In this document: one piece after another, positions 1 through 64,000 of the stretch
How the letters are laid out: every line of letters starts with the position of its first letter
Numbering within the stretch: the first letter of the stretch is position 1
DNA from: Gemmatales bacterium
GTDB taxonomy: Bacteria > Planctomycetota > Planctomycetia > Gemmatales > HRBIN36
Assembly (NCBI GenBank): GCA_041640595.1
Contig: JBEPZY010000008.1
Span: forward strand, 66,566 to 130,565
DNA: 64,000 bases
Direction: 5' to 3'
The notes under the pieces: model-generated
Databases searched by the model: none
What the model was told of the DNA's origin: nothing
Seen by the model: only the letters and a program-made list of their open reading frames with translations
Made by a program: the position numbers and the translations under genes

Positions 1-581
1 TCTGACACCACGATGTCGCTGGGATCAGCGAATCCGTGTTCCGGTTCGTCGAGCGCAGCCGTTTCCCACATGTAACCCACCTGCCCTGTCCAGCGCGTCA
101 ACCCGCTGGTGAAAACCCAGCCCTGATTGAGTTGCGTAGCCGGCAGAGAAAACCTCGGCCAGGTGTGTACCATCCAGCCGGATTCGGGCCGACCCCAGAG
201 AGCCCGAATCGGTCCGGCTCGCGGTGGCTGCAACTGCGATACCAGCCCTCGCAATTCCTGCTGATGAACGACCGGCTCATTCGGGCGGGACTCTTCCCGG
301 TCTGGAGGCCATTTCTCCCTGGCCAGTATCCGACCCGCCACCAGGTCCACAGTGACCGTTTCCCGCGTACCGGTCAATTCGACCTGTACCTGCGTGGCGC
401 CCACAAACCGCACCGTCAGGGGATTCAAGTAGGCCGGTCTGCTGGAGTGAGCGGGATCGCTTGCCGCAGGCCCGGCCCCGCCGGTTGCTGCATACAGGCA
501 CACCATCCCGACGGCCAGCCAAACCGCCTTTCTGGCCACCGATCGCACAGTGCTCCGAATCAGGCATTCGCGCCGCCTCAT
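1..581 (-). CDS. hypothetical exported protein, N-terminal part (ORF runs off the left window edge)
   Basis: The frame is open from the ATG at 581-579 (minus) to position 1. It is absent from the supplied track, presumably because it is truncated. The N-terminus MRRRECLIRSTVRSVARKAVWLAVGMVCLYAATGGAG looks like a signal peptide or anchor. It starts 57 nt downstream of the nagA stop on the same strand. Confidence 0.45.
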   Translation of the reverse strand, partial: MRRRECLIRSTVRSVARKAVWLAVGMVCLYAATGGAGPAASDPAHSSRPAYLNPLTVRFVGATQVQVELTGTRETVTVDLVAGRILAREKWPPDREESRPNEPVVHQQELRGLVSQLQPPRAGPIRALWGRPESGWMVHTWPRFSLPATQLNQGWVFTSGLTRWTGQVGYMWETAALDEPEHGFADPSDIVVS

Positions 582-637
582 GTCTGACTCTCCAACATCC
601 GGCCGCGATGGTGCCATTGTATGGGTTGCCGATGCGT

Positions 638-1948
638 TTATCGAGTCGCGTCTTCGCCCCGGTATAGAGAATCGCCGACGACCGTGTAACGAACACGCAA
701 ACGGTCAGTCGCCACGTCGAAGAGGACGAAATTGGCCGGCTGCCCGACCACAAATCCCGGTACCGGCATACCGAACAGAACGCGGGGTTGTGTCACGGCC
801 AGGGAAATGGCTTCGCTCAAGGCGATCTCACCATCCTGCCAAGCACGGAAAATACACGTATCCAGAAACGAGCACGCTCCGGCCAGCAGATTTCCTCCGC
901 GTTCATCCACGACGACAGCGCGACCACTGGGCGTAACCTCAATCGTAGTGTTCCAGAGCTGATAGCGACCAGCAGGCAGACCGGCCAGCGGACTGGCGTC
1001 GCTGACCAGCAAACAACGTTGCGGCGTTTTGCAACGCAGGATGCATTTAATGACCGCCGCGGGCAGATGGTGACCATCGGCGATCAAACTGGCCCACAAC
1101 GGATCGGCGGCCAGCTGATCCCACAGATAGTTCGGATGTCGCGGCAAGAGTAAATCGCAGCCGTTGCCCAGGTGAGTGCATAAACGCGCCCCGGCACGAA
1201 TGGCGTCGCAGATCTGCTCAGCGCTGGCCTGATGGTGTCCTAAGGCCACGATGATCCCCTGTTCGACCAGCCAGGAGATGAAATCGCATACACCAGGCCA
1301 GTGAGGAGACAACGTAACCATGCGGATTCGACCTTCGGCTGCCTCCTGGAGACGGCGAAACTCGTCCTGGTTCGGTGGGCGAATGTGTTCGGCTGGGTGC
1401 GCGCCTCGCGGCCCCGGTGCCGGGCAAATGTAAGGCCCTTCGAGATGAAAGCCGATAACGGCCTGGCGGATTGTCTCATCCTGCTGTGCCGCCAGTGCCA
1501 GGGTTCGCAGGGCTGCGGTTAGCGTTACTTCATCGCTGGTGATGACGGTTGGGCACAGCATAGTCGTGCCGTGTTGGTGACATAGCTCTGTCACCGCCCG
1601 CACCTGCTCGATCGTCAAGTGTCGCGACGTAAAGTTGTGGCCGAGGGCACCGTTGATCTGAACGTCGCAAAAACCGGGAGCGATGTATTCCGCTTCCAGC
1701 ACTGTCCCAGCGCTTTCCGCCGGCGAGGCACTGTCGGCCAGGCGAGATGCTTGCGGGAATGCGTTTTCAGCGCCCGGAGCAAGCTCGGGAAAACGTGGCC
1801 GCAACTGTGCAACTTTTCCGTCGCGCACAACGATTTCGACCGGCTGACCAGTGTCATAGCGCTTGCCGCGCAGCCTCACGCTCATAGCCCATTCCTGACA
1901 GCAGTCTTCGCCTGGTGCGAGCCAGCGCCCGTTCACGGTGACCGGCAA
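638..1948 (-). CDS. nagA: N-acetylglucosamine-6-phosphate deacetylase
   Basis: NagA/amidohydrolase-type motifs FCDVQINGALGHNF, GFHLEGPYI, ALGHHQAS, CTHLGNGC and LVSDASP. The true start is probably the internal MSVRLRG (about 1885). Confidence 0.85.
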   Translation of the reverse strand: MPVTVNGRWLAPGEDCCQEWAMSVRLRGKRYDTGQPVEIVVRDGKVAQLRPRFPELAPGAENAFPQASRLADSASPAESAGTVLEAEYIAPGFCDVQINGALGHNFTSRHLTIEQVRAVTELCHQHGTTMLCPTVITSDEVTLTAALRTLALAAQQDETIRQAVIGFHLEGPYICPAPGPRGAHPAEHIRPPNQDEFRRLQEAAEGRIRMVTLSPHWPGVCDFISWLVEQGIIVALGHHQASAEQICDAIRAGARLCTHLGNGCDLLLPRHPNYLWDQLAADPLWASLIADGHHLPAAVIKCILRCKTPQRCLLVSDASPLAGLPAGRYQLWNTTIEVTPSGRAVVVDERGGNLLAGACSFLDTCIFRAWQDGEIALSEAISLAVTQPRVLFGMPVPGFVVGQPANFVLFDVATDRLRVRYTVVGDSLYRGEDATR

Positions 1949-2009
1949 GTTGTCACCAGCAAACCGCCGGCATAATTACGGTTACTGGCCCGGTCGCCAG
2001 CCGATGTTC

Positions 2010-3560
2010 CTACTCCCATTCAATAGTGGCCGGGGGCTTGCTGCTGATGTCATAGACAACGCGATTGACGCCCCTGACTTCGTTGATAATTCGGGTGGCC
2101 ACGTGGGCGAGAAAATCATGCGGCAATCGAGCCCAGTCGGCGGTCATGAAATCTTCAGTGGTCACGGCTCGCAAAGCCACGACGTTTTCGTAGGTGCGAT
2201 AATCGCCCATGACGCCGACCGATTGCACTGGTAACAACACGGCAAAAGCCTGGGCCACCTGGCGGTATAATCCGGTTTTTTTGAGTTCCTCCAGGAAAAT
2301 GCTGTCCGCCTCGCGGAGAATAGCGAGCCGCTCTGCGGTCACTTCGCCCAGGCATCGCACCGCCAATCCTGGTCCGGGAAATGGGTGCCGCCAGACCAGC
2401 CGTTCTGGTAGGCCGAGTTCGATGCCCAGTTGTCGAACTTCGTCCTTGAAGAGGTCGCGCAAAGGTTCGAGAAGTTCGAAACCCAGTTCGGCAGGGAGTC
2501 CGCCGACATTGTGGTGAGTCTTAATCGTCGAAGCCGGGCTGTTCGCGTTTCCCCCGCTTTCGATCACGTCGGGGTAGATCGTGCCCTGGGCCAGGAATTT
2601 CGCCCCGGGAATGCGGCGGGCTTCTTCCTTGAAAACTTCGATGAAGACGTGGCCAATAATGCGGCGTTTTTCCTGCGGATCGGTCACACCCCGTAATGCG
2701 CCAAGGAACCGTTCCTGGGCGTTGACGATGTGCAGGTCAGCATGAAACGATTGGCCGAAAGTTTGCCGCACTGCTTCGACTTCGCCTTTGCGTAAGAGGC
2801 CGTTGTCCACGAAAATGCAGGCCACCTGGGGACCAACAGCCTTCAGCAACAAAGCCGCGGTTACCGAGGAATCCACGCCGCCGGACAACCCGCAAATAAC
2901 CCGGTGAGGGCCAACGCGCTGACGCAACTGCTGCACTGTCGCTTCAATGAACGATGCCATCTGCCACAGACCCTGGCAACCGCAAATCGAATAGAGGAAA
3001 TTGCGAAGAATCTGGCGACCGTGTTCGGTATGGGCAACTTCGGGGTGAAACTGCAGGCCGTAAATCGGACGCTGACGATGGCGAACCGCAGCAATGGGAC
3101 ATTGCGGTGTGCTCGCCAGTGAGACGAAATCTTCGCTGACGCGCACCACTTGATCGCCGTGGCTCATCCAGACAACACTCTGTGAAGGCAGGCCCTCCAG
3201 CAACGGGTCGCTGGTTAGAAACCGACAGGGAGTTCGCCCAAACTCGCGGGTGGGTACGGGTTCGACCACGCCTCCCAGGGCCTGACACAGCAATTGCATA
3301 CCGTAACAAATCCCCAGAATCGGGATGTTCAATTGCCACAACGCCGGATCGCAACGGGGAGCATTCGGCTCGTAAACACTGGCCGGGCCACCGGAAAGAA
3401 TGATGCCTTTCGGAGCCAGAGCGGCGATTTCAGCGGCAGGGGTGTCGTAGCGGACGATTTGCGAGTAAACGTGCTGCTCGCGCACACGTCGGGCGATCAG
3501 TTGTACATACTGCGAACCGAAGTCCAAAATGACCACACGTTCCCGAATCGGCTCCATCAT
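2010..3560 (-). CDS. guaA: GMP synthase (glutamine-hydrolysing)
   Basis: 516 aa. N-terminal class-I glutamine amidotransferase domain ([27 protein letters not shown]). ATP-pyrophosphatase P-loop [10 protein letters not shown]. Canonical C-terminus KPPATIEWE. Confidence 0.97.
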
Positions 3561-3615
3561 ACCGGCATTTTACGCATGGGTATGGACCAGTGCGGCAAGC
3601 TTGCAACCGCTCCCG

Positions 3616-3701
3616 GCCGGCTTGTGTCGTAGCCAATATACATGCGGAAAGCCAGGAACAGATGCGATTATCGCCGTTCGAGCCGGCTTGCGTCGTAGCC
3701 A
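3616..3701. repeat. intergenic direct-repeat pair, 66-bp period
   Basis: GCCGGCTTGTGTCGTAGCCA at 3616 and GCCGGCTTGCGTCGTAGCCA at 3682 (1 mismatch in 20). The sequence between the copies is unrelated. Lies in the divergent guaA / 3805 intergenic region. Confidence 0.8.
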
Positions 3702-3804
3702 GCAAGCCCGGGCGTGGTTTCCAGGGTTGCACAAGCTCGCTCCGTTTACTATGATGGTACGGACACATGGAAGTTAGGAACCTGCCACGGTCGGGCACAG
3801 ATTC

Positions 3805-4260
3805 GTGAGGGAGGTCCCGTCCATGACGGCTGCATGCTCGCTGCCTGCGGAATGTGCCAGCGTCCTGGAAGAAGGGCGCAAGGAAGCGCTGCGGTACAAG
3901 TGGATCAAGAGCGAAAAAGCTGGCCGCGATCTCGGCCAGGCCGCTATTGACGAATGGTCGCGGCTGCACTGGTGGCCTCACCTGCGCCATTGCTGGTTCC
4001 TGCATCTGCAGGGGATTCGTTATTACCAGGAGTTTGACGAGCGGGATTTCGGTTTGTTGCATCGGGAGTTTACCGACCCGCAAGACCGCGAATTGTTGCG
4101 GCAAATTGTCGAACGCATTTACTATCACGGTGCGGAGAACCTCGACATTATCCTGTGGGCGCAGGAGAACCGGGTGGATATGGAACGTGTGCATCTGATT
4201 CTGGAGCGTCTGGACATCAATACTCGCCGGCTCCGTTGCAAGTTTCCCCTGGAAGGGTGA
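3805..4260 (+). CDS. conserved hypothetical protein
   Basis: 151-aa ORF with protein-like composition (YKWIKSEKAGRDLGQAAIDEW..., RQIVERIYYHGAENLDIILWAQEN). Family not recognised. The start could instead be the ATG at 3823. Confidence 0.6.
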   Translation: MREVPSMTAACSLPAECASVLEEGRKEALRYKWIKSEKAGRDLGQAAIDEWSRLHWWPHLRHCWFLHLQGIRYYQEFDERDFGLLHREFTDPQDRELLRQIVERIYYHGAENLDIILWAQENRVDMERVHLILERLDINTRRLRCKFPLEG

Positions 4261-4296
4261 ACTCGTCCTGGCTTCGGGCAACACACGCCAACACCC

Positions 4297-4716
4297 ATGA
4301 CGTTTGAATATCAGCGCCGTGTCGAATTCGCTGACACCGACCTGGCAGGAGTAGTGCACTTCACCAAGTTTTTCCAGTACATGGAAGAGGCGGAACATGC
4401 GTTTCTGCGTTCGCGTGGACTTTCGGTAGTGATGCGCTATGATGGCGAACAACTGGGCTGGCCACGTGTGGCAGCGGCATGTGAGTATTTCCGCCCGGCC
4501 TATTTTGAGGACGTGCTCACCATTCGCCTGCAGCTGACCCGCATCGGCAGCAAAGCGCTGAGTTACACGGCGGAGTTTTATCGGGGTGAGGAACTGCTTG
4601 CCCGCGGTCAGGTGACGACCTGTTGCTGCCGCATGGAAGCCAATGGTCGGATGACTGCCATCGAGCTCCCGGCCGAAATCCGTGCGAAGTTGTCCGCAAA
4701 CGAATCGGCTGGTTAA
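4297..4716 (+). CDS. acyl-CoA thioesterase, 4HBT/YbgC family
   Basis: 139 aa. Hot-dog fold signature RVEFADTDLAGVVHFTKFFQYMEEAEHAFLRS. Confidence 0.85.
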   Translation: MTFEYQRRVEFADTDLAGVVHFTKFFQYMEEAEHAFLRSRGLSVVMRYDGEQLGWPRVAAACEYFRPAYFEDVLTIRLQLTRIGSKALSYTAEFYRGEELLARGQVTTCCCRMEANGRMTAIELPAEIRAKLSANESAG

Positions 4717-5933
4717 ATCCTGACCGCGCCGCCGTTGATGCGAATGACCTGACCGGTGATAAACCCCGCCTCCGAAGAAACCAGCCAGCAGGCCACCGCT
4801 GCGACATCTTCGGGAGTCCCCCAGCGACGTAACGGCGTTTCACCAACCGCCCGCTGCTGCCAGTACTCCGACGCCTGTTCTGCCCAAGCGGTGCGAATCC
4901 AACCGGGAGCCAGACAGTTGACGCGCACCTGCGGCGCCAGGCTCAGGGCCAGGCTGCGGGTGTAGGCCATCACTGCTCCCTTGACCAGGGCAAACAACTC
5001 ACCACTGTCGCCTGCCATGCCGGTTTCCGCCTGATCCCAGCCCATGTTGAGAATTACCCCCCAACCGCGAGCCTGCATGCGTGGCCCGACCTCGCGGCAG
5101 AGTCGCACCGTGCCCAGCACGTCGGTTCGCCAGAGCAATTCGAGTTTGGCTTCGTAGGGCAATCGTCGCGTCTCGCCGGTGAGGATGTCGGCACCGGCAT
5201 TGTTGATCCAGAAATCCACGGGGCCCACGTGCGACCAGACCTCCGCAACGAATCGTCGGCAGGCATCCGCATCGGTCAGGTCGGCGTAATAACACCACGC
5301 CTGCACGCCAGACGCGCGAGCCTTTTCTGCGACCGTCTCCGCCTGGTTGCGGGAACGGTGAGCGTGAATCACGACGTCGGCACCGCGCTCAGCCAGAGCC
5401 AGAGCGATGGCGCGACCGATCCCGCTCGAAGCTCCCGTTACCACTCCGCGACGACCGTGTAAATCCTGCCGGGTGAGTGTAGCCAGCAGTTCGACCACCG
5501 TGCGGCCCAGAACAGGATGCACCAGGGTCGGAGCAATCTCTGCCAGAGGTCCAAGCACAAAACGCCGCTGATGTAAACGGGGATGCGGTACGGTCAGCTC
5601 CGCCGTTCGGATCACCTCGGAGCCGTAGAACAGCAAATCCAGGTCGAGCGTGCGCGGAGCATTGGCCTCGCCCCGTTGCCGACCATGCTCGGCTTCAATT
5701 CGCAGCAATTCGCGGTGGAGCTGCTGCGGCGACAGCTCCGTCTCTACAGCGCAAACAGCATTCAGGTAGCGGGGTTGATCGGGCGGACCACCCGCGGGAT
5801 CAGTTTCCCAGAATCGCGACACCGCCACCAGCTTCACACCGGGCGTCTGCCGTAACCGTTCCAGGGCCGAGTTCAGGTTCGCCTGGCGGTCGCCCAGATT
5901 GCTTCCCAATGCGATGTACGCTTGCACTGCCAT
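4713..5933 (-). CDS. folK: fusion protein: 6-hydroxymethyl-dihydropterin pyrophosphokinase (HPPK) plus short-chain dehydrogenase/reductase
   Basis: The N-terminal ~160 aa carry HPPK motifs (YIALGSNLGDR, PRTLDLDLLFYG, PHPRLHQRRFVLGPLAEIAP). The C-terminal ~245 aa form an SDR with Rossmann motif VVTGASSGIGRAIALALAERGADV and NNAG. Confidence 0.85.
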   Translation of the reverse strand: MAVQAYIALGSNLGDRQANLNSALERLRQTPGVKLVAVSRFWETDPAGGPPDQPRYLNAVCAVETELSPQQLHRELLRIEAEHGRQRGEANAPRTLDLDLLFYGSEVIRTAELTVPHPRLHQRRFVLGPLAEIAPTLVHPVLGRTVVELLATLTRQDLHGRRGVVTGASSGIGRAIALALAERGADVVIHAHRSRNQAETVAEKARASGVQAWCYYADLTDADACRRFVAEVWSHVGPVDFWINNAGADILTGETRRLPYEAKLELLWRTDVLGTVRLCREVGPRMQARGWGVILNMGWDQAETGMAGDSGELFALVKGAVMAYTRSLALSLAPQVRVNCLAPGWIRTAWAEQASEYWQQRAVGETPLRRWGTPEDVAAVACWLVSSEAGFITGQVIRINGGAVRI

Positions 5934-6256
5934 CCGTTAGCACCCTGGATGTTCGCAGTCTGTGACAAAGGCGGTTGCCTGTTGATGCGGTAAGCTTCTG
6001 TCCTGCCGCAAAAATGCTCCCGCGGACACAGGGATATTTCCGAAAAACGGGCGAATCAGAGCGGCACCAGGGCGCAGGGACCCCGTTGCGTCCGTCGCTG
6101 CGTGTGTGGTTGTTCTATAAAATATGGCCGCCAGCCTGTGGCGGTTCGATGAACCTGGCAGGCGATGTGCTGGGGACAAATGTGAAAACGGCTGCGGGAT
6201 CAGGGATGACCGGAGGTCACGGCGAAGACACATCTGTTGCTCGATTCGGCAGCACA

Positions 6257-7075
6257 ATGCGGCCCAAGAATTCCGTTCCGCAGGTGCTGATTAGCGTCCG
6301 CGATGTTGCGGAAGCAGAAGAAGCATGGTACGGTGGGGCGCGATGGCTGGATATCAAGGAACCGCAGCGTGGCTCGCTGGGTGCCTCGGATGAGCACGTG
6401 CAAGTGGCAATTGCCCGGAAATTCGCCGGTCGGGCCTGGCTCAGCGTTGCCGCGGGAGAACTTCTGCACCCCGCCCGCGCACCGAGTATTCCCTGCTGGG
6501 CAGTGAAAGTCGGCCTGGCCGGATGTGCCCACGAGCTCAACTGGCCACAACGATTCGAACAGATGGCGGAAAGCCTCAGGCGAAGTACGTCCTTTCGCCC
6601 GTCGTTTCACCAGGTAGCCGATAGCCTGGCGCTGAATGCACGAGCCACCTCGACCGCACCCTGGCTGGTAGCGGTGGCGTATGCGGACGCGGAAAGCGCA
6701 GGTGCCCCGGAAGTGGCAACGGTGCTGGAGACGGCAATTACTCGCGGCTGGCCTGCGGTCATGATTGATACCTGGAGCAAGAATGGCCAATGCCTTTTCG
6801 ATTATCTCACTCCGGAGTTCCTCGCCGAGTGGTCTGGCCGACTGGGCCAGGCAGGGATAGCGTTCGGTCTGGCCGGTTCGCTTCGGTGCGAACATGCGGA
6901 CCTGCTCCAGGCGATCGCGCCTTTTATCGTTGCGTTTCGGGGGGCCGTTTGCCGAAATCACCAGCGCGAACAATCCCTTTGTCGCGATCGGGTGCGCCAG
7001 TTGCTCTGTCGTTTCCACGGCGGCGAAACTCCGGGTCGGCGTGAGCAGGTGCTCGATACCACCTGCCGGCAATGA
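6257..7075 (+). CDS. DUF556 / MfnB-like protein (4-(hydroxymethyl)-2-furancarboxaldehyde-phosphate synthase family)
   Basis: Start trimmed to the ATG at 6257 (MRPKNSVPQ). VLISVRDVAEAEEAWYGGARWLDIKEPQRGSLGAS matches the family N-terminal signature as I recall it. The track ORF (5975) adds an implausible 94-aa leader. Confidence 0.7.
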   Translation: MRPKNSVPQVLISVRDVAEAEEAWYGGARWLDIKEPQRGSLGASDEHVQVAIARKFAGRAWLSVAAGELLHPARAPSIPCWAVKVGLAGCAHELNWPQRFEQMAESLRRSTSFRPSFHQVADSLALNARATSTAPWLVAVAYADAESAGAPEVATVLETAITRGWPAVMIDTWSKNGQCLFDYLTPEFLAEWSGRLGQAGIAFGLAGSLRCEHADLLQAIAPFIVAFRGAVCRNHQREQSLCRDRVRQLLCRFHGGETPGRREQVLDTTCRQ

Positions 7076-7111
7076 GCATCGGGCCTTCCGAAGCAAGGGC
7101 CGGAAGAGTGC

Positions 7112-8095
7112 ATGAAAACAGTGCAGCACAGTCGTACGGACTCCGGTGTTCTACGCATCGCTGCGCCGGCAAAAGTGAATCTTTTCCTGGAAGTGCTCGG
7201 TCGGCGCGACGACGGTTTCCATGAGATTGAAACGTTGATGGTGCAGGTCGGGCTGTGCGATACTCTGAGCGTCGAGGAAACAGCCCCGGCACAGGTGCAT
7301 CTGGAGGTGATCAAGGGCGGTGATTGTGAGGAGTTCGGTGTTCAGCTGCCTGACTCTGGGCGGGACAATCTGGTCTGGCGGGCCGCCGAATCTTTGCGCC
7401 AGCATACGCAATGCCCACGCGGTGCCCGTATCGTTTTAGAAAAGCGCATCCCCATCGGTGCCGGGCTGGGAGGAGGTTCGAGCGATGCGGCTGCGACTTT
7501 GCGCTTGCTTGATTTACTCTGGCAGCTTGCCTTGCCCACCGAGGAACTGATGTCGCTGGCGGCCAGTCTGGGCAGTGACGTACCGTTCTTTCTCAACGGG
7601 CCGGTCGCCTGGTGTCGCGGTCGTGGTGAACGGGTCGAACCTTTCTCCGGTATGTTTCCGTGCTGGTTCCTGTTACTGTCGCCGGCGATGCTGGTGAGCA
7701 CGGCTCGCGTGTACCAGCATGTGCGGATTCCCGAGCAACCGCGGTCCGGTTCTGAGTTGGTCGTTCGTTTGCGGGAGAAAAACGTCGAGGCCTTGCGCTC
7801 CGCGCTCTTCAATCGCCTGGAAGAAGCGGCTCTGGAAGCCTATCCGCAATTGCGAGCAATACGGGAAACACTTGATGTCTGCGGATTAACGCACGCTCAG
7901 TTGAGCGGCAGCGGTGGCACTTTTTTCGCAGTGTTTGCAGTTGCCGAAGAGGCACACCAGGCCGCCGAAGATTTCCAACGCCATTACGCGAGTCGCGGTG
8001 GTGTGCCGGTGCGCACAATAGTCGTACCTTCGTTCCTCAACGCACCTACGCCGGAAGGCGAACCGCCAGAATCGGCCCAAAACGATCCGCGATAG
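7112..8095 (+). CDS. ispE: 4-diphosphocytidyl-2-C-methyl-D-erythritol kinase
   Basis: APAKVNLFLEVLGRRDDGFHEIETL and the GHMP kinase motif PIGAGLGGGSSDAAA. Confidence 0.93.
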   Translation: MKTVQHSRTDSGVLRIAAPAKVNLFLEVLGRRDDGFHEIETLMVQVGLCDTLSVEETAPAQVHLEVIKGGDCEEFGVQLPDSGRDNLVWRAAESLRQHTQCPRGARIVLEKRIPIGAGLGGGSSDAAATLRLLDLLWQLALPTEELMSLAASLGSDVPFFLNGPVAWCRGRGERVEPFSGMFPCWFLLLSPAMLVSTARVYQHVRIPEQPRSGSELVVRLREKNVEALRSALFNRLEEAALEAYPQLRAIRETLDVCGLTHAQLSGSGGTFFAVFAVAEEAHQAAEDFQRHYASRGGVPVRTIVVPSFLNAPTPEGEPPESAQNDPR

Positions 8096-8135
8096 ATGCA
8101 TCAACTCGTCCTGATACATCGTTTGCAGCGGCAGC

Positions 8136-8229
8136 CAGCGAAGTTGTACGTAAGCGCGTCGGCAACGCCACCAGCCATGGCGACTGACGACCGGCGACCA
8201 GCAGCGAAGTTGCACGTTAGTGCGTGAGC
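8136..8229. repeat. intergenic direct-repeat pair, 66-bp period
   Basis: CAGCGAAGTTGTACGTAAGCGCGT at 8136 and CAGCGAAGTTGCACGTTAGTGCGT at 8202. Lies in the convergent ispE / 8288 intergenic region. Confidence 0.8.
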
Positions 8230-8287
8230 AGCCGACAACGTGGGCAACGTGGCGTTCATCCAGATGCGTCCCTGCACACAAATGGAA

Positions 8288-8830
8288 TTACACCGCGGGC
8301 GGCAAGCTGCCACTGGTTACCAGCGCATTCCAGCGGCGATAGGCCAAATAATCCCCTTCCGGAATAGGAATGGCGTTGTCGAGCGGGCGGTTGTACACGT
8401 ACATCCAGCACGGCATGGTCTGGTTGTCCGTCAGGCGAACAACGACAGGTACCCTGCGAAACAGGCTCCGCTCCGGATAACGGGCATCGTATCCTTCGTA
8501 AGCATCGAGCGAAACAATCACGGCCGGATCAGGGGGAAGCAGATAAACATCTCCCACAATGTCGCCATCGGCCTGGGGATCGAGGATGGCGGCAGGATAA
8601 GGCCCCAGGTCGTACAACCGACCACGAACCCGAGCAGTACCCGCATAGCGCAACCGCTCAAACACCGCGCGCAGCAGCTCGGGAAACTGCTCCTCATTCC
8701 AGATCGGATTTACCAACGACTGTTCTGGCGGTGGCATTACGTCGCGGGCCAGGCCTGGCCGATATGCCGGCGGTAGCAGGGCCCAGCGTAAAGTCCCGTA
8801 AGCGAAAAGGTGACGGTTGGCGGTTCTCAT
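8288..8830 (-). CDS. gamma-glutamylcyclotransferase (AIG2/GGACT-like) family protein
   Basis: 180 aa. N-terminal HLFAYGTLR signature plus a conserved YEGY region. Its start overlaps the upstream stop by 4 nt, suggesting translational coupling. Confidence 0.75.
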   Translation of the reverse strand: MRTANRHLFAYGTLRWALLPPAYRPGLARDVMPPPEQSLVNPIWNEEQFPELLRAVFERLRYAGTARVRGRLYDLGPYPAAILDPQADGDIVGDVYLLPPDPAVIVSLDAYEGYDARYPERSLFRRVPVVVRLTDNQTMPCWMYVYNRPLDNAIPIPEGDYLAYRRWNALVTSGSLPPAV

Positions 8831-9960
8831 AGTTCGGCAGCATCCAGCTGATCGAGCAAGCGATCGAGATCGTCTTTGGGAGCCTGGGGCTGTTGAGCAC
8901 GGCGTTTGGGAATGCCGACGGTCATCCCGACTGCCTGACGACCTGCGGCCAGCAATTCCCGATCCCGTTCGGCTGCGGCAATCTGTAAGGCGTCCGCTCC
9001 GCCGAACAGTCGCGAGAGGTCTATTTTCAACCCGTCAATTTCTCCCCCTAAAGCACCGGCGATAGCAGGGGACTTGTACTCCGGGAAAATAATGGCGTGT
9101 TCCGGACAGACACGGCTACAGGCGGGGCAGCCTTTGCGGCATTCGTCCTGATGCTGCACGTAAATCAGCCCATCCTCGGTTGTCCCGTACACGCCGAACA
9201 AACAGAAATTCAGGCATTCCAGACAATTGGTACAGCGGGAATAATCAATCACCGGATACCAGCGGCGTGCCGGTGGTCGGAGCAATTCGTCGGTACCGTT
9301 GCTGACGGTCTGGTGAGTGCCAGTCGCGGTATCGCTCGCCGTGCTTGCTTTCGTCTCCGCCTCGGTGCGGTTCGGAGCCGCAACCGTGCGTATTCCCAGT
9401 TGCAGCAATGGCGAAGCCTGGGAACGGCGAGATTCGGCGCGGCTTGCACACTCTTCGTAAATGCGATGAATTTCGGTCAAAAACGGCTCGGCCTGTTCGC
9501 TGTCGCGCAAATCCAGGCAGTAAATGTAGCGGTCCGGTGGAGGTGGACGGAGTCGGTCGGCCCGAGTGACTGCCTGACCGTTTGCGGTCGGCTCCTCAGC
9601 CGCGTTCGCGGTGTCGGATGGGACAGCGGATTGGGTCGAATCCGACGCTGCTTCCGACTCTGCGTCGTTCGGCTGGCGTAATTGCGTTTCGCCCCAGTGC
9701 CCCCGTACACCGTCGCGATCGAGCACCCAGAAAGTCGCCCGGGGATATAACCACGCCAGCACCACCAGATCGCCCCGCACTCGCTCCAGAAATAAGCGTG
9801 CCGGATGCTCAGCGTCGAGATCGTACAGATGCGGGATCACGACCACTTCAAACCGTGGGTCGCCAAACAACGCGGTTACGATGGCCTCTTCCAGGGCACG
9901 CTTGGCAGGATGTTTTCCCTGGGCTTGCGAGACGACCACCGTCAGGACGTAGCGACTCAT
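8827..9960 (-). CDS. 4Fe-4S ferredoxin-domain protein with uncharacterised N-terminal domain
   Basis: Two Cys clusters in the C-terminal third: CTNCLECLNFC and CRKGCPACSRVCP (...EHAIIF). The N-terminal ~100 aa and the low-complexity linker are not recognised. Confidence 0.75.
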   Translation of the reverse strand: MSRYVLTVVVSQAQGKHPAKRALEEAIVTALFGDPRFEVVVIPHLYDLDAEHPARLFLERVRGDLVVLAWLYPRATFWVLDRDGVRGHWGETQLRQPNDAESEAASDSTQSAVPSDTANAAEEPTANGQAVTRADRLRPPPPDRYIYCLDLRDSEQAEPFLTEIHRIYEECASRAESRRSQASPLLQLGIRTVAAPNRTEAETKASTASDTATGTHQTVSNGTDELLRPPARRWYPVIDYSRCTNCLECLNFCLFGVYGTTEDGLIYVQHQDECRKGCPACSRVCPEHAIIFPEYKSPAIAGALGGEIDGLKIDLSRLFGGADALQIAAAERDRELLAAGRQAVGMTVGIPKRRAQQPQAPKDDLDRLLDQLDAAEL

Positions 9961-10073
9961 GAGGTAGAGCCCGTACAGTTCGGCGGATGTTATGCCGCCA
10001 GGTTGCCTGAATCAGGAAGTCGAAGCGGCTACCGGTTGTATTCGCCAGGCGGATAGTTTCGGCGAATTATTTT

Positions 10074-10364
10074 TCAGGCATCGCGGCGGACGTAAATCTT
10101 CCACAAATCGGAGTGCTCATCTTCCAGTATGGCCAAGATGGTAAAGCCGGGTCGCAGAATTGCCGCCGGCACTTCAAATTTCGACTCGAGCCAGTCGCCG
10201 ACGATTTCCAGCACTTGTCCCGGTCGGAGCGCTGCGGTGGCTTTCAAGCTCTCCAGAGCCGGGGCGGGACAAATCAGACCGCGGACGTCTAAATGCGCAT
10301 CAATGCGATGCACCCGTCCTTCTTCGTCGCAAATAGTTTCCTGCGGCTCGGCAGATAGCGGCAT
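10074..10364 (-). CDS. TusA/SirA-like sulfurtransferase
   Basis: 96 aa with LDVRGLICPAPALE (CPxP active-site motif). Confidence 0.8.
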   Translation of the reverse strand: MPLSAEPQETICDEEGRVHRIDAHLDVRGLICPAPALESLKATAALRPGQVLEIVGDWLESKFEVPAAILRPGFTILAILEDEHSDLWKIYVRRDA

Positions 10365-10579
10365 AGCGGAATCACCAGGACTGTTGAGGCGGGAGGACGG
10401 TCAGAATCACGCTTGCCATGAATCTCCGCGCAACCAGTTTCCCAGGCGCGGCTGGCTTGCGATATGGATAGAAAGCCGCACGCCAAACAGCAAGGCAGCA
10501 CCCCTTGCGGTGACGGATCCTGCCTTTTTCCACGCACGGTTCCGCCTTGCTCCGTCAACGCATCCACTTCCGCCCAAAA

Positions 10580-10689
10580 TTGCAGTGCCCGATGGGTCGG
10601 TTGTGACGAATGGCGGGGATAACTTTTGCTCGCAGGAGCCACCTGGGTTAACTTGCAGTGCCCGATTGGTTGCTTTTGACGAATGGCGC
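10580..10689. repeat. intergenic direct-repeat pair, 73-bp period
   Basis: 36-nt repeat TTGCAGTGCCCGATgGGTcGgTTgTGACGAATGGCG at 10580 and 10653 (4 mismatches), separated by about 37 nt of unrelated sequence. Confidence 0.85.
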
Positions 10690-10952
10690 TTACGGCGAGT
10701 TGGTTGTTTTGTATCGGCGATAGCGGTATTGCCATTCCGTCGAGGACGCAGGCGTCCAGGACTATTTCTCGGAAATCGTTTCACCAAACCGCACAGAGGG
10801 CAGCAGGCGACAAGCGCACGACAGCGTTGCCCAGGATGTTGCCGCAAGTCGTTTCTTGAAAGCGGACGCACACGCCGCTACGAGTTCTGCGCGATAAAAT
10901 AAACGAGGAGCAGATAACGCTACCGGGGCCGCGAACAATAGAGACCCTGACT

Positions 10953-11132
10953 ATGGAGAAATGGCTGACGCTCGGCTCGCTGATTATTTGCTGCGTGCTC
11001 CTGGCCGTCTTTGCCGTGGATATCGCTATCGGCTTTCCGTTTGGCCGAAGCATCTTCCTGGACATCTGCGCTATGCTGGCGGCCGGGATTGTGGCGTACC
11101 TCTCCTGGGACGTTTACCGCGAGATCACGTGA
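10953..11132 (+). CDS. small two-TM membrane protein (59 aa)
   Basis: Below the track's 60-aa cut-off. MEKWLTLGSLIICCVLLAVFAVDIAIGFPFGRSIFLDICAMLAAGIVAYLSWDVYREIT has two hydrophobic helices and host-like codon usage. Confidence 0.4.
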   Translation: MEKWLTLGSLIICCVLLAVFAVDIAIGFPFGRSIFLDICAMLAAGIVAYLSWDVYREIT

Positions 11133-11143
11133 TAGCGGGATTT

Positions 11144-12694
11144 TTAGGGTGGCGGTAACTGCGACGAACCGGAACGGGATTGTGCCAGGCGTAGGAGCGT
11201 CTGCACCAGGCCCGGCATAGTGTACTCGCTGGCCTCGGCATTTACCGGCAAACCGAGTTCGCGTAACGTTGCCCCGGTAACCGGACTCAGGGCCACCAGT
11301 TGTGTTTTTGTGCCCAGGTGAGCACGCATGGGAGCATCGAGTAGTCTCGCCAGTGCCCGTGCCAGATTGCTGCTGGTCAACGGTATGAAATCATATTCTC
11401 CCTGCCTCAGCCGCTCGGCAATTATCGGGGGCAGGTCGGTGATTTCCCGCTGGGAATAGACGGCCACCTGTTCCACTTCAGCGCTGGCGGACAATTGCTG
11501 GGGCAAAACGTCCCGTCCGCGATCGGCTCGTAATAACAACACGCGGCATCCACGCACCAGCGGCAAAAGACTCTCGGCCAGGTTTTCCGAGCGGTATTCT
11601 TCGGGGACAACGTCGGCACGCAGGTGAAATTCCGCCAGGGCCTGCGCGGTGCCGGGACCGATTGCGGCCAGCCGAACGCTGCCGAAGATACGCAGGTCGG
11701 CCCCCACTTCTCCCAGGGCGTGCATGGTGGACTGCACACCGTTTCGACTGGTGAAAACCACCCACTGAAACGCTCCCTGACCCAGCTGGGTCAGGGCCTG
11801 GCGAACCTTATCCGGTTGTGGCGGCGGGCCGATTTCCAGCAGCGGACAGACATCCACTACCGCGCCGAGCAGTTCCAGATGGCGAGCCAGAGTTTGCGCC
11901 TGGGTGCGGGGCCGAATCAGTAAGATGCGTCGGCCCAGGAGCGGTCGCTGTTCCCACCACGAGAGGGTTTTTCGCAATCCCACAACCGAGCCAATCAAAG
12001 TAATTGCCGGGGCAGCCAAGCCCGCTTGCCGCACCGCTTCTGCCAGCTGGCCCAGTGGCGCGGCCGCACTGCGTTGCTTGCCTGTGGTGGCCCATTGCAC
12101 AGTGATCGCCGGTGTATCGGCCGGCAACCCGTGCCGGATCAGTTGCTCCGCGATGTACCCCAGGCGTTCAAATCCCATGTAAATGGCCAGCGTCCCCGGA
12201 AAGCGAGCTAAACTGGCCCAGTCGAGTTCGGGGCTATCTTCGGCCTGATGCCCGGTGATGAAAGCGACGGCACTGCTCAGACTGCGATGGGTCAGCGGTA
12301 TGCCCGTGTAGGCCGCAGCTCCTTGTGCCGCACTGATACCGGGCACGATCTCGAACGGGATGCCAGCTTCTGCCAGGGCCAGGAATTCTTCCCCTCCGCG
12401 GCCGAAAATCAGAGGATCTCCTCCTTTCAGTCGCACTACGGTTTTTCCCCGACGGGCATAGTCCACCAGCATGGCACTGACTCTGGGCGCGCGCTGCTCG
12501 TGAGTTTCGCCCCATTCCCGCACGCAATGCTTTTCCGCCTGCGGTGCCCAATCGAGCAGACGTTCGCTGACCAGCTGATCGTAGATCACCACGTCGGCTT
12601 CCTGCAAACATTCCACCGCGCGCAGCGTCAACAAACCCGGATCACCGGGCCCAGCGCCGACAAGATAGACTTTTCCGATCTGCGGCGTTGCCAT
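11144..12694 (-). CDS. cobA: uroporphyrinogen-III C-methyltransferase / uroporphyrinogen-III synthase fusion
   Basis: SUMT motifs VYLVGAGPGDPGLLTLRA and VVRLKGGDPLIFGRGGEE, followed by a HemD-like C-terminal half. Start trimmed to MATPQIGKVY (12694); the track ORF extends to 12892. Confidence 0.9.
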   Translation of the reverse strand: MATPQIGKVYLVGAGPGDPGLLTLRAVECLQEADVVIYDQLVSERLLDWAPQAEKHCVREWGETHEQRAPRVSAMLVDYARRGKTVVRLKGGDPLIFGRGGEEFLALAEAGIPFEIVPGISAAQGAAAYTGIPLTHRSLSSAVAFITGHQAEDSPELDWASLARFPGTLAIYMGFERLGYIAEQLIRHGLPADTPAITVQWATTGKQRSAAAPLGQLAEAVRQAGLAAPAITLIGSVVGLRKTLSWWEQRPLLGRRILLIRPRTQAQTLARHLELLGAVVDVCPLLEIGPPPQPDKVRQALTQLGQGAFQWVVFTSRNGVQSTMHALGEVGADLRIFGSVRLAAIGPGTAQALAEFHLRADVVPEEYRSENLAESLLPLVRGCRVLLLRADRGRDVLPQQLSASAEVEQVAVYSQREITDLPPIIAERLRQGEYDFIPLTSSNLARALARLLDAPMRAHLGTKTQLVALSPVTGATLRELGLPVNAEASEYTMPGLVQTLLRLAQSRSGSSQLPPP

Positions 12695-13111
12695 CGTCAA
12701 GCCTGGCCCCGTTACCGACCGACAAAGAAATAGGCTTTCCCCGGCAGTCGTGCAGCGCTGTGCCTTGCTACGTGCCATTTTACCGTCTGGTATGAAAACT
12801 CGCCCAGCTAACGCAGCCGCGTGCTTATTCGCTTCGCGGAACGGCTGCCGACAGACCAACCTGCTTCCACCTTGCACTGGCATTCCTGCCATTTCTCGTA
12901 AGCGGGTGCTGAACGAGCGTCACTACGCCGACCAGGCTGGAACTGGGCCTTTGCTTGGACAGCTCAGCACGAAACTATCATCTTCGCCTTGCTGTCATTG
13001 TGCCGGACGCGTAGTATACCTTTGATAGTACCCGCCTGATGTGCTGACCTTTCCGGTCTATCCCGCCAACGGGCAGATGCCCGTCATCCTGCCAGAAGAA
13101 GGGGGGCGAAG

Positions 13112-14536
13112 ATGTCCTGCCGCAGCGTAGTTTCACCTGGCTGCCCGGAGTACGGTGTTCTGGATTCCTGGAGCCGCCGGGAATTTCTTCGCGTCGGTGC
13201 CTTGAGTGCCTTTGGGCTTTCCCTGCCTCAGCTTTTCCGTGCTGAGGCGCAGGCTTCGGCATACGGCGAGACGGTGCGGCCCCGGGCGAAGGCGTGTATC
13301 CTGGTCTTTTTGTCCGGCGGGCCGAGTCATTACGAAACCTTCGACCCGAAACCGGAAGCGCCAACGGAGTACCGCACGATTTTCGGCGTGGCGCAAACAC
13401 CGATTCCGGGCGTTTATTTGTGTGAACATCTGTCGCGGTTGGCACGGTTGGCCAATCGCTTTGCCCTGGTGCGGAGCATGTCGCACAAATTCACAGGACA
13501 CTTCGGCGGCCATCGTTACGTGCTGACGGGGCATTTCGCTCCCGGTAACCCCGACCAGCCGGCTCGTCCCGATGACAAACCGGGACTGGCTTCGTTGGCG
13601 GCCAGGTTCCTGGCGCGGCGCAATGTCGCCATGCCCCCCACGTTCATGCTGCCGTGGGTCGCCACCGATCAGGGAAGCGGAGCCAGTGGCGGGATGCTGG
13701 CTGGTACGCTCGGCAAACAATACGATCCGGTGGTCATCGAAGCCGACATGAACTCGCTGAAAAATCCCAACCAGCCACCGGTATTCCGTGTGCCGGAATT
13801 CGCCTTGCAGCCGGATGTTACCCCGCAACGACTCACCGAGCGCCGGAGTTTACTGCAAATCGTGGATCAGGCCCGGCAGGAACTCGCTCAGCAAGCTGCG
13901 CTGGCCGATATGGATACCTTTTACCGCAAGGCGTTTGAACTGCTCACCTCCAACCAGATTCGTGAAGCCTTCGATCTGGACAAAGAACCGGCTAAGCTGC
14001 GCGAAGAATACGGCCTGAATGCGTTTGGACAGTCGTGTCTGCTGGCCCGCCGGCTCATCGAAAGGCAGGCTCGGTTCGTGCAGATCAATTTCTCCCGCAA
14101 CGTGACCCAGGATCGCTATGGCTGGGATACGCACAACAAAGGCCGCGAGACCCTCAAAGACCATCTCCTGCCCAAACTCGATGCCGGACTCAGCACTTTG
14201 CTGACCGATCTGGAATCGCGCGGGCTGTTGCAGGAGACCCTGGTGGTGGCGATGGGCGAGTTTGGCCGCACACCTCGCGTCAAGCCGGACGGTGGTCGCG
14301 ATCACTGGCCGCAATGCTACTCCATTTTGCTCGCCGGCGGCGGTATCCACGGCGGGCTGGTCTATGGCAGTTCCGACAAGCATGGTGCCTACCCGGCCAG
14401 CGATCCCGTCGAACCACGACAAATCATCCTGACGGTGCTGACGCTCCTGGGCATTCCCACGGCGATGCCCGATCCGCAGGGCCGCGTGGTGCCGCTCTTC
14501 GATGGCTATCACCCGGTGGAACGGCTTTATTCGTGA
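13112..14536 (+). CDS. DUF1501 domain protein (sulfatase-like) with Tat signal
   Basis: Twin-arginine leader SRREFLRVGALSAFGLSL. DUF1501-type motifs FLSGGPSHYETFDPKP, GEFGRTP and GRDHW. Confidence 0.92.
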   Translation: MSCRSVVSPGCPEYGVLDSWSRREFLRVGALSAFGLSLPQLFRAEAQASAYGETVRPRAKACILVFLSGGPSHYETFDPKPEAPTEYRTIFGVAQTPIPGVYLCEHLSRLARLANRFALVRSMSHKFTGHFGGHRYVLTGHFAPGNPDQPARPDDKPGLASLAARFLARRNVAMPPTFMLPWVATDQGSGASGGMLAGTLGKQYDPVVIEADMNSLKNPNQPPVFRVPEFALQPDVTPQRLTERRSLLQIVDQARQELAQQAALADMDTFYRKAFELLTSNQIREAFDLDKEPAKLREEYGLNAFGQSCLLARRLIERQARFVQINFSRNVTQDRYGWDTHNKGRETLKDHLLPKLDAGLSTLLTDLESRGLLQETLVVAMGEFGRTPRVKPDGGRDHWPQCYSILLAGGGIHGGLVYGSSDKHGAYPASDPVEPRQIILTVLTLLGIPTAMPDPQGRVVPLFDGYHPVERLYS

Positions 14537-14619
14537 GGGCTGGCCTGGAACCGAACGGCACGTCGAGTCTGGACAACACGCATCGCTAATTGGAATTTGA
14601 ACAAGACGCATCGCCATGC

Positions 14620-15680
14620 GGAGCACAAGAGCGGCGGGCGTCAGCCCGCCGTGGTTCGGGAAACGCACTTGCTGGACGATCCGATTTGCGTTCGGCGAAC
14701 AACCGCACTAGGAGCGGCGGGCGTCAGCCCGCCGTGGTACCGAAAAACGCACCTGCAACGGGGAGCGATTTTCGGGCACTGATTGCATTAGCCACGCACG
14801 ACGGGCCAGTGTACCACGGGGGGCTTACGCCCCCCGCTCTTGGTTGTGCGTGCGGTAGAGCCATGACGAGAGCGGCTTACGTTACCGGGACGCTTCGCCG
14901 CACAGCCACGGCTGGCTTACCCCAGCCGCTCCTGGTGCACGGTGTCGGTCGCGCGAAAAAATAACGACATTCGCGGTGCACAAACGCACATTCTACAGGA
15001 GCGGCGGGCGTCAGCCCGCCGTGGGTTGGCAAACGCGCTTGCAGGACGATTCGATTTGTGTTCGGCGAATAACCGCACCAAGAGCGGCGGGCGTCAGCCC
15101 GCCGTGGTACCGAAAAACGCACCTGCAACGGGGAGCGATTTCCGGGAACTGATTACATTCGCCACGCACCACGGGCCAGTGTACCACGGGGGGCTTACGC
15201 CCCCCGCTCTTGGTTGCGCGTACGGTAGAGCCGTGACAAGAGCGGCTTATGTTACCGGGACGCTTCGCCGCACAGCCACGGCTGGCTTACGCCAGCCGCT
15301 CCTGGTGCACGGTGTCGGTCGCGCGAAAAAATAACGACATTCGCGGTGCACAAACGCACATTCTACAGGAGCGGCGGGCGTCAGCCCGCCGTGGTTCGGG
15401 AAAGGCACTTGCAGGACGGTTCGATTTGCGTTCGGCGAATAACCGCACGAGGAGCGGCGGGGGTCAGCCCGCCGTGGTACCGAACAGCGCACCTGCAACG
15501 GGGAGCGATTTCCGGGAACTGATTACATTCGCCACGCACGACGGGCCAGTGTACCACGGGGGGCTTACGCCCCCCGCTCCTGTGTTGCGGTGCGAATGTC
15601 TGCCGGCAAAAAAGCGATTTTTGCGATGGACGAACGCATGTTCACAAGAGCGGCGGGGGTCAGCCCGCCGTGGGTGACAA
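14620..15680. repeat. ~2.9 copies of a 370-bp higher-order tandem repeat built from GC-rich hairpins
   Basis: GGTGTCGGTC recurs at 14941 and 15311 (370-bp period). Each unit holds two GGCGGGC-GTCA-GCCCGCC hairpins 83 bp apart. Each also holds GGGGGGC-TTAC-GCCCCCC, GGCTGG-CTTACS-CCAGCC and CGCGAA-N12-TTCGCG. Confidence 0.95.
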
Positions 15681-16060
15681 CGTGACAGCAACGGCGATAC
15701 GGCACACATTCGGACACGGTCATCACACCCGACCAGGAGCGATGGTCGCCAGTTCTCCGTGTGCTGCGAAACACCGTAACCATGATTCCGCACTTACCGG
15801 CAGTTCGATGCCGCAGGGGCAAGGTGAGCCACCACGCTGAGGTTGGGCCTGGCGTTGTCCGGACGGTCCGGAGGGAAAATTTTTGGCAAACTGGGCTTGA
15901 CATAATGACATGCAGTTGATTTTCTTTACAGCTGCAAAGCAGTTCGTCGCCCGGAACCGAACGGAGACGGAGATGCGAATGCGGAAGATCGCTGTCGGTG
16001 TGTGACCGACAGTCGTTGGTCAGAAGGGATTCGTCTCCACAAAAGGAAAGGAGGACACCT

Positions 16061-16660
16061 GTGGAGATCACCGAAATTCGCATCAAGCTCATGGACGAGA
16101 AGAAGGGTGGTAACGAACGCTTGCAGGCGTTCTGTTCCATCACCTTCGACAACATGTTCGTGGTGCGTGACCTCAAGATTATTGAGGGAGCAAAAGGCCA
16201 GTTTGTGGCTATGCCGAGTCGCAAATTGGCCGACCGTTGCCCGACGTGTCGGTGCAAAAATCACCTGCAGGCCCGCTTCTGCAACAATTGTGGCCGGCGG
16301 TTGGATGAAAATCGCGCACCACGCGATGCCAGCGGTCGAGTTCGGCTCCACGCTGACGTAGCCCATCCCATCAACGCTGCCTCCCGCGAGTACATCGAAA
16401 AGGCCATCCTCAAGGCCTACTACGAGGAACTCGAGCGGGCCAAGCAGCCGGGCTACGTTTGCCGCTACGACGATTACGAAACTGAGGATGATTACGTCAG
16501 CTACGAGCCGATGACCGAAACCTGCACCGGTGGCGAAAAAATCCGTCGTGATGCCGGGCACGCCGCAGTTGCACCGCCGACGGCCACTACGAACGAATCC
16601 TGCTCGCGCAGCGAACCGCCTCGACCCTTCGGAGCGGGCGTGGAATCTGCGGCTAGCTGA
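16061..16660 (+). CDS. spoVG: SpoVG family protein with internal zinc-ribbon insertion and acidic C-terminal tail
   Basis: GTG start at 16061 preceded by AAGGAGG. VEITEIRIKLMDEKKGGNERLQAFCSITFDNMFVVRDLKIIEGAKGQFVAMPSRK is SpoVG-like, with the later ...AHPINAASREYIEKAIL. A CPTCRCKNHLQARFCNNCG ribbon lies between the two conserved blocks. Confidence 0.85.
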   Translation: MEITEIRIKLMDEKKGGNERLQAFCSITFDNMFVVRDLKIIEGAKGQFVAMPSRKLADRCPTCRCKNHLQARFCNNCGRRLDENRAPRDASGRVRLHADVAHPINAASREYIEKAILKAYYEELERAKQPGYVCRYDDYETEDDYVSYEPMTETCTGGEKIRRDAGHAAVAPPTATTNESCSRSEPPRPFGAGVESAAS

Positions 16661-17573
16661 ACGCTTCGAGCTTGGGCAGAGCGCACTCTTGCCCGGCCTG
16701 GATCAGGGCACGAAGATGCGCCCGGAGCCAGGCCCAATCGGTGCTGGTGTCCACATCATACCACGGCGGCAACAACGCCCAGCGTAACCGCGTGGTTTCC
16801 AGGCGCTGCACTGTCTGCTCGAACACCTGCGCACTGTCCCATGCTATGTCCGTAAAAATAGGCAGGCGTTGCTCTCCCAATAGCGCTGGCAACCGCTGTC
16901 GCATGTCCGGTTCCAAGGTCCGGTTCTCCGGCAGATGCGGTTGCACTGAGGGAAACAGTGTTAGCAGCCAGCGCAGCGACCATCGGCAACCGAGCAGATA
17001 GTATCCGCCATCCCAGGCCGGGCCGAGCACTACTTCCACTTGCCGCAGCCACTCTATAGCCGTTCCAATGTAGCCCAGTGGCAACGTAGGACTGTCTGTG
17101 CCGAGAAAAATTACCGCGTCCTGTCCAGCCGCCCATTCGCTCAAGAGCAGCGTCTGCAAACGTTCACCGAGGTCGCCCTTACTTTGGGGAAGCAGAACAA
17201 AATCCTGCCCCGCCAGTTCGGCAAACTGTGTAGCTGCCTGTTGCGGTGCATAGGCGAGCACTCGCCGCAACCGGACTGACTCCCGGCCACACCAGCTGAA
17301 ACTGGCTGCTGGCAATTCCTGCAAGTCCCCCAGCCGCAAAGGCTGGCCAGAATCGCCTGGCGGTGCGAATCCCTGGCCTTTCGGTTGAGGCGGACCTGTG
17401 CAAAGTCCAAATGCCGCCGGGTTGGCCTTGCCCAGACGGAAAACCGTATCGGCAAGCATCGCCTGAGCGATCGCCAGTGCCTGTGTTTCACCAAGTTCCT
17501 GGGCAAGACGGGTTTTGCTCTGGCCAGCTTCGGGCCATTTCGCCATCACCACGAGGCTGATTCGCAGATTCAT
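16653..17573 (-). CDS. DUF2064 (TIGR04282-like) nucleotidyl/glycosyltransferase family protein
   Basis: Start trimmed to MNLRISLVVMAKWPEAGQSKTRLAQELGETQALAIAQAMLADTV, the family N-terminal pattern. The track ORF extends to 17798. Confidence 0.7.
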   Translation of the reverse strand: MNLRISLVVMAKWPEAGQSKTRLAQELGETQALAIAQAMLADTVFRLGKANPAAFGLCTGPPQPKGQGFAPPGDSGQPLRLGDLQELPAASFSWCGRESVRLRRVLAYAPQQAATQFAELAGQDFVLLPQSKGDLGERLQTLLLSEWAAGQDAVIFLGTDSPTLPLGYIGTAIEWLRQVEVVLGPAWDGGYYLLGCRWSLRWLLTLFPSVQPHLPENRTLEPDMRQRLPALLGEQRLPIFTDIAWDSAQVFEQTVQRLETTRLRWALLPPWYDVDTSTDWAWLRAHLRALIQAGQECALPKLEAFS

Positions 17574-17652
17574 GGTTACCGCAAACCGATGGGGGGTTGC
17601 AAATGGTATCCGTGGCTCGAATCGGTCTGGCGAGCCGCACCGCACGGGCATT

Positions 17653-18381
17653 TCACGAAGGCTTGATTTGAATGGTATGCACAATCGCCGGGGGCAGGTT
17701 GCACCATACCAGTTGCCGCGTCTCCTGATGGCGCTGGAAAAATTTTTCGGTCCACCTGCCGATGCAATACAGTCGGCGTTTCTCGCGTTTGCCGACAAAC
17801 GGCATCTTCAACTGGCGAATCCACAGGTACTCGAAATAAACCAGCCAGCCCCCTGGCCGTAGCAATCGCTCCATGTGGTCGAGAATCTCCCGGACTGTGG
17901 CTGCCGAGAAGTTGTTTAGAGGCAAACCGGAAATGATGCAATCGGCAGGCTGTTCCGGTTGAAACTCCTGAATGGGAACGGGATGCAGATAAACCTGCTC
18001 CAGGTACTGGCGAAAGAGCGATTCACGGGCAAACCGCACCTGCAGGAATTCCACGAAACGGGGATTGATTTCCACGAGGTCGAGGCGATCGCCGGCTTGC
18101 AGCGCGGGAAGTATCCAGGCGGTGATCGCTCCCGTTCCCGGTCCCACCTCCACGATTCGCCAGGGAGGCCGGGGCTGGCGCAATATCGCCGTCATCGCCC
18201 GAGCCAGGAATCGGCTGCTCGGTGCGATGGCTCCAGTATGCTGAAAATCCCGCCACCATTCAGCCCAAAAGTGTATCCAGCTCCGCCACATGATCCGCTT
18301 GCCGTCTCGTCTCCGTCGCCAGCTGAGCCGTGGGTTCGCCGATAGCGTTCGGCTGATTCGGCCGGGCATCGTCCGGTTCAC
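17653..18381 (-). CDS. class I SAM-dependent methyltransferase (COG3963 phospholipid N-methyltransferase-like)
   Basis: TGAIAPSSRFLARAM and the SAM-binding motif IVEVGPGTGAIT. The start may be the internal MWRSW. Confidence 0.8.
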   Translation of the reverse strand: MNRTMPGRISRTLSANPRLSWRRRRDGKRIMWRSWIHFWAEWWRDFQHTGAIAPSSRFLARAMTAILRQPRPPWRIVEVGPGTGAITAWILPALQAGDRLDLVEINPRFVEFLQVRFARESLFRQYLEQVYLHPVPIQEFQPEQPADCIISGLPLNNFSAATVREILDHMERLLRPGGWLVYFEYLWIRQLKMPFVGKREKRRLYCIGRWTEKFFQRHQETRQLVWCNLPPAIVHTIQIKPS

Positions 18382-18652
18382 GTCGTCCTATGTTGCGGCG
18401 CTCTCCGACACCTGCCGGGCGCTCAGCCCCTGTCCACAAATTAGCGAATACTTCTGCACACGGCGCTGGGGGACCGGTACTTTCCCGATACGCTCGCGAT
18501 TCGTTGCATGAGCGGTTCGACAAACTAACCCCAGGGACGAAAAGGAGCAAGCAGGCACTGCCGCTAGCCAACGGCAAGTTTTTCCGTTTCAGGAGCCGGT
18601 GCCGTTGTCGCCTGTGGACAATTCTCGTGATTTAGGTAAAACTAAACACAAT

Positions 18653-18670
18653 GATTAGACTAAACTAATC
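18653..18670. promoter_or_regulatory. inverted repeat GATTAG-N6-CTAATC in an AT-rich island (candidate operator)
   Basis: Perfect 6+6 inverted repeat inside the only strongly AT-rich stretch (18630-18672) of the intergenic region between the methyltransferase and the metal ABC operon. AAACTAA occurs as a direct repeat on both sides. Confidence 0.3.
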
Positions 18671-18847
18671 TACGGAGCTTCCACGACGGAATGTGAAATT
18701 GCGGCGGATGGGCTTGCCCTGGCGGCAATTGTGGCGAATCAACTTCCCGCCACACGCCCAAGCGAAGCCAGGATTGGCTCTGCAACGCTTTTTGCGGTGG
18801 ATACAAATAGCGGCCAGCGCTTGCCTACGCCCTGACGGAAACGCCAC

Positions 18848-19939
18848 ATGCCAACGCATGGCCATAACGACACGCCAGCAGATGCTTGCACTGAGCGCAT
18901 TGAAGATGAAAAATCACCAGCCGGAGTCTCGGTGAGGCTGAGCAGACTGAAGGTCACCTGGGTTTGGCTCATCCTGGGGTTGCTGCTGAGTGTGGCCGTC
19001 AGCGGTTGCGGGTCGGGTTCTGAAGCTCCAGCTTCCATGCCGCTGGTGGAAGACGGCCAGGTGCGCGTTCCCTGGACGTTTCGCGGCAGTTATCCGATTC
19101 GTGTGGTGTGCACGACGGGAATGGTGGGGGACCTGGTTCGCCACACCGGCGGGGAATGGGTGCAGGTGCACGTGTTGATGGGGCCGGGCGTGGACCCGCA
19201 CCTGTACAAAGCCCGTCCCAATGACGTGGCACTTCTTCAGCGGGCCGATCTTGTCTTTTATTCCGGTCTGCATTTGGAAGGGAAAATGGCGGAGGTTCTG
19301 GAAAATTTGCCGAAGCAAGGGCGCCTGGCGTTTGCGGTGACCGCAGCCCTGTCGCATCACGATTTGCTTGCCGAAGGCGAGCAATTCGATCCGCACGTAT
19401 GGTTTGATGTACGATTGTGGCACAAATGTTTGCTTTTGGTGCGCGATGTGTTTATGCAATATGATCCTCAGCATGCCGAAGATTATCGCCGCAATGCTGA
19501 GGCTTACGGCAAGCGGTTGCTGGATTTAGACCAGTGGGCCCGGGAACAGATCCAGCAAATTCCGCCGAAACAACGCCTGTTAGTGACTGCCCACGATGCC
19601 TTTCGCTATTTTGGCCGGGCTTATGGCATTGAGGTACACGGGATTCAGGGGATCAGTACCGAAAGCGAAGCCAGCACCGTAGAAATAGATGCCCTGGTGG
19701 AGCTGCTGGTAACCCGCAACGTCAAAGCGATTTTTGTCGAAAGCAGTGTCAATCCGCGAAACGTCCAGGCCGTGGTGGAAGGTTGCCGACGCCGCGGACA
19801 TAAGCTTCGCATTGGCGGCGAATTATATTCCGATGCGATGGGCGAATACCGGCCTGGCGTCACTGATGAAGACAACCCGGGCACCTATCTGGGCATGATG
19901 CGCCACAATGTCCGCACGATTGTCGAGGCGTTACGGTGA
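18848..19939 (+). CDS. metal (Zn/Mn-type) ABC transporter substrate-binding lipoprotein, TroA/ZnuA family
   Basis: Lipobox [12 protein letters not shown]. Family motifs [12 protein letters not shown] and [10 protein letters not shown] likely alternative start is the GTG at 18932, after GGAG. Confidence 0.9.
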
Positions 19940-20006
19940 TCCGGCCCGTTGGCAGCGCGGGACCACGCCAGCCGCCAGGAACGAGGTACTAATCGGAGCC
20001 GCTGTC

Positions 20007-20786
20007 ATGCAAGCAAAAGCGAATGGCGAAACCGTGCTGGATGTCCATGACGTTACCGTGGCATACGATCGCCAGCCGGTGCTCTGGGATGTGGACTGGA
20101 CTTTACGGGAACCGGCACTGGTAGCGATTGTCGGGCCGAACGGGGCTGGCAAGAGCACCTTGCTCAAGGCCATCCTCGGACTGGTGCCGCTACTGAGCGG
20201 CGAGGTGCGGCTGTTCGGCCAACCTGTGTCCCGGGTGCGACCCCGTGTCGCTTACGTTCCGCAACGTGAAAGCCTGGATTGGGACTACCCGGCTACTGTG
20301 TTCGACGTCGTGTTGATGGGAACATACGGGCGGCTCGGCTGGTTTCGCCGACCTGGTAAAGCTGAGCGCGACCTGGCGCGGCGCTGTCTGGAACAACTTG
20401 GGCTGAGTGGCCTGGAAAATCGCCAGATCGGAGAACTTTCCGGCGGACAGCAACAACGCTTGTTCCTGGCTCGGGCACTGGCTCAGCAAGCGGAGATCTA
20501 CCTGATGGACGAACCGCTGGCCGGCGTGGATGCGGCGACGGAGCGGGTCTTCTGGACGTTGCTGCAGGAACTTCGCCAGCAGAACCGCACCGTTATTGTC
20601 GTCCATCATGACCTGCGCAGCGTTCCCGAACGTTTCGAGCAGGTGGTGCTCCTGAACACGCGAATCATTGCCAGTGGCCCGACGCAGGAAGTCTTTACGC
20701 CCGAAAACCTGCAACGTACTTATGGCGGTCGGCTGATGATTCTGGAGGAAGCCGGCCAACTTCTGCCCAGGACACGCCGACCATGA
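20007..20786 (+). CDS. metal ABC transporter ATP-binding protein
   Basis: Walker [13 protein letters not shown], signature [15 protein letters not shown], Walker B IYLMDEP. Start trimmed to [10 protein letters not shown]. Confidence 0.93.
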
Positions 20787-21616
20787 GCCACACCCTGCTG
20801 GTCATTTTGGGAACTGCTCTGCTGGGTCTGGCTGCCGGCATTGTTGGTGTTCTGGCCATGCTTCGCCGACAGGCTTTGCTTGGCGACGTGCTTGCCCATG
20901 CCACATTGCCCGGACTGGCCCTGGCTTTTCTGGTAGTTGCGAGCAAGCAAATCGAGGCTCTGCTGCTGGGTGCTATCGTGTCCTGTGTAGCTGCCGCGCT
21001 GACCGTCTGGATACTCGACCGCTGGACGCGACTTAAAGCCGATGCCCGGCTCGGACTCGTACTGGGGGTATTTTTCGGAACGGGCATGGCTGTTTTGGGA
21101 AGTGTGCAGGACGTACCGGGTGGCGGGCAGGCTGGCCTGGAGGCCTACCTTTTCGGCAAACCTGCCGGAATGCTCCAGCGCGATCTCGTTTGGCTGAGCG
21201 TGCTGGCCAGCGTTTGTCTGATGCTTGTCGTTCTGTGTTACAAGGAGTTCCAGCTACTGACTTTCGACGCCGCTTTTGCCCGTGCCCAGGGCTGGCCAGT
21301 GCAATTCCTGGATGTGTTGCTGCTGGGCTTAGTCGTGCTCGTCGTCGTCATCGGACTGCCCGTAGTCGGAGTGGTCATGGTCTCGGCCATGCTGATCCTG
21401 CCGGCAGCCACGGCGCGATTCTGGACGAATCGTTTGCATGTGCTCTTACTGCTGGCGGGAACGCTGGGTGCCAGCATGGGTGTTGTCGGCACGCTGATTA
21501 GCACCCACATTCCGGAATTACCGGCCGGCCCGACCATCATTCTGAGCGGCACGGTCTTTTTTGCACTATCGCTGCTGTTTGGAGCCAAACGTGGTCTTTT
21601 GATTCGCCGACGGTGA
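20783..21616 (+). CDS. metal ABC transporter permease (ZnuB/TroC-like)
   Basis: 277 aa and polytopic. ATGA overlap with the upstream ATPase gene. Confidence 0.92.
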
Positions 21617-21732
21617 ACGCTCCATCACTGCCGGCTTCCGTTGACAAACGGCCCAATCTGGCAAGACATGGAACGGATAACAGGAAACTTTTTTGGGATG
21701 AGCTGGCACTCGTAGGTCGCCCAATCCGTGCC

Positions 21733-21828
21733 GGGTTACCGAATCTATGGCCGCTGAACCATCTGGTAATGCCGCGTTTACTAAAAGATGCCCAGCGCGG
21801 CGGGTTACCGATGCGTAGCGGCTGGACG
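21733..21828. repeat. intergenic direct-repeat pair, 69-bp period
   Basis: GGGTTACCGAatctatgGCCGCTGAAC at 21733 and GGGTTACCGAtgcgtagcGGCTGGAC at 21802. Confidence 0.6.
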
Positions 21829-21933
21829 CTGGCTGTGTTCCGTTTGCCCCAGGCCATTCGTCAGCGGGTCAACGGTATTTTCCGCAACCCCAACATGCCC
21901 CGTAGGACCGTCGTGATCTGCCACCTTCATCCG

Positions 21934-22464
21934 TCAACGGGGCAAAGGCACCTCCCGCAACTCCATTGGGCCGCCGCAACATTCGCATACGCCTTTTTCG
22001 GGATAGTCCCGGCGAATGGCACAGGTTTCGCACCAGTAGTACACTTCGTGAGGTACGCCGTTTTTCAGAGTGTAAAAGCGGTCAATCACCAGGACACTGC
22101 CTCCGCCCGTCAGTCGTCCCCGTACCTGCAACGGTCGGTTGAGTAAGCGTCCATCCTGAAACAACGCACGACTCCCCAGCGTCTTGACGATCGGTAGCAG
22201 CTTGCCGTCCTGAGTGCGTAACGCCAGAACGAAAGGCACCGCATCGGCGTCCACCTGCACATCGTCGGCTTTCAAAAGCTCGGCCAGCTTCACGACCTGA
22301 CCTTCCAGAGTCAATGTCGCAGTGCTCGGTTTCGCATCTGACCAAACCGCAACTTCCAGGCCCAATATCGCCGCCAACAGCAAAGGCAGCACGAACCACG
22401 GGGCGCGGCTGGAGGTGCTGGCAGGCTGGTTCCGACTATTTGCATGGCTGAGCGCGAACCCCAT
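21934..22464 (-). CDS. hypothetical exported protein with C-terminal Cys-rich (zinc-ribbon-like) motif
   Basis: Signal/anchor PWFVLPLLLAAILGLEVAVW. C-terminus YYWCETCAIRRDYPEKGVCECCGGPMEL. Start trimmed to MGFALSH so it no longer overlaps der. Confidence 0.6.
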   Translation of the reverse strand: MGFALSHANSRNQPASTSSRAPWFVLPLLLAAILGLEVAVWSDAKPSTATLTLEGQVVKLAELLKADDVQVDADAVPFVLALRTQDGKLLPIVKTLGSRALFQDGRLLNRPLQVRGRLTGGGSVLVIDRFYTLKNGVPHEVYYWCETCAIRRDYPEKGVCECCGGPMELREVPLPR

Positions 22465-22516
22465 GCTATCCCCCTTTCGATGTCGCTTGCTGCTGGCGCA
22501 AGAGCGTAGCTTTCGC

Positions 22517-23941
22517 TTACACATCTCGCCAGATGTCGGCCGAGCTTTCTTCTTCGTCGGCGTGTTTACGCTGGTCCGCCTGGACTGCGACGGAAGTTTC
22601 GGCTGGCGGTTCGCTGGCTTTGCGCTTGCGCTGATCCTCCTTATCGCGGAGAATCAGGCGGATCGGCACTTCTTTATACGGCAATTGCTCACGGAACACT
22701 TTGAGTAAGTAGCGCAGGTAGGGCGGATCGAATAGCTCCACGCCGTTGGTCATGAGCACAATGGTGGGAGGGTGAACGGCTACCTGGGTGCCGTAATAAA
22801 TGCGCGGTGTGCGATTCTGGCGAACAGGTGGCGATTGTCTATGGACAGCCCATTGCAGGACCCGATTGAGTTCGCTGGTGGGCACACGCTGACCCGCCTG
22901 CTGGTGCAGCAGTTCGGCAAGTTCCAGGAGCCCTGCCACATTTTTGCCGGTCCTGGCGCTGATGAAGGCAATGGGCACATAATCGAGGGCGGGAAAAGTG
23001 GCCTGCAGATATTCCGCCCACCGATCGGTCGGGATGCGCTGCTGAGCCAGGTCCCACTTGTTGACGACGAAGATGGTCGGCTTTTCATGCTCGACGATCA
23101 GGTGAGCCAGCTGCTTGTCCACGCGACTCACCGTCTGGGTGGCGTCGAACAGGTGCAAAACCACATCGGCACGCTTGATAGCACGTTCGGCACGCTTCAG
23201 GCTGTAAAACTCGATACTGTTCTGAATGCTGCGGCGCTTTCGCAAGCCGGCTGTGTCAATGGCCAGGAAGACTTTTCCATCGAGCTCGAAACGCACATCC
23301 ACACTGTCGCGGGTGGTACCGGCGAGTTCACTGACGATGACCCGCTCCTGCTGGGCCAGCCGATTGATGAGGGTGCTTTTGCCCACATTGCGGCGACCGA
23401 CAATGGCCAGTTTGAGTCCTACCTCCGGCGGTGCTTCTGCGCTGGCTGGTAAGTGGGCCAGCAGGGATTGCAACAATTTCTCGCCGCCACGCTTCTGGTG
23501 GGCACTGACGCACAACGGTTCGCCAAAACCTAACCGGCAAAATTCGCCCGCCTGGTATTCGAGAGCCCTGGTATCGCACTTGTTGGCCACCAGCACGACA
23601 GGTTTGCCAAGTTGCCGCAACCGTTCGGCGACGTGCTGATCCAGCGGTACCAGGCCATCACGCACGTCCACGACAAATAGAATCAGGTCGGCTTCCCGCA
23701 GGGCATATTCGATCTGCCGCTCAATGTGCTCGCGAAGCTGCTCCCGTTCGTCCAGGCCCAATCCTGCGGTGTCGCAAATCTCGAAATGCCGACCATCCAC
23801 TTCTACGGTGGCGGTGAGCCGATCGCGCGTAGTTCCCGCGGTGGGGTCCACGATGGCAATTTGCCGACCCGCCAGCCAGTTGAATAACGAAGATTTGCCG
23901 ACGTTTGGTCGGCCGACGATGGCTACTTTTGGTAACGGCAT
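22517..23941 (-). CDS. der: ribosome-associated GTPase Der/EngA
   Basis: Two tandem GTPase domains (GRPNVGKSSLFN...DTAG and GRRNVGKSTLIN...DTAG) and a KH-like C-terminus, plus a charged C-terminal tail. Confidence 0.96.
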   Translation of the reverse strand: MPLPKVAIVGRPNVGKSSLFNWLAGRQIAIVDPTAGTTRDRLTATVEVDGRHFEICDTAGLGLDEREQLREHIERQIEYALREADLILFVVDVRDGLVPLDQHVAERLRQLGKPVVLVANKCDTRALEYQAGEFCRLGFGEPLCVSAHQKRGGEKLLQSLLAHLPASAEAPPEVGLKLAIVGRRNVGKSTLINRLAQQERVIVSELAGTTRDSVDVRFELDGKVFLAIDTAGLRKRRSIQNSIEFYSLKRAERAIKRADVVLHLFDATQTVSRVDKQLAHLIVEHEKPTIFVVNKWDLAQQRIPTDRWAEYLQATFPALDYVPIAFISARTGKNVAGLLELAELLHQQAGQRVPTSELNRVLQWAVHRQSPPVRQNRTPRIYYGTQVAVHPPTIVLMTNGVELFDPPYLRYLLKVFREQLPYKEVPIRLILRDKEDQRKRKASEPPAETSVAVQADQRKHADEEESSADIWRDV

Positions 23942-24153
23942 GGATGGTTCTCGCTTGATGGTTTCGGAAGGTTTGGTCGCAAGCCCGGCATCGTGCGGGC
24001 CTGGATATTTTGTTTAGCCAGGCTCAGGGCTGTCGGTTCTTTTTATGCACAGCTTACCGCTCACCGGTTGCCAACGCCGGGAAAAGCTGTCATCTGGCCT
24101 GGCAGCGTGACCGGCCGTGATCGCTGAAAAACACCGAGGCCCGACCATGCCGG

Positions 24154-24684
24154 CTAAATCAGGTCAAGCCGGCGCTTGTTACTGCGGGAACGCACACAAT
24201 CTGCACACAGGCCACGCACGACCAGATTGTGCCGGCTGGGCTGAAACCCGTGTTGTCGGCAGACCGACTCATAGACCGATTCCAGCTGGGGCGCTTCGAA
24301 TTCTATCACCTTGCCGCAGTCGTCGCAAACCAGGTGCTCATGCTGCGGATATCCGTAGTCATGCTCATAAGCCACGCGATTGCCCAGCTGCACGCGCCGC
24401 AACAAGCCCGCGTTGACCAGCTTATTGAGCGTGCGATAAACAGTGGCCCGGCTAATATCGAGGTTAGCCCGATCCAGTTCCGAGCAAAGCTGCTCGGCGT
24501 CAAAGTGATTGTGCCGCGAAAAAATAAAGAGGATCATCTGTCGCTGCGCTTCGGTGAAACGAAGCGGTTTCGGTCGGCTCGCCAGATATTCCCGGAACCG
24601 AGCCACCGCGCTTTCCGGTGTTTGTAAAGGACGTTGCAACAGAGCTTCGGTCATGGTTTCACCCGCGCCAGGTGTAGCAGCCAA
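24154..24684 (-). CDS. Fur-family metalloregulator
   Basis: Winged-helix ISRATVYRTLNKLVNAGLL, HEHLVCDDCGKVIEF and a C-terminal CADC (two CxxC pairs). Subtype (Fur, Zur or PerR) not resolved. Confidence 0.88.
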   Translation of the reverse strand: MAATPGAGETMTEALLQRPLQTPESAVARFREYLASRPKPLRFTEAQRQMILFIFSRHNHFDAEQLCSELDRANLDISRATVYRTLNKLVNAGLLRRVQLGNRVAYEHDYGYPQHEHLVCDDCGKVIEFEAPQLESVYESVCRQHGFQPSRHNLVVRGLCADCVRSRSNKRRLDLI

Positions 24685-24731
24685 TCGGCCAGCGTAAGTG
24701 CGTTCGAACCATTATACGGTGCGCCCGCGGT

Positions 24732-25415
24732 TCAGAGAGACAGGGAACCGCCCACGGGCAATACCGTAGCTTCCACACCGGTTTCTTTGCGGACTCGCTC
24801 AGCCCAGGCGTGGGCGTCCTGGCGAATGATGTCCCAGGTGTTGTAGTGAATGGGCACTACCCGCCGCGGACGTAACAATTTCACCGCTCGAATCGCATCT
24901 TCCGGGCCCATAGTGAAATTGTCGCCGATGGGCAAAAGCGCCAGGTCAATTCCCTCCTCGCCGATCAGAGCCAGGTCGCCAAACAATCCGGTATCTCCCG
25001 CATGATAGACCTTGCCCGCTTCCAGATAAAGCAGAAGCCCGGCTGGATTGCCCCCATAGCTGCCGTCCGGAAGACCCGAACCGTGAAAAGCTGGTGTCAG
25101 CTTCAGTCGGCCGAAGGGGAACGCACGACTTCCGCCGATGTGCATCGGGTGAACCTGGTTCCATCCCTGGTTTTGCAGCCAGGTGATAATTTCGTAATTG
25201 CTGATGACGGTAGCACCGGTCCGTCGGGCAATGCTCAGCGTATCGCCAACATGGTCGGCGTGCCCGTGGGTCAGGAGGATAAAATCGGCAGCCACTGCGT
25301 CAGGGGATACCGGCGGATGTGGTTGTCCCGACAGGAACGGGTCAATGAGAATGCTGTGCCGATCTGTGCGAATTTGTACGCAGGCATGTCCCAGCCAGGT
25401 GACCTGTGTGGCCAT
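24732..25415 (-). CDS. metal-dependent hydrolase, UPF0173/beta-lactamase fold
   Basis: WLGHACVQI..., LLTHGHADHVGD, YHAGDTG. Confidence 0.9.
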   Translation of the reverse strand: MATQVTWLGHACVQIRTDRHSILIDPFLSGQPHPPVSPDAVAADFILLTHGHADHVGDTLSIARRTGATVISNYEIITWLQNQGWNQVHPMHIGGSRAFPFGRLKLTPAFHGSGLPDGSYGGNPAGLLLYLEAGKVYHAGDTGLFGDLALIGEEGIDLALLPIGDNFTMGPEDAIRAVKLLRPRRVVPIHYNTWDIIRQDAHAWAERVRKETGVEATVLPVGGSLSL

Positions 25416-25871
25416 GGTTTTCCTCCCGTTGTTGGCTCAGTGGTAAAAGAGCAGCGTGGTCAGCTTTCACGATCGCGGTCGGTTCGGGACCAGGGTTCCG
25501 CGTTCCCAGATAGTTTAGCGATTGCGTCCAGGCAAACCGGCTATGTCTCCGTGTTCGGATGGCGGCAGTGCTCCGGGGAGGGAAAAATTTGCCCTGACTT
25601 GGCCCGGAAAAACTCGCCGCGAGCTTTGCAGGTGCGGAATGCGGCAGGAATCCGTAAAAAGGTCAAAGGTCTCGTAAACACCCTCGCTGCCGGTCCGGGC
25701 AATGGAAAAATCAAGGGCCGCGGGGAACGTGAAATCCACTTGGCGCGGAAGCGTTAGCCGTTTATGCGGGCGGTCGGGCCAGGAATGGACCTGGCGGGCA
25801 GGCGAGTAGGTCTCCGCAAGCATGGCGGCGTATCTGGCAAGCGACAACCGGAACAATGCAAAGGGAACACT

Positions 25872-26582
25872 ATGGTCGAATGGCTGAACGAATTTTTGCG
25901 GCTGTTCACTGACCTGGAAGGGACCCTCCGGGAGTGGATTGCCGCCTACGGAGTGTGGATTTACGCGATTGTGTTCGCCATAGTTTTTGTGGAAACCGGA
26001 CTGGTTGTCATGCCGTTTTTGCCTGGGGACAGCCTGCTGTTTCTGTGCGGGGTGCTGGCATCGCTGGGGGAGATGAACATTGTGGCGGTAATAGCGGTGC
26101 TGATCGCAGCCGCGGTGCTGGGAGACGCCACCAATTACGCGATTGGTTACCGCCTCGGTCCGAAAGTGTTTTGCAGCGATACTTCCTGGCTGTTTCACAA
26201 AAAGCACCTGCTGCTGACGCAACGCTTTTACGAACGGCACGGGGGCAAAACTATCTTTCTAGCGCGGTTTATTCCCATCGTGCGAACGTTTGCTCCGTTT
26301 GTCGCCGGGATCGGCCGGATGTCGTATCCGCGTTTTGCCCTCTACAATGTCCTTGGTGCCATCGCCTGGGTGATAACTTTTGTGTTGCCCGGCTACTGGT
26401 TAGCAGAGCAGCCGTTCGTGCGTGAAAATCTTTACCTGGTGCTGGCGGTGATCGTGGTGCTCTCCGTGATGCCGCTTTTGATCGAAGGCTGGCAAGCGCG
26501 TCGTGGCAACGCTCAGGTGAAACACGAAACTCCGAAATGGTGCAACTCGGACAATTCCGCATCGCCAGCAGGCACAAACTGA
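25872..26582 (+). CDS. DedA family membrane protein
   Basis: VETGLVVMPFLPGDSLLF and GGKTIFLARFIPIVRTFAPFVAG. Start trimmed to MVEWLNEF. Confidence 0.9.
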   Translation: MVEWLNEFLRLFTDLEGTLREWIAAYGVWIYAIVFAIVFVETGLVVMPFLPGDSLLFLCGVLASLGEMNIVAVIAVLIAAAVLGDATNYAIGYRLGPKVFCSDTSWLFHKKHLLLTQRFYERHGGKTIFLARFIPIVRTFAPFVAGIGRMSYPRFALYNVLGAIAWVITFVLPGYWLAEQPFVRENLYLVLAVIVVLSVMPLLIEGWQARRGNAQVKHETPKWCNSDNSASPAGTN

Positions 26583-26828
26583 TCTTTTCACGCTGAAGGA
26601 AGTCGCGTATTATCAGCGGCGGTGGAACGGAGACCGGAACCTTCGCTCCACCAGGCCACGGAGGGCCGGGCAGAGAAGAGGCACACCTCTCGAGCCGACT
26701 CACCCCCTTTGATTCCCATCCGCACCACGGCTTTGTTGACCGCCTGTGCCTGGCTCGCCGAATCCTGAGAACCAGCGCTGGATGCTTGGGCAAGCCCAGC
26801 GCCTTGTCAACGGAACGGCAGGAGAGGC

Positions 26829-27899
26829 ATGAGCCGAGAAGCTGTCGTGTTGCGCGTGGATGCTGGCTATAGCTTTGGCTGGGATGCCTGGAATCGCTGT
26901 CAGGTTCTGGCCTACGGCTTGCAGAGGCGTCGCAGGCCCTGCTATTTCCTGTCGCATCTCGAACCGAATGGATTGGCTCTGAGCTTGAAGCGCAGCGGCC
27001 ATGATTGGCTTGCTGCCGAACATCCGGCCGGTTCGCCCGGCGATCTCGAGCAATTGCTGCGCGAGCTGCGACGGCTGCAAGCGGTAGCGGTGATCGTGGA
27101 TGCAGCGGCCATCGGGCCCGATTATCTTGCAGAATTGGCTGCGGCAGGGATTCTGGTGGTCAGTGTAGATACCCGCGCGGGTTTTCGTTCTCCCGCCCAT
27201 CTGGTGCTCAACCCGACGCTCAATCGTTCCGGTCAGGAGTATGAAGTGTGTGGCGACGGACAGGTGCTATGCGGACCGCGGTATGTTTTAGTCCGGCCGG
27301 AAATCAAACGAGTGCGACCCCAGCGCTCTCTCGAACCCCCAGAACCCACGCGAGTGGTCGTGGCCCTGGGCGATGACCAGGCGAAACTGAGCCAGGCTGT
27401 GGTCAAAACCCTGCTGGGCATGAAAACCATCGCTCGCATCGAAGTGCTCACCTGGGCCCACCACCCATGCGTAACTGCTTTGCAAAGCTGCCTCGAAAAG
27501 GAGCCAGAGCGAATCACCCTGGCCACGGAACCGTCGAGCTGGGGGCTGGCCATGATGCGCAGCCATCTCGCCATTGCTGCCAGCGGGCCATGGGCTTTGG
27601 AACTCGCCTACGTCGGTGTACCGACCATCCTCATCAGCGATCATCCCGAGCAGGAACGCACAGCGGAAACCTTGCAGGAAGAGGGAATCGCCCGCTATCT
27701 CGGACACGCCGAAGATTTCTCCCCAAGCGCCCTGCGTGCTGCCATAGAGGACCTTTTGAGCGATGCCCAGGAGCGGCACACGATGTCGCGGCTTGGTCGT
27801 GCCTACCTGGACGGTCGTGGGATTGACCGTTTCGTTCAGGCCATCGAAATTCTCCTGCACGCTCCGGCTCGGCGTCAGAGTATCAGTCAGGCGGCGTAA
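26829..27899 (+). CDS. PseG-like / glycosyltransferase-28 C-terminal domain family protein (divergent)
   Basis: N-terminal LRVDAGYSFGWDAWNRCQVLAYGL resembles the PseG 'RxDasxxiGxGHvmRclxLA' pattern but lacks the GH. A second Rossmann-like half follows (VVVALGDDQ...). Assignment is tentative. Confidence 0.5.
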   Translation: MSREAVVLRVDAGYSFGWDAWNRCQVLAYGLQRRRRPCYFLSHLEPNGLALSLKRSGHDWLAAEHPAGSPGDLEQLLRELRRLQAVAVIVDAAAIGPDYLAELAAAGILVVSVDTRAGFRSPAHLVLNPTLNRSGQEYEVCGDGQVLCGPRYVLVRPEIKRVRPQRSLEPPEPTRVVVALGDDQAKLSQAVVKTLLGMKTIARIEVLTWAHHPCVTALQSCLEKEPERITLATEPSSWGLAMMRSHLAIAASGPWALELAYVGVPTILISDHPEQERTAETLQEEGIARYLGHAEDFSPSALRAAIEDLLSDAQERHTMSRLGRAYLDGRGIDRFVQAIEILLHAPARRQSISQAA

Positions 27900-27956
27900 A
27901 ACAGGACTCGGAGCTTTTGCGGTTAGCAAAAACGTGCCCGCTTCGGAGGGCCCACA

Positions 27957-29168
27957 ATGAGCACAGAAAGCCAGGAAAAATCGGCCTGCTGGCGGCTCCT
28001 CGGTGAACGCACTCGCCGACAACTGGAAGAACTCGATGCCTTGCTGGAACGGATGCTGGCCTTGCCACCCTTCGACCTGCCAGAAGAACAATCTTCAGAC
28101 CCACCCTCGTCCAGCATTCCAGGTTCGTCGCAGAAATTGACCGCAACAGGAACGCCAGGCAACTCGGGGAGCTCGACGAGCAACTCAGGTTCGGCGCAAA
28201 ACCATCCGCAGACCCCAACATCTACCGTCTCACCAGAAAAACCATCTGCGGCATCCGTCTCAGCAGCCCCGCACGCAGGCTCTGCCAACAACACAAAAAT
28301 TGCCGCTGCCGAACCAGCGGAAACCAGCAGCATCGCCCGAAGCAAGCCACCTGCGGAGGCGTTAGCACAAAGCGTCGCCATTTCCGCTGCCGCATCGGCA
28401 GGGGGAACCACTCCTGCTTCAGAACCGCCAGCGGTTTCAGAATCGGCATTGGCGGAGGCAAAGCCTGCTCCGTCCGCAGATGCCGGGATGAAGCCTAGGA
28501 ACGAAACGACCAATTCGGCTGAGCAGGCCCCTGCTGTTACAATCAGTGCATCCGCAAAACGGATCGCCAGCCGACCTGTTTCGGACGGGGAATCGGTCGA
28601 GCGCGTTGCCGAACCGGAGTCGGTCGTTTCCAGAACCGCCACGCCGCGTGAAACCAGAACAGCATCGGCAACGCATTCCTCCGCCAGTGGCACTCGTCCT
28701 GTCAACAATCCAACCCTGGCAGGCCCAAAGCTCCCGGAGTCTTCGACTATTACGCCCGTCGAAAGACACGATTCAGCTGCCCCAGCGATTCGTTCTGCCG
28801 CGGATGATTCCGAATCCAAGGCCAGTGCATCCGTTCACACCGAACCGCCTTTGCAGGCTTCCAGCGAACCCCCGAAAGGTCCCGCCTGGTTACTGCGAGA
28901 GGACACAGGTCCGGGCGATGCCGATGCTGACCGGTCGGTCGCTGACACCAGCAAAGACGCTTCCGGAAGCAACAACGGAGCAAACTCGCTTGACCAGTCA
29001 CAGTCAGGCTTTCGCTGGATCAGGCCGATTGCTGAAAATCTCGCTCAGCCTTTACGCTGGTTGTTCCTGACACCTACCGGCTCGAACGTGCTCGGTTGGA
29101 TTGGCATTCTGCTATTGCTCGGTTCGGCGGCATTCTGGCTCGGAGCCTGGCTGGGCTGGCACTGGTGA
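27957..29168 (+). CDS. tail-anchored Ser/Pro/Ala-rich (predicted disordered) protein
   Basis: SD GGAGGG lies 8 nt upstream of the ATG. Helical N-terminus (RRQLEELDALLERMLALPPF), about 300 aa of low-complexity S/P/A/T, then one C-terminal TM LGWIGILLLLGSAAFWLGAWLGW. Confidence 0.65.
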   Translation: MSTESQEKSACWRLLGERTRRQLEELDALLERMLALPPFDLPEEQSSDPPSSSIPGSSQKLTATGTPGNSGSSTSNSGSAQNHPQTPTSTVSPEKPSAASVSAAPHAGSANNTKIAAAEPAETSSIARSKPPAEALAQSVAISAAASAGGTTPASEPPAVSESALAEAKPAPSADAGMKPRNETTNSAEQAPAVTISASAKRIASRPVSDGESVERVAEPESVVSRTATPRETRTASATHSSASGTRPVNNPTLAGPKLPESSTITPVERHDSAAPAIRSAADDSESKASASVHTEPPLQASSEPPKGPAWLLREDTGPGDADADRSVADTSKDASGSNNGANSLDQSQSGFRWIRPIAENLAQPLRWLFLTPTGSNVLGWIGILLLLGSAAFWLGAWLGWHW

Positions 29169-29223
29169 TACCCTGACGCTTGCCAGTCAGGCATAGGCAT
29201 TTGTGAACCGCCAGTTGCTACCG

Positions 29224-29470
29224 GTGCACTACCGTTTCGCTAACGGTAATGCAGCATGGTGCGAGACCTGCAAGTCGAGCTGGGGCGAAAGTCAGCGTGT
29301 ATTACCGTTTTGCTAACAGGCAAGCCGCATAACGTCGTGGTAACGGATTACGACACGTTGTACCCTCAATTTGCACTACCGTTTTGCTAACAGTATGAAG
29401 CCAGTATCAAGGCCAGAGGCACAGTCTAACCTCAATGTGCACTACCGTTTTGCCAACAGGCAAGCCGCAT
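29224..29470. repeat. four phased copies (73/74/66 bp) of GTGCACTACCGTTTTGCTAACAGG-type motif
   Basis: Cores start at 29227, 29300, 29374 and 29440. Copies 2 and 4 share the extension AACAGGCAAGCCGCAT. Copies 3 and 4 share the upstream CCTCAAT, giving a dimeric higher-order unit of about 140-147 bp. Lies 640-890 bp upstream of the giant vWA gene. Confidence 0.9.
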
Positions 29471-30112
29471 GGGCTATCCGGTGCCATTTTTCAGGGTTTT
29501 CCCGTACTACGGTGCAGTGCGGCTCCGCAAACCGGCAGGGAATATAGTTTCCGCTTCCGGGCTTAGGGTACGTTACCGCAAGCCAGCCAAACCAGCAGAC
29601 GGCACGGCTGTGTTATGCTGTCCAGTGAACGATGCTGGCAGCGCAAGTTGGCCAAGCCGGGTCGTTTACTGGGTAACGCTTGGTGCTCGGATGCAAAACC
29701 ATACTGGCCAGGCGGGCCGGAATACTCCCTGGGAAGCGTCGGACGGGATGTGCTTCTCTCAGGGATGGCCCTGCACGGGCCCGCAGGAGTAGCAGCCCTG
29801 GTCGGAATGGTGGTGAAGCGGGCCATCATTAACGCATTATCCCGACTGGACTAACGGCATTTTGCGGACTATAACGATTGCAATGGATGTGGGGAGATTG
29901 TGTGTCGGGTTGAGGATGGAAGGGACAGCGGGGGATAAGAATTTTCCCCCTCACACCGCTGGTTGTAACTTAGACTACAAAAGCGGGAATAACACCTGCC
30001 GGAACCGCTGGCCAGAAAAGCGACACTAATTTAAGGCAGCCATTCCCGCAAATAGACGGGCGGAGCATATCTGGCCAAACAACCTCCGAAGTTGCTGGAA
30101 AAGGAGAGGAGC

Positions 30113-33100
30113 ATGCTGCGACGGCGAGAAGTCCAACGGGGTGCGGCCCTTGCGGCGACGCTGGTCTTCTGGAGCGTGTTGCACGGCGACCCGGTCAATG
30201 TGCGAAAAGATGAACGCCCAAGTTCACCGCAGCCGACGGACCTGGGCCAGTTTTCTCAGGAAAAGTTGCGCCAAGAGGGGCTGTTGACCTATGAAACGCA
30301 GGATAAGGAAATCCTCTTTGCGCTGAAATTGCGCGTTCGTCTGAACCACACAGTTAACCAGCCGCGAGATTTCGTTGTTTTGTTCGACACCACAGCCAGT
30401 CAGGCAGGTGAAAGCTGGTTGGTGCAGCTGGCCCTGCTCAAGGAGCTTTGCCGGCAAATCAGCGACCAGGATCGCATCCGCGTGATCACTGTCAACACTC
30501 AGCCCGGCGAATTGACGGCGGGTTTCGTTCGCAAGGGCGATCCTGCACTGGAAAAGGCTCTCCAGCAGCTCTCCGACATCACGCCGATGGGTGCCGCCGA
30601 TCTGAAAGCCGCTCTCGACAAGGCCATCGAGAGCCTGGACATTCAGCCTGGCCGTCAGCCGGTGGTGGTGTACATCGGGGACGGCATGAGCAGTTTGCGG
30701 CCCATCGGCGGGCAAGAACGCCTTCGTTATGCTGAAACTTTCAACCGCCTGCGGGTCCCCTTCTATGCCATCCCGATCGGGTTCCGCCTCGACCCTGAAT
30801 TTTTGCACGGCATGACCGGAAGCACCGGCGGGGCCGTATGGCGGGTTGACATCCGTTACAGTGTGCCGGAACTGTGGAAACAATTTTTGCCGCAGCTGGA
30901 AGTGCCCGTGCTGTATCCGATCGAATATCAGTTGCCAGCGGAAGTCGCCGAAGCCTACCCGACGAAATTACCGCCTTTGCGTGCGGACACGTCAACCTTG
31001 ATCGTTGGCCGCCTGCGCCAACTTCCGCAAAAATTCGCCTGGCAAGTCAAGGGTACGGTGCAGGAGCAACCGGTGCAGGTGAGCGGCGAGGAAAAAGTAG
31101 TTCCGCCGGATGTCAGTATGTTCTTCCTCAAGGCGTTGGTAGAACAAGGCCGCAAAGATCGCGAAGCACCCGCGTTGTTACCTGCGGATCGCATGCTGGT
31201 GATGGCCCACAATCAGGTGCGAATGGTACGCGAAGAACTGCTGGCTCAAGGACGTTTGGCCATCCGCATGGATCGGCTTGACCTGGCCCGGCAACTGTTC
31301 GAGCAAGCGCAGCAGCTGGTGCCTCACGACCCGGAAGCCCGAGCCGCCGTCCGTTTGGTCGAACGGTTGCAGCAAGCTCCCGATGCAGCCCAGCGGCGTG
31401 AGCTTCTCGAACGGGGCTTAGCGCAAGCCGGACCAGCAGGCGGCGGTGGAGCCGCAGCCGCACAGCCCAACGCCAAGCCCGACCCGCAAGCCGAGGATTT
31501 ACTGCGCCGTCAGGAGCAGATCATTCGCATCCTCGAGCAGCAACTCAAAAACGACATTGACGAAGCGTTACGGCAGCTGGATCGGCCATTGACAGCGGCA
31601 GAAGCTAACGAGTGGCTGGCGCGGCTGAAACTTTTGACCGAAACCGTCCAGCGCGAAACGCAGATCGGCCCGCAGGTCAGAGAACAATTATTGCAGCGCC
31701 TGGCTGCAGCGATGCGTCAACTTGAGCGCCGATTAGACGAACAACGTCGTCGCGAAGCCGAAGCTCAGGCGCGAGAAATGCAGGCTCAGGAACTGGCTCG
31801 CCGTCAGGAACAGGTACTGGATGAACAGGCCCGCGTGCGGCAACTGATGCAGCAGTTCCATGCCCTGGTGCAGGCGAATCGGCTCATGGAAGCGTATCGC
31901 AAGGGCTTACAGATCGCGCAAGCGACCCCGGGTGAGTCGATCGGTGTGGCGACGTCGAGTCAGGCCTTAGCTTCGCGGTATCTAGGTGAATCCCAACGTC
32001 TGGTTCAGGAACGGCAGGCAAAGTACCTGGCCGCCATGCTGGAAATCGAACGCTCGCATGTGCCCTTCCCGGACGAGCCGCCTATCACGTTTGCTCCTGC
32101 CAGCTTTTACGAAACCAAGATTTTCCGCAACTGGAACGAATTATCACGACACCGTATCAAGCGGTGGCTGGTCAGCTATCTGGGCGAAGCACCATCGGAA
32201 CGTGCTCAGGAAATCGAACGGATGCTGTCGCAACCAAGTCCGCTTCTGGATCGCGACTTCCCCGCTGACACTCCGCTAAACCTGGTTCTGGAAACCATCG
32301 AGAAGAAGCTCAACCTTCCGATCCGCATAGACTTTGAGGCTTTCGGTGAAGAAGCGGCGAAATTTGATCCGCAGCAGATGACGCTCAAAAAGGCTGTGCG
32401 GGTCAGAAATATGTCGCTGGGGATGATCTTGCACGATGCGCTGGCCAGTGTCGAACCCCAGGCCACTTATATCATCCGGCGGGATACCATCGAAATTACC
32501 AGTCCGCAAAAGGCCATCGCTGAAAAGGTTCTTCGCGTGTATCCCGTGCCGGAACTGGTTTTGCCACCGCTATTCGGAGGCAACCCGTTCCAGCTCAACA
32601 CCATGATTTTCGGCTTTGGTTTCCAGATGGGCGTGCCCATGATGATGTGGGGGATGATGATGGGTATGCCTGGCATGATGATGGGCATGCCCGGCATGAT
32701 GATGGGTATGCCTGGCATGATGATGGGTATGCCCGGCATGATGATGGGAATGCCCGGCATGATGATGGGCATGCCTGGCATGATGATGGGGTTCCCCGGC
32801 ATGATGATGATGGGCGGTATGATGATGGGTATGATGATGGGCATGCCCGGCATGATGATGGGAATGCCCGGAATGATGATGGGGTTCCCCGGCATGATGA
32901 TGATGGGTGGCATGATGATGGGCATGATGATGGGTATGCCCGGCATGATGATGATGGGCGGTATGATGATGGGCGGCATGATGATGGGTGGCATGATGAT
33001 GGGTGGTTTGATGGCCATGGGCGGACCTAACCTGTTTGCAACCAATAGCGCGCCCATGCTCATCGAGCTTATCAAGCAAGTCGTTGGCGGGCCGGGCGAC

Positions 33101-34774
33101 TGGTATATTGACCCGATGAACATGATGATGCTGACCATGATGGGCCAGCAGCCGCCACAAGACTACAACCCTCTTCTGGCCAATTACATCGGTTACTATG
33201 ACCCGGCGTTTGCACTGGTGGTAAGGGCGACAGCGCGCCTGCATGAGCGCGAAACCCGCACGTTGACTTTGCCGGCAGCCGCAGGGGGCGGCGGTGCTGC
33301 TGGGGGTATGGGGCAAGCGGGTCATGGGGAACGCCATTTCGCCCACGCCGATATTGTCCGCGACGTCGAGGGAGTCATTGGCGGATTGGTGGGTGCACAG
33401 GCTTTGCGAGGCCGTGGGAAGGTAGTCGCTGCTCAGCTGGATGCAAAGAAGGCCTGGCAGGAGGCTCTGGCACGCAGCGATAAACCGGTGGATGCGGATG
33501 TGCTCTTTGCTGGGGCTGCTGCGCTGGCCGCCAGTGGGCACTGGAATCACGCGGCTGAGTTACTCAAAGCCGGTTTGCGTCAGGGTGGCGTAGCCCGCGA
33601 CTGGATGTTCGAAGCAATCGCCCTGGCTATTCGCATTCAGCACGGCGACCCGGAGGAAGAAGTTCGGTGCCTGCTCTCCGCAGCGGATTTGCGGCCCAGC
33701 GATGCTTTCGGTTTGCTCCAGGGCGCTGAAGTGCTGGCACGGCATGGCAAATACGCCCCGGCTATCTCGCTGACTCGATTGGCTGCTGAGCAAAACCCTG
33801 AATTGCCGCATCCGTACCTGTTCGCCCTGCAACTGGCGAGCAAAGCGAAGGACGTGCCCACGGTACGCTGGGCGGCGATGGAATTGCTCCGCCGCGATTG
33901 GCCCATCCAGTGTGCTGAACTTCACGCTACCGCTCAACGCACGCTCGAAGACCTGGCGGAAGCATTGCGGAAAGAAGGTCGCGCTCCGGATGCCGAAGCG
34001 CTTGCCCTGCCCGCAGCACAAATCCAGCGCCGCGATCTCGTGATTCGGCTGTTGTGGACTGGAAACGCCGATCTCGATCTGGAAATTTCCGAACCCTCCG
34101 GAAGCACCTGTTCCCTCACCCAGCGAGTAACTGCCAACGGTGGCAGTTTGCAAGCTGATTTTGATGCGGAACATCAGACCGAAATCTACAGCGTCGCAGA
34201 AGGTTACTCCGGCGAATATCGCGTGACCGTCAAACCGCGCTGGGGTAAGCCGGTGGCCGGCAAAGCGGTCGTCGAAATCATCACGCATCAGGGCACGCCC
34301 AACGAGCAGATTCGCCGCGAGATGATCACCGTGGCCAGGGAGCCGGTAACCCTGACCGTGCAGCTGCGCGACGGCCGACGCCAGCAACCTGCACCGGTAG
34401 CGCCGCTGGAAGCTTATCGCCTGGGCATTGACCCATTCTATCGGCCGACCTGGCCGGTCCCCGGTGCTGAGATGCTGCGGCAGTTAGCGGTTCCTATCAC
34501 CACGGGTATTGAAATACGTCGCTCGCCGTTCGGCCCGACCAGTATGGCCGATCCTTTGCCGCGACCAGGCGATGACGATAACTCCGGCCCGCAACTTGGG
34601 CCCGGTGGTGCGCCAGGCGTAGTGGTCATACCCGCCGGTGCCCTGGTCAATACGCAAGCTCTGGTCCATAGCGACCGTCGCTACGTTCGCCTTTCCGCAA
34701 ACGTGACCTTCAGTGGCATTACAGGTTTTGTGCCTGTGCCGTTGGCCAGCCTCAGCCCTGGCATACGGCCGTAA
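30113..34774 (+). CDS. giant secreted multidomain protein: signal peptide, vWA, coiled coil, STN-like module, Met/Gly repeat, helical repeats, DUF2135-like beta domain
   Basis: ATG at 30113 preceded by AAGGAGAGGAG (the track starts at TTG 30092). vWA with MIDAS-like DTTAS (30386-30400) and VVVYIGDGMS. About 400 aa of Q/R/E-rich coiled coil. LVIRLLWTGNADLDLEISEPSGSTC...GYSGEYRVTV resembles DUF2135. Confidence 0.9.
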   Translation: MLRRREVQRGAALAATLVFWSVLHGDPVNVRKDERPSSPQPTDLGQFSQEKLRQEGLLTYETQDKEILFALKLRVRLNHTVNQPRDFVVLFDTTASQAGESWLVQLALLKELCRQISDQDRIRVITVNTQPGELTAGFVRKGDPALEKALQQLSDITPMGAADLKAALDKAIESLDIQPGRQPVVVYIGDGMSSLRPIGGQERLRYAETFNRLRVPFYAIPIGFRLDPEFLHGMTGSTGGAVWRVDIRYSVPELWKQFLPQLEVPVLYPIEYQLPAEVAEAYPTKLPPLRADTSTLIVGRLRQLPQKFAWQVKGTVQEQPVQVSGEEKVVPPDVSMFFLKALVEQGRKDREAPALLPADRMLVMAHNQVRMVREELLAQGRLAIRMDRLDLARQLFEQAQQLVPHDPEARAAVRLVERLQQAPDAAQRRELLERGLAQAGPAGGGGAAAAQPNAKPDPQAEDLLRRQEQIIRILEQQLKNDIDEALRQLDRPLTAAEANEWLARLKLLTETVQRETQIGPQVREQLLQRLAAAMRQLERRLDEQRRREAEAQAREMQAQELARRQEQVLDEQARVRQLMQQFHALVQANRLMEAYRKGLQIAQATPGESIGVATSSQALASRYLGESQRLVQERQAKYLAAMLEIERSHVPFPDEPPITFAPASFYETKIFRNWNELSRHRIKRWLVSYLGEAPSERAQEIERMLSQPSPLLDRDFPADTPLNLVLETIEKKLNLPIRIDFEAFGEEAAKFDPQQMTLKKAVRVRNMSLGMILHDALASVEPQATYIIRRDTIEITSPQKAIAEKVLRVYPVPELVLPPLFGGNPFQLNTMIFGFGFQMGVPMMMWGMMMGMPGMMMGMPGMMMGMPGMMMGMPGMMMGMPGMMMGMPGMMMGFPGMMMMGGMMMGMMMGMPGMMMGMPGMMMGFPGMMMMGGMMMGMMMGMPGMMMMGGMMMGGMMMGGMMMGGLMAMGGPNLFATNSAPMLIELIKQVVGGPGDWYIDPMNMMMLTMMGQQPPQDYNPLLANYIGYYDPAFALVVRATARLHERETRTLTLPAAAGGGGAAGGMGQAGHGERHFAHADIVRDVEGVIGGLVGAQALRGRGKVVAAQLDAKKAWQEALARSDKPVDADVLFAGAAALAASGHWNHAAELLKAGLRQGGVARDWMFEAIALAIRIQHGDPEEEVRCLLSAADLRPSDAFGLLQGAEVLARHGKYAPAISLTRLAAEQNPELPHPYLFALQLASKAKDVPTVRWAAMELLRRDWPIQCAELHATAQRTLEDLAEALRKEGRAPDAEALALPAAQIQRRDLVIRLLWTGNADLDLEISEPSGSTCSLTQRVTANGGSLQADFDAEHQTEIYSVAEGYSGEYRVTVKPRWGKPVAGKAVVEIITHQGTPNEQIRREMITVAREPVTLTVQLRDGRRQQPAPVAPLEAYRLGIDPFYRPTWPVPGAEMLRQLAVPITTGIEIRRSPFGPTSMADPLPRPGDDDNSGPQLGPGGAPGVVVIPAGALVNTQALVHSDRRYVRLSANVTFSGITGFVPVPLASLSPGIRP
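32626..33023 (+). repeat. in-frame 21-nt tandem repeat encoding (MPGMMMG)n
   Basis: Units of ATG CCY GGC ATG ATG ATG GGN with synonymous variation. The higher-order pattern ending FPGMMMMGGMMMGMMMG occurs twice. Confidence 0.97.
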
Positions 34775-34966
34775 TGCCTTCCGAGTCATTCTGGCTAGCC
34801 CTACCATCTGGACGCTAGCCCCGGCCGGACGCCAACGGACAACTCGTCGCTCAGATAACCAACCGCCTCATGCGTGGAATCGGTCGCCAAGGAAGCGGCA
34901 AAGCAACAGGAAGATCACAGAATCGCACTGGCATAGTCGGCCGTTTCTGCCCCAATTGTCGCCGCG

Positions 34967-35554
34967 TTAAGGAGTCGGTTTGCTCGGCGCGGTTACGTTG
35001 TCACTCGTACCAGCGGGGATGGACGAGCTGGCAGCACGGCTGCGAGCATCCAGATCGGCTTTGGTGTACAAGACCAGTCCTGCTCCGACAGCTGCCAGAA
35101 TGATGCCAACATAAAACAGCGGGCCGGGACGCAGTCCCGCCGCAGGCGGATGCCAGGCCAGGCTGACCAGCGTATTGACGATTGGGGCACCCGCGAAAAC
35201 CAGCGGAGCGATAAACAGAGGACTGCCACCGTTTTTGATGGAAAGGATAATGCACAAGGCTCCCGCGGCGCCGGCAGCACCGGCCAGGGTCGCAAAACTA
35301 ATGCCTCGCCAGTTGATCTGACCCTGACGCCAGAATTGCAACCGTTCGCCGCCAGCCAGGTCGAAGTGAAGCAACAGCAACGGCACCACCACCGCCGTCA
35401 CAAAATACGCCAGGCCCACACACAAAAACGCGCGCACCGCACCGGCCGGTGGTCGGCCTTCACCCAGTTCCTTCTGGCCCTCGTGCAAAGTCGGAACATA
35501 TACTCCCCACGATAAAATCGCCCCCAGCACAAAAGCCAGCCATAGCATCTTCAT
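34967..35554 (-). CDS. polytopic membrane protein, unknown function
   Basis: Start trimmed to MKMLWLAFVLGAILSWG (ATG 35554, SD GAGGAG upstream). Four to five hydrophobic helices. The track ORF (to 35776) adds a non-protein-like leader. Confidence 0.7.
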   Translation of the reverse strand: MKMLWLAFVLGAILSWGVYVPTLHEGQKELGEGRPPAGAVRAFLCVGLAYFVTAVVVPLLLLHFDLAGGERLQFWRQGQINWRGISFATLAGAAGAAGALCIILSIKNGGSPLFIAPLVFAGAPIVNTLVSLAWHPPAAGLRPGPLFYVGIILAAVGAGLVLYTKADLDARSRAASSSIPAGTSDNVTAPSKPTP

Positions 35555-36652
35555 GGCTCTCCTCAAAAGTCCTGACGGCCAGTTATCGCCTCGTTTCGAT
35601 CGTAAATGGGCTACGGACGATGGCTGCTGAAAAGTCGCACCACAATTGCCCGAAAATTCGCTACCACGCCGGACACACGATTCGGCAGCTATTGCTGACA
35701 AGGAATGCCCGTTTGATCCCGGCGAGTTGCTGCGGATTGTATTCGGACAAAAACTCGCTAACAAGATGCCTGCCATGGACGCGCCCTAACTTGAACGCAC
35801 ATTCGTATCGCCTGAGACGAATTGCAAACGCCGCGATTTCCAACCCTGCAAAACGCCTTTGCACGTTCAGCTTCATCGCATCATGGGTGCGTAACAAGCA
35901 AAGGCCGCGATGCCGGCACAGGTCGAACGCTCGCCAGCCAACCGATGCGATCCCGACGACCGGCCCCCGCTCGGTAACCTTTCCTGGCGGAAAACTGGAT
36001 CAGCACATACCCAGGACATTTCGCTAGCGATTGGCTCTCAAAAAAGCATTCCTTGCTGGAAGAGCAGGCAGTCGCACTGCGTCCTGTGCTCTGGTTTCCG
36101 CCAGCCGACAGCATGCTTGCCTTGCAGAAAATGGCATTCCCTCGCGGCGCAACGGATGTGGGATTGGCTCAGCTTGTCGAAACGACGTGGCGTTTCACGG
36201 CCAGTGATCGTGTTTTCGCAACTACGCTGCCCGAACGCACGGGAAAACCGGTCACAACACGGCTGTGCTCGCGTCCCACCGCACCTCATTCTCCATAGCG
36301 TTGTTGCCGGCTTGTCCGCAGGGAGAAAGTTCGCAACAACGGCTAAGGCAGGCGGATATGCGCAACGAAGCCGCCTTCTGTGCCAATTGGGCTAACCAGG
36401 AGCGCTAAACTCCCGGATACGAGCCCGGAATACGACGAAGCACCGTGCTTCTGAGTCCCATCGGGGAGCCTGCACCGCAAAACTGGCCAGCGAACGTGCG
36501 CATGGGCGGTGATGTTTTTCGGGAGCATCGCCAGACGGTGCGCTATTTTCCCACCCCGGACGGTGAGCGATTGTGTCTGGCGCAACGCTTTCGGAAGCGG
36601 CTGGCTACACCATCGCGCATCCGGCAAACGACGCAGTTGCGGCGGTTCTTGG

Positions 36653-36793
36653 TCAGGCGGCTTTTTCTTTCGTTACCTTGGACAGGTGGTTCTGCAATCG
36701 GTCGAGTATTTTTTTCAGATGGGCAATCTTGCGGTCCACCCGCTGGAGACGCCGCAGCAATACTTGCCGTTTCTTTTCCTGCATGCTGGCCAT
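36653..36793 (-). CDS. small basic helical protein (46 aa)
   Basis: Not in the track (<60 aa). AGGAGG lies 8 nt upstream of the ATG at 36793. MASMQEKKRQVLLRRLQRVDRKIAHLKKILDRLQNHLSKVTKEKAA shows heptad-like Leu/Ile spacing. TGA stop at 36655-36653. Confidence 0.45.
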   Translation of the reverse strand: MASMQEKKRQVLLRRLQRVDRKIAHLKKILDRLQNHLSKVTKEKAA

Positions 36794-36866
36794 GCTCGTT
36801 TCCTCCTGCCTTGTGGCGAATAGATTTGGCTTGTCCGCAAACCGAAAGCGGCATTAACTGCATCGG

Positions 36867-37030
36867 CAATACCTTCGGTAACGATTAAGCAAAACGTTGC
36901 CAAGCATACCGCTGCCCCATTCGCCACCACGCAATACCTTCGGTAACGGTTGAGCAAAAGGTTACCAAACATACCGCTACCCCATCCGCCACCACGCAAT
37001 ATCTTCGGTAACAATTAAGCAAAAGGCCCC
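36867..37030. repeat. 2.6 copies of a 65-bp tandem repeat
   Basis: CAATACCTTCGGTAACGATTAAGCAAAACGTTGCC... starts at 36867, 36932 and 36997. Each full unit can form a GGTAAC(G)/(C)GTTRCC hairpin. Lies 75-240 bp upstream of the small ORF. Confidence 0.92.
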
Positions 37031-37200
37031 GATGATCCCGCCGGCATGCCGCCCACTCGCCCAGCCAGAATCCCCGCAACCTCCAGGCCAACAGAATCCG
37101 CTTGGGCTGGCCGGAAGGCGAAGTTTTTCGCTGGTTCGGATCGCGAGTATCCGTTTCAGAGTATCAGCGTTCGGAGTGTCAGTCAGGGCCCGTCGCCGGG

Positions 37201-37583
37201 CGGGCTTGCCGCTACGTTGATGCAAGTGGACGTGGGCCCTGACAGGTCCGCATGGGCGATCTCTGCCTTGACAGGTGGGTTTGCGGCTATGCTGATGCAG
37301 GTGATGGCTGCCGGTGTTATCGTCAGGGTACCAGCGACCATTGGCAGCGAGGTTCCCTGCCACGTTGATGCAAACGGTGGCCGTCAGCGTTACCGTGGGG
37401 CGATCGACTGGCGGTTGACAGGCGGGTTTGCCGCTACTTTGATGCAGGTGATGGCTGCCGGTGTTATCGTCAGGGTACCAGCGACCATTGGCAGCGAGGT
37501 TCCCTGCCACGTTGATGCAAACGGTGGCCGTCAGCTTTACCGTGAGGCGATCGACTGGCGGTTGCCAGGCGGGTTTGCGGCTA
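37201..37583. repeat. phased tandem array: ~73.5-bp subunits in a 147-bp dimeric unit
   Basis: GGGYTTGCSGCTA occurs at 37201, 37277, 37424 and 37571. The 147-bp units 37277-37423 and 37424-37570 are nearly identical. Alternate subunits carry GCCACGTTGATGCAAACGG (about 37357 and 37504). The last copy contains the NTPase stop codon (37581-37583). Confidence 0.95.
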
Positions 37584-39731
37584 CTGTTCCGAAGGGAGAC
37601 AGAGCAACCGCAGCAGGGCTTCGCAATGAGTTTGCAAGAAGTCGGCCAGATTGGGCAGCGGCGTTTCCTCGGGCAGAGTCTCGGTGAGAGCGGCGAACCA
37701 GCGCGGGAAGGCGTACAATTGGGCCAGGTCTTCAGCGCCCAGCGGCTCCAATCGCAAACGTTTGCCGCGAGACTGTGCTTCTTCCCACAGGGATTTGCTT
37801 TTGCCCGTCAGGTGCACGTCTTCCGCCGGGCGAAGCAGGACGAGCACATCCATAGCCGGCGGTTCCAAATCTAAAGCGGCGAGTTTGACCTGTAAATCGC
37901 GGAGTTTGCCGGGACCTCGCCCCAAAAACAATCCCACACCGAGCCGCCAGGGCTGACCGTCGCGGCAAGCCCAGTGGGCCAGCGTGAGCACACCGTAGGT
38001 TGGATGATTGCCGAAAGTCCATTCCGGTACCACATGCTGCAACCGCCACGCGCCCACTTTCACGCCGTGCTCCTGACACGCTTGCAAAAACGCACCCAGT
38101 CCGGCCTGCAATTCGCGAGTGGCACCAGTGATGGCACCCTCGGGAGCCAGTCGGATCCGGGCATCGGCTAATGCTTGCTCCCATAGTTTTTCCAGCAATG
38201 CCGCGAGGGAATCGCCCCCCTTGCTGCATTTGCTCCCGTCGGAAGTGTCGGAATGCTGCGGCGATTTTGTTTCCACAGCCTTGAGCACGGTAACTTGTTT
38301 GACCTCCGGTGGAATCGGTTCCGGTGGCGGAACTTCGACGTAGCCGACGTTTCCGGCAGCCCCATCCGCGACTGGCTCGGTTTCCTCGCTGGTTTCCTGC
38401 CCGTACACCAGACGGTCGAACAATCGGCGAAACTGTTGCAGCATGTCGCGCAATGTCGGTTCGGTGCGGGCAATTCGCAACACCTGTTCTTCATTGAACG
38501 GGAAAATCGGTGAAATTTCCGAGCCGAACTGTTCCAAAACTGGCCGCAAGCGCACCACCACCACCTTGCGAACCAGATCGGGCGTCGGTGGATCCAGCCG
38601 CACCGCTGCAACGCTTCCATAACCGGGCAGGTGAAGCGGATGATTGAGGCGATCCTGAATGTACCCGTCCAGGCTCGGCACGAAACGGTTCCAGAGTCCA
38701 CGTTCGGCAAAAATCAAAAAGCAGATGCCATCCACCTGATGCAGCACCTGCACCAGCCCTGCGAAGAAAGACTCGCTCACTTTGTGGCCATCTTCAGTAC
38801 GCCGAACCAGCAGCAGGTCCTCAAGCTGGTCGAAGGCGACCACTACCGGAATCCGCAACGTCAAGCAGATGTCCATAACTGCCCGCAACTGAGCCAGCAC
38901 CAGTTCCTGTCGGCTCGGTTGCACCTGGAAATCCAGTTCGGTGAAGCCGGTGGTCAGGAAATGTGCCAGGTCGTCCTCCTGTCCCAGGAGAATGGCCCGG
39001 GCAAAACCCTGATAAATACGGCGACGCATTTGCCCGGCCACACTGTGAACTTCGTTGCGATCCACAAACTGGCACACCTGTTCGTACACCAAACGCGGGT
39101 CCATCTGCACCTGCAACAGTGCCTGGCGAACCGGCAAAGTGCTGGAACGACCGAGCAGCTGGATCAACCATTGACAACGCTCCTCAGCCTGGGCCTGGCC
39201 CAGCCCTAACCGTCGCGCCCAGCGGGTCAAGGGCGGGGCTGGGAAAAGCTCCAGCCGAGCCGGGGCGTCGAGGGTTTGCAACCAGTTGCGCACCAGGCGT
39301 CGGGTCAGTTCCTCGCCGATATACACCAGCGGACGCACACCACCCTGGCAGGCACCGCTCAGCAAGGTGTCAATCAACTGAAAGAGCAGATATTCGAGAA
39401 AATCGCAACCTTTCTGATAGGTGCTGGGAGTTACCAGCAGCTGGCGACCCCGACCTGGACCGTGTTTGATGGAATGCAACAGATGGGTTTTCCCCGAACC
39501 TTTGTTGCCGAGGATGGGCAAAACTTCCGAATGGCGTCGTCCATCCTGGCGATACAATTCCACCGCGGCCAGAACCATCTCCCGTTCGCGGGCATACAGC
39601 TCCGGAACATGGTAACGGGCACAGAGTTCATCATCGGGATGGCGAGCAAAATAATTGCGAAACGGATTACCGTGTCGCCGCAGGGCTTCCAATGCCCGTT
39701 CGTGCACGTGAGTAGTAAGTGTGGCAGTCAT
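37581..39731 (-). CDS. P-loop NTPase (ORC/AAA_16/STAND-like) with large uncharacterised C-terminal region
   Basis: 716 aa. Walker A GNKGSGKT (39486-39509). Walker B-like VVVAFDQLED (38817-38846), about 220 aa downstream, implying a long helical insertion. No recognisable effector domain. Confidence 0.85.
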   Translation of the reverse strand: MTATLTTHVHERALEALRRHGNPFRNYFARHPDDELCARYHVPELYAREREMVLAAVELYRQDGRRHSEVLPILGNKGSGKTHLLHSIKHGPGRGRQLLVTPSTYQKGCDFLEYLLFQLIDTLLSGACQGGVRPLVYIGEELTRRLVRNWLQTLDAPARLELFPAPPLTRWARRLGLGQAQAEERCQWLIQLLGRSSTLPVRQALLQVQMDPRLVYEQVCQFVDRNEVHSVAGQMRRRIYQGFARAILLGQEDDLAHFLTTGFTELDFQVQPSRQELVLAQLRAVMDICLTLRIPVVVAFDQLEDLLLVRRTEDGHKVSESFFAGLVQVLHQVDGICFLIFAERGLWNRFVPSLDGYIQDRLNHPLHLPGYGSVAAVRLDPPTPDLVRKVVVVRLRPVLEQFGSEISPIFPFNEEQVLRIARTEPTLRDMLQQFRRLFDRLVYGQETSEETEPVADGAAGNVGYVEVPPPEPIPPEVKQVTVLKAVETKSPQHSDTSDGSKCSKGGDSLAALLEKLWEQALADARIRLAPEGAITGATRELQAGLGAFLQACQEHGVKVGAWRLQHVVPEWTFGNHPTYGVLTLAHWACRDGQPWRLGVGLFLGRGPGKLRDLQVKLAALDLEPPAMDVLVLLRPAEDVHLTGKSKSLWEEAQSRGKRLRLEPLGAEDLAQLYAFPRWFAALTETLPEETPLPNLADFLQTHCEALLRLLCLPSEQ

Positions 39732-39813
39732 GGCCTGCTCCTTGGCCTGGTCTGGCGGTCAGTTTTCATCGCCCTGGATTTGCTGCGTGCGGTTCCCACC
39801 GCTTTTGCGCCTT

Positions 39814-40623
39814 TCATAAACAGCCGTTGCCCGCAGGTGCGTTGTTCCCAGATGCCCGCAGGCTGACGTAATATGCGATGGCGTGGCCGACCAGCATGGC
39901 GAGTTCCGGTTCGGGAATTTCGTAAATCGGCCCTGCCCAGGGATGCAACACGATCTGCCCCTGCGCATACCATTGCCGCAACGCCTCCTGAAATTGTCCG
40001 ACACTCAGTTGCGGATGCTGCTGCCGCAGCTGGCGGAACAATTCCGGCAATGGGCAGTCTTCCTGGGGATGCGTCTCCTGCCAGCGGCGGAGGAAGGGCC
40101 AGGCAGTAGCTTTCAAAATGGCCGGATTGCCTGCCGCCCAGCCCTGTCGTGCCGAGGTTTTGAGTTCCTCGATCACACCGGCTACCCATTGCCGCAGTTG
40201 ATCCAGTTCCTCGCGGCAACGCTCCAGCATTTCGCCCCAGGTCTGCCATTGCTGCTGGCATTGAACAATCCGCTGCTGGAGTGCTTCCAGCGCGGTGGCT
40301 GGGTCGGTTTTGTGCAACAGCCACTGAAGCCCGGCTTCGGTCAGCGTGTACAGTGCGGTTACAGTTTTGCCTGCGGGTCGGCTGGCCACGCACTCCAACC
40401 AGCCCCGTCGCTGACACAGTTCGGCGGCCTGCTGACCCAACCGGGTTCGCGGAAATAAACCGGGATTGCGACCAGAGGCGATCAGCGGTAAGGGTTCCGG
40501 CGAGGATAACGCCTTTTTCAAAGCCGCGAGCACCAGCGATTCCACAGCGGCAGACGTATTGCCAGAATTATCGCTGACGGTAGAGCAAGCTCTTTGGGTT
40601 TCAAGAAGGGCCGACGTTTCCAT
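39814..40623 (-). CDS. hypothetical protein, putative double winged-helix with central coiled coil
   Basis: ATG at 40623 with GGAGGAA 8 nt upstream (the track starts at GTG 40629). wHTH-like segments QAAELCQRRGWLECVASRPAGKTVTALYTLTEAGLQWL and LSVGQFQEALRQWYAQGQIVLHPW. Lies 82 nt upstream of the NTPase on the same strand. Confidence 0.7.
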   Translation of the reverse strand: METSALLETQRACSTVSDNSGNTSAAVESLVLAALKKALSSPEPLPLIASGRNPGLFPRTRLGQQAAELCQRRGWLECVASRPAGKTVTALYTLTEAGLQWLLHKTDPATALEALQQRIVQCQQQWQTWGEMLERCREELDQLRQWVAGVIEELKTSARQGWAAGNPAILKATAWPFLRRWQETHPQEDCPLPELFRQLRQQHPQLSVGQFQEALRQWYAQGQIVLHPWAGPIYEIPEPELAMLVGHAIAYYVSLRASGNNAPAGNGCL

Positions 40624-40810
40624 GAACACTTCCTCCGATATTTTGCCGCAGTCGCGGCATTATGCCGCAATCCTGCCGCCGTGCAAGCCCAAATGATGGA
40701 CCGACAACGCAGGAAAAGCGGCGATGGTTCGCGTCCAGGGGAAGGTAGCTGAAAACAAACTCGTCTGGTTCACGATCAGGGCGGTTCCATTGCTCGGGCC
40801 AGCCATTGCG

Positions 40811-40834
40811 GTGCAACGATCGCGTTTTGCCAAC
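40811..40834 (+). promoter_or_regulatory. solitary copy of the GTGCA...CGTTTTGCCAAC motif upstream of the wHTH/NTPase operon
   Basis: GTGCAACGATCGCGTTTTGCCAAC. The 12-mer CGTTTTGCCAAC is identical to 29446-29457 (copy 4 of the array upstream of the giant gene). Lies about 190-210 bp upstream of the ATG at 40623, on the opposite strand. Confidence 0.4.
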
Positions 40835-40848
40835 CGCGCATTATTCCG

Positions 40849-41406
40849 TTATCGGGGCCAGTAGCGCACTCGCCCCAGGGCATCAAAAACTTCCGCGCTC
40901 ATGAGTTTCCAGGTGCCATCCGGTGCCGGTTCAAAACGCATGCGAATCAATAGCGGGGCCGACTCCCCGACCTGGCCTTCGTAACTGCCGGTGAAGGAAA
41001 TGTTCAGTTCTGCAATGAATGCCGTGCCATCGCCAGAGCGCTCGACTGTGAGTTTCCCGGAGCGAATCCGCGCGACATGGGGCAGCGTTCGCCGCAACTC
41101 CTGCTCCAGAGTGGCTCGATCTATTGAACCGGAACGGAATTTGTCGGCCACGTGGTGCAAGATACCATCGGCATCCTGCTTTTCCGCCGCGGCAACCATC
41201 GCCTGCACAGCCAGGATCACGCGCTCGCGGTCGGTGACTACCAGGTAATCGGCCAGCGCGATCAGAGCCATCACCAGCGCGGCACCGATCACACCGAGCA
41301 GGTAAACGGCACGCTGAGTGTACACCGTCACCAGCAAAAACAGCACGCCGGCACCCGCAACGATCCAGTAAGCTGAACTCGGCTCGTCAATCAGCCAGTC
41401 CCACAT
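40849..41406 (-). CDS. membrane-anchored hypothetical protein (NTF2/SnoaL-like C-terminal domain suspected)
   Basis: 185 aa with two N-terminal TM helices followed by a soluble domain. Family not recognised. Confidence 0.6.
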   Translation of the reverse strand: MWDWLIDEPSSAYWIVAGAGVLFLLVTVYTQRAVYLLGVIGAALVMALIALADYLVVTDRERVILAVQAMVAAAEKQDADGILHHVADKFRSGSIDRATLEQELRRTLPHVARIRSGKLTVERSGDGTAFIAELNISFTGSYEGQVGESAPLLIRMRFEPAPDGTWKLMSAEVFDALGRVRYWPR

Positions 41407-41493
41407 GGTTCGACCCCGAGCAAATCAGCCAAGTTGCCTGCTGGCTTAGAGCATCGCCTGAAGGATTCTGTGTCGGATCGCCTGAGAGATCAG

Positions 41494-43578
41494 CTAAGCC
41501 GGTTGGTTGCTCTCAGCCGGATGAGCATCGAGCCAGGCACGAATCGCCTCCTGTCCGATCAGCGGTTGCTGACACGTTCCCTGCTCGCACAAGTAAATGG
41601 CGGGAGTCGGTGATAGCTTGTCGGCCAGTAGTGCAAACGGAGCGTAGCCGTGTGCCGGAAGAGTCGGATCGAGCCACGCCACGATGCGTCGCGGTTCAAA
41701 AGTTTGCCACAACGAAGCCCAGGCCTGCTGCAACACTGGCTCGGTCACGGGGCCCGACAGGACAATTTCGCGCACTGGTCCGATGGCGAAATCCACGCCG
41801 CATAGGAAGTGCCCGAACGCCGTCGGCAGGCGTTCGGCCAGTGGTGTCAGCCAGCGGAAAATGGCGTCGGCACAGTCACGGAAATCGGCTTGGCCTGTGA
41901 AATGCCATAAGCGCAGGAGCATCCAGGCAGCGGCACTGTTGCCCGAAGGAGTCGAACCGTCCTGGGCATCTTTCTGCCGAACCAGGAGCGGTTCATGGGC
42001 CAGTTGGGCGTAGAACAAGCCTCCGCCTTCCGGATCACGAAAACGTGCCATCATCTGCTCGGCCAGCACCACCGTATTTTCCAGCCAGTGTATTTCACCT
42101 GTGCATTCGTAAAGCGACAGCAGGGCATCTGCGAACAAGGCGTAGTCGTCCAGGAAGGCGGGAATTTCCGGTAAACGATCCGGCAAACACGCGTGGAAAA
42201 GTTCGCCCGACCTCGGCTGCAAATGGGCGAGAATCCAGTTCGCGGCCCGACACGCCAGCTCGAGATAATGTGGATCAAAGACGCGGCCAGCCAGCGCCAG
42301 TGCCTGAATCGTCAGGGCGTTCCAGGCCGTGAGGATTTTTTCGTCGCGCGACGGTGCAATGCGTTGCTGTCGGGCTGCCAGTAATCGGCCCCGCGCTTCC
42401 TCCAGCCGGGCGAGCAACTCCTGCTCGGACATCTTGAGCAAGCGTGCGCAGACCGGCAGCGGTTTCGCCTGAGCCAAGACCTGTTTTCCTTCCCAGTTGC
42501 CAGTCTCGGTAACATCGTAAACGTAGGCGACAATATCATACAGTTCGGGTGGCAAAATCGCCCGCAGCTCCGTTGCCGTCCAGACATAATACTTGCCTTC
42601 TTCACCTTCGCTGTCGGCGTCGAGACTGCTGAAAAACGGGCCGTCCGGAGCCATCATCTCGCGTTCCAGCCACGTCAACGTTTGCTCCACAACCTGGCGA
42701 TAACGAGCCACACCGCTCACCAGCCAGGCTTCGGTATAAGCCAGGCTCAAAAGGGCGTTGTCGTACAACATTTTCTCGAAATGCGGTACCAACCAGCGCT
42801 CATCGGTGCTGTAACGGTGAAAACCGCCGCCCACGTGATCGTAAATGCCACCGCTGGCCATGCCATCCAGGGTAAGCTTCACCATTTCCAAAATGTCTGC
42901 CTGCCGAAAGCGGTGAAAGGCACGCAACAAGGCACGCAGTTCCATAGCATGAGGAAATTTAGGAGCGCCGGCTAACCCGCCGTAAACGCGATCCAGATTC
43001 TGCTGCCATACCTCGACTAAGTGCCGCAACAATTCTTCGGAAGGCTCACTTTCTGGCAGGGATAGATGCAGGGTTTTTTGCAAATGTGCAGCAACTTCGT
43101 CGGCGGTCTGAAGGACATCGGCACGGCGTAATTGCCAGGCCTGGGCTAGTGCGACGATCACATCGCGGAATCCCGGTCGCCCCCAGCGCCGCTCCGGTGG
43201 GAAATAGGTGCCGGCATAAAATGGCTTCAGGTCGGGCGTCAGGAAGACCGACATCGGCCAGCCTCCCTGTCCGGTCATGGCTACGACCGCCTGCATGTAC
43301 AACTGATCCAAATCCGGCCGCTCTTCGCGATCCACCTTGATGTTCACGAAATGCTCATTGAGTAAGCGTGCAATCTCAGGGTTTTCAAAACTTTCCCGTT
43401 CCATGACATGGCACCAGTGGCAGGCCGCATAACCGATACTCAGGAAGATAGGCTTGTTCTCCTGCCGTGCCCGTTGCAGTGCCTCATCCGACCACGGATA
43501 CCAGTCCACCGGATTATCGGCGTGTTGCCGCAGGTATGGACTTGCCGAGTCCGCCAGCCGATTCTTTTTGCCCGTCAT
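41494..43578 (-). CDS. thioredoxin-domain protein, DUF255 / YyaL family
   Basis: NRLADSASPYLRQHADNPVDWYPWSDEALQRARQENKPIFLSIGYAACHWCHVME, followed by a six-hairpin glycosidase-like C-terminal region. 694 aa. Confidence 0.93.
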   Translation of the reverse strand: MTGKKNRLADSASPYLRQHADNPVDWYPWSDEALQRARQENKPIFLSIGYAACHWCHVMERESFENPEIARLLNEHFVNIKVDREERPDLDQLYMQAVVAMTGQGGWPMSVFLTPDLKPFYAGTYFPPERRWGRPGFRDVIVALAQAWQLRRADVLQTADEVAAHLQKTLHLSLPESEPSEELLRHLVEVWQQNLDRVYGGLAGAPKFPHAMELRALLRAFHRFRQADILEMVKLTLDGMASGGIYDHVGGGFHRYSTDERWLVPHFEKMLYDNALLSLAYTEAWLVSGVARYRQVVEQTLTWLEREMMAPDGPFFSSLDADSEGEEGKYYVWTATELRAILPPELYDIVAYVYDVTETGNWEGKQVLAQAKPLPVCARLLKMSEQELLARLEEARGRLLAARQQRIAPSRDEKILTAWNALTIQALALAGRVFDPHYLELACRAANWILAHLQPRSGELFHACLPDRLPEIPAFLDDYALFADALLSLYECTGEIHWLENTVVLAEQMMARFRDPEGGGLFYAQLAHEPLLVRQKDAQDGSTPSGNSAAAWMLLRLWHFTGQADFRDCADAIFRWLTPLAERLPTAFGHFLCGVDFAIGPVREIVLSGPVTEPVLQQAWASLWQTFEPRRIVAWLDPTLPAHGYAPFALLADKLSPTPAIYLCEQGTCQQPLIGQEAIRAWLDAHPAESNQPA

Positions 43579-43916
43579 TGGCTTCTCCCGGAAGGGTGCA
43601 GGATTTTGCCGGTCTGAAAAACCGCCGATCTGCTCCCGCGTACTCGCTCACCTTGCCAACATGAAGAAGGGCAGCTTTATCGGCGTTCGGCCCCACTCAG
43701 TGGCAGTATAGGCGGTCAACGTGTCCCAGCCAAATCTGCAACATTTCTGGCTCCCCAGCCACTACGGTCTCGATGTTCGAATCCGGAACAGTGCGGCGCC
43801 CAACCAGGCTGTCCGTGGCGGATAAGCGGGAAGCCGCACAGCTGCTGTGGGCTTCAATTCCCCAGCGCCAAGCATCCCCGTCACCGGGGCCTAAACTCCG
43901 CTGGCCAAGGCTTCCA

Positions 43917-44915
43917 TCAGTCGGCGAGCCAGTAAAGCATGATCGGTTGCGGTCGCCCAATGACTCCTACTTGCGTGAAACCGTAGCGCTGGATAATGGC
44001 GATTGCCTGTTCGGCGTCTTCAGCACGACGAAAGCGGAAATAGCGATAACGCCCGTCAGTGATCCAGTAATCATGCCCCAGAGCGATTACGCGCAGTTGT
44101 TGCGGGGCAAACGTGATTGTTTGTTGACCGGGCATACGTCCACGCGGAGCCTGCCCGAACGACAGCCAGAACTCGATCCCCGTGTCCTTCTCTCCAACAG
44201 TTATGCGTTCGTTCAGCCGGTAATAACGGATAACGTGCAGAGCGAACATGGCCTCGGTTTCCTGGTAGCCAAAATCCTTGAGGACTTCCTGCCCGGCGAG
44301 CAATTGCCAGCGCCCCTTTTCCTGGCGTAATTGAACTTGCATCGGGTCGAATTGTTGTCGGCGTAAGCTGGAGCGCGAGTCCGGGTTGGAAGGTTTGTCG
44401 GGGGATGAGGCTGGCGGTCGAAGTTGTGGTCCAGCAGGTGGCACATGGATTCGATCAGAACCCGGCGCAGCAATGTTTGGTGGGAGCCAGGGAGAAGTGG
44501 ACCCCGCTGGCGAACCGGTCTGGCCTGGATGCAGCGCTGAGCCGGGCGCGGACGGAACAGACTGCACTGGCGATCGGGGCATGAAATACGGACTGCCACG
44601 AAATGAATCGGTATTCCCGCTCGGCGCTACGCCCGGCAAAACGGGGGAAAGGACTCCCGGCATCGGCCAGAGCATCGGACGCACACCGGGATAGACGTAA
44701 CCGTTCCACCCATTCGCAGCGGCAGGCGAAAGCGATGCGGGGACGTCCTGCGTACCAGAAGTGCTCCCGGCCACCGGGGTGGAAGCTGGACGGGAAACAT
44801 CACGGCCGGCAGCGGGCGAGGGTGATTGCGGAACGTTCGGCATCATTGGAATTTGCCCCGCGGCCCAGCATGGCCATAGCAGCAAACCGACAACCATGGT
44901 GCAAGCTCTCGCCAT
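43917..44915 (-). CDS. exported Pro/Ser-rich protein with conserved-looking C-terminal domain
   Basis: Start trimmed to MARACTMVVGLLLWPCWAAGQ (signal-like). The globular C-terminus runs QLRQEKGRWQLLAGQEVLKDFGYQETEAMFALHVIRYY...AIAIIQRYGF. The track ORF extends to 45218 across a terminator and repeats. Confidence 0.6.
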   Translation of the reverse strand: MARACTMVVGLLLWPCWAAGQIPMMPNVPQSPSPAAGRDVSRPASTPVAGSTSGTQDVPASLSPAAANGWNGYVYPGVRPMLWPMPGVLSPVLPGVAPSGNTDSFRGSPYFMPRSPVQSVPSAPGSALHPGQTGSPAGSTSPWLPPNIAAPGSDRIHVPPAGPQLRPPASSPDKPSNPDSRSSLRRQQFDPMQVQLRQEKGRWQLLAGQEVLKDFGYQETEAMFALHVIRYYRLNERITVGEKDTGIEFWLSFGQAPRGRMPGQQTITFAPQQLRVIALGHDYWITDGRYRYFRFRRAEDAEQAIAIIQRYGFTQVGVIGRPQPIMLYWLAD

Positions 44916-44964
44916 TACGGCAAGCCAGGCCGCACCATTTCGCCCGCCAGCTGCACATCGGGTT

Positions 44965-45060
44965 TCGGATTTGCACAATCGAACAGGCGAAAGGAGGTCG
45001 TTGGCGGGAGAAAGTTGACCAATACGGGCCTCGGATTTGAACAACCGAACAGGTGAAGCC
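44965..45060. repeat. intergenic direct-repeat pair, 66-bp period
   Basis: TCGGATTTGCACAATCGAACAGGCGAAAGG at 44965 and TCGGATTTGAACAACCGAACAGGTGAAGCC at 45031. A weak third copy starts at 45091. Confidence 0.8.
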
Positions 45061-45210
45061 ACGCACAAGTGCCTCTTGTTTGCTCGCGGCTCGGATTCGG
45101 GTATTTCCGCACACTTCACATCCGGCAACCCAGTCGCGGCCATAGATTCGCCTCCATGCCCAGCTATCAAAGGCCAGCGGGTAGAACAAATTACTGCAAC
45201 CCAGTCAAGG

Positions 45211-45249
45211 CCAAACAAAATCGGCTCCGAAGCCGATGCTCCGGAGCCG
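45211..45249 (-). terminator. rho-independent terminator candidate
   Basis: On the minus strand: CGGCTCCG-N12-CGGAGCCG (perfect 8-bp stem) followed by ATTTTGTTTGG. Lies 45 nt downstream of the stop of the 99-aa gene. Confidence 0.6.
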
Positions 45250-45293
45250 ACGGTCAGGCCAGTCTCAGTTGTGAACCGCGTTCCCGGCAGTCG

Positions 45294-45593
45294 TTATTTC
45301 CCCTCGGGCTTTTTAGCCGGCAGCAGTTTGATTTCGGTGATCTTGCCGCCGTCTATGGTCACGTCCACTTTGGTGCCTTCTTTGAAGCCTTTGAACTTGT
45401 CGGCCGGAATGACGTTACCTTTGGGGCTGAGAATCTTGACGTCAGCGACCTTGGCCGAGTACTCTTTGTCGCCGACTTTGACGACCACAGTCTGGGTGCC
45501 CTTGTCGTACTTTGCGACGACCCCTTCGGCGGCCAGGCAGACCGCGACCCCAAGCAGCAGGGCCACCGTTACAGCGAGCAGTTTGCGGAGCAT
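45294..45593 (-). CDS. small secreted Lys-rich protein
   Basis: 99 aa. AGGAGG upstream. Signal peptide MLRKLLAVTVALLLGVAVCLAAEG. Beta-rich, K-rich mature part. Confidence 0.7.
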   Translation of the reverse strand: MLRKLLAVTVALLLGVAVCLAAEGVVAKYDKGTQTVVVKVGDKEYSAKVADVKILSPKGNVIPADKFKGFKEGTKVDVTIDGGKITEIKLLPAKKPEGK

Positions 45594-45755
45594 GCTTCAA
45601 TCCTCCTATGCTGTGCAGGCCGTAGATGCGAAGGGTTCCGAACCCTCGTTCGGAATCCCGGGCACTCCGATAAGCCTCGTTTGATCGGAGCACCCATGTT
45701 TGTAACACCTATTATCGGAAAAAGTTTCGCCGCTGGCAACGCAGTGCCCAAAAAT

Positions 45756-46784
45756 TCAGAACAGACCGCTGCGTTCGTGAAAATGGGTAGGTTTGTCCCA
45801 AACCTCTCCGCCACGCATCAGCCAGTCAGCTATCCATTCCACGAGCAGAGCCAGGGGGACACGCGGATAGCCAAACAGGCGGTGGGCACGTGAGGCATTA
45901 CTCAGATAGGCGTCGCCAGCTTCGGTGCCGATAAAACGCGGAGTTTTGCCGAAACGCTGGCCGAATTGCTCCGCGGCCCAGCGTACGCTGACCGTTTCGG
46001 GCCCGGCCAGGTTCAGGACTAAAGGAGGACTGTCCGCATATTGCAGGGCCTGGATCGTCCAGGCATTCACGTCGCCCTGCCAGACGGCGTTGAAGCAGCC
46101 GGTGGCCAGCGGGATCGGTTGTTCGTGGTACACGGCTCGGGCAATATCCACCAGCACACCGTAACGCAATTCGTGGGCGTAATTGAGCCGGAGAATGACC
46201 GTCGGTGTCGAAAATTTGCGGCTGAAGAATTCCAGTAACCGCTCTCGGCCGATGCAGCTGGCAGCGTATTCGCCATCCGGTCGTAACGGGTCTGTCTCCC
46301 GACTTCCGCCACTGGTAACCGGCACCATCCCGTACACATTTCCCGTAGAAAACGCCACAATCCGGGACTGACGGTAGCGCTCCGCCACCAGGGCGGGCAG
46401 ATAGGCATTGATCGCCCAGGTGCGGGCTTCGTTGCCGGTTGTGCCGAATTTCGTGCCGACCAGGTAGAAGACAATCGCGGCATCCGGGAGTCTTTCCACA
46501 CTGGAACGGTCCAGGAGGTCGCAACGCAGAACTTCGATCCGGTCGCGGCTAAGAGATTCCGCAAGAGTCGGGTTAGCAAAACGGGAAACGGCAAAAATTC
46601 GCCGCGTGGCATCAGTAGCCCGGCGAAGCATCCGCGTCAGACTGGGTCCGATTTTACCGCCTGCTCCCAGCACCAGAATGTCGCCGGAAACGCGCTGCAA
46701 AGTCTCCACCACCGCCGGCGTCGGTTCGCTGAGTAGCTCCTCCAGGGTGGTCAGGTCGGGAATTCGCACGGGCAGAGCACTCAT
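45756..46784 (-). CDS. NAD-dependent epimerase/dehydratase family protein
   Basis: Rossmann motif ILVLGAGGKIGPSLTRML and SDR-extended architecture. Starts 16 nt after the PP2C gene stop. Confidence 0.85.
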   Translation of the reverse strand: MSALPVRIPDLTTLEELLSEPTPAVVETLQRVSGDILVLGAGGKIGPSLTRMLRRATDATRRIFAVSRFANPTLAESLSRDRIEVLRCDLLDRSSVERLPDAAIVFYLVGTKFGTTGNEARTWAINAYLPALVAERYRQSRIVAFSTGNVYGMVPVTSGGSRETDPLRPDGEYAASCIGRERLLEFFSRKFSTPTVILRLNYAHELRYGVLVDIARAVYHEQPIPLATGCFNAVWQGDVNAWTIQALQYADSPPLVLNLAGPETVSVRWAAEQFGQRFGKTPRFIGTEAGDAYLSNASRAHRLFGYPRVPLALLVEWIADWLMRGGEVWDKPTHFHERSGLF

Positions 46785-46799
46785 AGGCAGCGCGCTTGC

Positions 46800-49097
46800 T
46801 CATTGACAACGGACTGCGATCACGGCGCTGTTATCCGAGCCGCCATAAGCATTGGCCAGGTTGACCAGCCGGCGGGCACACATTTCTGCGGAATCGGCCC
46901 GCTGAATCATCTCGGCCAGAGTTGCCTCGTCCACGTGGCCAGTCAAACCGTCGCTGCACAGGATCAGCCAATCTCCAGGTTTGAGCGTCACGGCCAAGGT
47001 CTGCGGCTCGACAAACGGCTGGGCACCCAGGGCTTGCTGCAATTCGTTTTTTCGCGGATGCTGTTCCGCCTCTTCCGGTGTCAGCTGACCCAGCTCGACC
47101 AGCCGATTCACCAGCGTGTGGTCACGGGTCAACTGTCGGAGCTGGCCTTCGGAATAAAGGTAAGTGCGACTGTCGCCCACATGAGCGATGACCGCCTGCG
47201 AACCGCAGATGACCAGCATCTCGCAGGTACAGCCCATGCCGCGCTTTCCCTGCGGTGAACGCGAAAACTGATACAGGTGCTGGTTTACGTCGCGGAGCAA
47301 GTCAAAAAGAAACTTGCGGCAGGCGTCGGTATCGAAAGCGCCGTCGGGCGCTTCGCCCAGCAAAGATTTTGCGTAATCGCTTTGAAAGAAACGCCGGCGA
47401 AGCTCGTGAATGGCCATGGCGGCGGCAACTTCGCCGGCTTCGTAACCTCCCATGCCATCGCACAAAATAGCCAGCACCGTTTCGCCCAACCGTTCTTCAA
47501 ATCCCGAGCTGGAGTGCCAGAAGGCGAATGCGTCTTCGTTATTGCTCCGGAGCTTGCCGATATTGCTCCAGCCAGCAATATCCAATCGGGTAATGTTCAA
47601 CTGCTGGCCGGCGTTGCGCAGTGCACGGGCCAGTTCATCCCAGCCGGTAGGATCGGTGCGAGCAGCTTCGTCTGTCGGAAAACGGTGCTGTTTATCGCGG
47701 ACAAAAGTTTTCATGACCAGCCGGGCGTATGCCGGATGGGCGTCGGGGAAACGGAACACCAGCGGTTTGGGAACCCACGAGCTTTCAAAGTCAGTTTCCG
47801 TCAATTCGTGGCCGAGGTACAGCGCGTACAAAACCGCTCCGAAACTATAAAGCGGCGAACGAGCATCCACTTCGTGAGGTTCCAGCACCAGTTCCGGCGG
47901 AGTGTAGGGAGTCGCTGCCAGGTGCGTTCGCGCCGTATAGGGCAAACTCACCAGCAGGCTCAGATCGGTGAGCGTCAGCTGGCCGCGTTCGTTGAGTCGC
48001 AGCAATTCCGGCTTCAGATACTCCGGAATCGCTCCCGCCGTTGCCAGCGCTTTCAAGGAGTCTGCGAAATCGGCCAGCAAGTTGAAGCGAGCCGGCATCG
48101 TGTAAGCTGGGTCGTCAAACACCTGCCACAGATCCGGTCCGCTGGCCGCTTCTTCCACCGCAAAAACACTTCGCCCATCGCACAACACATCGAGTACCCG
48201 TGGCCAGCTGGCATGTTGCACGGTTTCCAGCAGAGCAATTTCCCATCCTAACTCGGGCCAGGCGGTGCCTATTTCGGCAGGGACATGGAACCGCCCGATA
48301 GCCACGGTGGCGCCGTTGTTCTGGCTGACCGCTTGCTGCACCAGGATGACTGGACGATTGTCATGACTCCGGTCTCGTGCCAGATAGCGAATCGTGTTTA
48401 CCCGCCGCGACATCTCCTGGACGATCTCATAGCGTCCCGCCACCAGCGTGCCCGGTGGCAACGAGTCGGCCGACGGAAGCGCAGCCGCTGTCGGCAAGGC
48501 AGTCATTTCACCGTCAGGAAAACTGTAACCGCAATCCTGGCAGAACTGGCTTTCCAGGGGCAGAGTGGTTCCGCAGGCCGGGCAGGTTTTCGCCTCAACA
48601 GCTAAAACCGGTGTGGTGGGCGGCAATGTCGCCGCTTGGTCTTTCGGAGAAGACTGGTCGCTCGGGGTCATCGGAACCTCGACTGCATGGGCCCCTGTTG
48701 GCGGGCTACCAATCGGTTGAGCCACTGGCAAGGAAGTGCCCAGCTTTTCGGCAGATCTCGATTCCACGGACGGCAGGGGCGATGCCATACCGGTAGCCGT
48801 TCCGGCAGCGTGCTCCGCCCGGTTAACGAAATCCTCGAGCCAGCTGGTACGCGGGGCCATACCGGCATCCATTCCAGTGCTATGCGACGCCGAAGCTGGT
48901 GGAACCAATTCCGCGACCGGCAAACTGTCCACGGTAACTCCCGGCGGGAGCGTGCTGGGGTTCAAAACCACGGCCGTAGGCAAATCTTCTCCCGCACCCT
49001 GAGCAGTTGGGGTGTTCGTAACTGAGCCAGCCCCGGTCGCAGGTCCGGTTGCCGATGGCATGCTGGACGGCTGATGGCTTTCCGCTTCTGACGGCAT
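46800..49097 (-). CDS. zinc ribbon / pseudokinase / PP2C phosphatase fusion protein
   Basis: ATG at 49097 with GCAGGAG upstream. CPACGTTLPLESQFCQDCG ribbon. The kinase-like domain lacks the G-loop, VAIK Lys, HRD Asp (EYLKPELL) and DFG (TDLS). PP2C motifs: NEDAF, CDGMGGYEAGEVAA, HVGDSRTY, LCSDGL, GGSDNSAVI. Confidence 0.9.
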   Translation of the reverse strand: MPSEAESHQPSSMPSATGPATGAGSVTNTPTAQGAGEDLPTAVVLNPSTLPPGVTVDSLPVAELVPPASASHSTGMDAGMAPRTSWLEDFVNRAEHAAGTATGMASPLPSVESRSAEKLGTSLPVAQPIGSPPTGAHAVEVPMTPSDQSSPKDQAATLPPTTPVLAVEAKTCPACGTTLPLESQFCQDCGYSFPDGEMTALPTAAALPSADSLPPGTLVAGRYEIVQEMSRRVNTIRYLARDRSHDNRPVILVQQAVSQNNGATVAIGRFHVPAEIGTAWPELGWEIALLETVQHASWPRVLDVLCDGRSVFAVEEAASGPDLWQVFDDPAYTMPARFNLLADFADSLKALATAGAIPEYLKPELLRLNERGQLTLTDLSLLVSLPYTARTHLAATPYTPPELVLEPHEVDARSPLYSFGAVLYALYLGHELTETDFESSWVPKPLVFRFPDAHPAYARLVMKTFVRDKQHRFPTDEAARTDPTGWDELARALRNAGQQLNITRLDIAGWSNIGKLRSNNEDAFAFWHSSSGFEERLGETVLAILCDGMGGYEAGEVAAAMAIHELRRRFFQSDYAKSLLGEAPDGAFDTDACRKFLFDLLRDVNQHLYQFSRSPQGKRGMGCTCEMLVICGSQAVIAHVGDSRTYLYSEGQLRQLTRDHTLVNRLVELGQLTPEEAEQHPRKNELQQALGAQPFVEPQTLAVTLKPGDWLILCSDGLTGHVDEATLAEMIQRADSAEMCARRLVNLANAYGGSDNSAVIAVRCQ

Positions 49098-49113
49098 GAT
49101 TGGCTCCTGCAGA

Positions 49114-50631
49114 CTAACGCAATCGGTTACCACAGTGAATGCAAAAGCGGCTGCCCATGCGGTTGGACTTACCGCAGTGCTGACAGGGTGGCGACAGATC
49201 GGTCAACGGAGCGGCACATTTGACGCAGTAAGGCTGGCGAACAGGATTTACCGCCTGACAACGGGGACAATTTATCTCCCGGGTCACCCGCCGCGCCTCC
49301 AGATCTGCCTTGAACTCCCGTGCGGTGAAATACCGGTCGTTGACGTCTTCGGAAAGATTGATGCGAATCAGCTCGTAGAACCAGCGGTGAGCCGGGGGAA
49401 TAGCACCATCCGGCATGGCGAGAAGTTCATCAATTTCCTTGGCGGTGTAAAAACCTTCCGGTGGCCGACCGGTTGCCAGATGGTACAGAGTTCCCGCCAA
49501 GGCGAACAGATCGCTGCGAGGCTCCGGTTTACCCACAATTTGCTCGGGCGGAGCATACCCTTCGGTGTACACTCGCGTCTTGGCTTGCAAACGTGTGCGT
49601 GAAGTGCGGCCCAGGTCGCGGGCCGTGCCAAAGTCTATCATCTTGATACTCCGACCATCGGCCAGCAACATAATGTTGTCCGGCTTGAGGTCGCGGTGAA
49701 CCACCGGCGGCTCCATGCGGTGCATGTGATCCAGAACATCGCAAATCTGTTTCCCCCACTCGATCACCATGTCCAGCGGGAACGGCCGATGATTGTTTTG
49801 TTCCATCACCTTGACCAGGTCGGTGCCCTCAATGAACTCCATGACCAGGTGCGCCGACTGCCCTTTCTGGATGAACTCGTAAATCCGCGGAACGATCGGC
49901 AAGGAAGACAGGGCGCGAAGTATCTCGGCCTCGCGCCGGAAAAAGCTGAGCCGAATCTTGAACTCCTCCGGGTCGGGACAGATCATGTCTTTGATGGCGA
50001 CGGTCTGGCCGGTACGCGTGTCCACAGCGCGATAGACCGCGCCGAAACCTCCCATGGCGATCAACTTCTCAATACGGTAACGCCCTTCGAGCATACTGCC
50101 GGGTGCGCTGGGCAAAAGGCAATTGCACCGCTGGCAGTAACGTTCCCCGACCGGATTCGCGGCACCGCACGCGGGGTTGGTGCAGATCACCACCGGTGCG
50201 CCGGTTTCGTCGGCCCGTGCAGCTTCGGAGGTCCAGCCACACTCCAGGCACATGGTCGCGCCGGGAGGTAAAGCCGCCCCACACGCCGGACATTGCCCCA
50301 ATGGTCCAACCACACGGGTCGGCGGACGGATTACCACGGACTCTGCGCTGAGATTGTCGGAACTTGCATCCCCCGGCCTGGAAGCAGGCGAACCCGCAGG
50401 TGCGGACGGCATGGGGGCAGTCCGTCCCGGTGCTGCGCTCGAAGATGGGGTCATGCCTGCGGAAGACGGGGCACCGACGCTGCCAGGAGCTGGAGCGGTG
50501 ACTTGACCCGCCTGGGCTACCGTTGCCGTGAACACTTTCTGGCAGGTGGGACAACGCACCGGATGGTTGGCAAACTGGTCGGCAATTTGAGCCGGTTTGC
50601 GGCAGTGTGGACAATGGACGATCAGGGGCAT
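49114..50631 (-). CDS. Ser/Thr protein kinase flanked by five zinc ribbons
   Basis: Kinase motifs GGFGAVYRAV, VAIKDM, HRDLKPDNIML, DFGTARD and GYAPPE. CxxC...CxxC ribbons: one at the N-terminus, two before the kinase domain and two at the C-terminus. Confidence 0.93.
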   Translation of the reverse strand: MPLIVHCPHCRKPAQIADQFANHPVRCPTCQKVFTATVAQAGQVTAPAPGSVGAPSSAGMTPSSSAAPGRTAPMPSAPAGSPASRPGDASSDNLSAESVVIRPPTRVVGPLGQCPACGAALPPGATMCLECGWTSEAARADETGAPVVICTNPACGAANPVGERYCQRCNCLLPSAPGSMLEGRYRIEKLIAMGGFGAVYRAVDTRTGQTVAIKDMICPDPEEFKIRLSFFRREAEILRALSSLPIVPRIYEFIQKGQSAHLVMEFIEGTDLVKVMEQNNHRPFPLDMVIEWGKQICDVLDHMHRMEPPVVHRDLKPDNIMLLADGRSIKMIDFGTARDLGRTSRTRLQAKTRVYTEGYAPPEQIVGKPEPRSDLFALAGTLYHLATGRPPEGFYTAKEIDELLAMPDGAIPPAHRWFYELIRINLSEDVNDRYFTAREFKADLEARRVTREINCPRCQAVNPVRQPYCVKCAAPLTDLSPPCQHCGKSNRMGSRFCIHCGNRLR

Positions 50632-50643
50632 GGTGCTACTCGC

Positions 50644-51597
50644 TTATGCAGTTGCACTGGGCGAAGGTTTGGGTCGCTGGCTGCGGGCGCGGCTGCGAAA
50701 GATCAGCACGCAGTCACCAACACGAATACGGTCACCCGACTGCAAGCGGCGTTTTTCACTGACGCGCCGTTCGTTGACGAAAGTGCCGCCGGGAGTTTGG
50801 CCATCTTCGATGTAATAATCCGGCCCCTCGACCAGGATTCGGGCGTGCAGTTTTTCTACCCCCTTGGCACCGTAAAGACCGATGTCGCACCCTTCGGCCC
50901 GCCCAATGGTAATGATAGGTTTGGTGATGAGAATCTCCCGGCCAGGACGAAAACCGCTTTCGACAATCACCCAGGCGTCCCGCAGTACTATCTGAGCCAG
51001 ACCGATAAACAGCCCGATCAACGCTCCGAGGGTTGTCCAGCCAACACCAGAAGGGCTGAGGGCCTCCCCACTGCCCGTGATTCGCGTCAAGGCGCTCTGG
51101 AGGGCCACAAGCGCAATTCCGCCTAATAATCCGCCGATACTGCCCCCGATAGCGCCGTTGCGAAGTTTCCGTACCGCTCCGCGCACCTCCTGCCGGGCAA
51201 GCAATAGTTTTAGTAGCGCTGGCAGTCCCAGCCCCGTTCCGATTAGCGCTCCGGTTATGAGCCAGCCAATGACCCGCAGGTATTCACTCATCAAGGCCAA
51301 CAACTGCCCGATGATACCGCCGATCAAGCCAGCCAGTCCGCCCAGAACCAGATTGGTTACCGTGGCCGGGATGGCTGTTACGGTTCGGCCACCGGAAGCC
51401 GCCAGGGCATCCACCACTCCCAGGACAGCACCAACCAGCGCACCGAGAATGGCTCCCTGTAAGGCGGCTCGCAGCAGCAGCTTCCAGGTCTCCGTCTCGC
51501 CCGCCGTCCCGAACACAATCCGGGACACCAACCAGGCAAGCAGCGCTGCAAATGCCCCGCCAATGGCCATGTAATACGCATATAGCCGAAATGACAT
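50644..51597 (-). CDS. polytopic membrane protein with C-terminal FHA domain
   Basis: The N-terminal ~210 aa are Gly-rich TM helices. The FHA domain reads ITIGRAEGCDIGL...LHARI...YYIEDGQTPGGTFVNERRV...GDRIRVGDCVLIF. Confidence 0.88.
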   Translation of the reverse strand: MSFRLYAYYMAIGGAFAALLAWLVSRIVFGTAGETETWKLLLRAALQGAILGALVGAVLGVVDALAASGGRTVTAIPATVTNLVLGGLAGLIGGIIGQLLALMSEYLRVIGWLITGALIGTGLGLPALLKLLLARQEVRGAVRKLRNGAIGGSIGGLLGGIALVALQSALTRITGSGEALSPSGVGWTTLGALIGLFIGLAQIVLRDAWVIVESGFRPGREILITKPIITIGRAEGCDIGLYGAKGVEKLHARILVEGPDYYIEDGQTPGGTFVNERRVSEKRRLQSGDRIRVGDCVLIFRSRARSQRPKPSPSATA

Positions 51598-51750
51598 ATC
51601 CGCCCCGCGGCTGTTTCTGACGCCGTGTTTGCCAGGCGCACTTGTCGGCCGACACTAAAGTGAGCCTTATCTTTTGCTACGATCCGGTTGACCTTGAGTC
51701 AACCGCCCATCCTGCCAGGCAGAGCCATCCTGTCAGGCAAAGCGTGGATG

Positions 51751-53043
51751 TCAGGCCTTCGGAAGCGCTTGCTCAATCCAGCCGCCGCCCAGCACCCGGC
51801 TTCCGTCATAGCAAACCGCCAGCTGACCGGGAGTGACAGCCAGCTGGGGTTCGTCAAAGACAATGCGTACCCGCTGCTCGGCTAAAGGCTCCACACTGGC
51901 CGGAACCGCTGCGGCACGATAGCGGATTTTCACCTGGCATCTTCGTGTTCCCGATACCGGTTCGATCAGCCAGTTGAAGCGTTCGGCAATCAGGCCCGGA
52001 CTGAGGCATTCCTCGCGGCTACCGACAACGACCGTGTTATCCGCAGGCAGAATGGCCAGGACATACCGTCTCTGACCAGCCGCAAAGCCGAGTCCCTTGC
52101 GTTGACCGATGGTGAAGTGCTCTATTCCCGTGTGCCGTGCCAGCACCCGGCCAGAGCTGTCCACGATGAGACCGGCGGTGTTTCGCTCCGGGCGACGCCG
52201 CCGCACAAACGCTGCGTGATCCCCATCGGGAACGAAACATATCTCCTGGCTGTCCGGTTTATTGTGCACAGGTAGTCCCGCCTGCCGAGCCAGTTCGCGG
52301 ATTTGCAACTTCGTATATTCGCCAATCGGAAACAGTATCCGCTCCAGTAGTTGGCGGCGAATCCCTGCCAGCACGTAGGACTGATCCTTGGACGGGTCAA
52401 CGGCACAATGCAGCTCTGGCCCGGTGGCACCGCGAACGATCCGGGCATAATGACCCGTTGCAATAAAATCGGCAGCCAGTTGCCGCCCATAGCTCCACAG
52501 CTGACCAAACTTGAGCCAGTTATTGCACACCACGCAGGGATTCGGCGTGCGTCCGGCCAGATACTCATCGGCGAAGTAGTCCATAATGCGGCCGAAAGCC
52601 TGCGAAAAATCCAGTGCGTAGAAGGGGATATCAAGCATCTCGGCTACCCGCCGGGCATCCGCTGCATCCAGCGAAGAGCAGCAGCCGACATGCCGCCTGG
52701 GTCGACCGGTTTGCCGGTGAACATCAGCGACTGCGACGGAATCGCGGTTCTCTCCCCGGGTAGCCAGCCCAGCATGCCTGTCAGCAACCGCGGCTGTTAC
52801 GGTCTGGTGCAGCGAATCGGCCTTGCTGCGACCAAACGAGCGTGCATCTTCTGGATCGAGTGTCGAATCGGTCGGTTCTGCGATTTCACAATTTTCCGCT
52901 TGCACACCGGTGCGCATGAATAGCCCGATGACCTCGTAGCCCTGCTGCTTGAGAAGCCACGCGGCCACGGAGCTATCCACACCACCACTCATAGCGACGA
53001 CGACACGTGGACGCATCACACGCAAATGGAAGCCAGGCGACAA
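51751..53043 (-). CDS. mnmA: tRNA 2-thiouridine(34) synthase MnmA, CxxC-type, with a low-complexity insertion
   Basis: PP-loop [21 protein letters not shown] (CxxC where E. coli has DxxC). About 70 aa inserted between LFMR and GCCS. The start may be the internal MRPRVVV (53016). Confidence 0.92.
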   Translation of the reverse strand: MSPGFHLRVMRPRVVVAMSGGVDSSVAAWLLKQQGYEVIGLFMRTGVQAENCEIAEPTDSTLDPEDARSFGRSKADSLHQTVTAAVADRHAGLATRGENRDSVAVADVHRQTGRPRRHVGCCSSLDAADARRVAEMLDIPFYALDFSQAFGRIMDYFADEYLAGRTPNPCVVCNNWLKFGQLWSYGRQLAADFIATGHYARIVRGATGPELHCAVDPSKDQSYVLAGIRRQLLERILFPIGEYTKLQIRELARQAGLPVHNKPDSQEICFVPDGDHAAFVRRRRPERNTAGLIVDSSGRVLARHTGIEHFTIGQRKGLGFAAGQRRYVLAILPADNTVVVGSREECLSPGLIAERFNWLIEPVSGTRRCQVKIRYRAAAVPASVEPLAEQRVRIVFDEPQLAVTPGQLAVCYDGSRVLGGGWIEQALPKA

Positions 53044-53210
53044 CTGCTTCTTATGCTGGGCATCTCATTGTATGCGGGCATTGCCGGACGATGCCATGCG
53101 GTGCCGACAACCCTTTTTACGGCACGAGGTTCGGCGCACACGCACCGAACCTCGCCAAAAGGAGAAGGTGCAGAAAAATCGGAGAGTCTAGCTATTGCTG
53201 CCGGGTGAAA

Positions 53211-53966
53211 CTATTGCTTGAGCAATTCCAGGATCACCGGTTTGACCGCCTGGGCCCACAATTCGTAACCCTTTTCGGACAGGTGCAGGAAGTCGGGCAT
53301 GATCTCCTGAGGGATTGTTCCATCCTGCCGGATAAACAGATGGCCGATGTCCATATACTTCACCGTCTTCCCGCCATCGTCCAGTTTGGAGATGATCTGG
53401 TTGACTCGAGCAATCTTTTCGCGCTGAGCCTTGGTGGCCGGGTTATTCGGGTCTTTGCCGCGCGGGAAAATGCCCAGGAGCAGCACCTTCGTTTTCGGCG
53501 AACGCTTGTGGATTTCCCGGACGATGGCGGTGATGCCTTCGGCGATTTCCTCGGCGGTGTTATCATTGCCGTTGGAGTTATTGGTGCCGATCATCAGCAT
53601 GACGACCTTTGGCTGAATGCCGTCCAGTTCGCCATTCTGAATCCGCCACAGGACGTGCTGCGTGCGGTCGCCACCGATACCGAAATTAGCAGTTTTCAGG
53701 GGCGCGAATTCCCGTTCGAAGACCTTGCTGCCCGCTGCCTTGGGATTGTGCCCTTCCCCGCCCCAGGCGTCGGTGATGGAATCACCGAGGAACAGCACTT
53801 CCACGCCGCCCCGCTTGGCAATGGCCACGAACGTTTCGTGCCGTTTCAGCCAGTTGGGATCGCGCGGCACTGGCTTGATCGCCGAGTGGAGTTTTTCCTG
53901 AGCTGAAAGCACCGCCGGCAGCAGAATGACCGCCAGCATTCCCAGTTGCCGTTTCCAGGTTCCCAT
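53211..53966 (-). CDS. SGNH/GDSL hydrolase (PAF acetylhydrolase-like), exported
   Basis: Signal peptide, FLGDSITDAW (block I), MIGTNN (block III), DFLHLSEKGY (block V). Confidence 0.88.
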   Translation of the reverse strand: MGTWKRQLGMLAVILLPAVLSAQEKLHSAIKPVPRDPNWLKRHETFVAIAKRGGVEVLFLGDSITDAWGGEGHNPKAAGSKVFEREFAPLKTANFGIGGDRTQHVLWRIQNGELDGIQPKVVMLMIGTNNSNGNDNTAEEIAEGITAIVREIHKRSPKTKVLLLGIFPRGKDPNNPATKAQREKIARVNQIISKLDDGGKTVKYMDIGHLFIRQDGTIPQEIMPDFLHLSEKGYELWAQAVKPVILELLKQ

Positions 53967-54032
53967 GAGGACTCCTCCTTTGGTGTGCCTGTAAGCTGTG
54001 GCTATCGCTAGGCGTGATACCGTGCATCAGCC

Positions 54033-54452
54033 TTAGTGCCCGTGGTCAGCGTGATGGTGCTGGTGCTCGTGATGATGGGCCGGCGCAGTCGCTTGCAGCG
54101 TGATTTCAACTGGATGCCACGAAAAGACTTCCTGTAACCAACCGCACAACAGAATGGAACCGAAAAGGAGCACGGTCATGGTCAGTGGAGCCAGAATTGC
54201 AGGTTTCCAGTCCGCAAGCCAGGGCAGCTGCAGGTGCCACGCCAGGAAACTGATCAACCCCAGTACCAGCAACAGAGGAAGCCAGGCACCACGAGCCAGC
54301 GCTGGCCAGAACTGTCGCCAGTCCACCAACCACAACCACCATCCAAGCCAGCCGATAAGCAGCGCGTAATCGAACCCCAGACGTGTCAGTATGCTCAGCA
54401 AGCGCACCAGGTCGCGGCCCAGGTCGAGTAGGACTGTGATTAACTCCTGCAT
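54033..54452 (-). CDS. small membrane protein with His-rich C-terminal tail
   Basis: Start trimmed to MQELITVLLD (ATG 54452). Three to four TM helices. C-terminus APAHHHEHQHHHADHGH. The track ORF (329 aa) is over-extended across the divergent promoter. Confidence 0.6.
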   Translation of the reverse strand: MQELITVLLDLGRDLVRLLSILTRLGFDYALLIGWLGWWLWLVDWRQFWPALARGAWLPLLLVLGLISFLAWHLQLPWLADWKPAILAPLTMTVLLFGSILLCGWLQEVFSWHPVEITLQATAPAHHHEHQHHHADHGH

Positions 54453-54575
54453 GGCGAGCCTCGTGGATTGACAGTTTTTGCTGCGTATGATAGAAGCGCA
54501 GCCCTTCGGGTGCAAGAGATAGGAAAAAATCACGAACGGAGGCACCGATCCAGACCGTCTGAGTTTTTGGCCGCC

Positions 54576-55067
54576 ATGATTCTCGGCGTGATTAGCGATA
54601 CTCACGGCCATCAGCAAGCGGTATCGGCAGCGCTGCGGTTGTTGCAGGCACGTGGGGCAAACTGTATAGTGCATTGCGGCGATGTGGATGACGCATCTAC
54701 TCTTTATCTGTTTGCCGGTACCACCCTGCATCTGGTGCTGGGCAACTGCGATCCGCCTGCGCAACGGTTGCAGGAAGTCATAGACGAGATCGGAGCCAGG
54801 CTGCACGGCCGGTTTGGTACCCTGCAGCTGGCGGACCGGCGTTTCGCGTTTTTGCACGGGGATGACCGCCAGCGTCTCGATTACACCATTCGCAGCGGTA
54901 GCTTCGACGTGGTCTTCCACGGACACACGCACCAGCGCCGCTGCGTTCGCCTGGGCCGAACTCTGGTAGTCAATCCCGGCGCCCTGATCCGCGTCGCTAC
55001 CCCGACAGTGGCTCTTGTCCATCTGCCAAAAGTCGAGGTGGAGTTTCTCGATGTTCCCGTCGCCTGA
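54576..55067 (+). CDS. metallophosphoesterase, YfcE/MJ0936 family
   Basis: MILGVISDTHGH, HCGDV, GNCD, FLHGD, HGHTH. Confidence 0.85.
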   Translation: MILGVISDTHGHQQAVSAALRLLQARGANCIVHCGDVDDASTLYLFAGTTLHLVLGNCDPPAQRLQEVIDEIGARLHGRFGTLQLADRRFAFLHGDDRQRLDYTIRSGSFDVVFHGHTHQRRCVRLGRTLVVNPGALIRVATPTVALVHLPKVEVEFLDVPVA

Positions 55068-55241
55068 CCTGACCCGGTCAGGCTGATATTTCCCCTATCC
55101 TCGGCGTATTCGTCACGACTGCGGCAGTTTCGGAAGCTAAAATAGTTTGCCAGGCTGCACACAAACCGGCTGTTTTGTTACAATTGCATGGGCAGCAAAG
55201 CAAAGCCAAGAGGTGCCGTTGATTAGCGGGAAAATCCAGCC

Positions 55242-56024
55242 ATGACCATCTTCAGCCGCATCCTGGCGTTCGCCAACTTCATCGCCGCCGTGGTAACGAT
55301 TTACTTCCTGATACAGGCGTTTGTAGCCCGCATGGCGTGGCAAAGGGAATTACGGCGATTAGAAGAGGAACGCGACGGAGTAACCACAGCGAAGTTGGAA
55401 CAGCTCATCCGTCGGGATTATCCCGAAGAGGTGCAGAAGCTCGAAAAGGACAGGCCACAGTCGGAAGAAGCCTGGCGAGCTGACCTGCTCAGGAAAATTT
55501 TATTTCCGCCGGAAAAGCCGGATCTGCTTGCTGATCCCGACAACACGCAAGAATCGATCCGCCGTACGGAAGAATTGATCCGCCGTTACGGACTGAAGTA
55601 CGATGAAGTGCGGAGTGTTGTGGAAGAGCATATCGGTCGTGTGCGGAAGGAACTGGACATCGAAGAGCAGACGTTAAAGCATCGCCGCCGGGAACTGGAA
55701 ACGCTGCGAGCGACTGCCCTAACTGCTATCCGCGAGGCCGAGGAACGGTTGAAGTCGCTGCAACAACAAGTGGCAACCGAACTGGCACAGCACCAGAAGA
55801 TACGCCAACTCATCCATCAGCGACGATTGCAGATCGCCTTCTGGCTGGCACGATTATCGGAAGCGTATGCTGCCCGCGAAGTCGCCGCTGCACGGCTTCG
55901 GGATATGGAAGATGAGCGCCTGGCGCTGGAGAAAGAAGCCCAGGAACTCGAAAAGACCTGCCTGGAACTGCTCAAGCAAATCAAGGAGCTGGAACTAAAA
56001 CAACTGCCGCGGAGCCGCCCATGA
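55242..56024 (+). CDS. N-terminally TM-anchored coiled-coil protein
   Basis: TM segment ILAFANFIAAVVTIYFLIQAF followed by about 220 aa of E/R/L-rich heptad sequence. Confidence 0.7.
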   Translation: MTIFSRILAFANFIAAVVTIYFLIQAFVARMAWQRELRRLEEERDGVTTAKLEQLIRRDYPEEVQKLEKDRPQSEEAWRADLLRKILFPPEKPDLLADPDNTQESIRRTEELIRRYGLKYDEVRSVVEEHIGRVRKELDIEEQTLKHRRRELETLRATALTAIREAEERLKSLQQQVATELAQHQKIRQLIHQRRLQIAFWLARLSEAYAAREVAAARLRDMEDERLALEKEAQELEKTCLELLKQIKELELKQLPRSRP

Positions 56025-56698
56025 GCTGGTTTGGGAAAAGTCTGGTCGTGCTCAACACGATCGTAAGCCTGATTCTGCTGGGTGCCATCACCTGGATGGT
56101 GATAGAACAGCGGGAGTTTGAGGCAGAGCGTCAAAAACGCCAGAGCGAGATCAACAAACAGCGCGAGCAATGGACTAACGTAACCAACACACTCGCAGGA
56201 TTGCTAAAAGAACAGCGCGAAGGTAACCGCCCCTTTGTTTGGACGGAGCGCGTGGAAGACAAGCGAACCGTGCCACAGGAAGTCATCAAAGTTGCCGAGG
56301 CAAGACGCCGGGTTCAAGAACTCGAGCATGGAGGAACGAACATGCCCTCCCTGGCCGACCTGGCGGCACAACTGAAAAAGATTTACGACGAAAGCACTCT
56401 CGAACGGGATAAACTCGACAAAGCACAACAGGAAACCCGTGCACTCGGCGAGCAACTGGCACAGGTTACCGCTGCCGCCGTGCAACTTCAGCCAGCTCCC
56501 GGTAAGCCTGGCCCTGTCGAGGAACTGCAACAGCAACAACGCGAAATTGAGCTGAAGATGCGCGATCTCGAATTGCCGCTCAACCTGGCCCGTCTGCAAC
56601 GGCAAGTGCTGGCGTTTCGCAAAACCCAGCTGAGCAGTCGTCTGCGCGAGTTGCAACGGTTGCTCCAGCTTCCTTCCCTTTCAGCACAACAGGACTAA
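56021..56698 (+). CDS. N-terminally TM-anchored coiled-coil protein (second of pair)
   Basis: ATGA overlap with the upstream gene. TM segment LVVLNTIVSLILLGAITWMVI followed by coiled coil. Confidence 0.7.
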   Translation: MSWFGKSLVVLNTIVSLILLGAITWMVIEQREFEAERQKRQSEINKQREQWTNVTNTLAGLLKEQREGNRPFVWTERVEDKRTVPQEVIKVAEARRRVQELEHGGTNMPSLADLAAQLKKIYDESTLERDKLDKAQQETRALGEQLAQVTAAAVQLQPAPGKPGPVEELQQQQREIELKMRDLELPLNLARLQRQVLAFRKTQLSSRLRELQRLLQLPSLSAQQD

Positions 56699-57212
56699 CC
56701 CGCGGTCAGCACCCTGTCCTCGCCGGCAAGTATTTGTTATTGCATGGAACGCGGTCAACTTCCACACGGCACGGCAACACAATACCACACAGAATCACTA
56801 GGGAACTTTGCCGTAGCCTTCCGCTATTGGCCTCGGCGAGCCTGGTAGCAGGCCCTGCCGGGAGTAGGTTTCTATCTAGATGGTGCCCCAAGAGTAGCGC
56901 GCCATCTCGTCTGCCAGTAAACAATGGTGGCGATAGATTCCATATCGGTGGCGTCCACAGCTACCATCACGGCGGCTGGTCGTACCCGTTGCAGAACATC
57001 TCGCCCACTCCCGCCGCCTGCGCGAGGTGTTTTCGAGTCAGCAAATTGAGGTGGCTAAGAATGCGATGGAGCCGAACGCCAAGGCTCTAACGAGAGTTGG
57101 ACGGAAGCAGAAGAAGCGGGGTCAGACGGAAAATGCCTGAGTCGCTCTGCTCCGGTTAGTAAGCAACCCAGCACGATTGCGGCGGAGAGGTTGACGGACA
57201 AAACGGCAGCGA

Positions 57213-57830
57213 TTACTGCGATCGAGTTAGCAACGTCGGGAGCAGAATTTCCACGGCCCGGCGGACGTATTTGCTGAGGATATCTACTTCCAGGTTGACT
57301 GTTTCGCCCACGCGACGCAGCCCCAACGTCGTGTGTGCAAGCGTGTAGGGAATGAGTGCCACGCTGAAGCGGTCAGGCTGCACCTCAACCAGGGTCAAGC
57401 TAACGCCATCCAGGGCTACCGAACCTTTGGGAACCATGTACGCGAGGAGTTCCGGCGCACAGGTGAACCAGACCAGATCAAAGTCCTGCTGGTGTTGCCG
57501 TGAAAGTACCGTGGCCAGTCCGTCCACATGGCCCTGAACCCAGTGCCCACCCAGCGGAGCACCAAGACGAACCGGACGCTCGAGATTGACTGGTTGGCCA
57601 GGCGATAGCGACCCCAGGTTGGTACGCGACAGGGTTTCCGGCGCCAGGTCGAAATGCAAGTGCTCGCCTTCGACAGCCACCACCGTCAGGCACACCCCGT
57701 TGACTGCCAGGCTATCCCCTGGTCGGAGTTCACGAGCCAGACCGGCGTGGCTGAGAACCAAACGCCGACCGCTGTTATGCTCGCGTAGTTCCACGACCGT
57801 GCCCAGGATTTCGATTATGCCGGTGAACAT
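57213..57830 (-). CDS. ribE: riboflavin synthase alpha chain
   Basis: MFTGIIEILGTV. Duplicated lumazine-binding halves (NGVCLTV / DGVSLTL). Confidence 0.93.
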   Translation of the reverse strand: MFTGIIEILGTVVELREHNSGRRLVLSHAGLARELRPGDSLAVNGVCLTVVAVEGEHLHFDLAPETLSRTNLGSLSPGQPVNLERPVRLGAPLGGHWVQGHVDGLATVLSRQHQQDFDLVWFTCAPELLAYMVPKGSVALDGVSLTLVEVQPDRFSVALIPYTLAHTTLGLRRVGETVNLEVDILSKYVRRAVEILLPTLLTRSQ

Positions 57831-57930
57831 GGCGAATCTCCAGAAGTGTTCTCGATGCCGCTCGCTGGTCTGGCAAGTGAAATGCTACCAGCGCTGAGCT
57901 TTGTATGTTCGGAACCGGCACATGGCATCG

Positions 57931-58800
57931 TTAGCGGTCGGGGCGAACCACCTCAGCTGCTTCGAGAGCTTTAGCGACGGGGCGACGTACAAGCAACCCA
58001 GTTGGCCCCAGGAAAATATACAACCAGCAGAGCCCCACCAGAGCCACTTCCTTCAGCAACACAACCAGGAATCCGGCCAGGATCAACTCGACCAGTTCGG
58101 TAAAAGGTCGGCGTCGGTGCAACAACTTCGTGGCCAGATGCGGATACGGGATTCGCGAGACCATCAGCACAGCGACCAGCGTGGCACCAATCGGAGCCAG
58201 CCAGTGCACTGCCTCGCGTATTTCTTCCGGCAACCAGGGATAAGCCATGGGAGAATAGCGTACCAAAACCAGCGAAGCGAGACAGCCAGCCGCAGCTGGG
58301 GATGGCAGGCCCTGAAAACTGCGATGGCTTTTTGCGTCGAGGCTGGTCTGAACATTGAACCGGGCCAGCCGAAGCACTGCACACACCATGTACAGCAGGG
58401 CAACCAGCAGAAAAATCTCCCCGGCCAGTCGTCCGGAAAAATGACTGCCCAGCTGCAGCACTAAAAAACCCGGTGCCGCTCCGAAACTGATCGCATCACA
58501 AAGGCTGTCGAGTTCGGCGCCAAACTGACTCGCCGTCCGCGACCGCCGTGCCAGATACCCATCGAACATGTCGAAAACCATAGCGGCGAAGATCAACCAT
58601 CCTGCTACGTAAAAAGCGGTCTCGTTGGGCCAATCGGAAGCCAAACCGGCTCCGGTTGCCAGCATGATGGCCGTGAAACCACACGCGGCATTGCCCAGGG
58701 TGCACAGCGTCGGCAAAAGCGCAATTCTTCGCAAAGGCCGGTTCTCCCGTAAGCGCCCGCAGTCCGGTCGGCATGCCCTTACTGCATGACCGTAGGGCAA
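57931..58800 (-). CDS. pssA: CDP-diacylglycerol--serine O-phosphatidyltransferase
   Basis: CDP-alcohol phosphatidyltransferase motif DMFDGYLARRSRTASQFGAELDSLCD in a polytopic protein. Confidence 0.85.
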   Translation of the reverse strand: MPYGHAVRACRPDCGRLRENRPLRRIALLPTLCTLGNAACGFTAIMLATGAGLASDWPNETAFYVAGWLIFAAMVFDMFDGYLARRSRTASQFGAELDSLCDAISFGAAPGFLVLQLGSHFSGRLAGEIFLLVALLYMVCAVLRLARFNVQTSLDAKSHRSFQGLPSPAAAGCLASLVLVRYSPMAYPWLPEEIREAVHWLAPIGATLVAVLMVSRIPYPHLATKLLHRRRPFTELVELILAGFLVVLLKEVALVGLCWLYIFLGPTGLLVRRPVAKALEAAEVVRPDR

Positions 58801-59110
58801 GGATTTGGCATCATTATACTCGATCGAAGAGACGCAATAAAGCAGAATTTATCACGCCCCCATCTGCCCCGGCGAGAGCATGAACCACCCAGGCCGTAAC
58901 CGTGCAGTTTACTAAAGCACCGAACCAGTGGCGGATGTTCGACCAGTAACAGCTATCTGGTCGGTGCAGAAAGCACCAGCGAATCTCCGGTGGCCTGGCT
59001 GCCACTGTGGAAAGGCTAGCTGACACAACGGTAAGCCGTGATTCGATACCAAATACATACCGGGGCGGGACAACCGATGTGCAGGCCGGCCAAGTTCGCA
59101 ATGGGGTGCA

Positions 59111-59212
59111 GGATAACGATTTATTCTGCGTCGGAGCATCGCGCGAGTCCACCAACTGAAGCGGAGGTCGCAACAACGGTAACGATTCATTGAGCGTCGG
59201 AACATCGCACCG
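59111..59212. repeat. intergenic direct-repeat pair, 66-bp period
   Basis: GGATAACGATTTATTCTGCGTCGGAGCATCGCGC (59111) and GGTAACGATTCATTGAGCGTCGGAACATCGCAC (59178). A weaker third copy starts near 59046 (CAACGGTAAGCCGTGATTCG). Confidence 0.75.
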
Positions 59213-59294
59213 GTCAGGATGTTTGATGGGCGTGAGGTTGGCGTGGTTGGTAGCCAGCCGGACTTGACAGGGCCGATAGTTTGTATAGTGTATA

Positions 59295-59304
59295 TGTGTA
59301 CACA
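59295..59304. promoter_or_regulatory. perfect 10-bp palindrome TGTGTACACA in an AT-rich patch upstream of the polymerase cassette
   Basis: Embedded in TTGTATAGTGTATATGTGTACACACATT. TTGACA lies at 59264-59269 and TATAGT at 59284-59289 (a short 14-nt spacer). The patch is about 80 nt upstream of the ATG at 59385. GTATAGTGTA recurs at about 59471. Confidence 0.3.
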
Positions 59305-59384
59305 CATTCAGCGGGATGCTTCGATCCTTCTACCGGCTGGTCAGGTTCTTTTGAAACTGATGCCTTCCGAAGCGGAGTCAGCCG

Positions 59385-60842
59385 ATGACGTGGACAACTG
59401 CTTCGAGTCCCCTGGTCTCTGCGAAGCCAATAACGATCGAGGAGGTCGGCAGCGTAGCGGTTCCCTCTTCGTATAGTGTACGCAGGAACATTATATCTTC
59501 GAGCCACGACCAGGCATGCTTATCAACAAAGCCAGATGTCGCTCCTGACCTGGAATCGTCTGTGCAGGGGCAACCAGCGGACCAGCGCAGCTGCGCCCTG
59601 GAGCTTCAGGATGCGGTTCGAACCTCGCTACGCTCGGACGGACGCATAGTGCTGCACTTAGATATAGACGCCTTTTTTGCATCCGTCGAGCAGTTAACAG
59701 ATTCCCGATTACGGGGTCGGCCGGTCGCGGTAGGCACAGGCGTGGTAGCCAGCTGCAGTTATGAAGCACGCCAGTGGGGTGTACGCACCGCCATGCGCCT
59801 CAGTGAAGCTCGCCGACTTTGCCCGGAACTAATCGTCGTGCCGGGATATTATCCACGCTATGAAGCGATTGCCCGACAGATATTCGCCTTCTGCCAGCAA
59901 TTTACTCCGCAGATCGAATGTGCCGCTCTCGACGATTTTTATTTAGATTTAGGCGCTGCCGATGTTAGTGAGGGAGAACGTATAGGTCGGCAATTGCGCC
60001 AATGGGTGCGGGAGGTGTTGCGACTAAGTTTATCCATCGGTGCCGGAAGTTGCAAACTGGTTGCGGAAGTAGCCACCCATCAGGCAAAGCCCGGTCGTCA
60101 GGTTCAGGTATTTCCAGGGCGCGAACGTGATTACCTGGCACCCTGGCCAGTGACGATTTTACCAGGCGTCGGACCACAAGCTGCGCGTCAGTTAGTTCGG
60201 CTTGGTCTGCGCTATGTGGGGGAACTGGCGCAGGTTTCCGGGCGATTATTAGCGGGTTTGTTCGGCTGGCGCGGACGATGCTGGCATCTATATGCACAGG
60301 GGATCGATCTTCGGCCCGTCCAGCCGCATCACCAACCGCTAAGTATTAGCAGGCGCACCAGTTTTGCACCACCGGAATCGGATCCGATGTTTCTGCGCGC
60401 CATGTTGATTTATCTGCTGGAGCGTGCAGCAAGCTGGATGCGCTGGCAACAACGGCGCGCTGCTGGCTTAGAAGTCGCAGTGCGCTATGGCGACGGTGTT
60501 AGCCTCGCTAAATCATTTCGCCTCCGACCGCCAACCGATCACGACGCCACATTGCGCCCACTGGCATTAGAAGCTTTGGCTCGCTTATTAGAAAGGCGGC
60601 TCCCTATCCAACTATTAGCGGTTACATTACGGCCCTTAGCTCCTCACGACGGTCAGCTCTGGTTATATGGCGATCCCCAGCAGGAGCGGCAGAATCAATT
60701 GCAGCAATGGAAGGACGCCATCCGGCAGCGGTTCGGCCATTTATCTTTGACCAGCGGTGAGGAATTGCTGCTGCTGCTGCTGCAACGTCTGCCCCACGAT
60801 CGGCACCGCTTGATTTTGCGCACTCCGTGTTTGACACGCTGA
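59385..60842 (+). CDS. Y-family DNA polymerase (DinB/ImuB-like) of a dnaE2 mutagenesis cassette
   Basis: GGAG upstream of the ATG. LHLDIDAFFASVEQ, SYEARQWGVRTAMR and ALDDFYLDL (DD where DinB has DE). About 90-aa N-terminal extension. The stop is 13 nt before dnaE2. Confidence 0.88.
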   Translation: MTWTTASSPLVSAKPITIEEVGSVAVPSSYSVRRNIISSSHDQACLSTKPDVAPDLESSVQGQPADQRSCALELQDAVRTSLRSDGRIVLHLDIDAFFASVEQLTDSRLRGRPVAVGTGVVASCSYEARQWGVRTAMRLSEARRLCPELIVVPGYYPRYEAIARQIFAFCQQFTPQIECAALDDFYLDLGAADVSEGERIGRQLRQWVREVLRLSLSIGAGSCKLVAEVATHQAKPGRQVQVFPGRERDYLAPWPVTILPGVGPQAARQLVRLGLRYVGELAQVSGRLLAGLFGWRGRCWHLYAQGIDLRPVQPHHQPLSISRRTSFAPPESDPMFLRAMLIYLLERAASWMRWQQRRAAGLEVAVRYGDGVSLAKSFRLRPPTDHDATLRPLALEALARLLERRLPIQLLAVTLRPLAPHDGQLWLYGDPQQERQNQLQQWKDAIRQRFGHLSLTSGEELLLLLLQRLPHDRHRLILRTPCLTR

Positions 60843-60855
60843 CTGGAAGCTCGAT

Positions 60856-63800
60856 ATGCCGACGCGCCTGGTCGCCTTACATGTTCATAGCTGGTATTCC
60901 CTGCTGGAGGGCGTGGACTCGCCGCAACGGTTGCTGGAAATGGCCGCTGCGCGGGGCTATATAGCACTGGCGTTTACCGATACTAATAACCTTTACGGTG
61001 TGCCGGCCATTTATGATCTGGCCTGGCAATACGGGGTGCGGCCGATTTTTGGCGCATGTTTGCGTCAACCTGAACCGCAGAATGCTTGCCGGCCTGAAGA
61101 AATGCCGGCCACGGATGCACCGATACAGCCAGTCCGTTGCACGGTCCTGATTTCCGAGCCGGAGGGCTATAGCAACCTATGCACTATATTAAGCCGCCTC
61201 CATGTGCACTCTGATCCACTGCCAGAGTTGCTGCTGGAATATCATGAGGGTTTGCAGGTATTAGTGGATAATCCCCAATGGCTTGCGGCATTGCAACCTG
61301 TATGGCGTGAACGTTTGTGGGCGGAGTTGATTCGACCCGGAAGGTCTATAAAGCAAGAACGGGCATTATTAGAAACAGCAGCAGCCCGAGGCATTCGGGT
61401 TGTAGCCAGTTGGGCGGTTCATTTCGCTGAATCACGGGGCTGGGAGGCGTTTCGCCTGCTTCAGGCGATTCGCTATCGGAAAATGGTAGCTCGTTTGCCC
61501 AAACGCCTAGGGGTCACGCCAGCACATTACCTACTTAGCGCAGCAGAAGTATGGCATCGGTTTGCAGACATCCCTGAAGCCCTGGTACATGCAGAACAAC
61601 TGGCGGAACGCTGTCGCTCCGATGTCTTGCCTCGACAATTAGTCGTACCCGCACCGCCGGAATACTGGTCTGGCCCGGCTTCCCAGCAAGCATGCTTGCA
61701 GCAATTACGGCATCGGTGTCTCCAGGCTCTAAGTCAATATCCTGGCGATCTTGATGAAGCTGACGCTCGGTTACAGGAGGAACTAAACATCATCGAACAG
61801 CGTAACCTGGCCGGTTATTTTCTTGTGGTCCACGAAATCGCCCAGGAAGCCCGGCGCCGAGGTTATCCGATGGCCCTGCGTGGTTCTGCGGGAAATTCGC
61901 TGGTATGTTATCTTCTCGGTATTACCGACATAGACCCGCTCCGTTATCGCCTTCCATTGGCGCGTTTTCTGCATGCGGGTCGAGGCGATTTACCAGATAT
62001 AGACCTGGATTTTGACTGGCGTGTTCGGGACGAAATCATGGCCTGGATGGTGCAGCGCTTCGGGGCAGAACATACAGCACAGGTGAGCTCCCATCTGTTT
62101 TTCCAACCTCGTTCCGCCTTTCGTGAAGCTGCCAAGGCCTATGGTTTATCGAACTCGCAAATATCTCGACTTCTGGTCCGTCTGGAGGCACGCCTGGAAA
62201 GCTTAGTAGATAGACAATCCGAACTGTCCAGTACGCCGACATGGCAATTGTTGTGCCAGGCGGGAAAGGAGCTTCTACCGGAAACCTGCTGGGCACGAAT
62301 ATTAGAAGCGACGCACTGGCTTCTCGGCAGACCCTATCATCTTTCCCTGCATCCCGGTGGTATGGTACTTACACCGGATCCGTTGTGTCGGCATGTACCG
62401 CTGCAACGTGCGCCGAAAGGCGTGATCATGACGCAACTGGATAAAGACGGTGTCGAACGCATTGGCTTAGTGAAAATAGATGTTCTGGGGAATCGGGCTT
62501 TAGCCACCTTGACAGAAGCACGATGTTTAGCCGGTTCGAAGGTGCAAATATCCGAAACTGACGCCGACACTTTACGACTCTTACAGCGAGGCGATACCCT
62601 GGGTGTAAATCAACTGGAATCGCCTGCCATGCGTCATTTACTGGTCCAGTATCAACCCCAGACGCGGGACGATCTAATAAATGTGCTGGCCCTGATTCGC
62701 CCGGCAGCAGCATCTATAGGCAATAAAGAGCTGTTTCTTCGCCGACGGCGTGGCTTAGAACCACCGCCGCCATTGTCCGCACAGTTAGAGCCAATCCTGG
62801 GTGAAACCTGCGGGCTGATGATTTTTGAGGACCAGGCACTTTTGGCGATCCAGGCGGTGACGGGTTGGCCAGCGGCTGAGGCCGATCAGTTACGCAAGGC
62901 CATCAGCAATGGCTTGCCTGCCGACCAGGCCGCTGATTGGTGGCAGCGCTTCGTGCGAGCCTGTCGAGTTCAGGGTGTTAGTCGGGAGATCGCCGAGCAC
63001 ATCTGGACGCAACTGGCCCGTTTCAACGCCTATTCTTTCTGCAAAAGCCACGCGGTGAGCTATGGCTGGCTGGCGTGGGAAGTGGCCTGGTATAAGGCCC
63101 ATTATCCCCTGGCATTCTGGACAGCAGCACTTAATAATAACCTGGGCATGTATCCGCTCTGGCTCTATATCGAGGCTATCAAGTGGTCTAATATACACTT
63201 ATTGCCGCCGTGTGTGAATCGCTCGGATCTAACGTTTCGGATAGATGGCGATGGTATTCGCGTGGGTCTGGGTAATATTCGGGGCGTGCCACGGACTATA
63301 TTGACAGCGATTGTGCGAGAACGTGAGCGGCGGGGGCCATTTACCAGTATCCGTGATCTGTGTCGTCGAGTCCATATCGGGCCGGAAGCATTGGCACAAC
63401 TCATTCAGGCGGGGGCATGCGATTTTGCTGGTCTATCTCGTGAGGAACTGTTCTTGGAGGCCAGCTTGTATTTTCGCCGTTATGATGAAACGGCTATCTT
63501 CGCAGGGCACCTGGAGCATCCACCTCCTTTGTTGCCGTGCATAAATCGGGCCCCGGCTCCAGCAACTAAGCAGAGCCTGGCTGAGGCGGTCAGACAATGG
63601 GAGACGCTTGGTTTTGTTATAGAGGTGCCATTGATGGCCCTGTTCCGGCCATGCTTACCGTCTGGTCTGGCCGATAGCCGAGCCCTGCAGGAACCGCCGG
63701 GTGCGCGCCTGACCCTGGCGGGGCTGGTAGCTGCCAGTCGCATTACCACGACGACGGATGGAAAACCCATGCAGTTTCTTACCCTGGCGGATGAATGGGG

Positions 63801-63954
63801 ATTGGTTGAGGTGACGCTATTCCCCGATATCTGCCCTATCCTGGCGAGTCCTGCACTGGGGCCTTATCTGGTCACCGGACAAATTGAGGAGCATCTAGGT
63901 GCTCGTACATTGAGAGCCATTCAAAGACCGGAACTGTGCATGCAGTGTTCCTGA
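60856..63954 (+). CDS. dnaE2: error-prone DNA polymerase III alpha-like, DnaE2
   Basis: 1032 aa (DnaE2-sized). PHP domain LHVHSWYSLLEGV, polymerase core with ...PDIDLDF... and a C-terminal OB region. Tightly linked to the Y-family gene. Confidence 0.92.
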   Translation: MPTRLVALHVHSWYSLLEGVDSPQRLLEMAAARGYIALAFTDTNNLYGVPAIYDLAWQYGVRPIFGACLRQPEPQNACRPEEMPATDAPIQPVRCTVLISEPEGYSNLCTILSRLHVHSDPLPELLLEYHEGLQVLVDNPQWLAALQPVWRERLWAELIRPGRSIKQERALLETAAARGIRVVASWAVHFAESRGWEAFRLLQAIRYRKMVARLPKRLGVTPAHYLLSAAEVWHRFADIPEALVHAEQLAERCRSDVLPRQLVVPAPPEYWSGPASQQACLQQLRHRCLQALSQYPGDLDEADARLQEELNIIEQRNLAGYFLVVHEIAQEARRRGYPMALRGSAGNSLVCYLLGITDIDPLRYRLPLARFLHAGRGDLPDIDLDFDWRVRDEIMAWMVQRFGAEHTAQVSSHLFFQPRSAFREAAKAYGLSNSQISRLLVRLEARLESLVDRQSELSSTPTWQLLCQAGKELLPETCWARILEATHWLLGRPYHLSLHPGGMVLTPDPLCRHVPLQRAPKGVIMTQLDKDGVERIGLVKIDVLGNRALATLTEARCLAGSKVQISETDADTLRLLQRGDTLGVNQLESPAMRHLLVQYQPQTRDDLINVLALIRPAAASIGNKELFLRRRRGLEPPPPLSAQLEPILGETCGLMIFEDQALLAIQAVTGWPAAEADQLRKAISNGLPADQAADWWQRFVRACRVQGVSREIAEHIWTQLARFNAYSFCKSHAVSYGWLAWEVAWYKAHYPLAFWTAALNNNLGMYPLWLYIEAIKWSNIHLLPPCVNRSDLTFRIDGDGIRVGLGNIRGVPRTILTAIVRERERRGPFTSIRDLCRRVHIGPEALAQLIQAGACDFAGLSREELFLEASLYFRRYDETAIFAGHLEHPPPLLPCINRAPAPATKQSLAEAVRQWETLGFVIEVPLMALFRPCLPSGLADSRALQEPPGARLTLAGLVAASRITTTTDGKPMQFLTLADEWGLVEVTLFPDICPILASPALGPYLVTGQIEEHLGARTLRAIQRPELCMQCS

Positions 63955-64000
63955 AGCCATTGCACGAATATCACCCGACGCGCGTCCCGTTACAATCGAA

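Follow-up and report, generated by a model that had tools for sequence, protein, structure and literature searches.

The AAA_16 ATPases, together with the AAA+ replication initiators and their relatives (ORC/Cdc6, DnaA and Hda), have a Walker A context of the form GxxGxGKTHLL and a Walker B motif of the form hhhhFDxLE. In the initiators one or two helices are inserted where the initiator-specific motif lies, ahead of the Walker B strand, and the helical lid is followed by a winged helix (in DnaA, a helix-turn-helix). Larger insertions between the two Walker motifs are found in the KAP ATPases (PF07693), where they carry transmembrane helices. The STAND ATPases (NACHT, NB-ARC and nSTAND, of the Avs and MalT types) are multidomain proteins with repeat sensors (TPR, WD40, LRR) or fused effectors, while AAA_14-DUF4143 and ATPase_2-DUF234 are ORC/Cdc6-like ATPases fused to C-terminal domains of the restriction-endonuclease fold. 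Two winged-helix-like units occur in ScpB/MukE-type adaptors, which work with SMC/ABC-type ATPases, and in PadR/MarR regulators.

The cell biology of planctomycetes of the Gemmata group is unusual, and a large part of the genes that they conserve lacks annotation. In the window, a stretch of 64,000 nucleotides from a Gemmatales bacterium (contig JBEPZY010000008.1), two genes lie 82 nt apart on the minus strand, and the parts of the pair given below by coordinates are on that strand too. The first (39814..40623) encodes a protein of 269 aa, referred to below as the partner, and the second (37581..39731) an NTPase of 716 aa; both start with ATG and both sets of coordinates include the stop codon. 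An in-frame GTG two codons upstream of the partner start would give 271 aa. The initial annotation had read the two genes as an operon with a strong Shine-Dalgarno sequence ahead of the first, and this is confirmed. Reading the sequence places GGAGGA at 40631..40636, with a 7-nt spacing to the partner ATG at 40623, and the NTPase has a Shine-Dalgarno sequence of its own, AAGGAG (39743-39738), 6 nt from its ATG. The latter lies in the 82-nt spacer (39732..39813), in which no minus-strand terminator is predicted.

The NTPase begins with a helical region (residues 1-62, 39546..39731) containing an HVPEL motif and an NPF motif (P23, F24) that is invariant throughout the family. In the AlphaFold model a strand (residues 69-75) leads into the Walker A motif GNKGSGKT (residues 75-82, 39486..39509), which is followed by His83, and a second strand (residues 296-300) carries the Walker B motif PVVVAFDQLED (residues 295-305, 38817..38849). 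The spacing from Walker A to VVVAFDQLED (residues 296-305) is 221 aa, in agreement with the earlier estimate of about 220 aa. Gly75, Gly78, Gly80, Lys81, Thr82, His83, Asp301 and Glu304 are invariant in 27 sequences with identities down to 25%, from which it follows that the motifs are real and constrained. With a conserved Walker A after a strand and a conserved Walker B on a strand, the protein is a P-loop NTPase of the ASCE division; the motifs occupy the catalytic positions, as the reading in the initial annotation required. Constraint extends across the whole protein, with a mean column identity of 65% in an alignment of 32 sequences and invariant blocks in every domain.

Amongst the Pfam profiles AAA_16 (PF13191) matches the NTPase of the window with 17.3 bits (E = 0.0073), short of the gathering threshold of 32.6 bits, and matches 27 of 27 family members at E <= 0.1, the best with E = 8e-10. 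Some database members of the family carry a precomputed PF13191 tag. The ORC-CDC6-like profile matches 13 of the 27, and weak matches were also obtained to NACHT (16/27), AAA_14 (5/27), KAP (4/27) and ATPase_2 (3/27) profiles. The top structural matches in Foldseek are AAA+ proteins (TRIP13, ORC2 and a clamp loader), though the fold matches of both proteins of the pair are all weak (Foldseek E >= 0.0025, with query-normalised TM-scores of at most 0.19 for the NTPase); that to ORC2 (1w5s) has E = 0.065 and a query-normalised TM-score of 0.12. A profile of the core from which the insert had been deleted in silico matched DnaA (E = 0.043) and ORC4 (E = 0.067) over the P-loop region only, and gave no significant match to solved ORC, Cdc6 or DnaA structures. 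Taken together the matches weakly suggest that the core belongs among the AAA_16, ORC/Cdc6 and STAND-type P-loops, much as had been proposed from the context of the Walker A motif.

Between core helix 2 and the Walker B strand the protein contains an insert of approximately residues 125-291 (38859..39359), with an invariant Arg236. The model contains helices only between the two strands (residues 134-291), so that the large helical module predicted to lie between the Walker motifs is indeed present. It sits where the initiator AAA+ proteins have their extra helical element, but at around 165 aa it is far larger than the one or two helices seen there. KAP ATPases resemble the NTPase in the size of this insertion, and of its fold matches the one with the highest query-normalised TM-score (0.19) was to a KAP model from a giant virus. 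The scores are far below significance, however, and the insert is charged and soluble, with no hydrophobic transmembrane segments.

Beyond Walker B, the motif order of strand 4 and the helix that follows it (38649..38726) would fit that of the AAA_16 and ORC/Cdc6 proteins. The strand ends at a polar residue, the invariant Glu343, in the putative sensor-1 position, and 18 residues past its end the helix bears the invariant Arg361, which from the order of the motifs is a candidate arginine finger (box VII). The order continues through the pattern L-x-x-P-x-x-x-x-L-x-x-h-h-x-x-R into a lid-like helical subdomain (residues 384-445, 38397..38582) with an FPF motif (Pro411), Arg428 and, in its first helix, the invariant Arg394, a candidate for sensor 2.

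At this point, where ORC/Cdc6 proteins have their winged helix, the NTPase differs from them. The initial annotation had described a C-terminal region of about 300 aa matching nothing recognisable. While it is true that its folded part has no sequence relatives, with no match in Pfam or amongst PDB sequences, the region is not a single domain. Residues 446-506 (38214..38396) form a variable, acidic, disordered linker with pLDDT below 50, in which the Gemmatales clade has a short conserved strand motif (PPxVKxVxV), and only residues 507-716 (about 210 aa, 37584..38213) are modelled by AlphaFold as a folded alpha/beta module. Its topology, helix-helix-strand-strand-strand-helix-strand-helix-strand-helix, is compatible with the restriction-endonuclease-like (PD-(D/E)xK) fold, and weak fold matches were found to EcoT38I (probability 0.96) and to phage models labelled as restriction endonucleases. 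The conserved residues are Trp517, an HPxYG motif (Gly580) and DLxxKL (Asp612, Lys616). Neither the strand at 581-589 nor that at 595-601 has the conserved acidic or lysine residues of a PD-(D/E)xK motif, whose place is on strands 2 and 3 of the core sheet; Asp612 and Lys616 are on a helix. The succession of an ORC-like ATPase and an endonuclease-like module is similar to that of the AAA_14-DUF4143 and ATPase_2-DUF234 proteins. These, however, are not known to have an obligate winged-helix partner or a giant insert, and the NTPase has no match to the DUF4143 or DUF234 profiles.

The partner had been described as having two winged-helix-like segments separated by a coiled coil rich in glutamine and tryptophan, and the AlphaFold model (pLDDT 86) has the same layout, with winged-helix-like units at residues 21-105 and 192-255. 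The first unit (40309..40563) contains the invariant residues Gly55-Leu56-Phe57 of a PGLF motif and Ala66-Ala67, and is basic, with a pI of 8-10 in 14 of 16 homologs. It is followed by the Q/W-rich helix of 54 residues (108-161) and a return helix (167-184; the two together 40072..40302), probably a dimerisation or spacer element; against solved structures the long helix gave generic coiled-coil matches only. The second unit, delimited on the sequence as residues 187-256 (39856..40065), has the motifs DCPLPELF, GxF(H/Q)DxLR, HPWxGP and PEPxxAL. It is the best conserved part of the protein and is acidic in all 16 homologs (pI 5.3-6.6). Overall both the NTPase and the partner have a pI of about 6.4-6.5 and, as neither is basic, it is not certain that they bind DNA. 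Some winged helices bind nothing but protein.

No Pfam or NCBIfam family matches the partner. Its best structural matches are to PadR, MarR and Fur-type regulators, with probabilities of up to 0.99, and to ScpB (0.82), with a best E of 0.04 and query-normalised TM-scores of at most 0.24. Though ScpB, MukE, PadR and MarR likewise have two winged-helix-like units, the partner has no sequence match to these families, its two units are split by the long helix, and, in contrast to the setting of ScpB and MukE, its ATPase is not of the SMC/ABC type.

These folds raise the question of whether the pair could be a transcription switch of the STAND or MalT/AfsR type, in which the C-terminal module of the NTPase would sense a ligand and the PadR/MarR-like partner would be the DNA-binding subunit through which a regulon is controlled. 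The ATPase of the MalT- and AfsR-type regulators belongs to AAA_16, weak NACHT or nSTAND matches extend to as many as 16 of the 27 members, the first winged helix is basic and, as in STAND proteins, a multidomain ATPase ends in a non-catalytic module. Nevertheless, we consider this unlikely. The NTPase has no tetratricopeptide, WD40, LRR or other repeat sensor array, no fused effector and no DNA-binding domain of its own. Its evolution is very slow and uniform over all 716 aa, the supposed sensor included, and the flanks of the pair differ between loci with no conserved target gene adjoining it. The matches of the partner to regulator folds are, moreover, statistically weak (E >= 0.04).

The pairing itself is strict. 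Upstream sequence is available for 14 independent contexts, and in every one of them the partner gene directly precedes the NTPase gene on the same strand, with a gap of no more than 121 nt or, in distant relatives, an overlap of 17-31 nt; the two are conserved as neighbours. Searches for the partner found 17 homologs, and by tblastn a homolog is detectable directly upstream of the NTPase at every locus where that DNA is present. Although the operon had been called an orphan, relatives of the NTPase number more than 1,371 and share about 60% identity with it over the full length; those with names are from Gemmatales. At 50% identity 468 clusters were counted. Identity falls in steps. The closest relatives are at 97%, hot-spring Gemmatales MAGs and bacterium HR36 at about 80%, and hundreds of metagenome contigs at about 60%, the named ones among them being Gemmatales or Gemmataceae; a distant clade that includes Candidatus Entotheonella is at 25-32%. 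Such a stepwise fall is the pattern expected under vertical descent. Members of the family occur in two phyla. A genome scan by an exact-pattern method recovered five loci and is no measure of universality or copy number in Gemmatales.

Of the 13 contexts with flanking genes, 12 show housekeeping neighbours (rpmF-plsX-fabD, folC, miaB, fmt and comEC among them), which vary from locus to locus. The order Bac_globin, partner, NTPase is kept in three independent Gemmataceae contigs, and in two contigs a DUF255-thioredoxin gene is found upstream of the pair. All of the long contigs with the pair, up to 1.15 Mb and 8 Mb, are chromosomal. Our preferred reading, to which we would give a probability of about one half, is that the pair forms an ATP-switch complex with an adaptor, fixed in the chromosome and passed on vertically, which is peculiar to Gemmatales and certain other bacteria, rather than a mobile defence system. 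The other bacteria include what are presumed to be further Planctomycetota, and Candidatus Entotheonella.

The initial annotation had favoured a role in defence or conflict. In such a system the NTPase would act as a sensor and, with the DNA binder, would use an effector that has escaped recognition either to abort infection or to restrict foreign DNA; candidates for this effector would be the restriction-endonuclease-like module and, in a distant subclade, a membrane protein. STAND-, KAP- and ORC-like P-loops are indeed common in conflict systems, the fold matches of the module include EcoT38I and phage models, the family spans two phyla and one subclade has a third gene for the membrane protein. 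One copy of the pair (L008) adjoins IS91 and DDE transposases and a ThiF/UQ_con (E1/E2-like) cluster, and this setting, together with the occurrence in Candidatus Entotheonella, shows some horizontal movement, which counts against the preferred reading. Against this, none of the 5,027 defence-protein models of PADLOC-DB v2 matched either protein at E <= 1, and there was no match to the pair in PHROGs or on IMG/VR viral contigs, and no homolog by tblastn in 72,556 plasmids or 50,697 phage genomes. Profiles of nucleases, proteases, TIR and SIR2 domains likewise match neither protein, as the initial annotation had anticipated in seeing no effector, and the module lacks the PD-(D/E)xK residues. 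The identity of about 60% across the order, its graded divergence, the synteny kept in Gemmataceae and the housekeeping flanks are the pattern of a core gene passed down vertically and not of a patchy defence island. We regard a role in defence as distinctly unlikely. The pair looks like a lineage-specific housekeeping complex and not an anti-phage system, and it comes off the list of candidate defence loci, which spares the effort of phage-challenge screening. Nor did the profile searches place both proteins in a well-characterised housekeeping family, an outcome for which the initial annotation had allowed.

As had been noted, the operon runs straight into an array of tandem repeats. A 147-bp repeat (2.2 copies) and a 65-bp repeat (2.5 copies) begin at the NTPase stop codon and, with the double winged-helix protein, the ORC/DnaA-like Walker A and the weak DnaA and Hda matches, might suggest a replication-initiator or partition module belonging to an integrated plasmid or another mobile element, with the repeats serving as iterons or centromere-like sites. 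That the pair might always be followed by repeats is, however, not what was found. The array was seen only in this genome and in a near-identical relative (L007), and there is no comparable repeat beside the pair at any of the other loci compared. Within the window the pair has no integrase, transposase or tRNA beside it, and the GC content is unremarkable. With the repeats specific to the locus, no homologs on plasmids or phages and the pair on megabase-scale chromosomal contigs, an initiator or partition role of the plasmid type is largely refuted and has very little chance of being correct.

Under the preferred reading of a vertically inherited ATP switch, the 716-aa protein would be an active AAA_16/ORC-Cdc6-like NTPase that binds ATP through Walker A (Lys81, Thr82) and Walker B (Asp301, Glu304). 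It would seem likely that the active site is completed in an oligomer by Arg361, with Arg394 sensing the nucleotide. The nucleotide state could then be relayed to the helical insert, where initiator-type AAA+ proteins hold their specific insert, and to the tethered C-terminal module, which has a restriction-endonuclease-like topology without catalytic residues. The partner would be an adaptor, dimerised by its long helix, with the acidic second winged helix docking on the ATPase and the basic first one binding a polyanionic target, most likely DNA. The process served may be a chromosome-associated housekeeping or regulatory one.

A more specific version seems to us very doubtful. In it the pair would be a lineage-specific chromosome machine, anchored to the membrane in some relatives, that licenses replication, loads the helicase, organises the chromosome or takes part in the division of Gemmatales cells, which is independent of FtsZ. 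In layout, such an ORC/Cdc6-like ATPase and its two-winged-helix partner would resemble Cdc6 paired with Cdt1/WhiP, or else an ATPase served by an adaptor of the kleisin-accessory kind. Action on the chromosome or in division would, if true, be an important finding; at present the pair is a well-delimited family without an assigned function. The analysis delimits a strongly constrained, obligately paired module in which a giant-insert ATPase, whose C-terminal fold is an orphan, is combined with a partner of no described family. Apparently inherited vertically and absent from mobile elements, the module is a definite candidate, open to testing, for a housekeeping function specific to the lineage.

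In some of the distant relatives there is a third gene, which encodes a membrane protein. It overlaps the NTPase stop codon in L008 and is also present in L010 and L014, and in this one subclade the translationally coupled membrane protein may anchor the complex.

The NTPase, a 716-residue P-loop protein (37581..39731, minus strand, ATG start), and the smaller partner encoded before it form a genuine, well-delimited and uncharacterised module of two genes, with three in some relatives. The partner (39814..40623, minus strand) is 269 residues long from its ATG, or 271 if an in-frame GTG two codons upstream is used. The initial annotation had described the anatomy of the pair accurately, with both minus-strand ORFs correctly placed. 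The sequence reads GGAGGA 7 nt 5′ of the partner ATG and AAGGAG 6 nt 5′ of the NTPase ATG, and the 82-nt gap between the genes has no predicted terminator on the minus strand. The GC content of the pair, ~0.59, is equal to that of the remaining window. On the same strand, the next ORF upstream of the partner (40849-41406) encodes 185 residues, with two predicted hydrophobic helices at the N-terminus and a soluble domain at the C-terminus. Pfam has no family for it, and its only counterpart is in L007, a near-identical contig from the same species.

The pair had been called an orphan, which it is not: the NTPase has more than 1,371 homologues in a large protein collection, the best 120 of which are all full length. 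Sequence identity falls in steps, from 97% to ~80% in Gemmatales MAGs from hot springs and in ‘bacterium HR36’, and then to a wide plateau at 56–64%, where the named members are Gemmatales or Gemmataceae. In an alignment of 32 sequences the mean column identity is 65%, with long invariant blocks in each folded region. Full-length proteins of 660–750 residues form a second tier, at 25–32% identity; the named members here are from Candidatus Entotheonella palauensis, and others adjoin PSCyt1 or DUF1501 genes, both characteristic of Planctomycetota. Searching 1.84 billion cluster representatives exhaustively with a profile shows the NTPase family to be bounded, with 468 clusters reaching E ≤ 1e-3 and 206 reaching E ≤ 1e-30. 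Evolution is much faster in the partner, for which 17 homologues could be detected, at 30–59% identity. Scanning a genome collection with exact peptide patterns gave five loci, and full-text literature searches found no paper on the family.

The partner and the NTPase are an obligate unit. A partner homologue on the same strand lies directly upstream of the NTPase in every context that has upstream sequence (L001, L002, L004, L005, L006, L007, L008/L009, L010/L011 and L012-L015 of the compared loci, and two other listed contigs), with only its last 53 residues present in L002, at the contig edge. The spacing between the two ranges from a 121-nt gap to an overlap of 17-31 nt. In L010/L011 the partner gene was called with 158 residues (7541-8017) and tblastn similarity starts slightly upstream, at 7526; either the partner is truncated here and has no first winged helix, or its start was called wrongly. 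In a distant subclade the NTPase is followed by a third gene, which we read as translationally coupled: it overlaps the NTPase stop codon in L008 (10061-10747) and L014 (9039-9752) and follows after a 168-nt gap in L010 (10212-10943). The product has 228–243 residues; its N-terminal part is soluble, its C-terminal helices are hydrophobic, and the motif ‘LAV.L.Y.DGRD.YE..LP..ITP’ is conserved. Neither Pfam nor PHROGs has a family for the third gene, and no homologue was found in the window or in the Gemmatales loci.

The layout of the NTPase was taken from an AlphaFold model (pLDDT 80.5). Following N-terminal helices (residues 1-62), a strand (69-75) leads through the P-loop to a helix (81-90), a second strand (98-100) and a helix (111-124), after which there is an all-helical insert (~125-291). 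The strand carrying Walker B (296-300) is followed by a helix (303-332), a strand (336-343), short helices with small strands and a three-helix lid (384-443); an acidic disordered linker (446-506) then connects to a C-terminal α/β module (507-716). Residues invariant across the family are Pro23, Phe24, Gly75, Gly78, Gly80, Lys81, Thr82, His83, Arg236, Asp301, Glu304, Phe322, Glu343, Arg361, Arg394, Pro411, Arg428, Trp517 and Gly580. From Walker B onwards the chain presents a polar residue ending strand 4, an arginine 18 residues on, the pattern ‘L..P....L..hh..R’ and the lid, an order resembling that of ORC/Cdc6-type AAA+ proteins. A ‘GRGPGK’ sequence was considered as a second P-loop and rejected, as its spacing does not fit and distant members do not conserve the lysine.

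Neither protein matched a Pfam, NCBIfam, PADLOC or PHROGs model above threshold; the window NTPase scores 17.3 bits against AAA_16, for which the cut-off is 32.6, and its weak matches to Hda, DnaA and Sll1717 are confined to the Walker A region. Across 27 diverse members, AAA_16 matches all 27 (best E = 8e-10), AAA_22 26, NACHT 16 and ORC-CDC6-like 13, with AAA_14, KAP and ATPase_2 matching a few. In Foldseek searches with the NTPase and the partner nothing was found in the PDB or BFVD at E ≤ 0.001, the NTPase giving weak AAA+ matches in the PDB to TRIP13 (E = 0.011), ORC2 and the clamp loader gamma. Profiles of the full NTPase, the partner, the core with the insert deleted and the C-terminal module gave only generic P-loop or coiled-coil noise against solved structures, the matches of the insert-deleted core being local to the P-loop. 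The NTPase can safely be described as an AAA_16/ORC-like P-loop ATPase with an exceptional insert. It lies outside every described subfamily, and it is predicted, very likely correctly, to be catalytically active.

The C-terminal module has a helix-strand-strand-strand-helix-strand core that resembles the restriction-endonuclease fold, and Foldseek matched it to EcoT38I (probability 0.96, E = 0.05) and to several phage ‘restriction endonuclease’ models. Its strands carry no conserved acidic or lysine catalytic residues; the conserved positions are Trp517, an HPxYG motif, and Asp612 and Lys616 on a helix. The profile search found no sequence relative of the module in the PDB, nor did 13 isolated modules match Pfam. 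Our reading is a binding module without catalytic activity.

In its AlphaFold model (pLDDT 86) the partner consists of two winged-helix-like units linked by a helix of 54 residues and a return helix. The top fold matches, to PadR, MarR and Fur regulators and to ScpB, all fall short of significance. Of 16 homologues, 14 have a basic unit 1; unit 2, the best-conserved part of the protein, is acidic in all 16. This pattern of charge and conservation suggests that unit 1 may bind a polyanion and unit 2 a protein. As the whole protein is near neutral, DNA binding by the partner is predicted only as plausible.

Such pairs had been likened in the initial annotation to defence systems and to initiator or partition modules. 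A defence system seems unlikely. PADLOC and PHROGs gave no match for either protein, and no relatives were found in 50,697 phage genomes, 72,556 plasmids or IMG/VR. Divergence is graded, and the neighbours are housekeeping genes: rpmF-plsX-fabD, folC, miaB, fmt, comEC, accC and Ser/Thr kinases, on contigs of up to 1.15 Mb, or 8 Mb for the Entotheonella member. Some synteny is retained, as an opposite-strand gene with a Bac_globin domain precedes the pair in three independent Gemmataceae contigs (L006, 4849-6969; L015, 3695-5107; and that of P0084), two of which also have a LOG-family (Lysine_decarbox/LDcluster4) gene. In the window its place is taken by the 185-residue membrane protein and a DUF255-thioredoxin gene, the latter found just upstream of the pair in two contexts. 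Synteny shared between the window and related loci ends at the pair itself, with nothing further in common, and the 64-kb window contains no tRNA. Together, the missing mobile-element relatives, graded divergence, synteny and neighbours argue against both a typical defence island and a plasmid-type initiator or partition module. Some lateral movement is nevertheless shown by the occurrence in Entotheonella and the context of L008, which leaves defence a small probability. L008 is the exception to the ordinary neighbours, with IS91 and DDE transposases and an upstream ThiF/UQ_con cluster.

The module is most likely an ATP-driven switch complex of an ATPase and a dimeric adaptor, resident in the Gemmatales core chromosome. 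The most exciting reading, though one of low probability, would make it a lineage-specific machine of the chromosome or of cell division.

In L008 (1-7000) and L009 (1-2635) the ThiF (E1-like) and UQ_con (E2-like) cluster lies on the strand opposite to the Entotheonella-like triad, upstream of it, and includes several unannotated small genes; in L008 the IS91-type transposases and the DDE transposases break it up. The cluster may serve bacterial ubiquitin-like conjugation or defence.

Two tandem arrays lie directly downstream of the NTPase stop codon (37268-37585 and 36866-37026), with units of 147 bp (2.2 copies, 94% identity) and 65 bp (2.5 copies, 88%). The proposed linkage of the pair to these repeats did not survive comparison, as the arrays are absent beside the pair in the other compared loci; in L007 the assembly ends inside them. 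ORFs spanning the arrays have no Pfam match, and the repeats correspond to no known RNA, since an Rfam scan of 35500-41500 found no RNA family. The strongest tandem repeat of the window is elsewhere, at 14625-15589 (period 370 bp, 2.6 copies, TRF score 1718). On the plus strand, a 1560-residue ORF (30092-34774) has a VWA_3 domain at its N-terminus and, within it, a long low-complexity stretch rich in Met, Gly and Pro (MMMGMPG repeats), coded by 21/42/63-bp tandem repeats (32654-32989), a composition unusual for a bacterial protein.

Follow-up and report, generated by a model that had tools for sequence, protein, structure and literature searches.

How does a pair of genes for mutagenic DNA polymerases come to be written in codons that the surrounding genes use sparingly? 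The question is raised by two adjoining open reading frames (ORFs) near one end of the 64-kb stretch of Gemmatales DNA analyzed here (the window). An earlier, sequence-only reading had treated them as an imuB–dnaE2 cassette without imuA and had offered two answers, namely, horizontal import from a lower-GC donor or rare-codon throttling of translation, analogous to the TTA/bldA control in Streptomyces. We looked at the gene content, composition, relatives, and upstream region of the cassette, with the 36 other genes of the 64-kb window as the compositional background.

An Operon of Two Polymerase Genes

The two ORFs, both on the forward strand, had been given as 59385-60842 (485 codons) and 60856-63954 (1032 codons). 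The full length of the first was rejected in favor of GTG 59649, most likely the start of a 397-codon gene, as the homologues are about 400 aa long and cover 82% of the ORF. The locus is read as follows:

58814..59305, reverse strand: 163-codon ORF without family match, probably no gene
59649..60842, forward strand: Y-family DNA polymerase (PolY, DinB-like), 397 aa from GTG 59649; Pfam IMS and IMS_C, homologues
60856..63954, forward strand: DnaE2-type C-family polymerase, 1032 aa; PHP/pol3-alpha/HhH/OB domains

The stop codon of PolY is separated from the DnaE2 start by 13 nt, and the polY–dnaE2 order with a gap of 13–15 nt is kept in the window, the sister species (L001), L004, L005, L006, and L087, representing five lineages. 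The 5′ neighbors of the operon are the unmatched 163-codon ORF and a CDP-alcohol phosphatidyltransferase gene; contigs of the same species place a PFK gene 3′ of dnaE2. Inspection of both sides with Pfam and NCBIfam, on the same-species contigs for the downstream part, revealed no adjoining imuA or lexA, and a Pfam scan of 39 ORFs of the 64-kb window found neither imuA/imuB nor lexA, in agreement with what had been noticed by eye.

Two small ORFs were considered as imuA, lexA, or accessory genes and rejected. The 163-codon ORF had no Pfam or NCBIfam match, its copy in the same species is not coding-like (GC2 of 0.58 above GC1 of 0.53), it is absent from the sister species, and megablast against L091, a 96% relative, left its segment 58924-59178 unaligned. 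An 85-codon ORF (59219-59476) showed no family match, non-coding-like GC, and no conservation.

The Y-Family Protein and the Type of the Module

The assignment of the first gene as imuB was not upheld. PolY keeps the catalytic motifs LHLDIDAFFASVE and ALDDFYLD and has no ImuB-C domain; judged by its sequence, the protein is not ImuB because the catalytic acidic residues are kept. The D-x-D (LHLDIDAFF), the DD (ALDDFYLD), and the C-terminal columns are invariant in the alignment of 24 family members, the third catalytic acidic residue being Asp and not Glu (DD vs. DE) family-wide. The protein aligns to the solved, active Pol IV 7yll (E = 4e-40), its motifs falling on the active-site motifs there, NCBIfam ranks DNA pol IV models highest, with scores below the cutoffs, and the homologues of about 400 aa in Gemmatales are named DNA polymerase IV. 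PolY is apparently an active DinB-like Y-family polymerase.

The tail of PolY carries a clamp-binding-like motif QLWLYG (60654-60671), with about 56 residues after it, and a RecA-N-terminus-like segment (60684-60764), with 25 residues after it. The RecA similarity is weak: BLASTP of the tail against RecA was not significant, and hhalign of the family tail gave the best local match to residues 3-35 of E. coli RecA with P = 0.03 (P = 0.002 against the RecA N-terminus alone). The C-terminal LRTPCLTR is invariant in the family alignment. When the PolY alignment was compared with GTDB genomes, the matches listed included no close Gemmatales relatives; the distant relatives among them belonged to Acidobacteriota, which have LRTPCLTR in common, and Bacteroidota, in most of which this motif was unaligned. 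The Bacteroidota proteins (32–37% identity over about 365 aa) were the next nearest after Planctomycetota and Acidobacteriota among these matches. DnaE2 has PHP, palm (DIDLD, residues 381-385), finger, HhH, and OB domains; NCBIfam puts it between the DnaE and the "error-prone polymerase" models, below both cutoffs.

PolY–DnaE2 modules without ImuA and ImuB are a described class, in which the DnaE2 groups of imuA/imuB-less genomes pair with an active PolY bearing a RecA-NT motif (PMC6511836, PMC12926913). It is well supported, as far as gene content and motifs can tell, that the operon represents such an ImuA/ImuB-independent PolY–DnaE2(–RecA) translesion/mutagenesis module, the imuA absence having been seen within the 64-kb window. 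Hence, the missing imuA was correctly observed earlier but is no oddity, since it follows from the kind of module.

The putative DnaE2B–PolY–RecA mutasome of Bacteroidetes (PolY2 with DnaE2, e.g., in Cellulophaga algicola; Timinskas and Venclovas 2019, PMC6511836; NAR 2026, PMC12926913) resembles the operon in its two adjoining, apparently active polymerases, the lack of imuA and ImuB-C, and a PolY tail with a clamp-like motif followed by a weakly RecA-N-terminus-like segment. The window operon differs in coming from Planctomycetota (an HR36-like Gemmatales clade), in the invariant LRTPCLTR tail, and in the Asp in place of Glu as the third acidic residue; moreover, not all Gemmataceae show the pairing, and polY and dnaE2 are often uncoupled or divergent there. 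The ImuA–ImuB–DnaE2 system (ImuA'BC of Mycobacterium, Caulobacter, and Pseudomonas), a damage-inducible cassette, likewise couples DnaE2 to a Y-family homologue that bears a clamp-binding and a RecA-NT motif, the RecA-NT match being weak in the window, and by analogy mutagenic lesion bypass would be expected of both. Unlike it, the window operon has no ImuA, and its Y-family protein keeps the active site that is catalytically dead in ImuB and lacks the ImuB-C β-barrel.

The Compositional Anomaly

The cassette lies outside the normal range of the window. GC3 is 0.536 in PolY and 0.532 in DnaE2 vs. 0.651 ± 0.026 in the 36 background genes (z of −4.5 and −4.6), none of which comes near it (minimum 0.599), so the third positions are indeed richer in A/T than elsewhere in the window. 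TTA makes up 32% of the Leu codons in PolY and 16% in DnaE2 vs. 5.6% in the background (z of +6.7 and +2.7; Fisher p = 2.6e-11 for TTA), and NTA codons are enriched with z of +5.9 and +4.0. The 18 TTA codons counted by eye in the 485-codon ORF were an underestimate of a genuine enrichment, with 20 of 66 Leu codons in this ORF and 19 of 60 in the likely 397-codon gene; dnaE2 (23/144) shares the bias, as had been claimed, and the DUF1501 gene (13112-14536) named for comparison has exactly one in-frame TTA. The several CTA and ATA codons remarked on earlier correspond to 2.6-fold and 3.6-fold excesses over the background; the ratios for TTA, GTA, TAT, and TAC are 3.65, 2, 2, and 0.23. At two-fold sites of the cassette, G/(A+G) is unchanged and C/(C+T) is down by 0.20–0.24. 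GC1, GC2, and the amino-acid composition are like those of the relatives. No tRNA genes are present in the 64-kb window. The EF-G gene of the sister species does not stand out from other genes in its codon usage.

The dinucleotides deviate too. The TA odds ratio is 0.91 in the cassette and 0.55 in the background (4.3-kb chunks: sd 0.06, maximum 0.70), exceeding even that of intergenic DNA (0.73). The dinucleotide-signature distance is 107 vs. 38 ± 15 within the genome; δ* from the host amounts to 107–138, and the closest signature is that of HR36 flanking DNA (δ* of 68 and 39).

The shift begins, as had been proposed, in the intergenic region, the non-coding 58.8–59.6 kb having a GC of 0.555 and ρTA of 0.82. 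It was said to run to the end of the window; it does run through the cassette, and no further, since same-species contigs place its end at the dnaE2 stop codon (span 58.8–63.95 kb) and the next gene, PFK, has a GC3 of 0.61 and ρTA of 0.68. A regional, terminus-like AT gradient was ruled out by the sharpness of both boundaries. The codon anomaly is limited to the operon and its leader and consists of NAU over NAC, a 3–5-fold excess of NTA, and TTA at up to 32% of Leu.

Vertical Descent of the Operon

Scanning metagenomes added contigs of the same and of the sister species and no lineage between 86% and 77% identity. The identities descend in parallel for PolY (99/84/77/75/75, then 57), DnaE2 (99/77/69/69/69, then 55 and below), and the single housekeeping marker, the GTPase Der (100/89/78/78/76 (Gemmatales)/76 (HR36)/77, then 66% and below). 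Pairwise matrices and neighbor-joining trees of the three proteins are congruent and place the organism in HR36-like Gemmatales. PFK lies downstream of the cassette in both the window species and the sister species, and K4 between the two is 1.01 for PolY, 1.15 for DnaE2, and 0.90 for the flanking PFK. The upstream neighbor differs between them, and the cassette context differs in each of L004, L005, and L006. No integrases, tRNA genes, or flanking repeats were found around the cassette.

The sequence comparisons thus give good support to vertical inheritance of the operon within HR36-like Gemmatales and to its position next to PFK in the probable common ancestor of the window and sister species. 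With the phylogeny, the divergence, and the neighbor common to the sister species, which has the same bias, a distant low-GC donor is unsupported, and the import proposed earlier fails in its simple form. The sole form left is a possible old replacement by the cassette of a close relative, one that is unsampled and far richer in AT.

The Upstream Region

The following elements precede the operon:

58801..59648, forward strand: putative regulatory region and operon leader of about 350 nt, non-coding, of atypical composition
59264..59291, forward strand: promoter-like TTGACA, 16 nt, TAGTGT (our reading; below the scanner threshold)
59286..59305, strand not assigned: distal operator-like palindrome TAGTGTATATGTGTACACAC, fitting TAGTGTA-N6-TACACTA
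59474..59493, strand not assigned: proximal operator-like palindrome TAGTGTACGCAGGAACATTA, 175 nt 5′ of the start codon

The scan of the leader for consensus sigma-70 promoters found nothing, Rfam gave no match in 58801..59648, and 5′ of 59649, the DNA shows no homology with that of the sister species. The same arrangement, TTGACA-17 nt-TAGTGT, is present upstream of the operon in the sister species. The distal palindrome overlaps the −10-like hexamer. With up to three mismatches, TAGTGTA-N6-TACACTA matches twice in 64 kb, both times 5′ of the operon, vs. 0.25 expected. Seven loci from six lineages have the pair upstream; the distal site lies 258–363 nt 5′ of the start in six related lineages and the proximal one 106–175 nt in the relatives, with a spacing of 125–252 nt.

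The E. coli SOS box consensus is TACTGTA-N6-TACAGTA, and the window motif departs from it by one symmetric C/G swap at positions 3 and 18. We infer that the candidate operators are LexA-type and SOS-box-like; the literature search turned up no LexA motif for Planctomycetes. The candidate arrangement resembles the LexA control of E. coli dinB/umuDC in setting a 20-bp palindrome with a TA-rich center over the promoter of a translesion polymerase and differs in the two sites 125–252 nt apart, the long leader, and the lack of lexA in the 64-kb window.

The Bias across Species and over Time

The sister species shows the same bias, with cassette GC3 of 0.57/0.59 vs. 0.66–0.74 in the flanks and TTA at 18/64 and 38/156 of Leu codons. 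TTA positions are common to both species in 26 cases vs. 11.5 expected (p = 5e-8). Retention in the sister species is 26/39, the excess retention being 0.53 vs. 0.24 overall and 0.22 for CTG; ATT was also retained (13/13), so this could reflect site heterogeneity. Against L004–L006, TTA retention is at chance level. In the sister subclade, the bias is slight in L004 and lacking in L005; neither L005 nor L006, in which the operon stands under the same operators, has such a shift. C-ending two-fold codons are also depleted, more mildly, in the L004 and L005 cassettes. The HR36 cassette exceeds its flanks in GC, and the Gemmataceae homologues (GC3 of 0.95–0.96) are like their hosts. Hence, a codon throttle is no conserved regulatory feature of the family, and any selection for rare codons would have to be lineage-specific. 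The A/T-ending, TA-rich usage seems to have arisen in the lineage of the common ancestor of the window and sister species, which is partly inferred.

Four-fold sites have nearly independent S/W states (G-or-C vs. A-or-T) in the two species, and yet the cassette GC4 stays 0.09–0.10 below the host in both. Polarized synonymous changes (77, partly hand-counted, by parsimony or minority-rule polarization) comprised 38 AT>GC and 39 GC>AT, which implies an equilibrium GC3 of about 0.53; the host regime would give about 47:30 (binomial p of about 0.03). The flank control was 10:10 at a GC3 of 0.65 in a tiny sample, and the window/L087 differences polarized by the sister species alone (10 vs. 11) come from too few sites. 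Six sister-species contigs contained no cassette variants, and most of their flank "variants" lay in dispersed repeats. The balance gives no sign of amelioration and suggests a gene-specific equilibrium instead of decay to the host composition.

Possible Causes of the Bias

Altogether, the best joint explanation, which we put somewhat short of an even chance, is a vertically inherited PolY–DnaE2 operon under selection for poor or conditional translation. A LexA-like repressor would keep the operon off until DNA damage; the clamp and RecA may then recruit PolY via its C-terminal motifs to work together with DnaE2, and gene-specific selection for scarce-tRNA codons would let both mutagenic polymerases be translated only poorly or conditionally. 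Selection as the cause of the bias is our leading guess and the weakest link of the explanation. Its stronger form, in which the genome-foreign codon and dinucleotide composition is kept as a second, translational safety catch over the SOS-type operator, draws on analogy and is rather unlikely; scarce or stress-modulated tRNAs, e.g., tRNA-Leu(UAA), Ile-lysidine, or queuosine-family tRNAs, would gate synthesis. The bldA/TTA control of Streptomyces and modification-tunable transcripts likewise pack a host-rare Leu codon in a stress-related operon, and the TTA positions here are partly conserved between two species. The case differs from bldA control in that TTA, in a host of only 59% GC, is not close to missing, in that a general NTA/NAU shift takes the place of a few sentinel codons, and in that the next related subclade lacks the bias.

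The main rival, possible but doubtful, is an ancient xenologous replacement or first acquisition, before the split of the two species, from an unsampled, considerably AT-richer relative that branches near the same node, with the bias as its incompletely ameliorated relic. The cassette is a discrete outlier with foreign-looking dinucleotides, and its sharp edges fall together with those of the operon plus regulatory region, as is classical for horizontal transfer; the dinucleotide signature is far from the host and near that of another genome type in the clade (the HR36 flank). Codon usage in the host is independent of expression, the contexts in L004–L006 and the upstream neighbors vary, and low-GC Gemmataceae exist (L008, GC of 0.43). 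PolY GC3 in other phyla is often off the flanks (z up to +6 among the matches listed), an offset that may be skewed since these matches are the most similar to a GC-rich query. The congruence of the protein trees and identity ladders with Der speaks against a replacement, as do the lack of tRNA, integrase, and flanking repeats at the cassette, and the GC1, GC2, and amino-acid composition without a low-GC imprint. By our calculation, with K4 at about 1 and the S/W states nearly randomized, passive decay would also need a cassette GC4 of about 0.4–0.5 at the split, lower than in any sampled genome of the clade (at least 0.61), and AT>GC is not in excess among the recent changes (38:39).

Those balanced changes at a lower GC3, the shared shift of the non-coding leader, and the near-constant GC4 deficit in both species would also fit a gene-specific mutational regime, in which an operon silent outside DNA damage mostly escapes transcription-coupled repair or is resynthesized by error-prone polymerases on induction and so reaches a neutral equilibrium richer in AT and TA than that of constitutively transcribed genes. 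We consider this improbable: a fall in C/(C+T) with G/(A+G) unchanged is unlike strand-symmetric GC>AT pressure, K4 is barely above that of PFK, the cassette is TA-richer than intergenic DNA, and in L005 and L006, the operon under the same operators is not shifted. Relaxed translational selection, with very weak expression leaving codons unoptimized and the mutational bias exposed, is very improbable. C-ending two-fold codons, the class usually favored by translational selection, are the ones depleted, mildly so also in L004 and L005, and rare expression is to be expected of SOS-repressed genes. Low expression is nevertheless an unlikely cause, as the highly expressed EF-G of the sister genome is indistinguishable from other genes; furthermore, the background is narrow (sd of 0.026; 0/36 genes near the cassette), and even intergenic DNA is less extreme than the cassette.

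Whatever the cause, a textbook signature of horizontal transfer (low GC3, rare codons, deviant dinucleotides, and sharp edges) sits here on a gene pair that appears vertically inherited, and composition-based island callers would mislabel the PolY–DnaE2 operon. The ImuA-less PolY–DnaE2 module would be extended to a thermophile-related Gemmatales clade, and TAGTGTA-N6-TACACTA is a candidate SOS operator for Planctomycetes that may be used for regulon prediction. If the bias is selected, it would mean translational gating of mutagenic polymerases and bear on how the cost of inducible mutagenesis is limited; such a translational catch, if true, would be one not yet described for DnaE2 modules or Planctomycetes.

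Results

The sequence-only reading had assigned the Y-family polymerase gene (polY) and dnaE2 to two adjacent ORFs and described the former as TTA-rich, the latter as sharing the bias and the DUF1501 gene as having a single TTA. All of this was borne out, and the region was found to be organized as follows.

59286-59305, distal operator-like palindrome upstream of the operon (palindrome scan)
59385-60842, Y-family ORF of 485 codons
59474-59493, proximal operator-like palindrome upstream of the operon (palindrome scan)
60856-63954, dnaE2

The Y-family ORF contained 20 TTA among 66 Leu codons (GC3 0.55) and dnaE2 23 among 144 (GC3 0.53); typical window genes in a greedy ORF table had GC3 of 0.60-0.70 and 0-7 TTA codons apiece. 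When compared with 36 curated window genes (GC3 0.651 ± 0.026, lowest 0.599), polY and dnaE2 were confirmed as GC3-poor (0.536 and 0.532; z = −4.5 and −4.6), with an elevated proportion of TTA among Leu codons (z = +6.7 and +2.7; Fisher p for TTA = 2.6e-11) and of NTA codons (z = +5.9 and +4.0). The shift was codon-specific. ATA (3.6x), TTA (3.65x), CTA (2.6x), GTA (2x) and TAT (2x) were over-represented relative to the background and TAC was reduced to 0.23x; C/(C+T) at two-fold sites was 0.37 vs. 0.57 and GC at four-fold sites (GC4) 0.59 vs. 0.70, with no change in G/(A+G). The TA dinucleotide odds ratio reached 0.91 in the cassette vs. 0.55 in the background (maximum of 0.70 in 4.3-kb background chunks), exceeding even the 0.73 of intergenic DNA, and the dinucleotide-signature distance between cassette and host was 107 vs. 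38 ± 15 inside the genome. The shift had been thought to begin in the intergenic region and to continue to the window end. Its start in non-coding DNA (58.8-59.65 kb) was upheld, but the atypical stretch ends at the dnaE2 stop, because PFK, the gene downstream of dnaE2, and later genes on the same-species contigs L087 and L090 were host-like in composition. The compositional observation itself is real.

The Y-family ORF encodes IMS and IMS_C domains and its top NCBIfam matches were DNA polymerase IV models. The homologues, named DNA polymerase IV in Gemmatales, Gemmataceae and 'bacterium HR36', are approximately 400 aa long and covered 82% of the 485 codons. The true start is most likely GTG at 59649, giving a protein of 397 aa, since DNA homology with the sister species starts exactly there and the HR36 protein begins with MLHLDID. 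The 485-codon version of PolY was rejected: its first 88 codons (59385-59648) are probably untranslated, as the homologues start near this GTG, and what looks like N-terminal similarity to the sister species falls on the DNA of the proximal operator. Two catalytic motifs, LHLDxDAFFA and AALDDxYL, were invariant in the family alignment and aligned with the active site of a solved Pol IV, with DE changed to DD; PolY is apparently an active polymerase. A clamp-binding-like motif, QLWLYG, was present in the window PolY, with only the leucine and the F/Y position common family-wide. The family also displayed a segment with the consensus CKDAIRQRFGF and an invariant C-terminal LRTPCLTR. In hhalign, the best match of the PolY tail anywhere in RecA was to residues 3-35 (P = 0.002-0.03), and BLASTP similarity between the tail and RecA was not significant. 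The product of dnaE2 combines PHP, pol3-alpha, finger, HhH and OB domains with the palm motif DIDLD.

As previously noted, no imuA was found next to the cassette in the window, nor was it in the same-species contigs, and the window PolY had no ImuB-C domain. The interpretation as an imuA-imuB-dnaE2 cassette was discarded because of these two absences and the apparent activity of PolY. DnaE2 groups from genomes without imuA/imuB pair with an active or inactive PolY bearing a RecA-NT motif, and in the PolY2-DnaE2 system of Bacteroidetes both polymerases are apparently active (PMC6511836, PMC12926913); the window pair likewise combines an apparently active PolY with DnaE2. Distant relatives of the window PolY among the matches listed came from Acidobacteriota and Bacteroidota. 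Membership of the known ImuA-less PolY-DnaE2 class explains the missing imuA, and the window operon is a new planctomycete member of that system. In the Gemmataceae homologues of ~57% identity (loci L088 and L089 and a contig of P0105), polY was solo or divergent from dnaE2; tight polY-dnaE2 coupling in an operon is thus confined to the HR36-like clade. Among three strains, 16 of the 56 variable sites in dnaE2 were non-synonymous. The metagenome contig L090 carried an in-frame stop (GAA>TAA at 7046-7048, window 62617-62619, codon 588) that would cut DnaE2 short at residue 587; it could mean that this strain has lost DnaE2 function or that the consensus is wrong.

Starting from an 11-mer common to the upstream regions of three relatives, we identified a 20-bp palindrome, TAGTGTA-N6-TACACTA, with two matches in the 64-kb window at up to three mismatches (chance expectation 0.25). 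In 6/6 related lineages examined, both sites lay upstream of the start codon, the distal one by 258-363 nt and the proximal one by 106-175 nt. The distal site overlaps TTGACA-16/17 nt-TAGTGT, which is promoter-like by eye; a consensus scanner reported no promoter. Relative to the E. coli SOS box, TACTGTA-N6-TACAGTA, the palindrome has only a C/G swap at the symmetric positions 3 and 18. By this resemblance the paired sites are a candidate LexA (SOS) operator for this planctomycete clade. The literature search found no published planctomycete LexA motif, and the leader gave no Rfam match. An antisense ORF of 163 codons is probably non-coding, having no family match, GC2 above GC1 and no conservation. 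Collinearity of the two same-species contigs with the window started only at 57157, the DNA on the upstream side of this breakpoint being different (L087 1-687; L090 1-1590, where one ORF has GC3 0.80). For L091, a more distant relative (96%), it started at 53117, which indicates that strains differ by a rearrangement immediately upstream of ribE.

Elsewhere in the window, genes for an HPPK-short-chain dehydrogenase fusion, a methanofuran-type 4-HFC-P synthase and a GHMP kinase form a cluster at 4713-8095 that recalls the H4MPT/methanofuran-like genes for C1 cofactors known from Planctomycetes.

Discussion

The codon bias had been attributed, as one possibility, to acquisition from a lower-GC donor. 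The evidence speaks against transfer from a distant donor. The relatives ranked in the same ladder for PolY (99/84/77 (HR36)/75/75, then 57% identity), DnaE2 (99/77/69/69/69, then 55% and below) and the housekeeping GTPase Der, also encoded in the window (100/89/78/78/76/76 (HR36)/77, then ≤66%). Pairwise matrices and NJ trees, the suggested phylogenetic comparison, gave the same two subclades, window plus sister species vs. HR36, L004 and L005, jointly monophyletic relative to Gemmataceae. In the sister species locus L001 the pair adjoins PFK, as in the window species, with divergence matching that of PFK: identity with the window was 87% (protein) and 77.7% (DNA) for PFK and 75.3% (DNA) for the cassette, and four-fold-site divergence was 1.01 for PolY, 1.15 for DnaE2 and 0.90 for PFK. 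In GC1, GC2 and amino-acid make-up, the cassette was like its orthologues, and around it neither tRNA genes nor integrases nor flanking repeats were found. The upstream neighbour differing between the window and L001, and contexts all different in the HR36-like loci L004, L005 and L006, do fit horizontal transfer. Simple transfer is not supported; the operon is vertically inherited, and its foreign-looking composition, rich in rare codons, has been kept in one small clade.

The L001 cassette was similarly anomalous (GC3 0.57/0.59 vs. 0.66-0.74 in the flanks; TTA/Leu 18/64 and 38/156; TA odds ratio 1.03 vs. 0.52; NTA 0.30 vs. 0.06) and had 26 TTA positions in common with the window vs. 11.5 expected (p = 5e-8). 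Hence, the bias is older than the split of the two species. No TTA sharing above chance was seen with L004-L006. The bias does not belong to the gene family as such; the shift was mild in L004 and absent in L005, and the Gemmataceae homologues were host-like (GC3 0.95-0.96). The cassette of HR36 (L006 10001-14379) deviated in the opposite direction (GC3 0.62 vs. ~0.55 in the flanks; TA odds ratio 0.71 vs. 0.86), and by dinucleotide signature the cassettes of the window and L001 most resembled HR36 flanking DNA. Also opposite to the window, polY GC3 equalled or exceeded the flank mean in 57/58 distant loci from Bacteroidota and Acidobacteriota among the matches listed (L007-L086), e.g., 0.59-0.65 vs. 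0.36-0.41 with z up to +6, Algoriphagus L016, L019, L020, L024 and L028 being examples of the opposite offset; these offsets may partly come from picking the matches most similar to a GC-rich query.

At conserved four-fold sites, G-or-C and A-or-T states were almost independent between the window and L001 (DnaE2 sites A/T in both, 59 vs. 48 expected), and both cassettes were ~0.10 below their hosts in GC4. Were amelioration passive over this divergence, the cassette would by our estimate have had to start from a GC4 of ~0.4-0.5 at the split, lower than in any sampled genome of the clade. Recent changes were balanced.

Direction of recent changes in the cassette and flanks
dnaE2, synonymous (three strains, minority rule, hand count): AT>GC 20, GC>AT 15
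polY, synonymous (polarised with L091 or L001): AT>GC 18, GC>AT 24
Cassette total: AT>GC 38, GC>AT 39
Flank third positions (ribE and the pssA-like gene): AT>GC 10, GC>AT 10

The ratio of 38:39 implies an equilibrium GC3 of ~0.53, whereas the host regime would give ~47:30 (our binomial p ~0.03); the flank control implies ~0.65. Excess retention of TTA between the window and L001 was 0.53 vs. 0.24 overall, 0.22 for CTG and 0.13 for TTG. We favour a gene-specific, maintained state of bias, with small samples, crude polarisation and a one-window background. In the sister species, six contigs from different samples had no variable site in the 4.3-kb cassette (L001 10196-14492) and seven in ~7 kb of flank and leader outside repeats; on these small numbers, the invariance may reflect low diversity or a sweep. 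Most apparent polymorphisms among these contigs lie in a dispersed/tandem repeat family around the locus (~120-430 nt, 78-96% identity between copies; L001 3800-4420, 6790-7560 and 19030-19590, and many copies in contig L092 1600-7240).

Our leading, tentative candidate for the cause, at somewhat less than an even chance, is selection that keeps both mutagenic polymerases poorly or only conditionally translated. Ancient replacement within the clade is rather unlikely: the differing cassette contexts and upstream neighbours speak for it, but as a decaying relic it sits poorly with the balanced changes and with a starting GC4 below every sampled clade genome. We consider a gene-specific mutational regime improbable, and relaxed selection still more so, as the TA-richness of the cassette surpasses that of intergenic DNA and EF-G codon usage resembles that of other genes, expression-linked codon selection not being evident in these genomes. 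Altogether, the operon is a modestly interesting compositional puzzle, which also supplies a candidate SOS operator.
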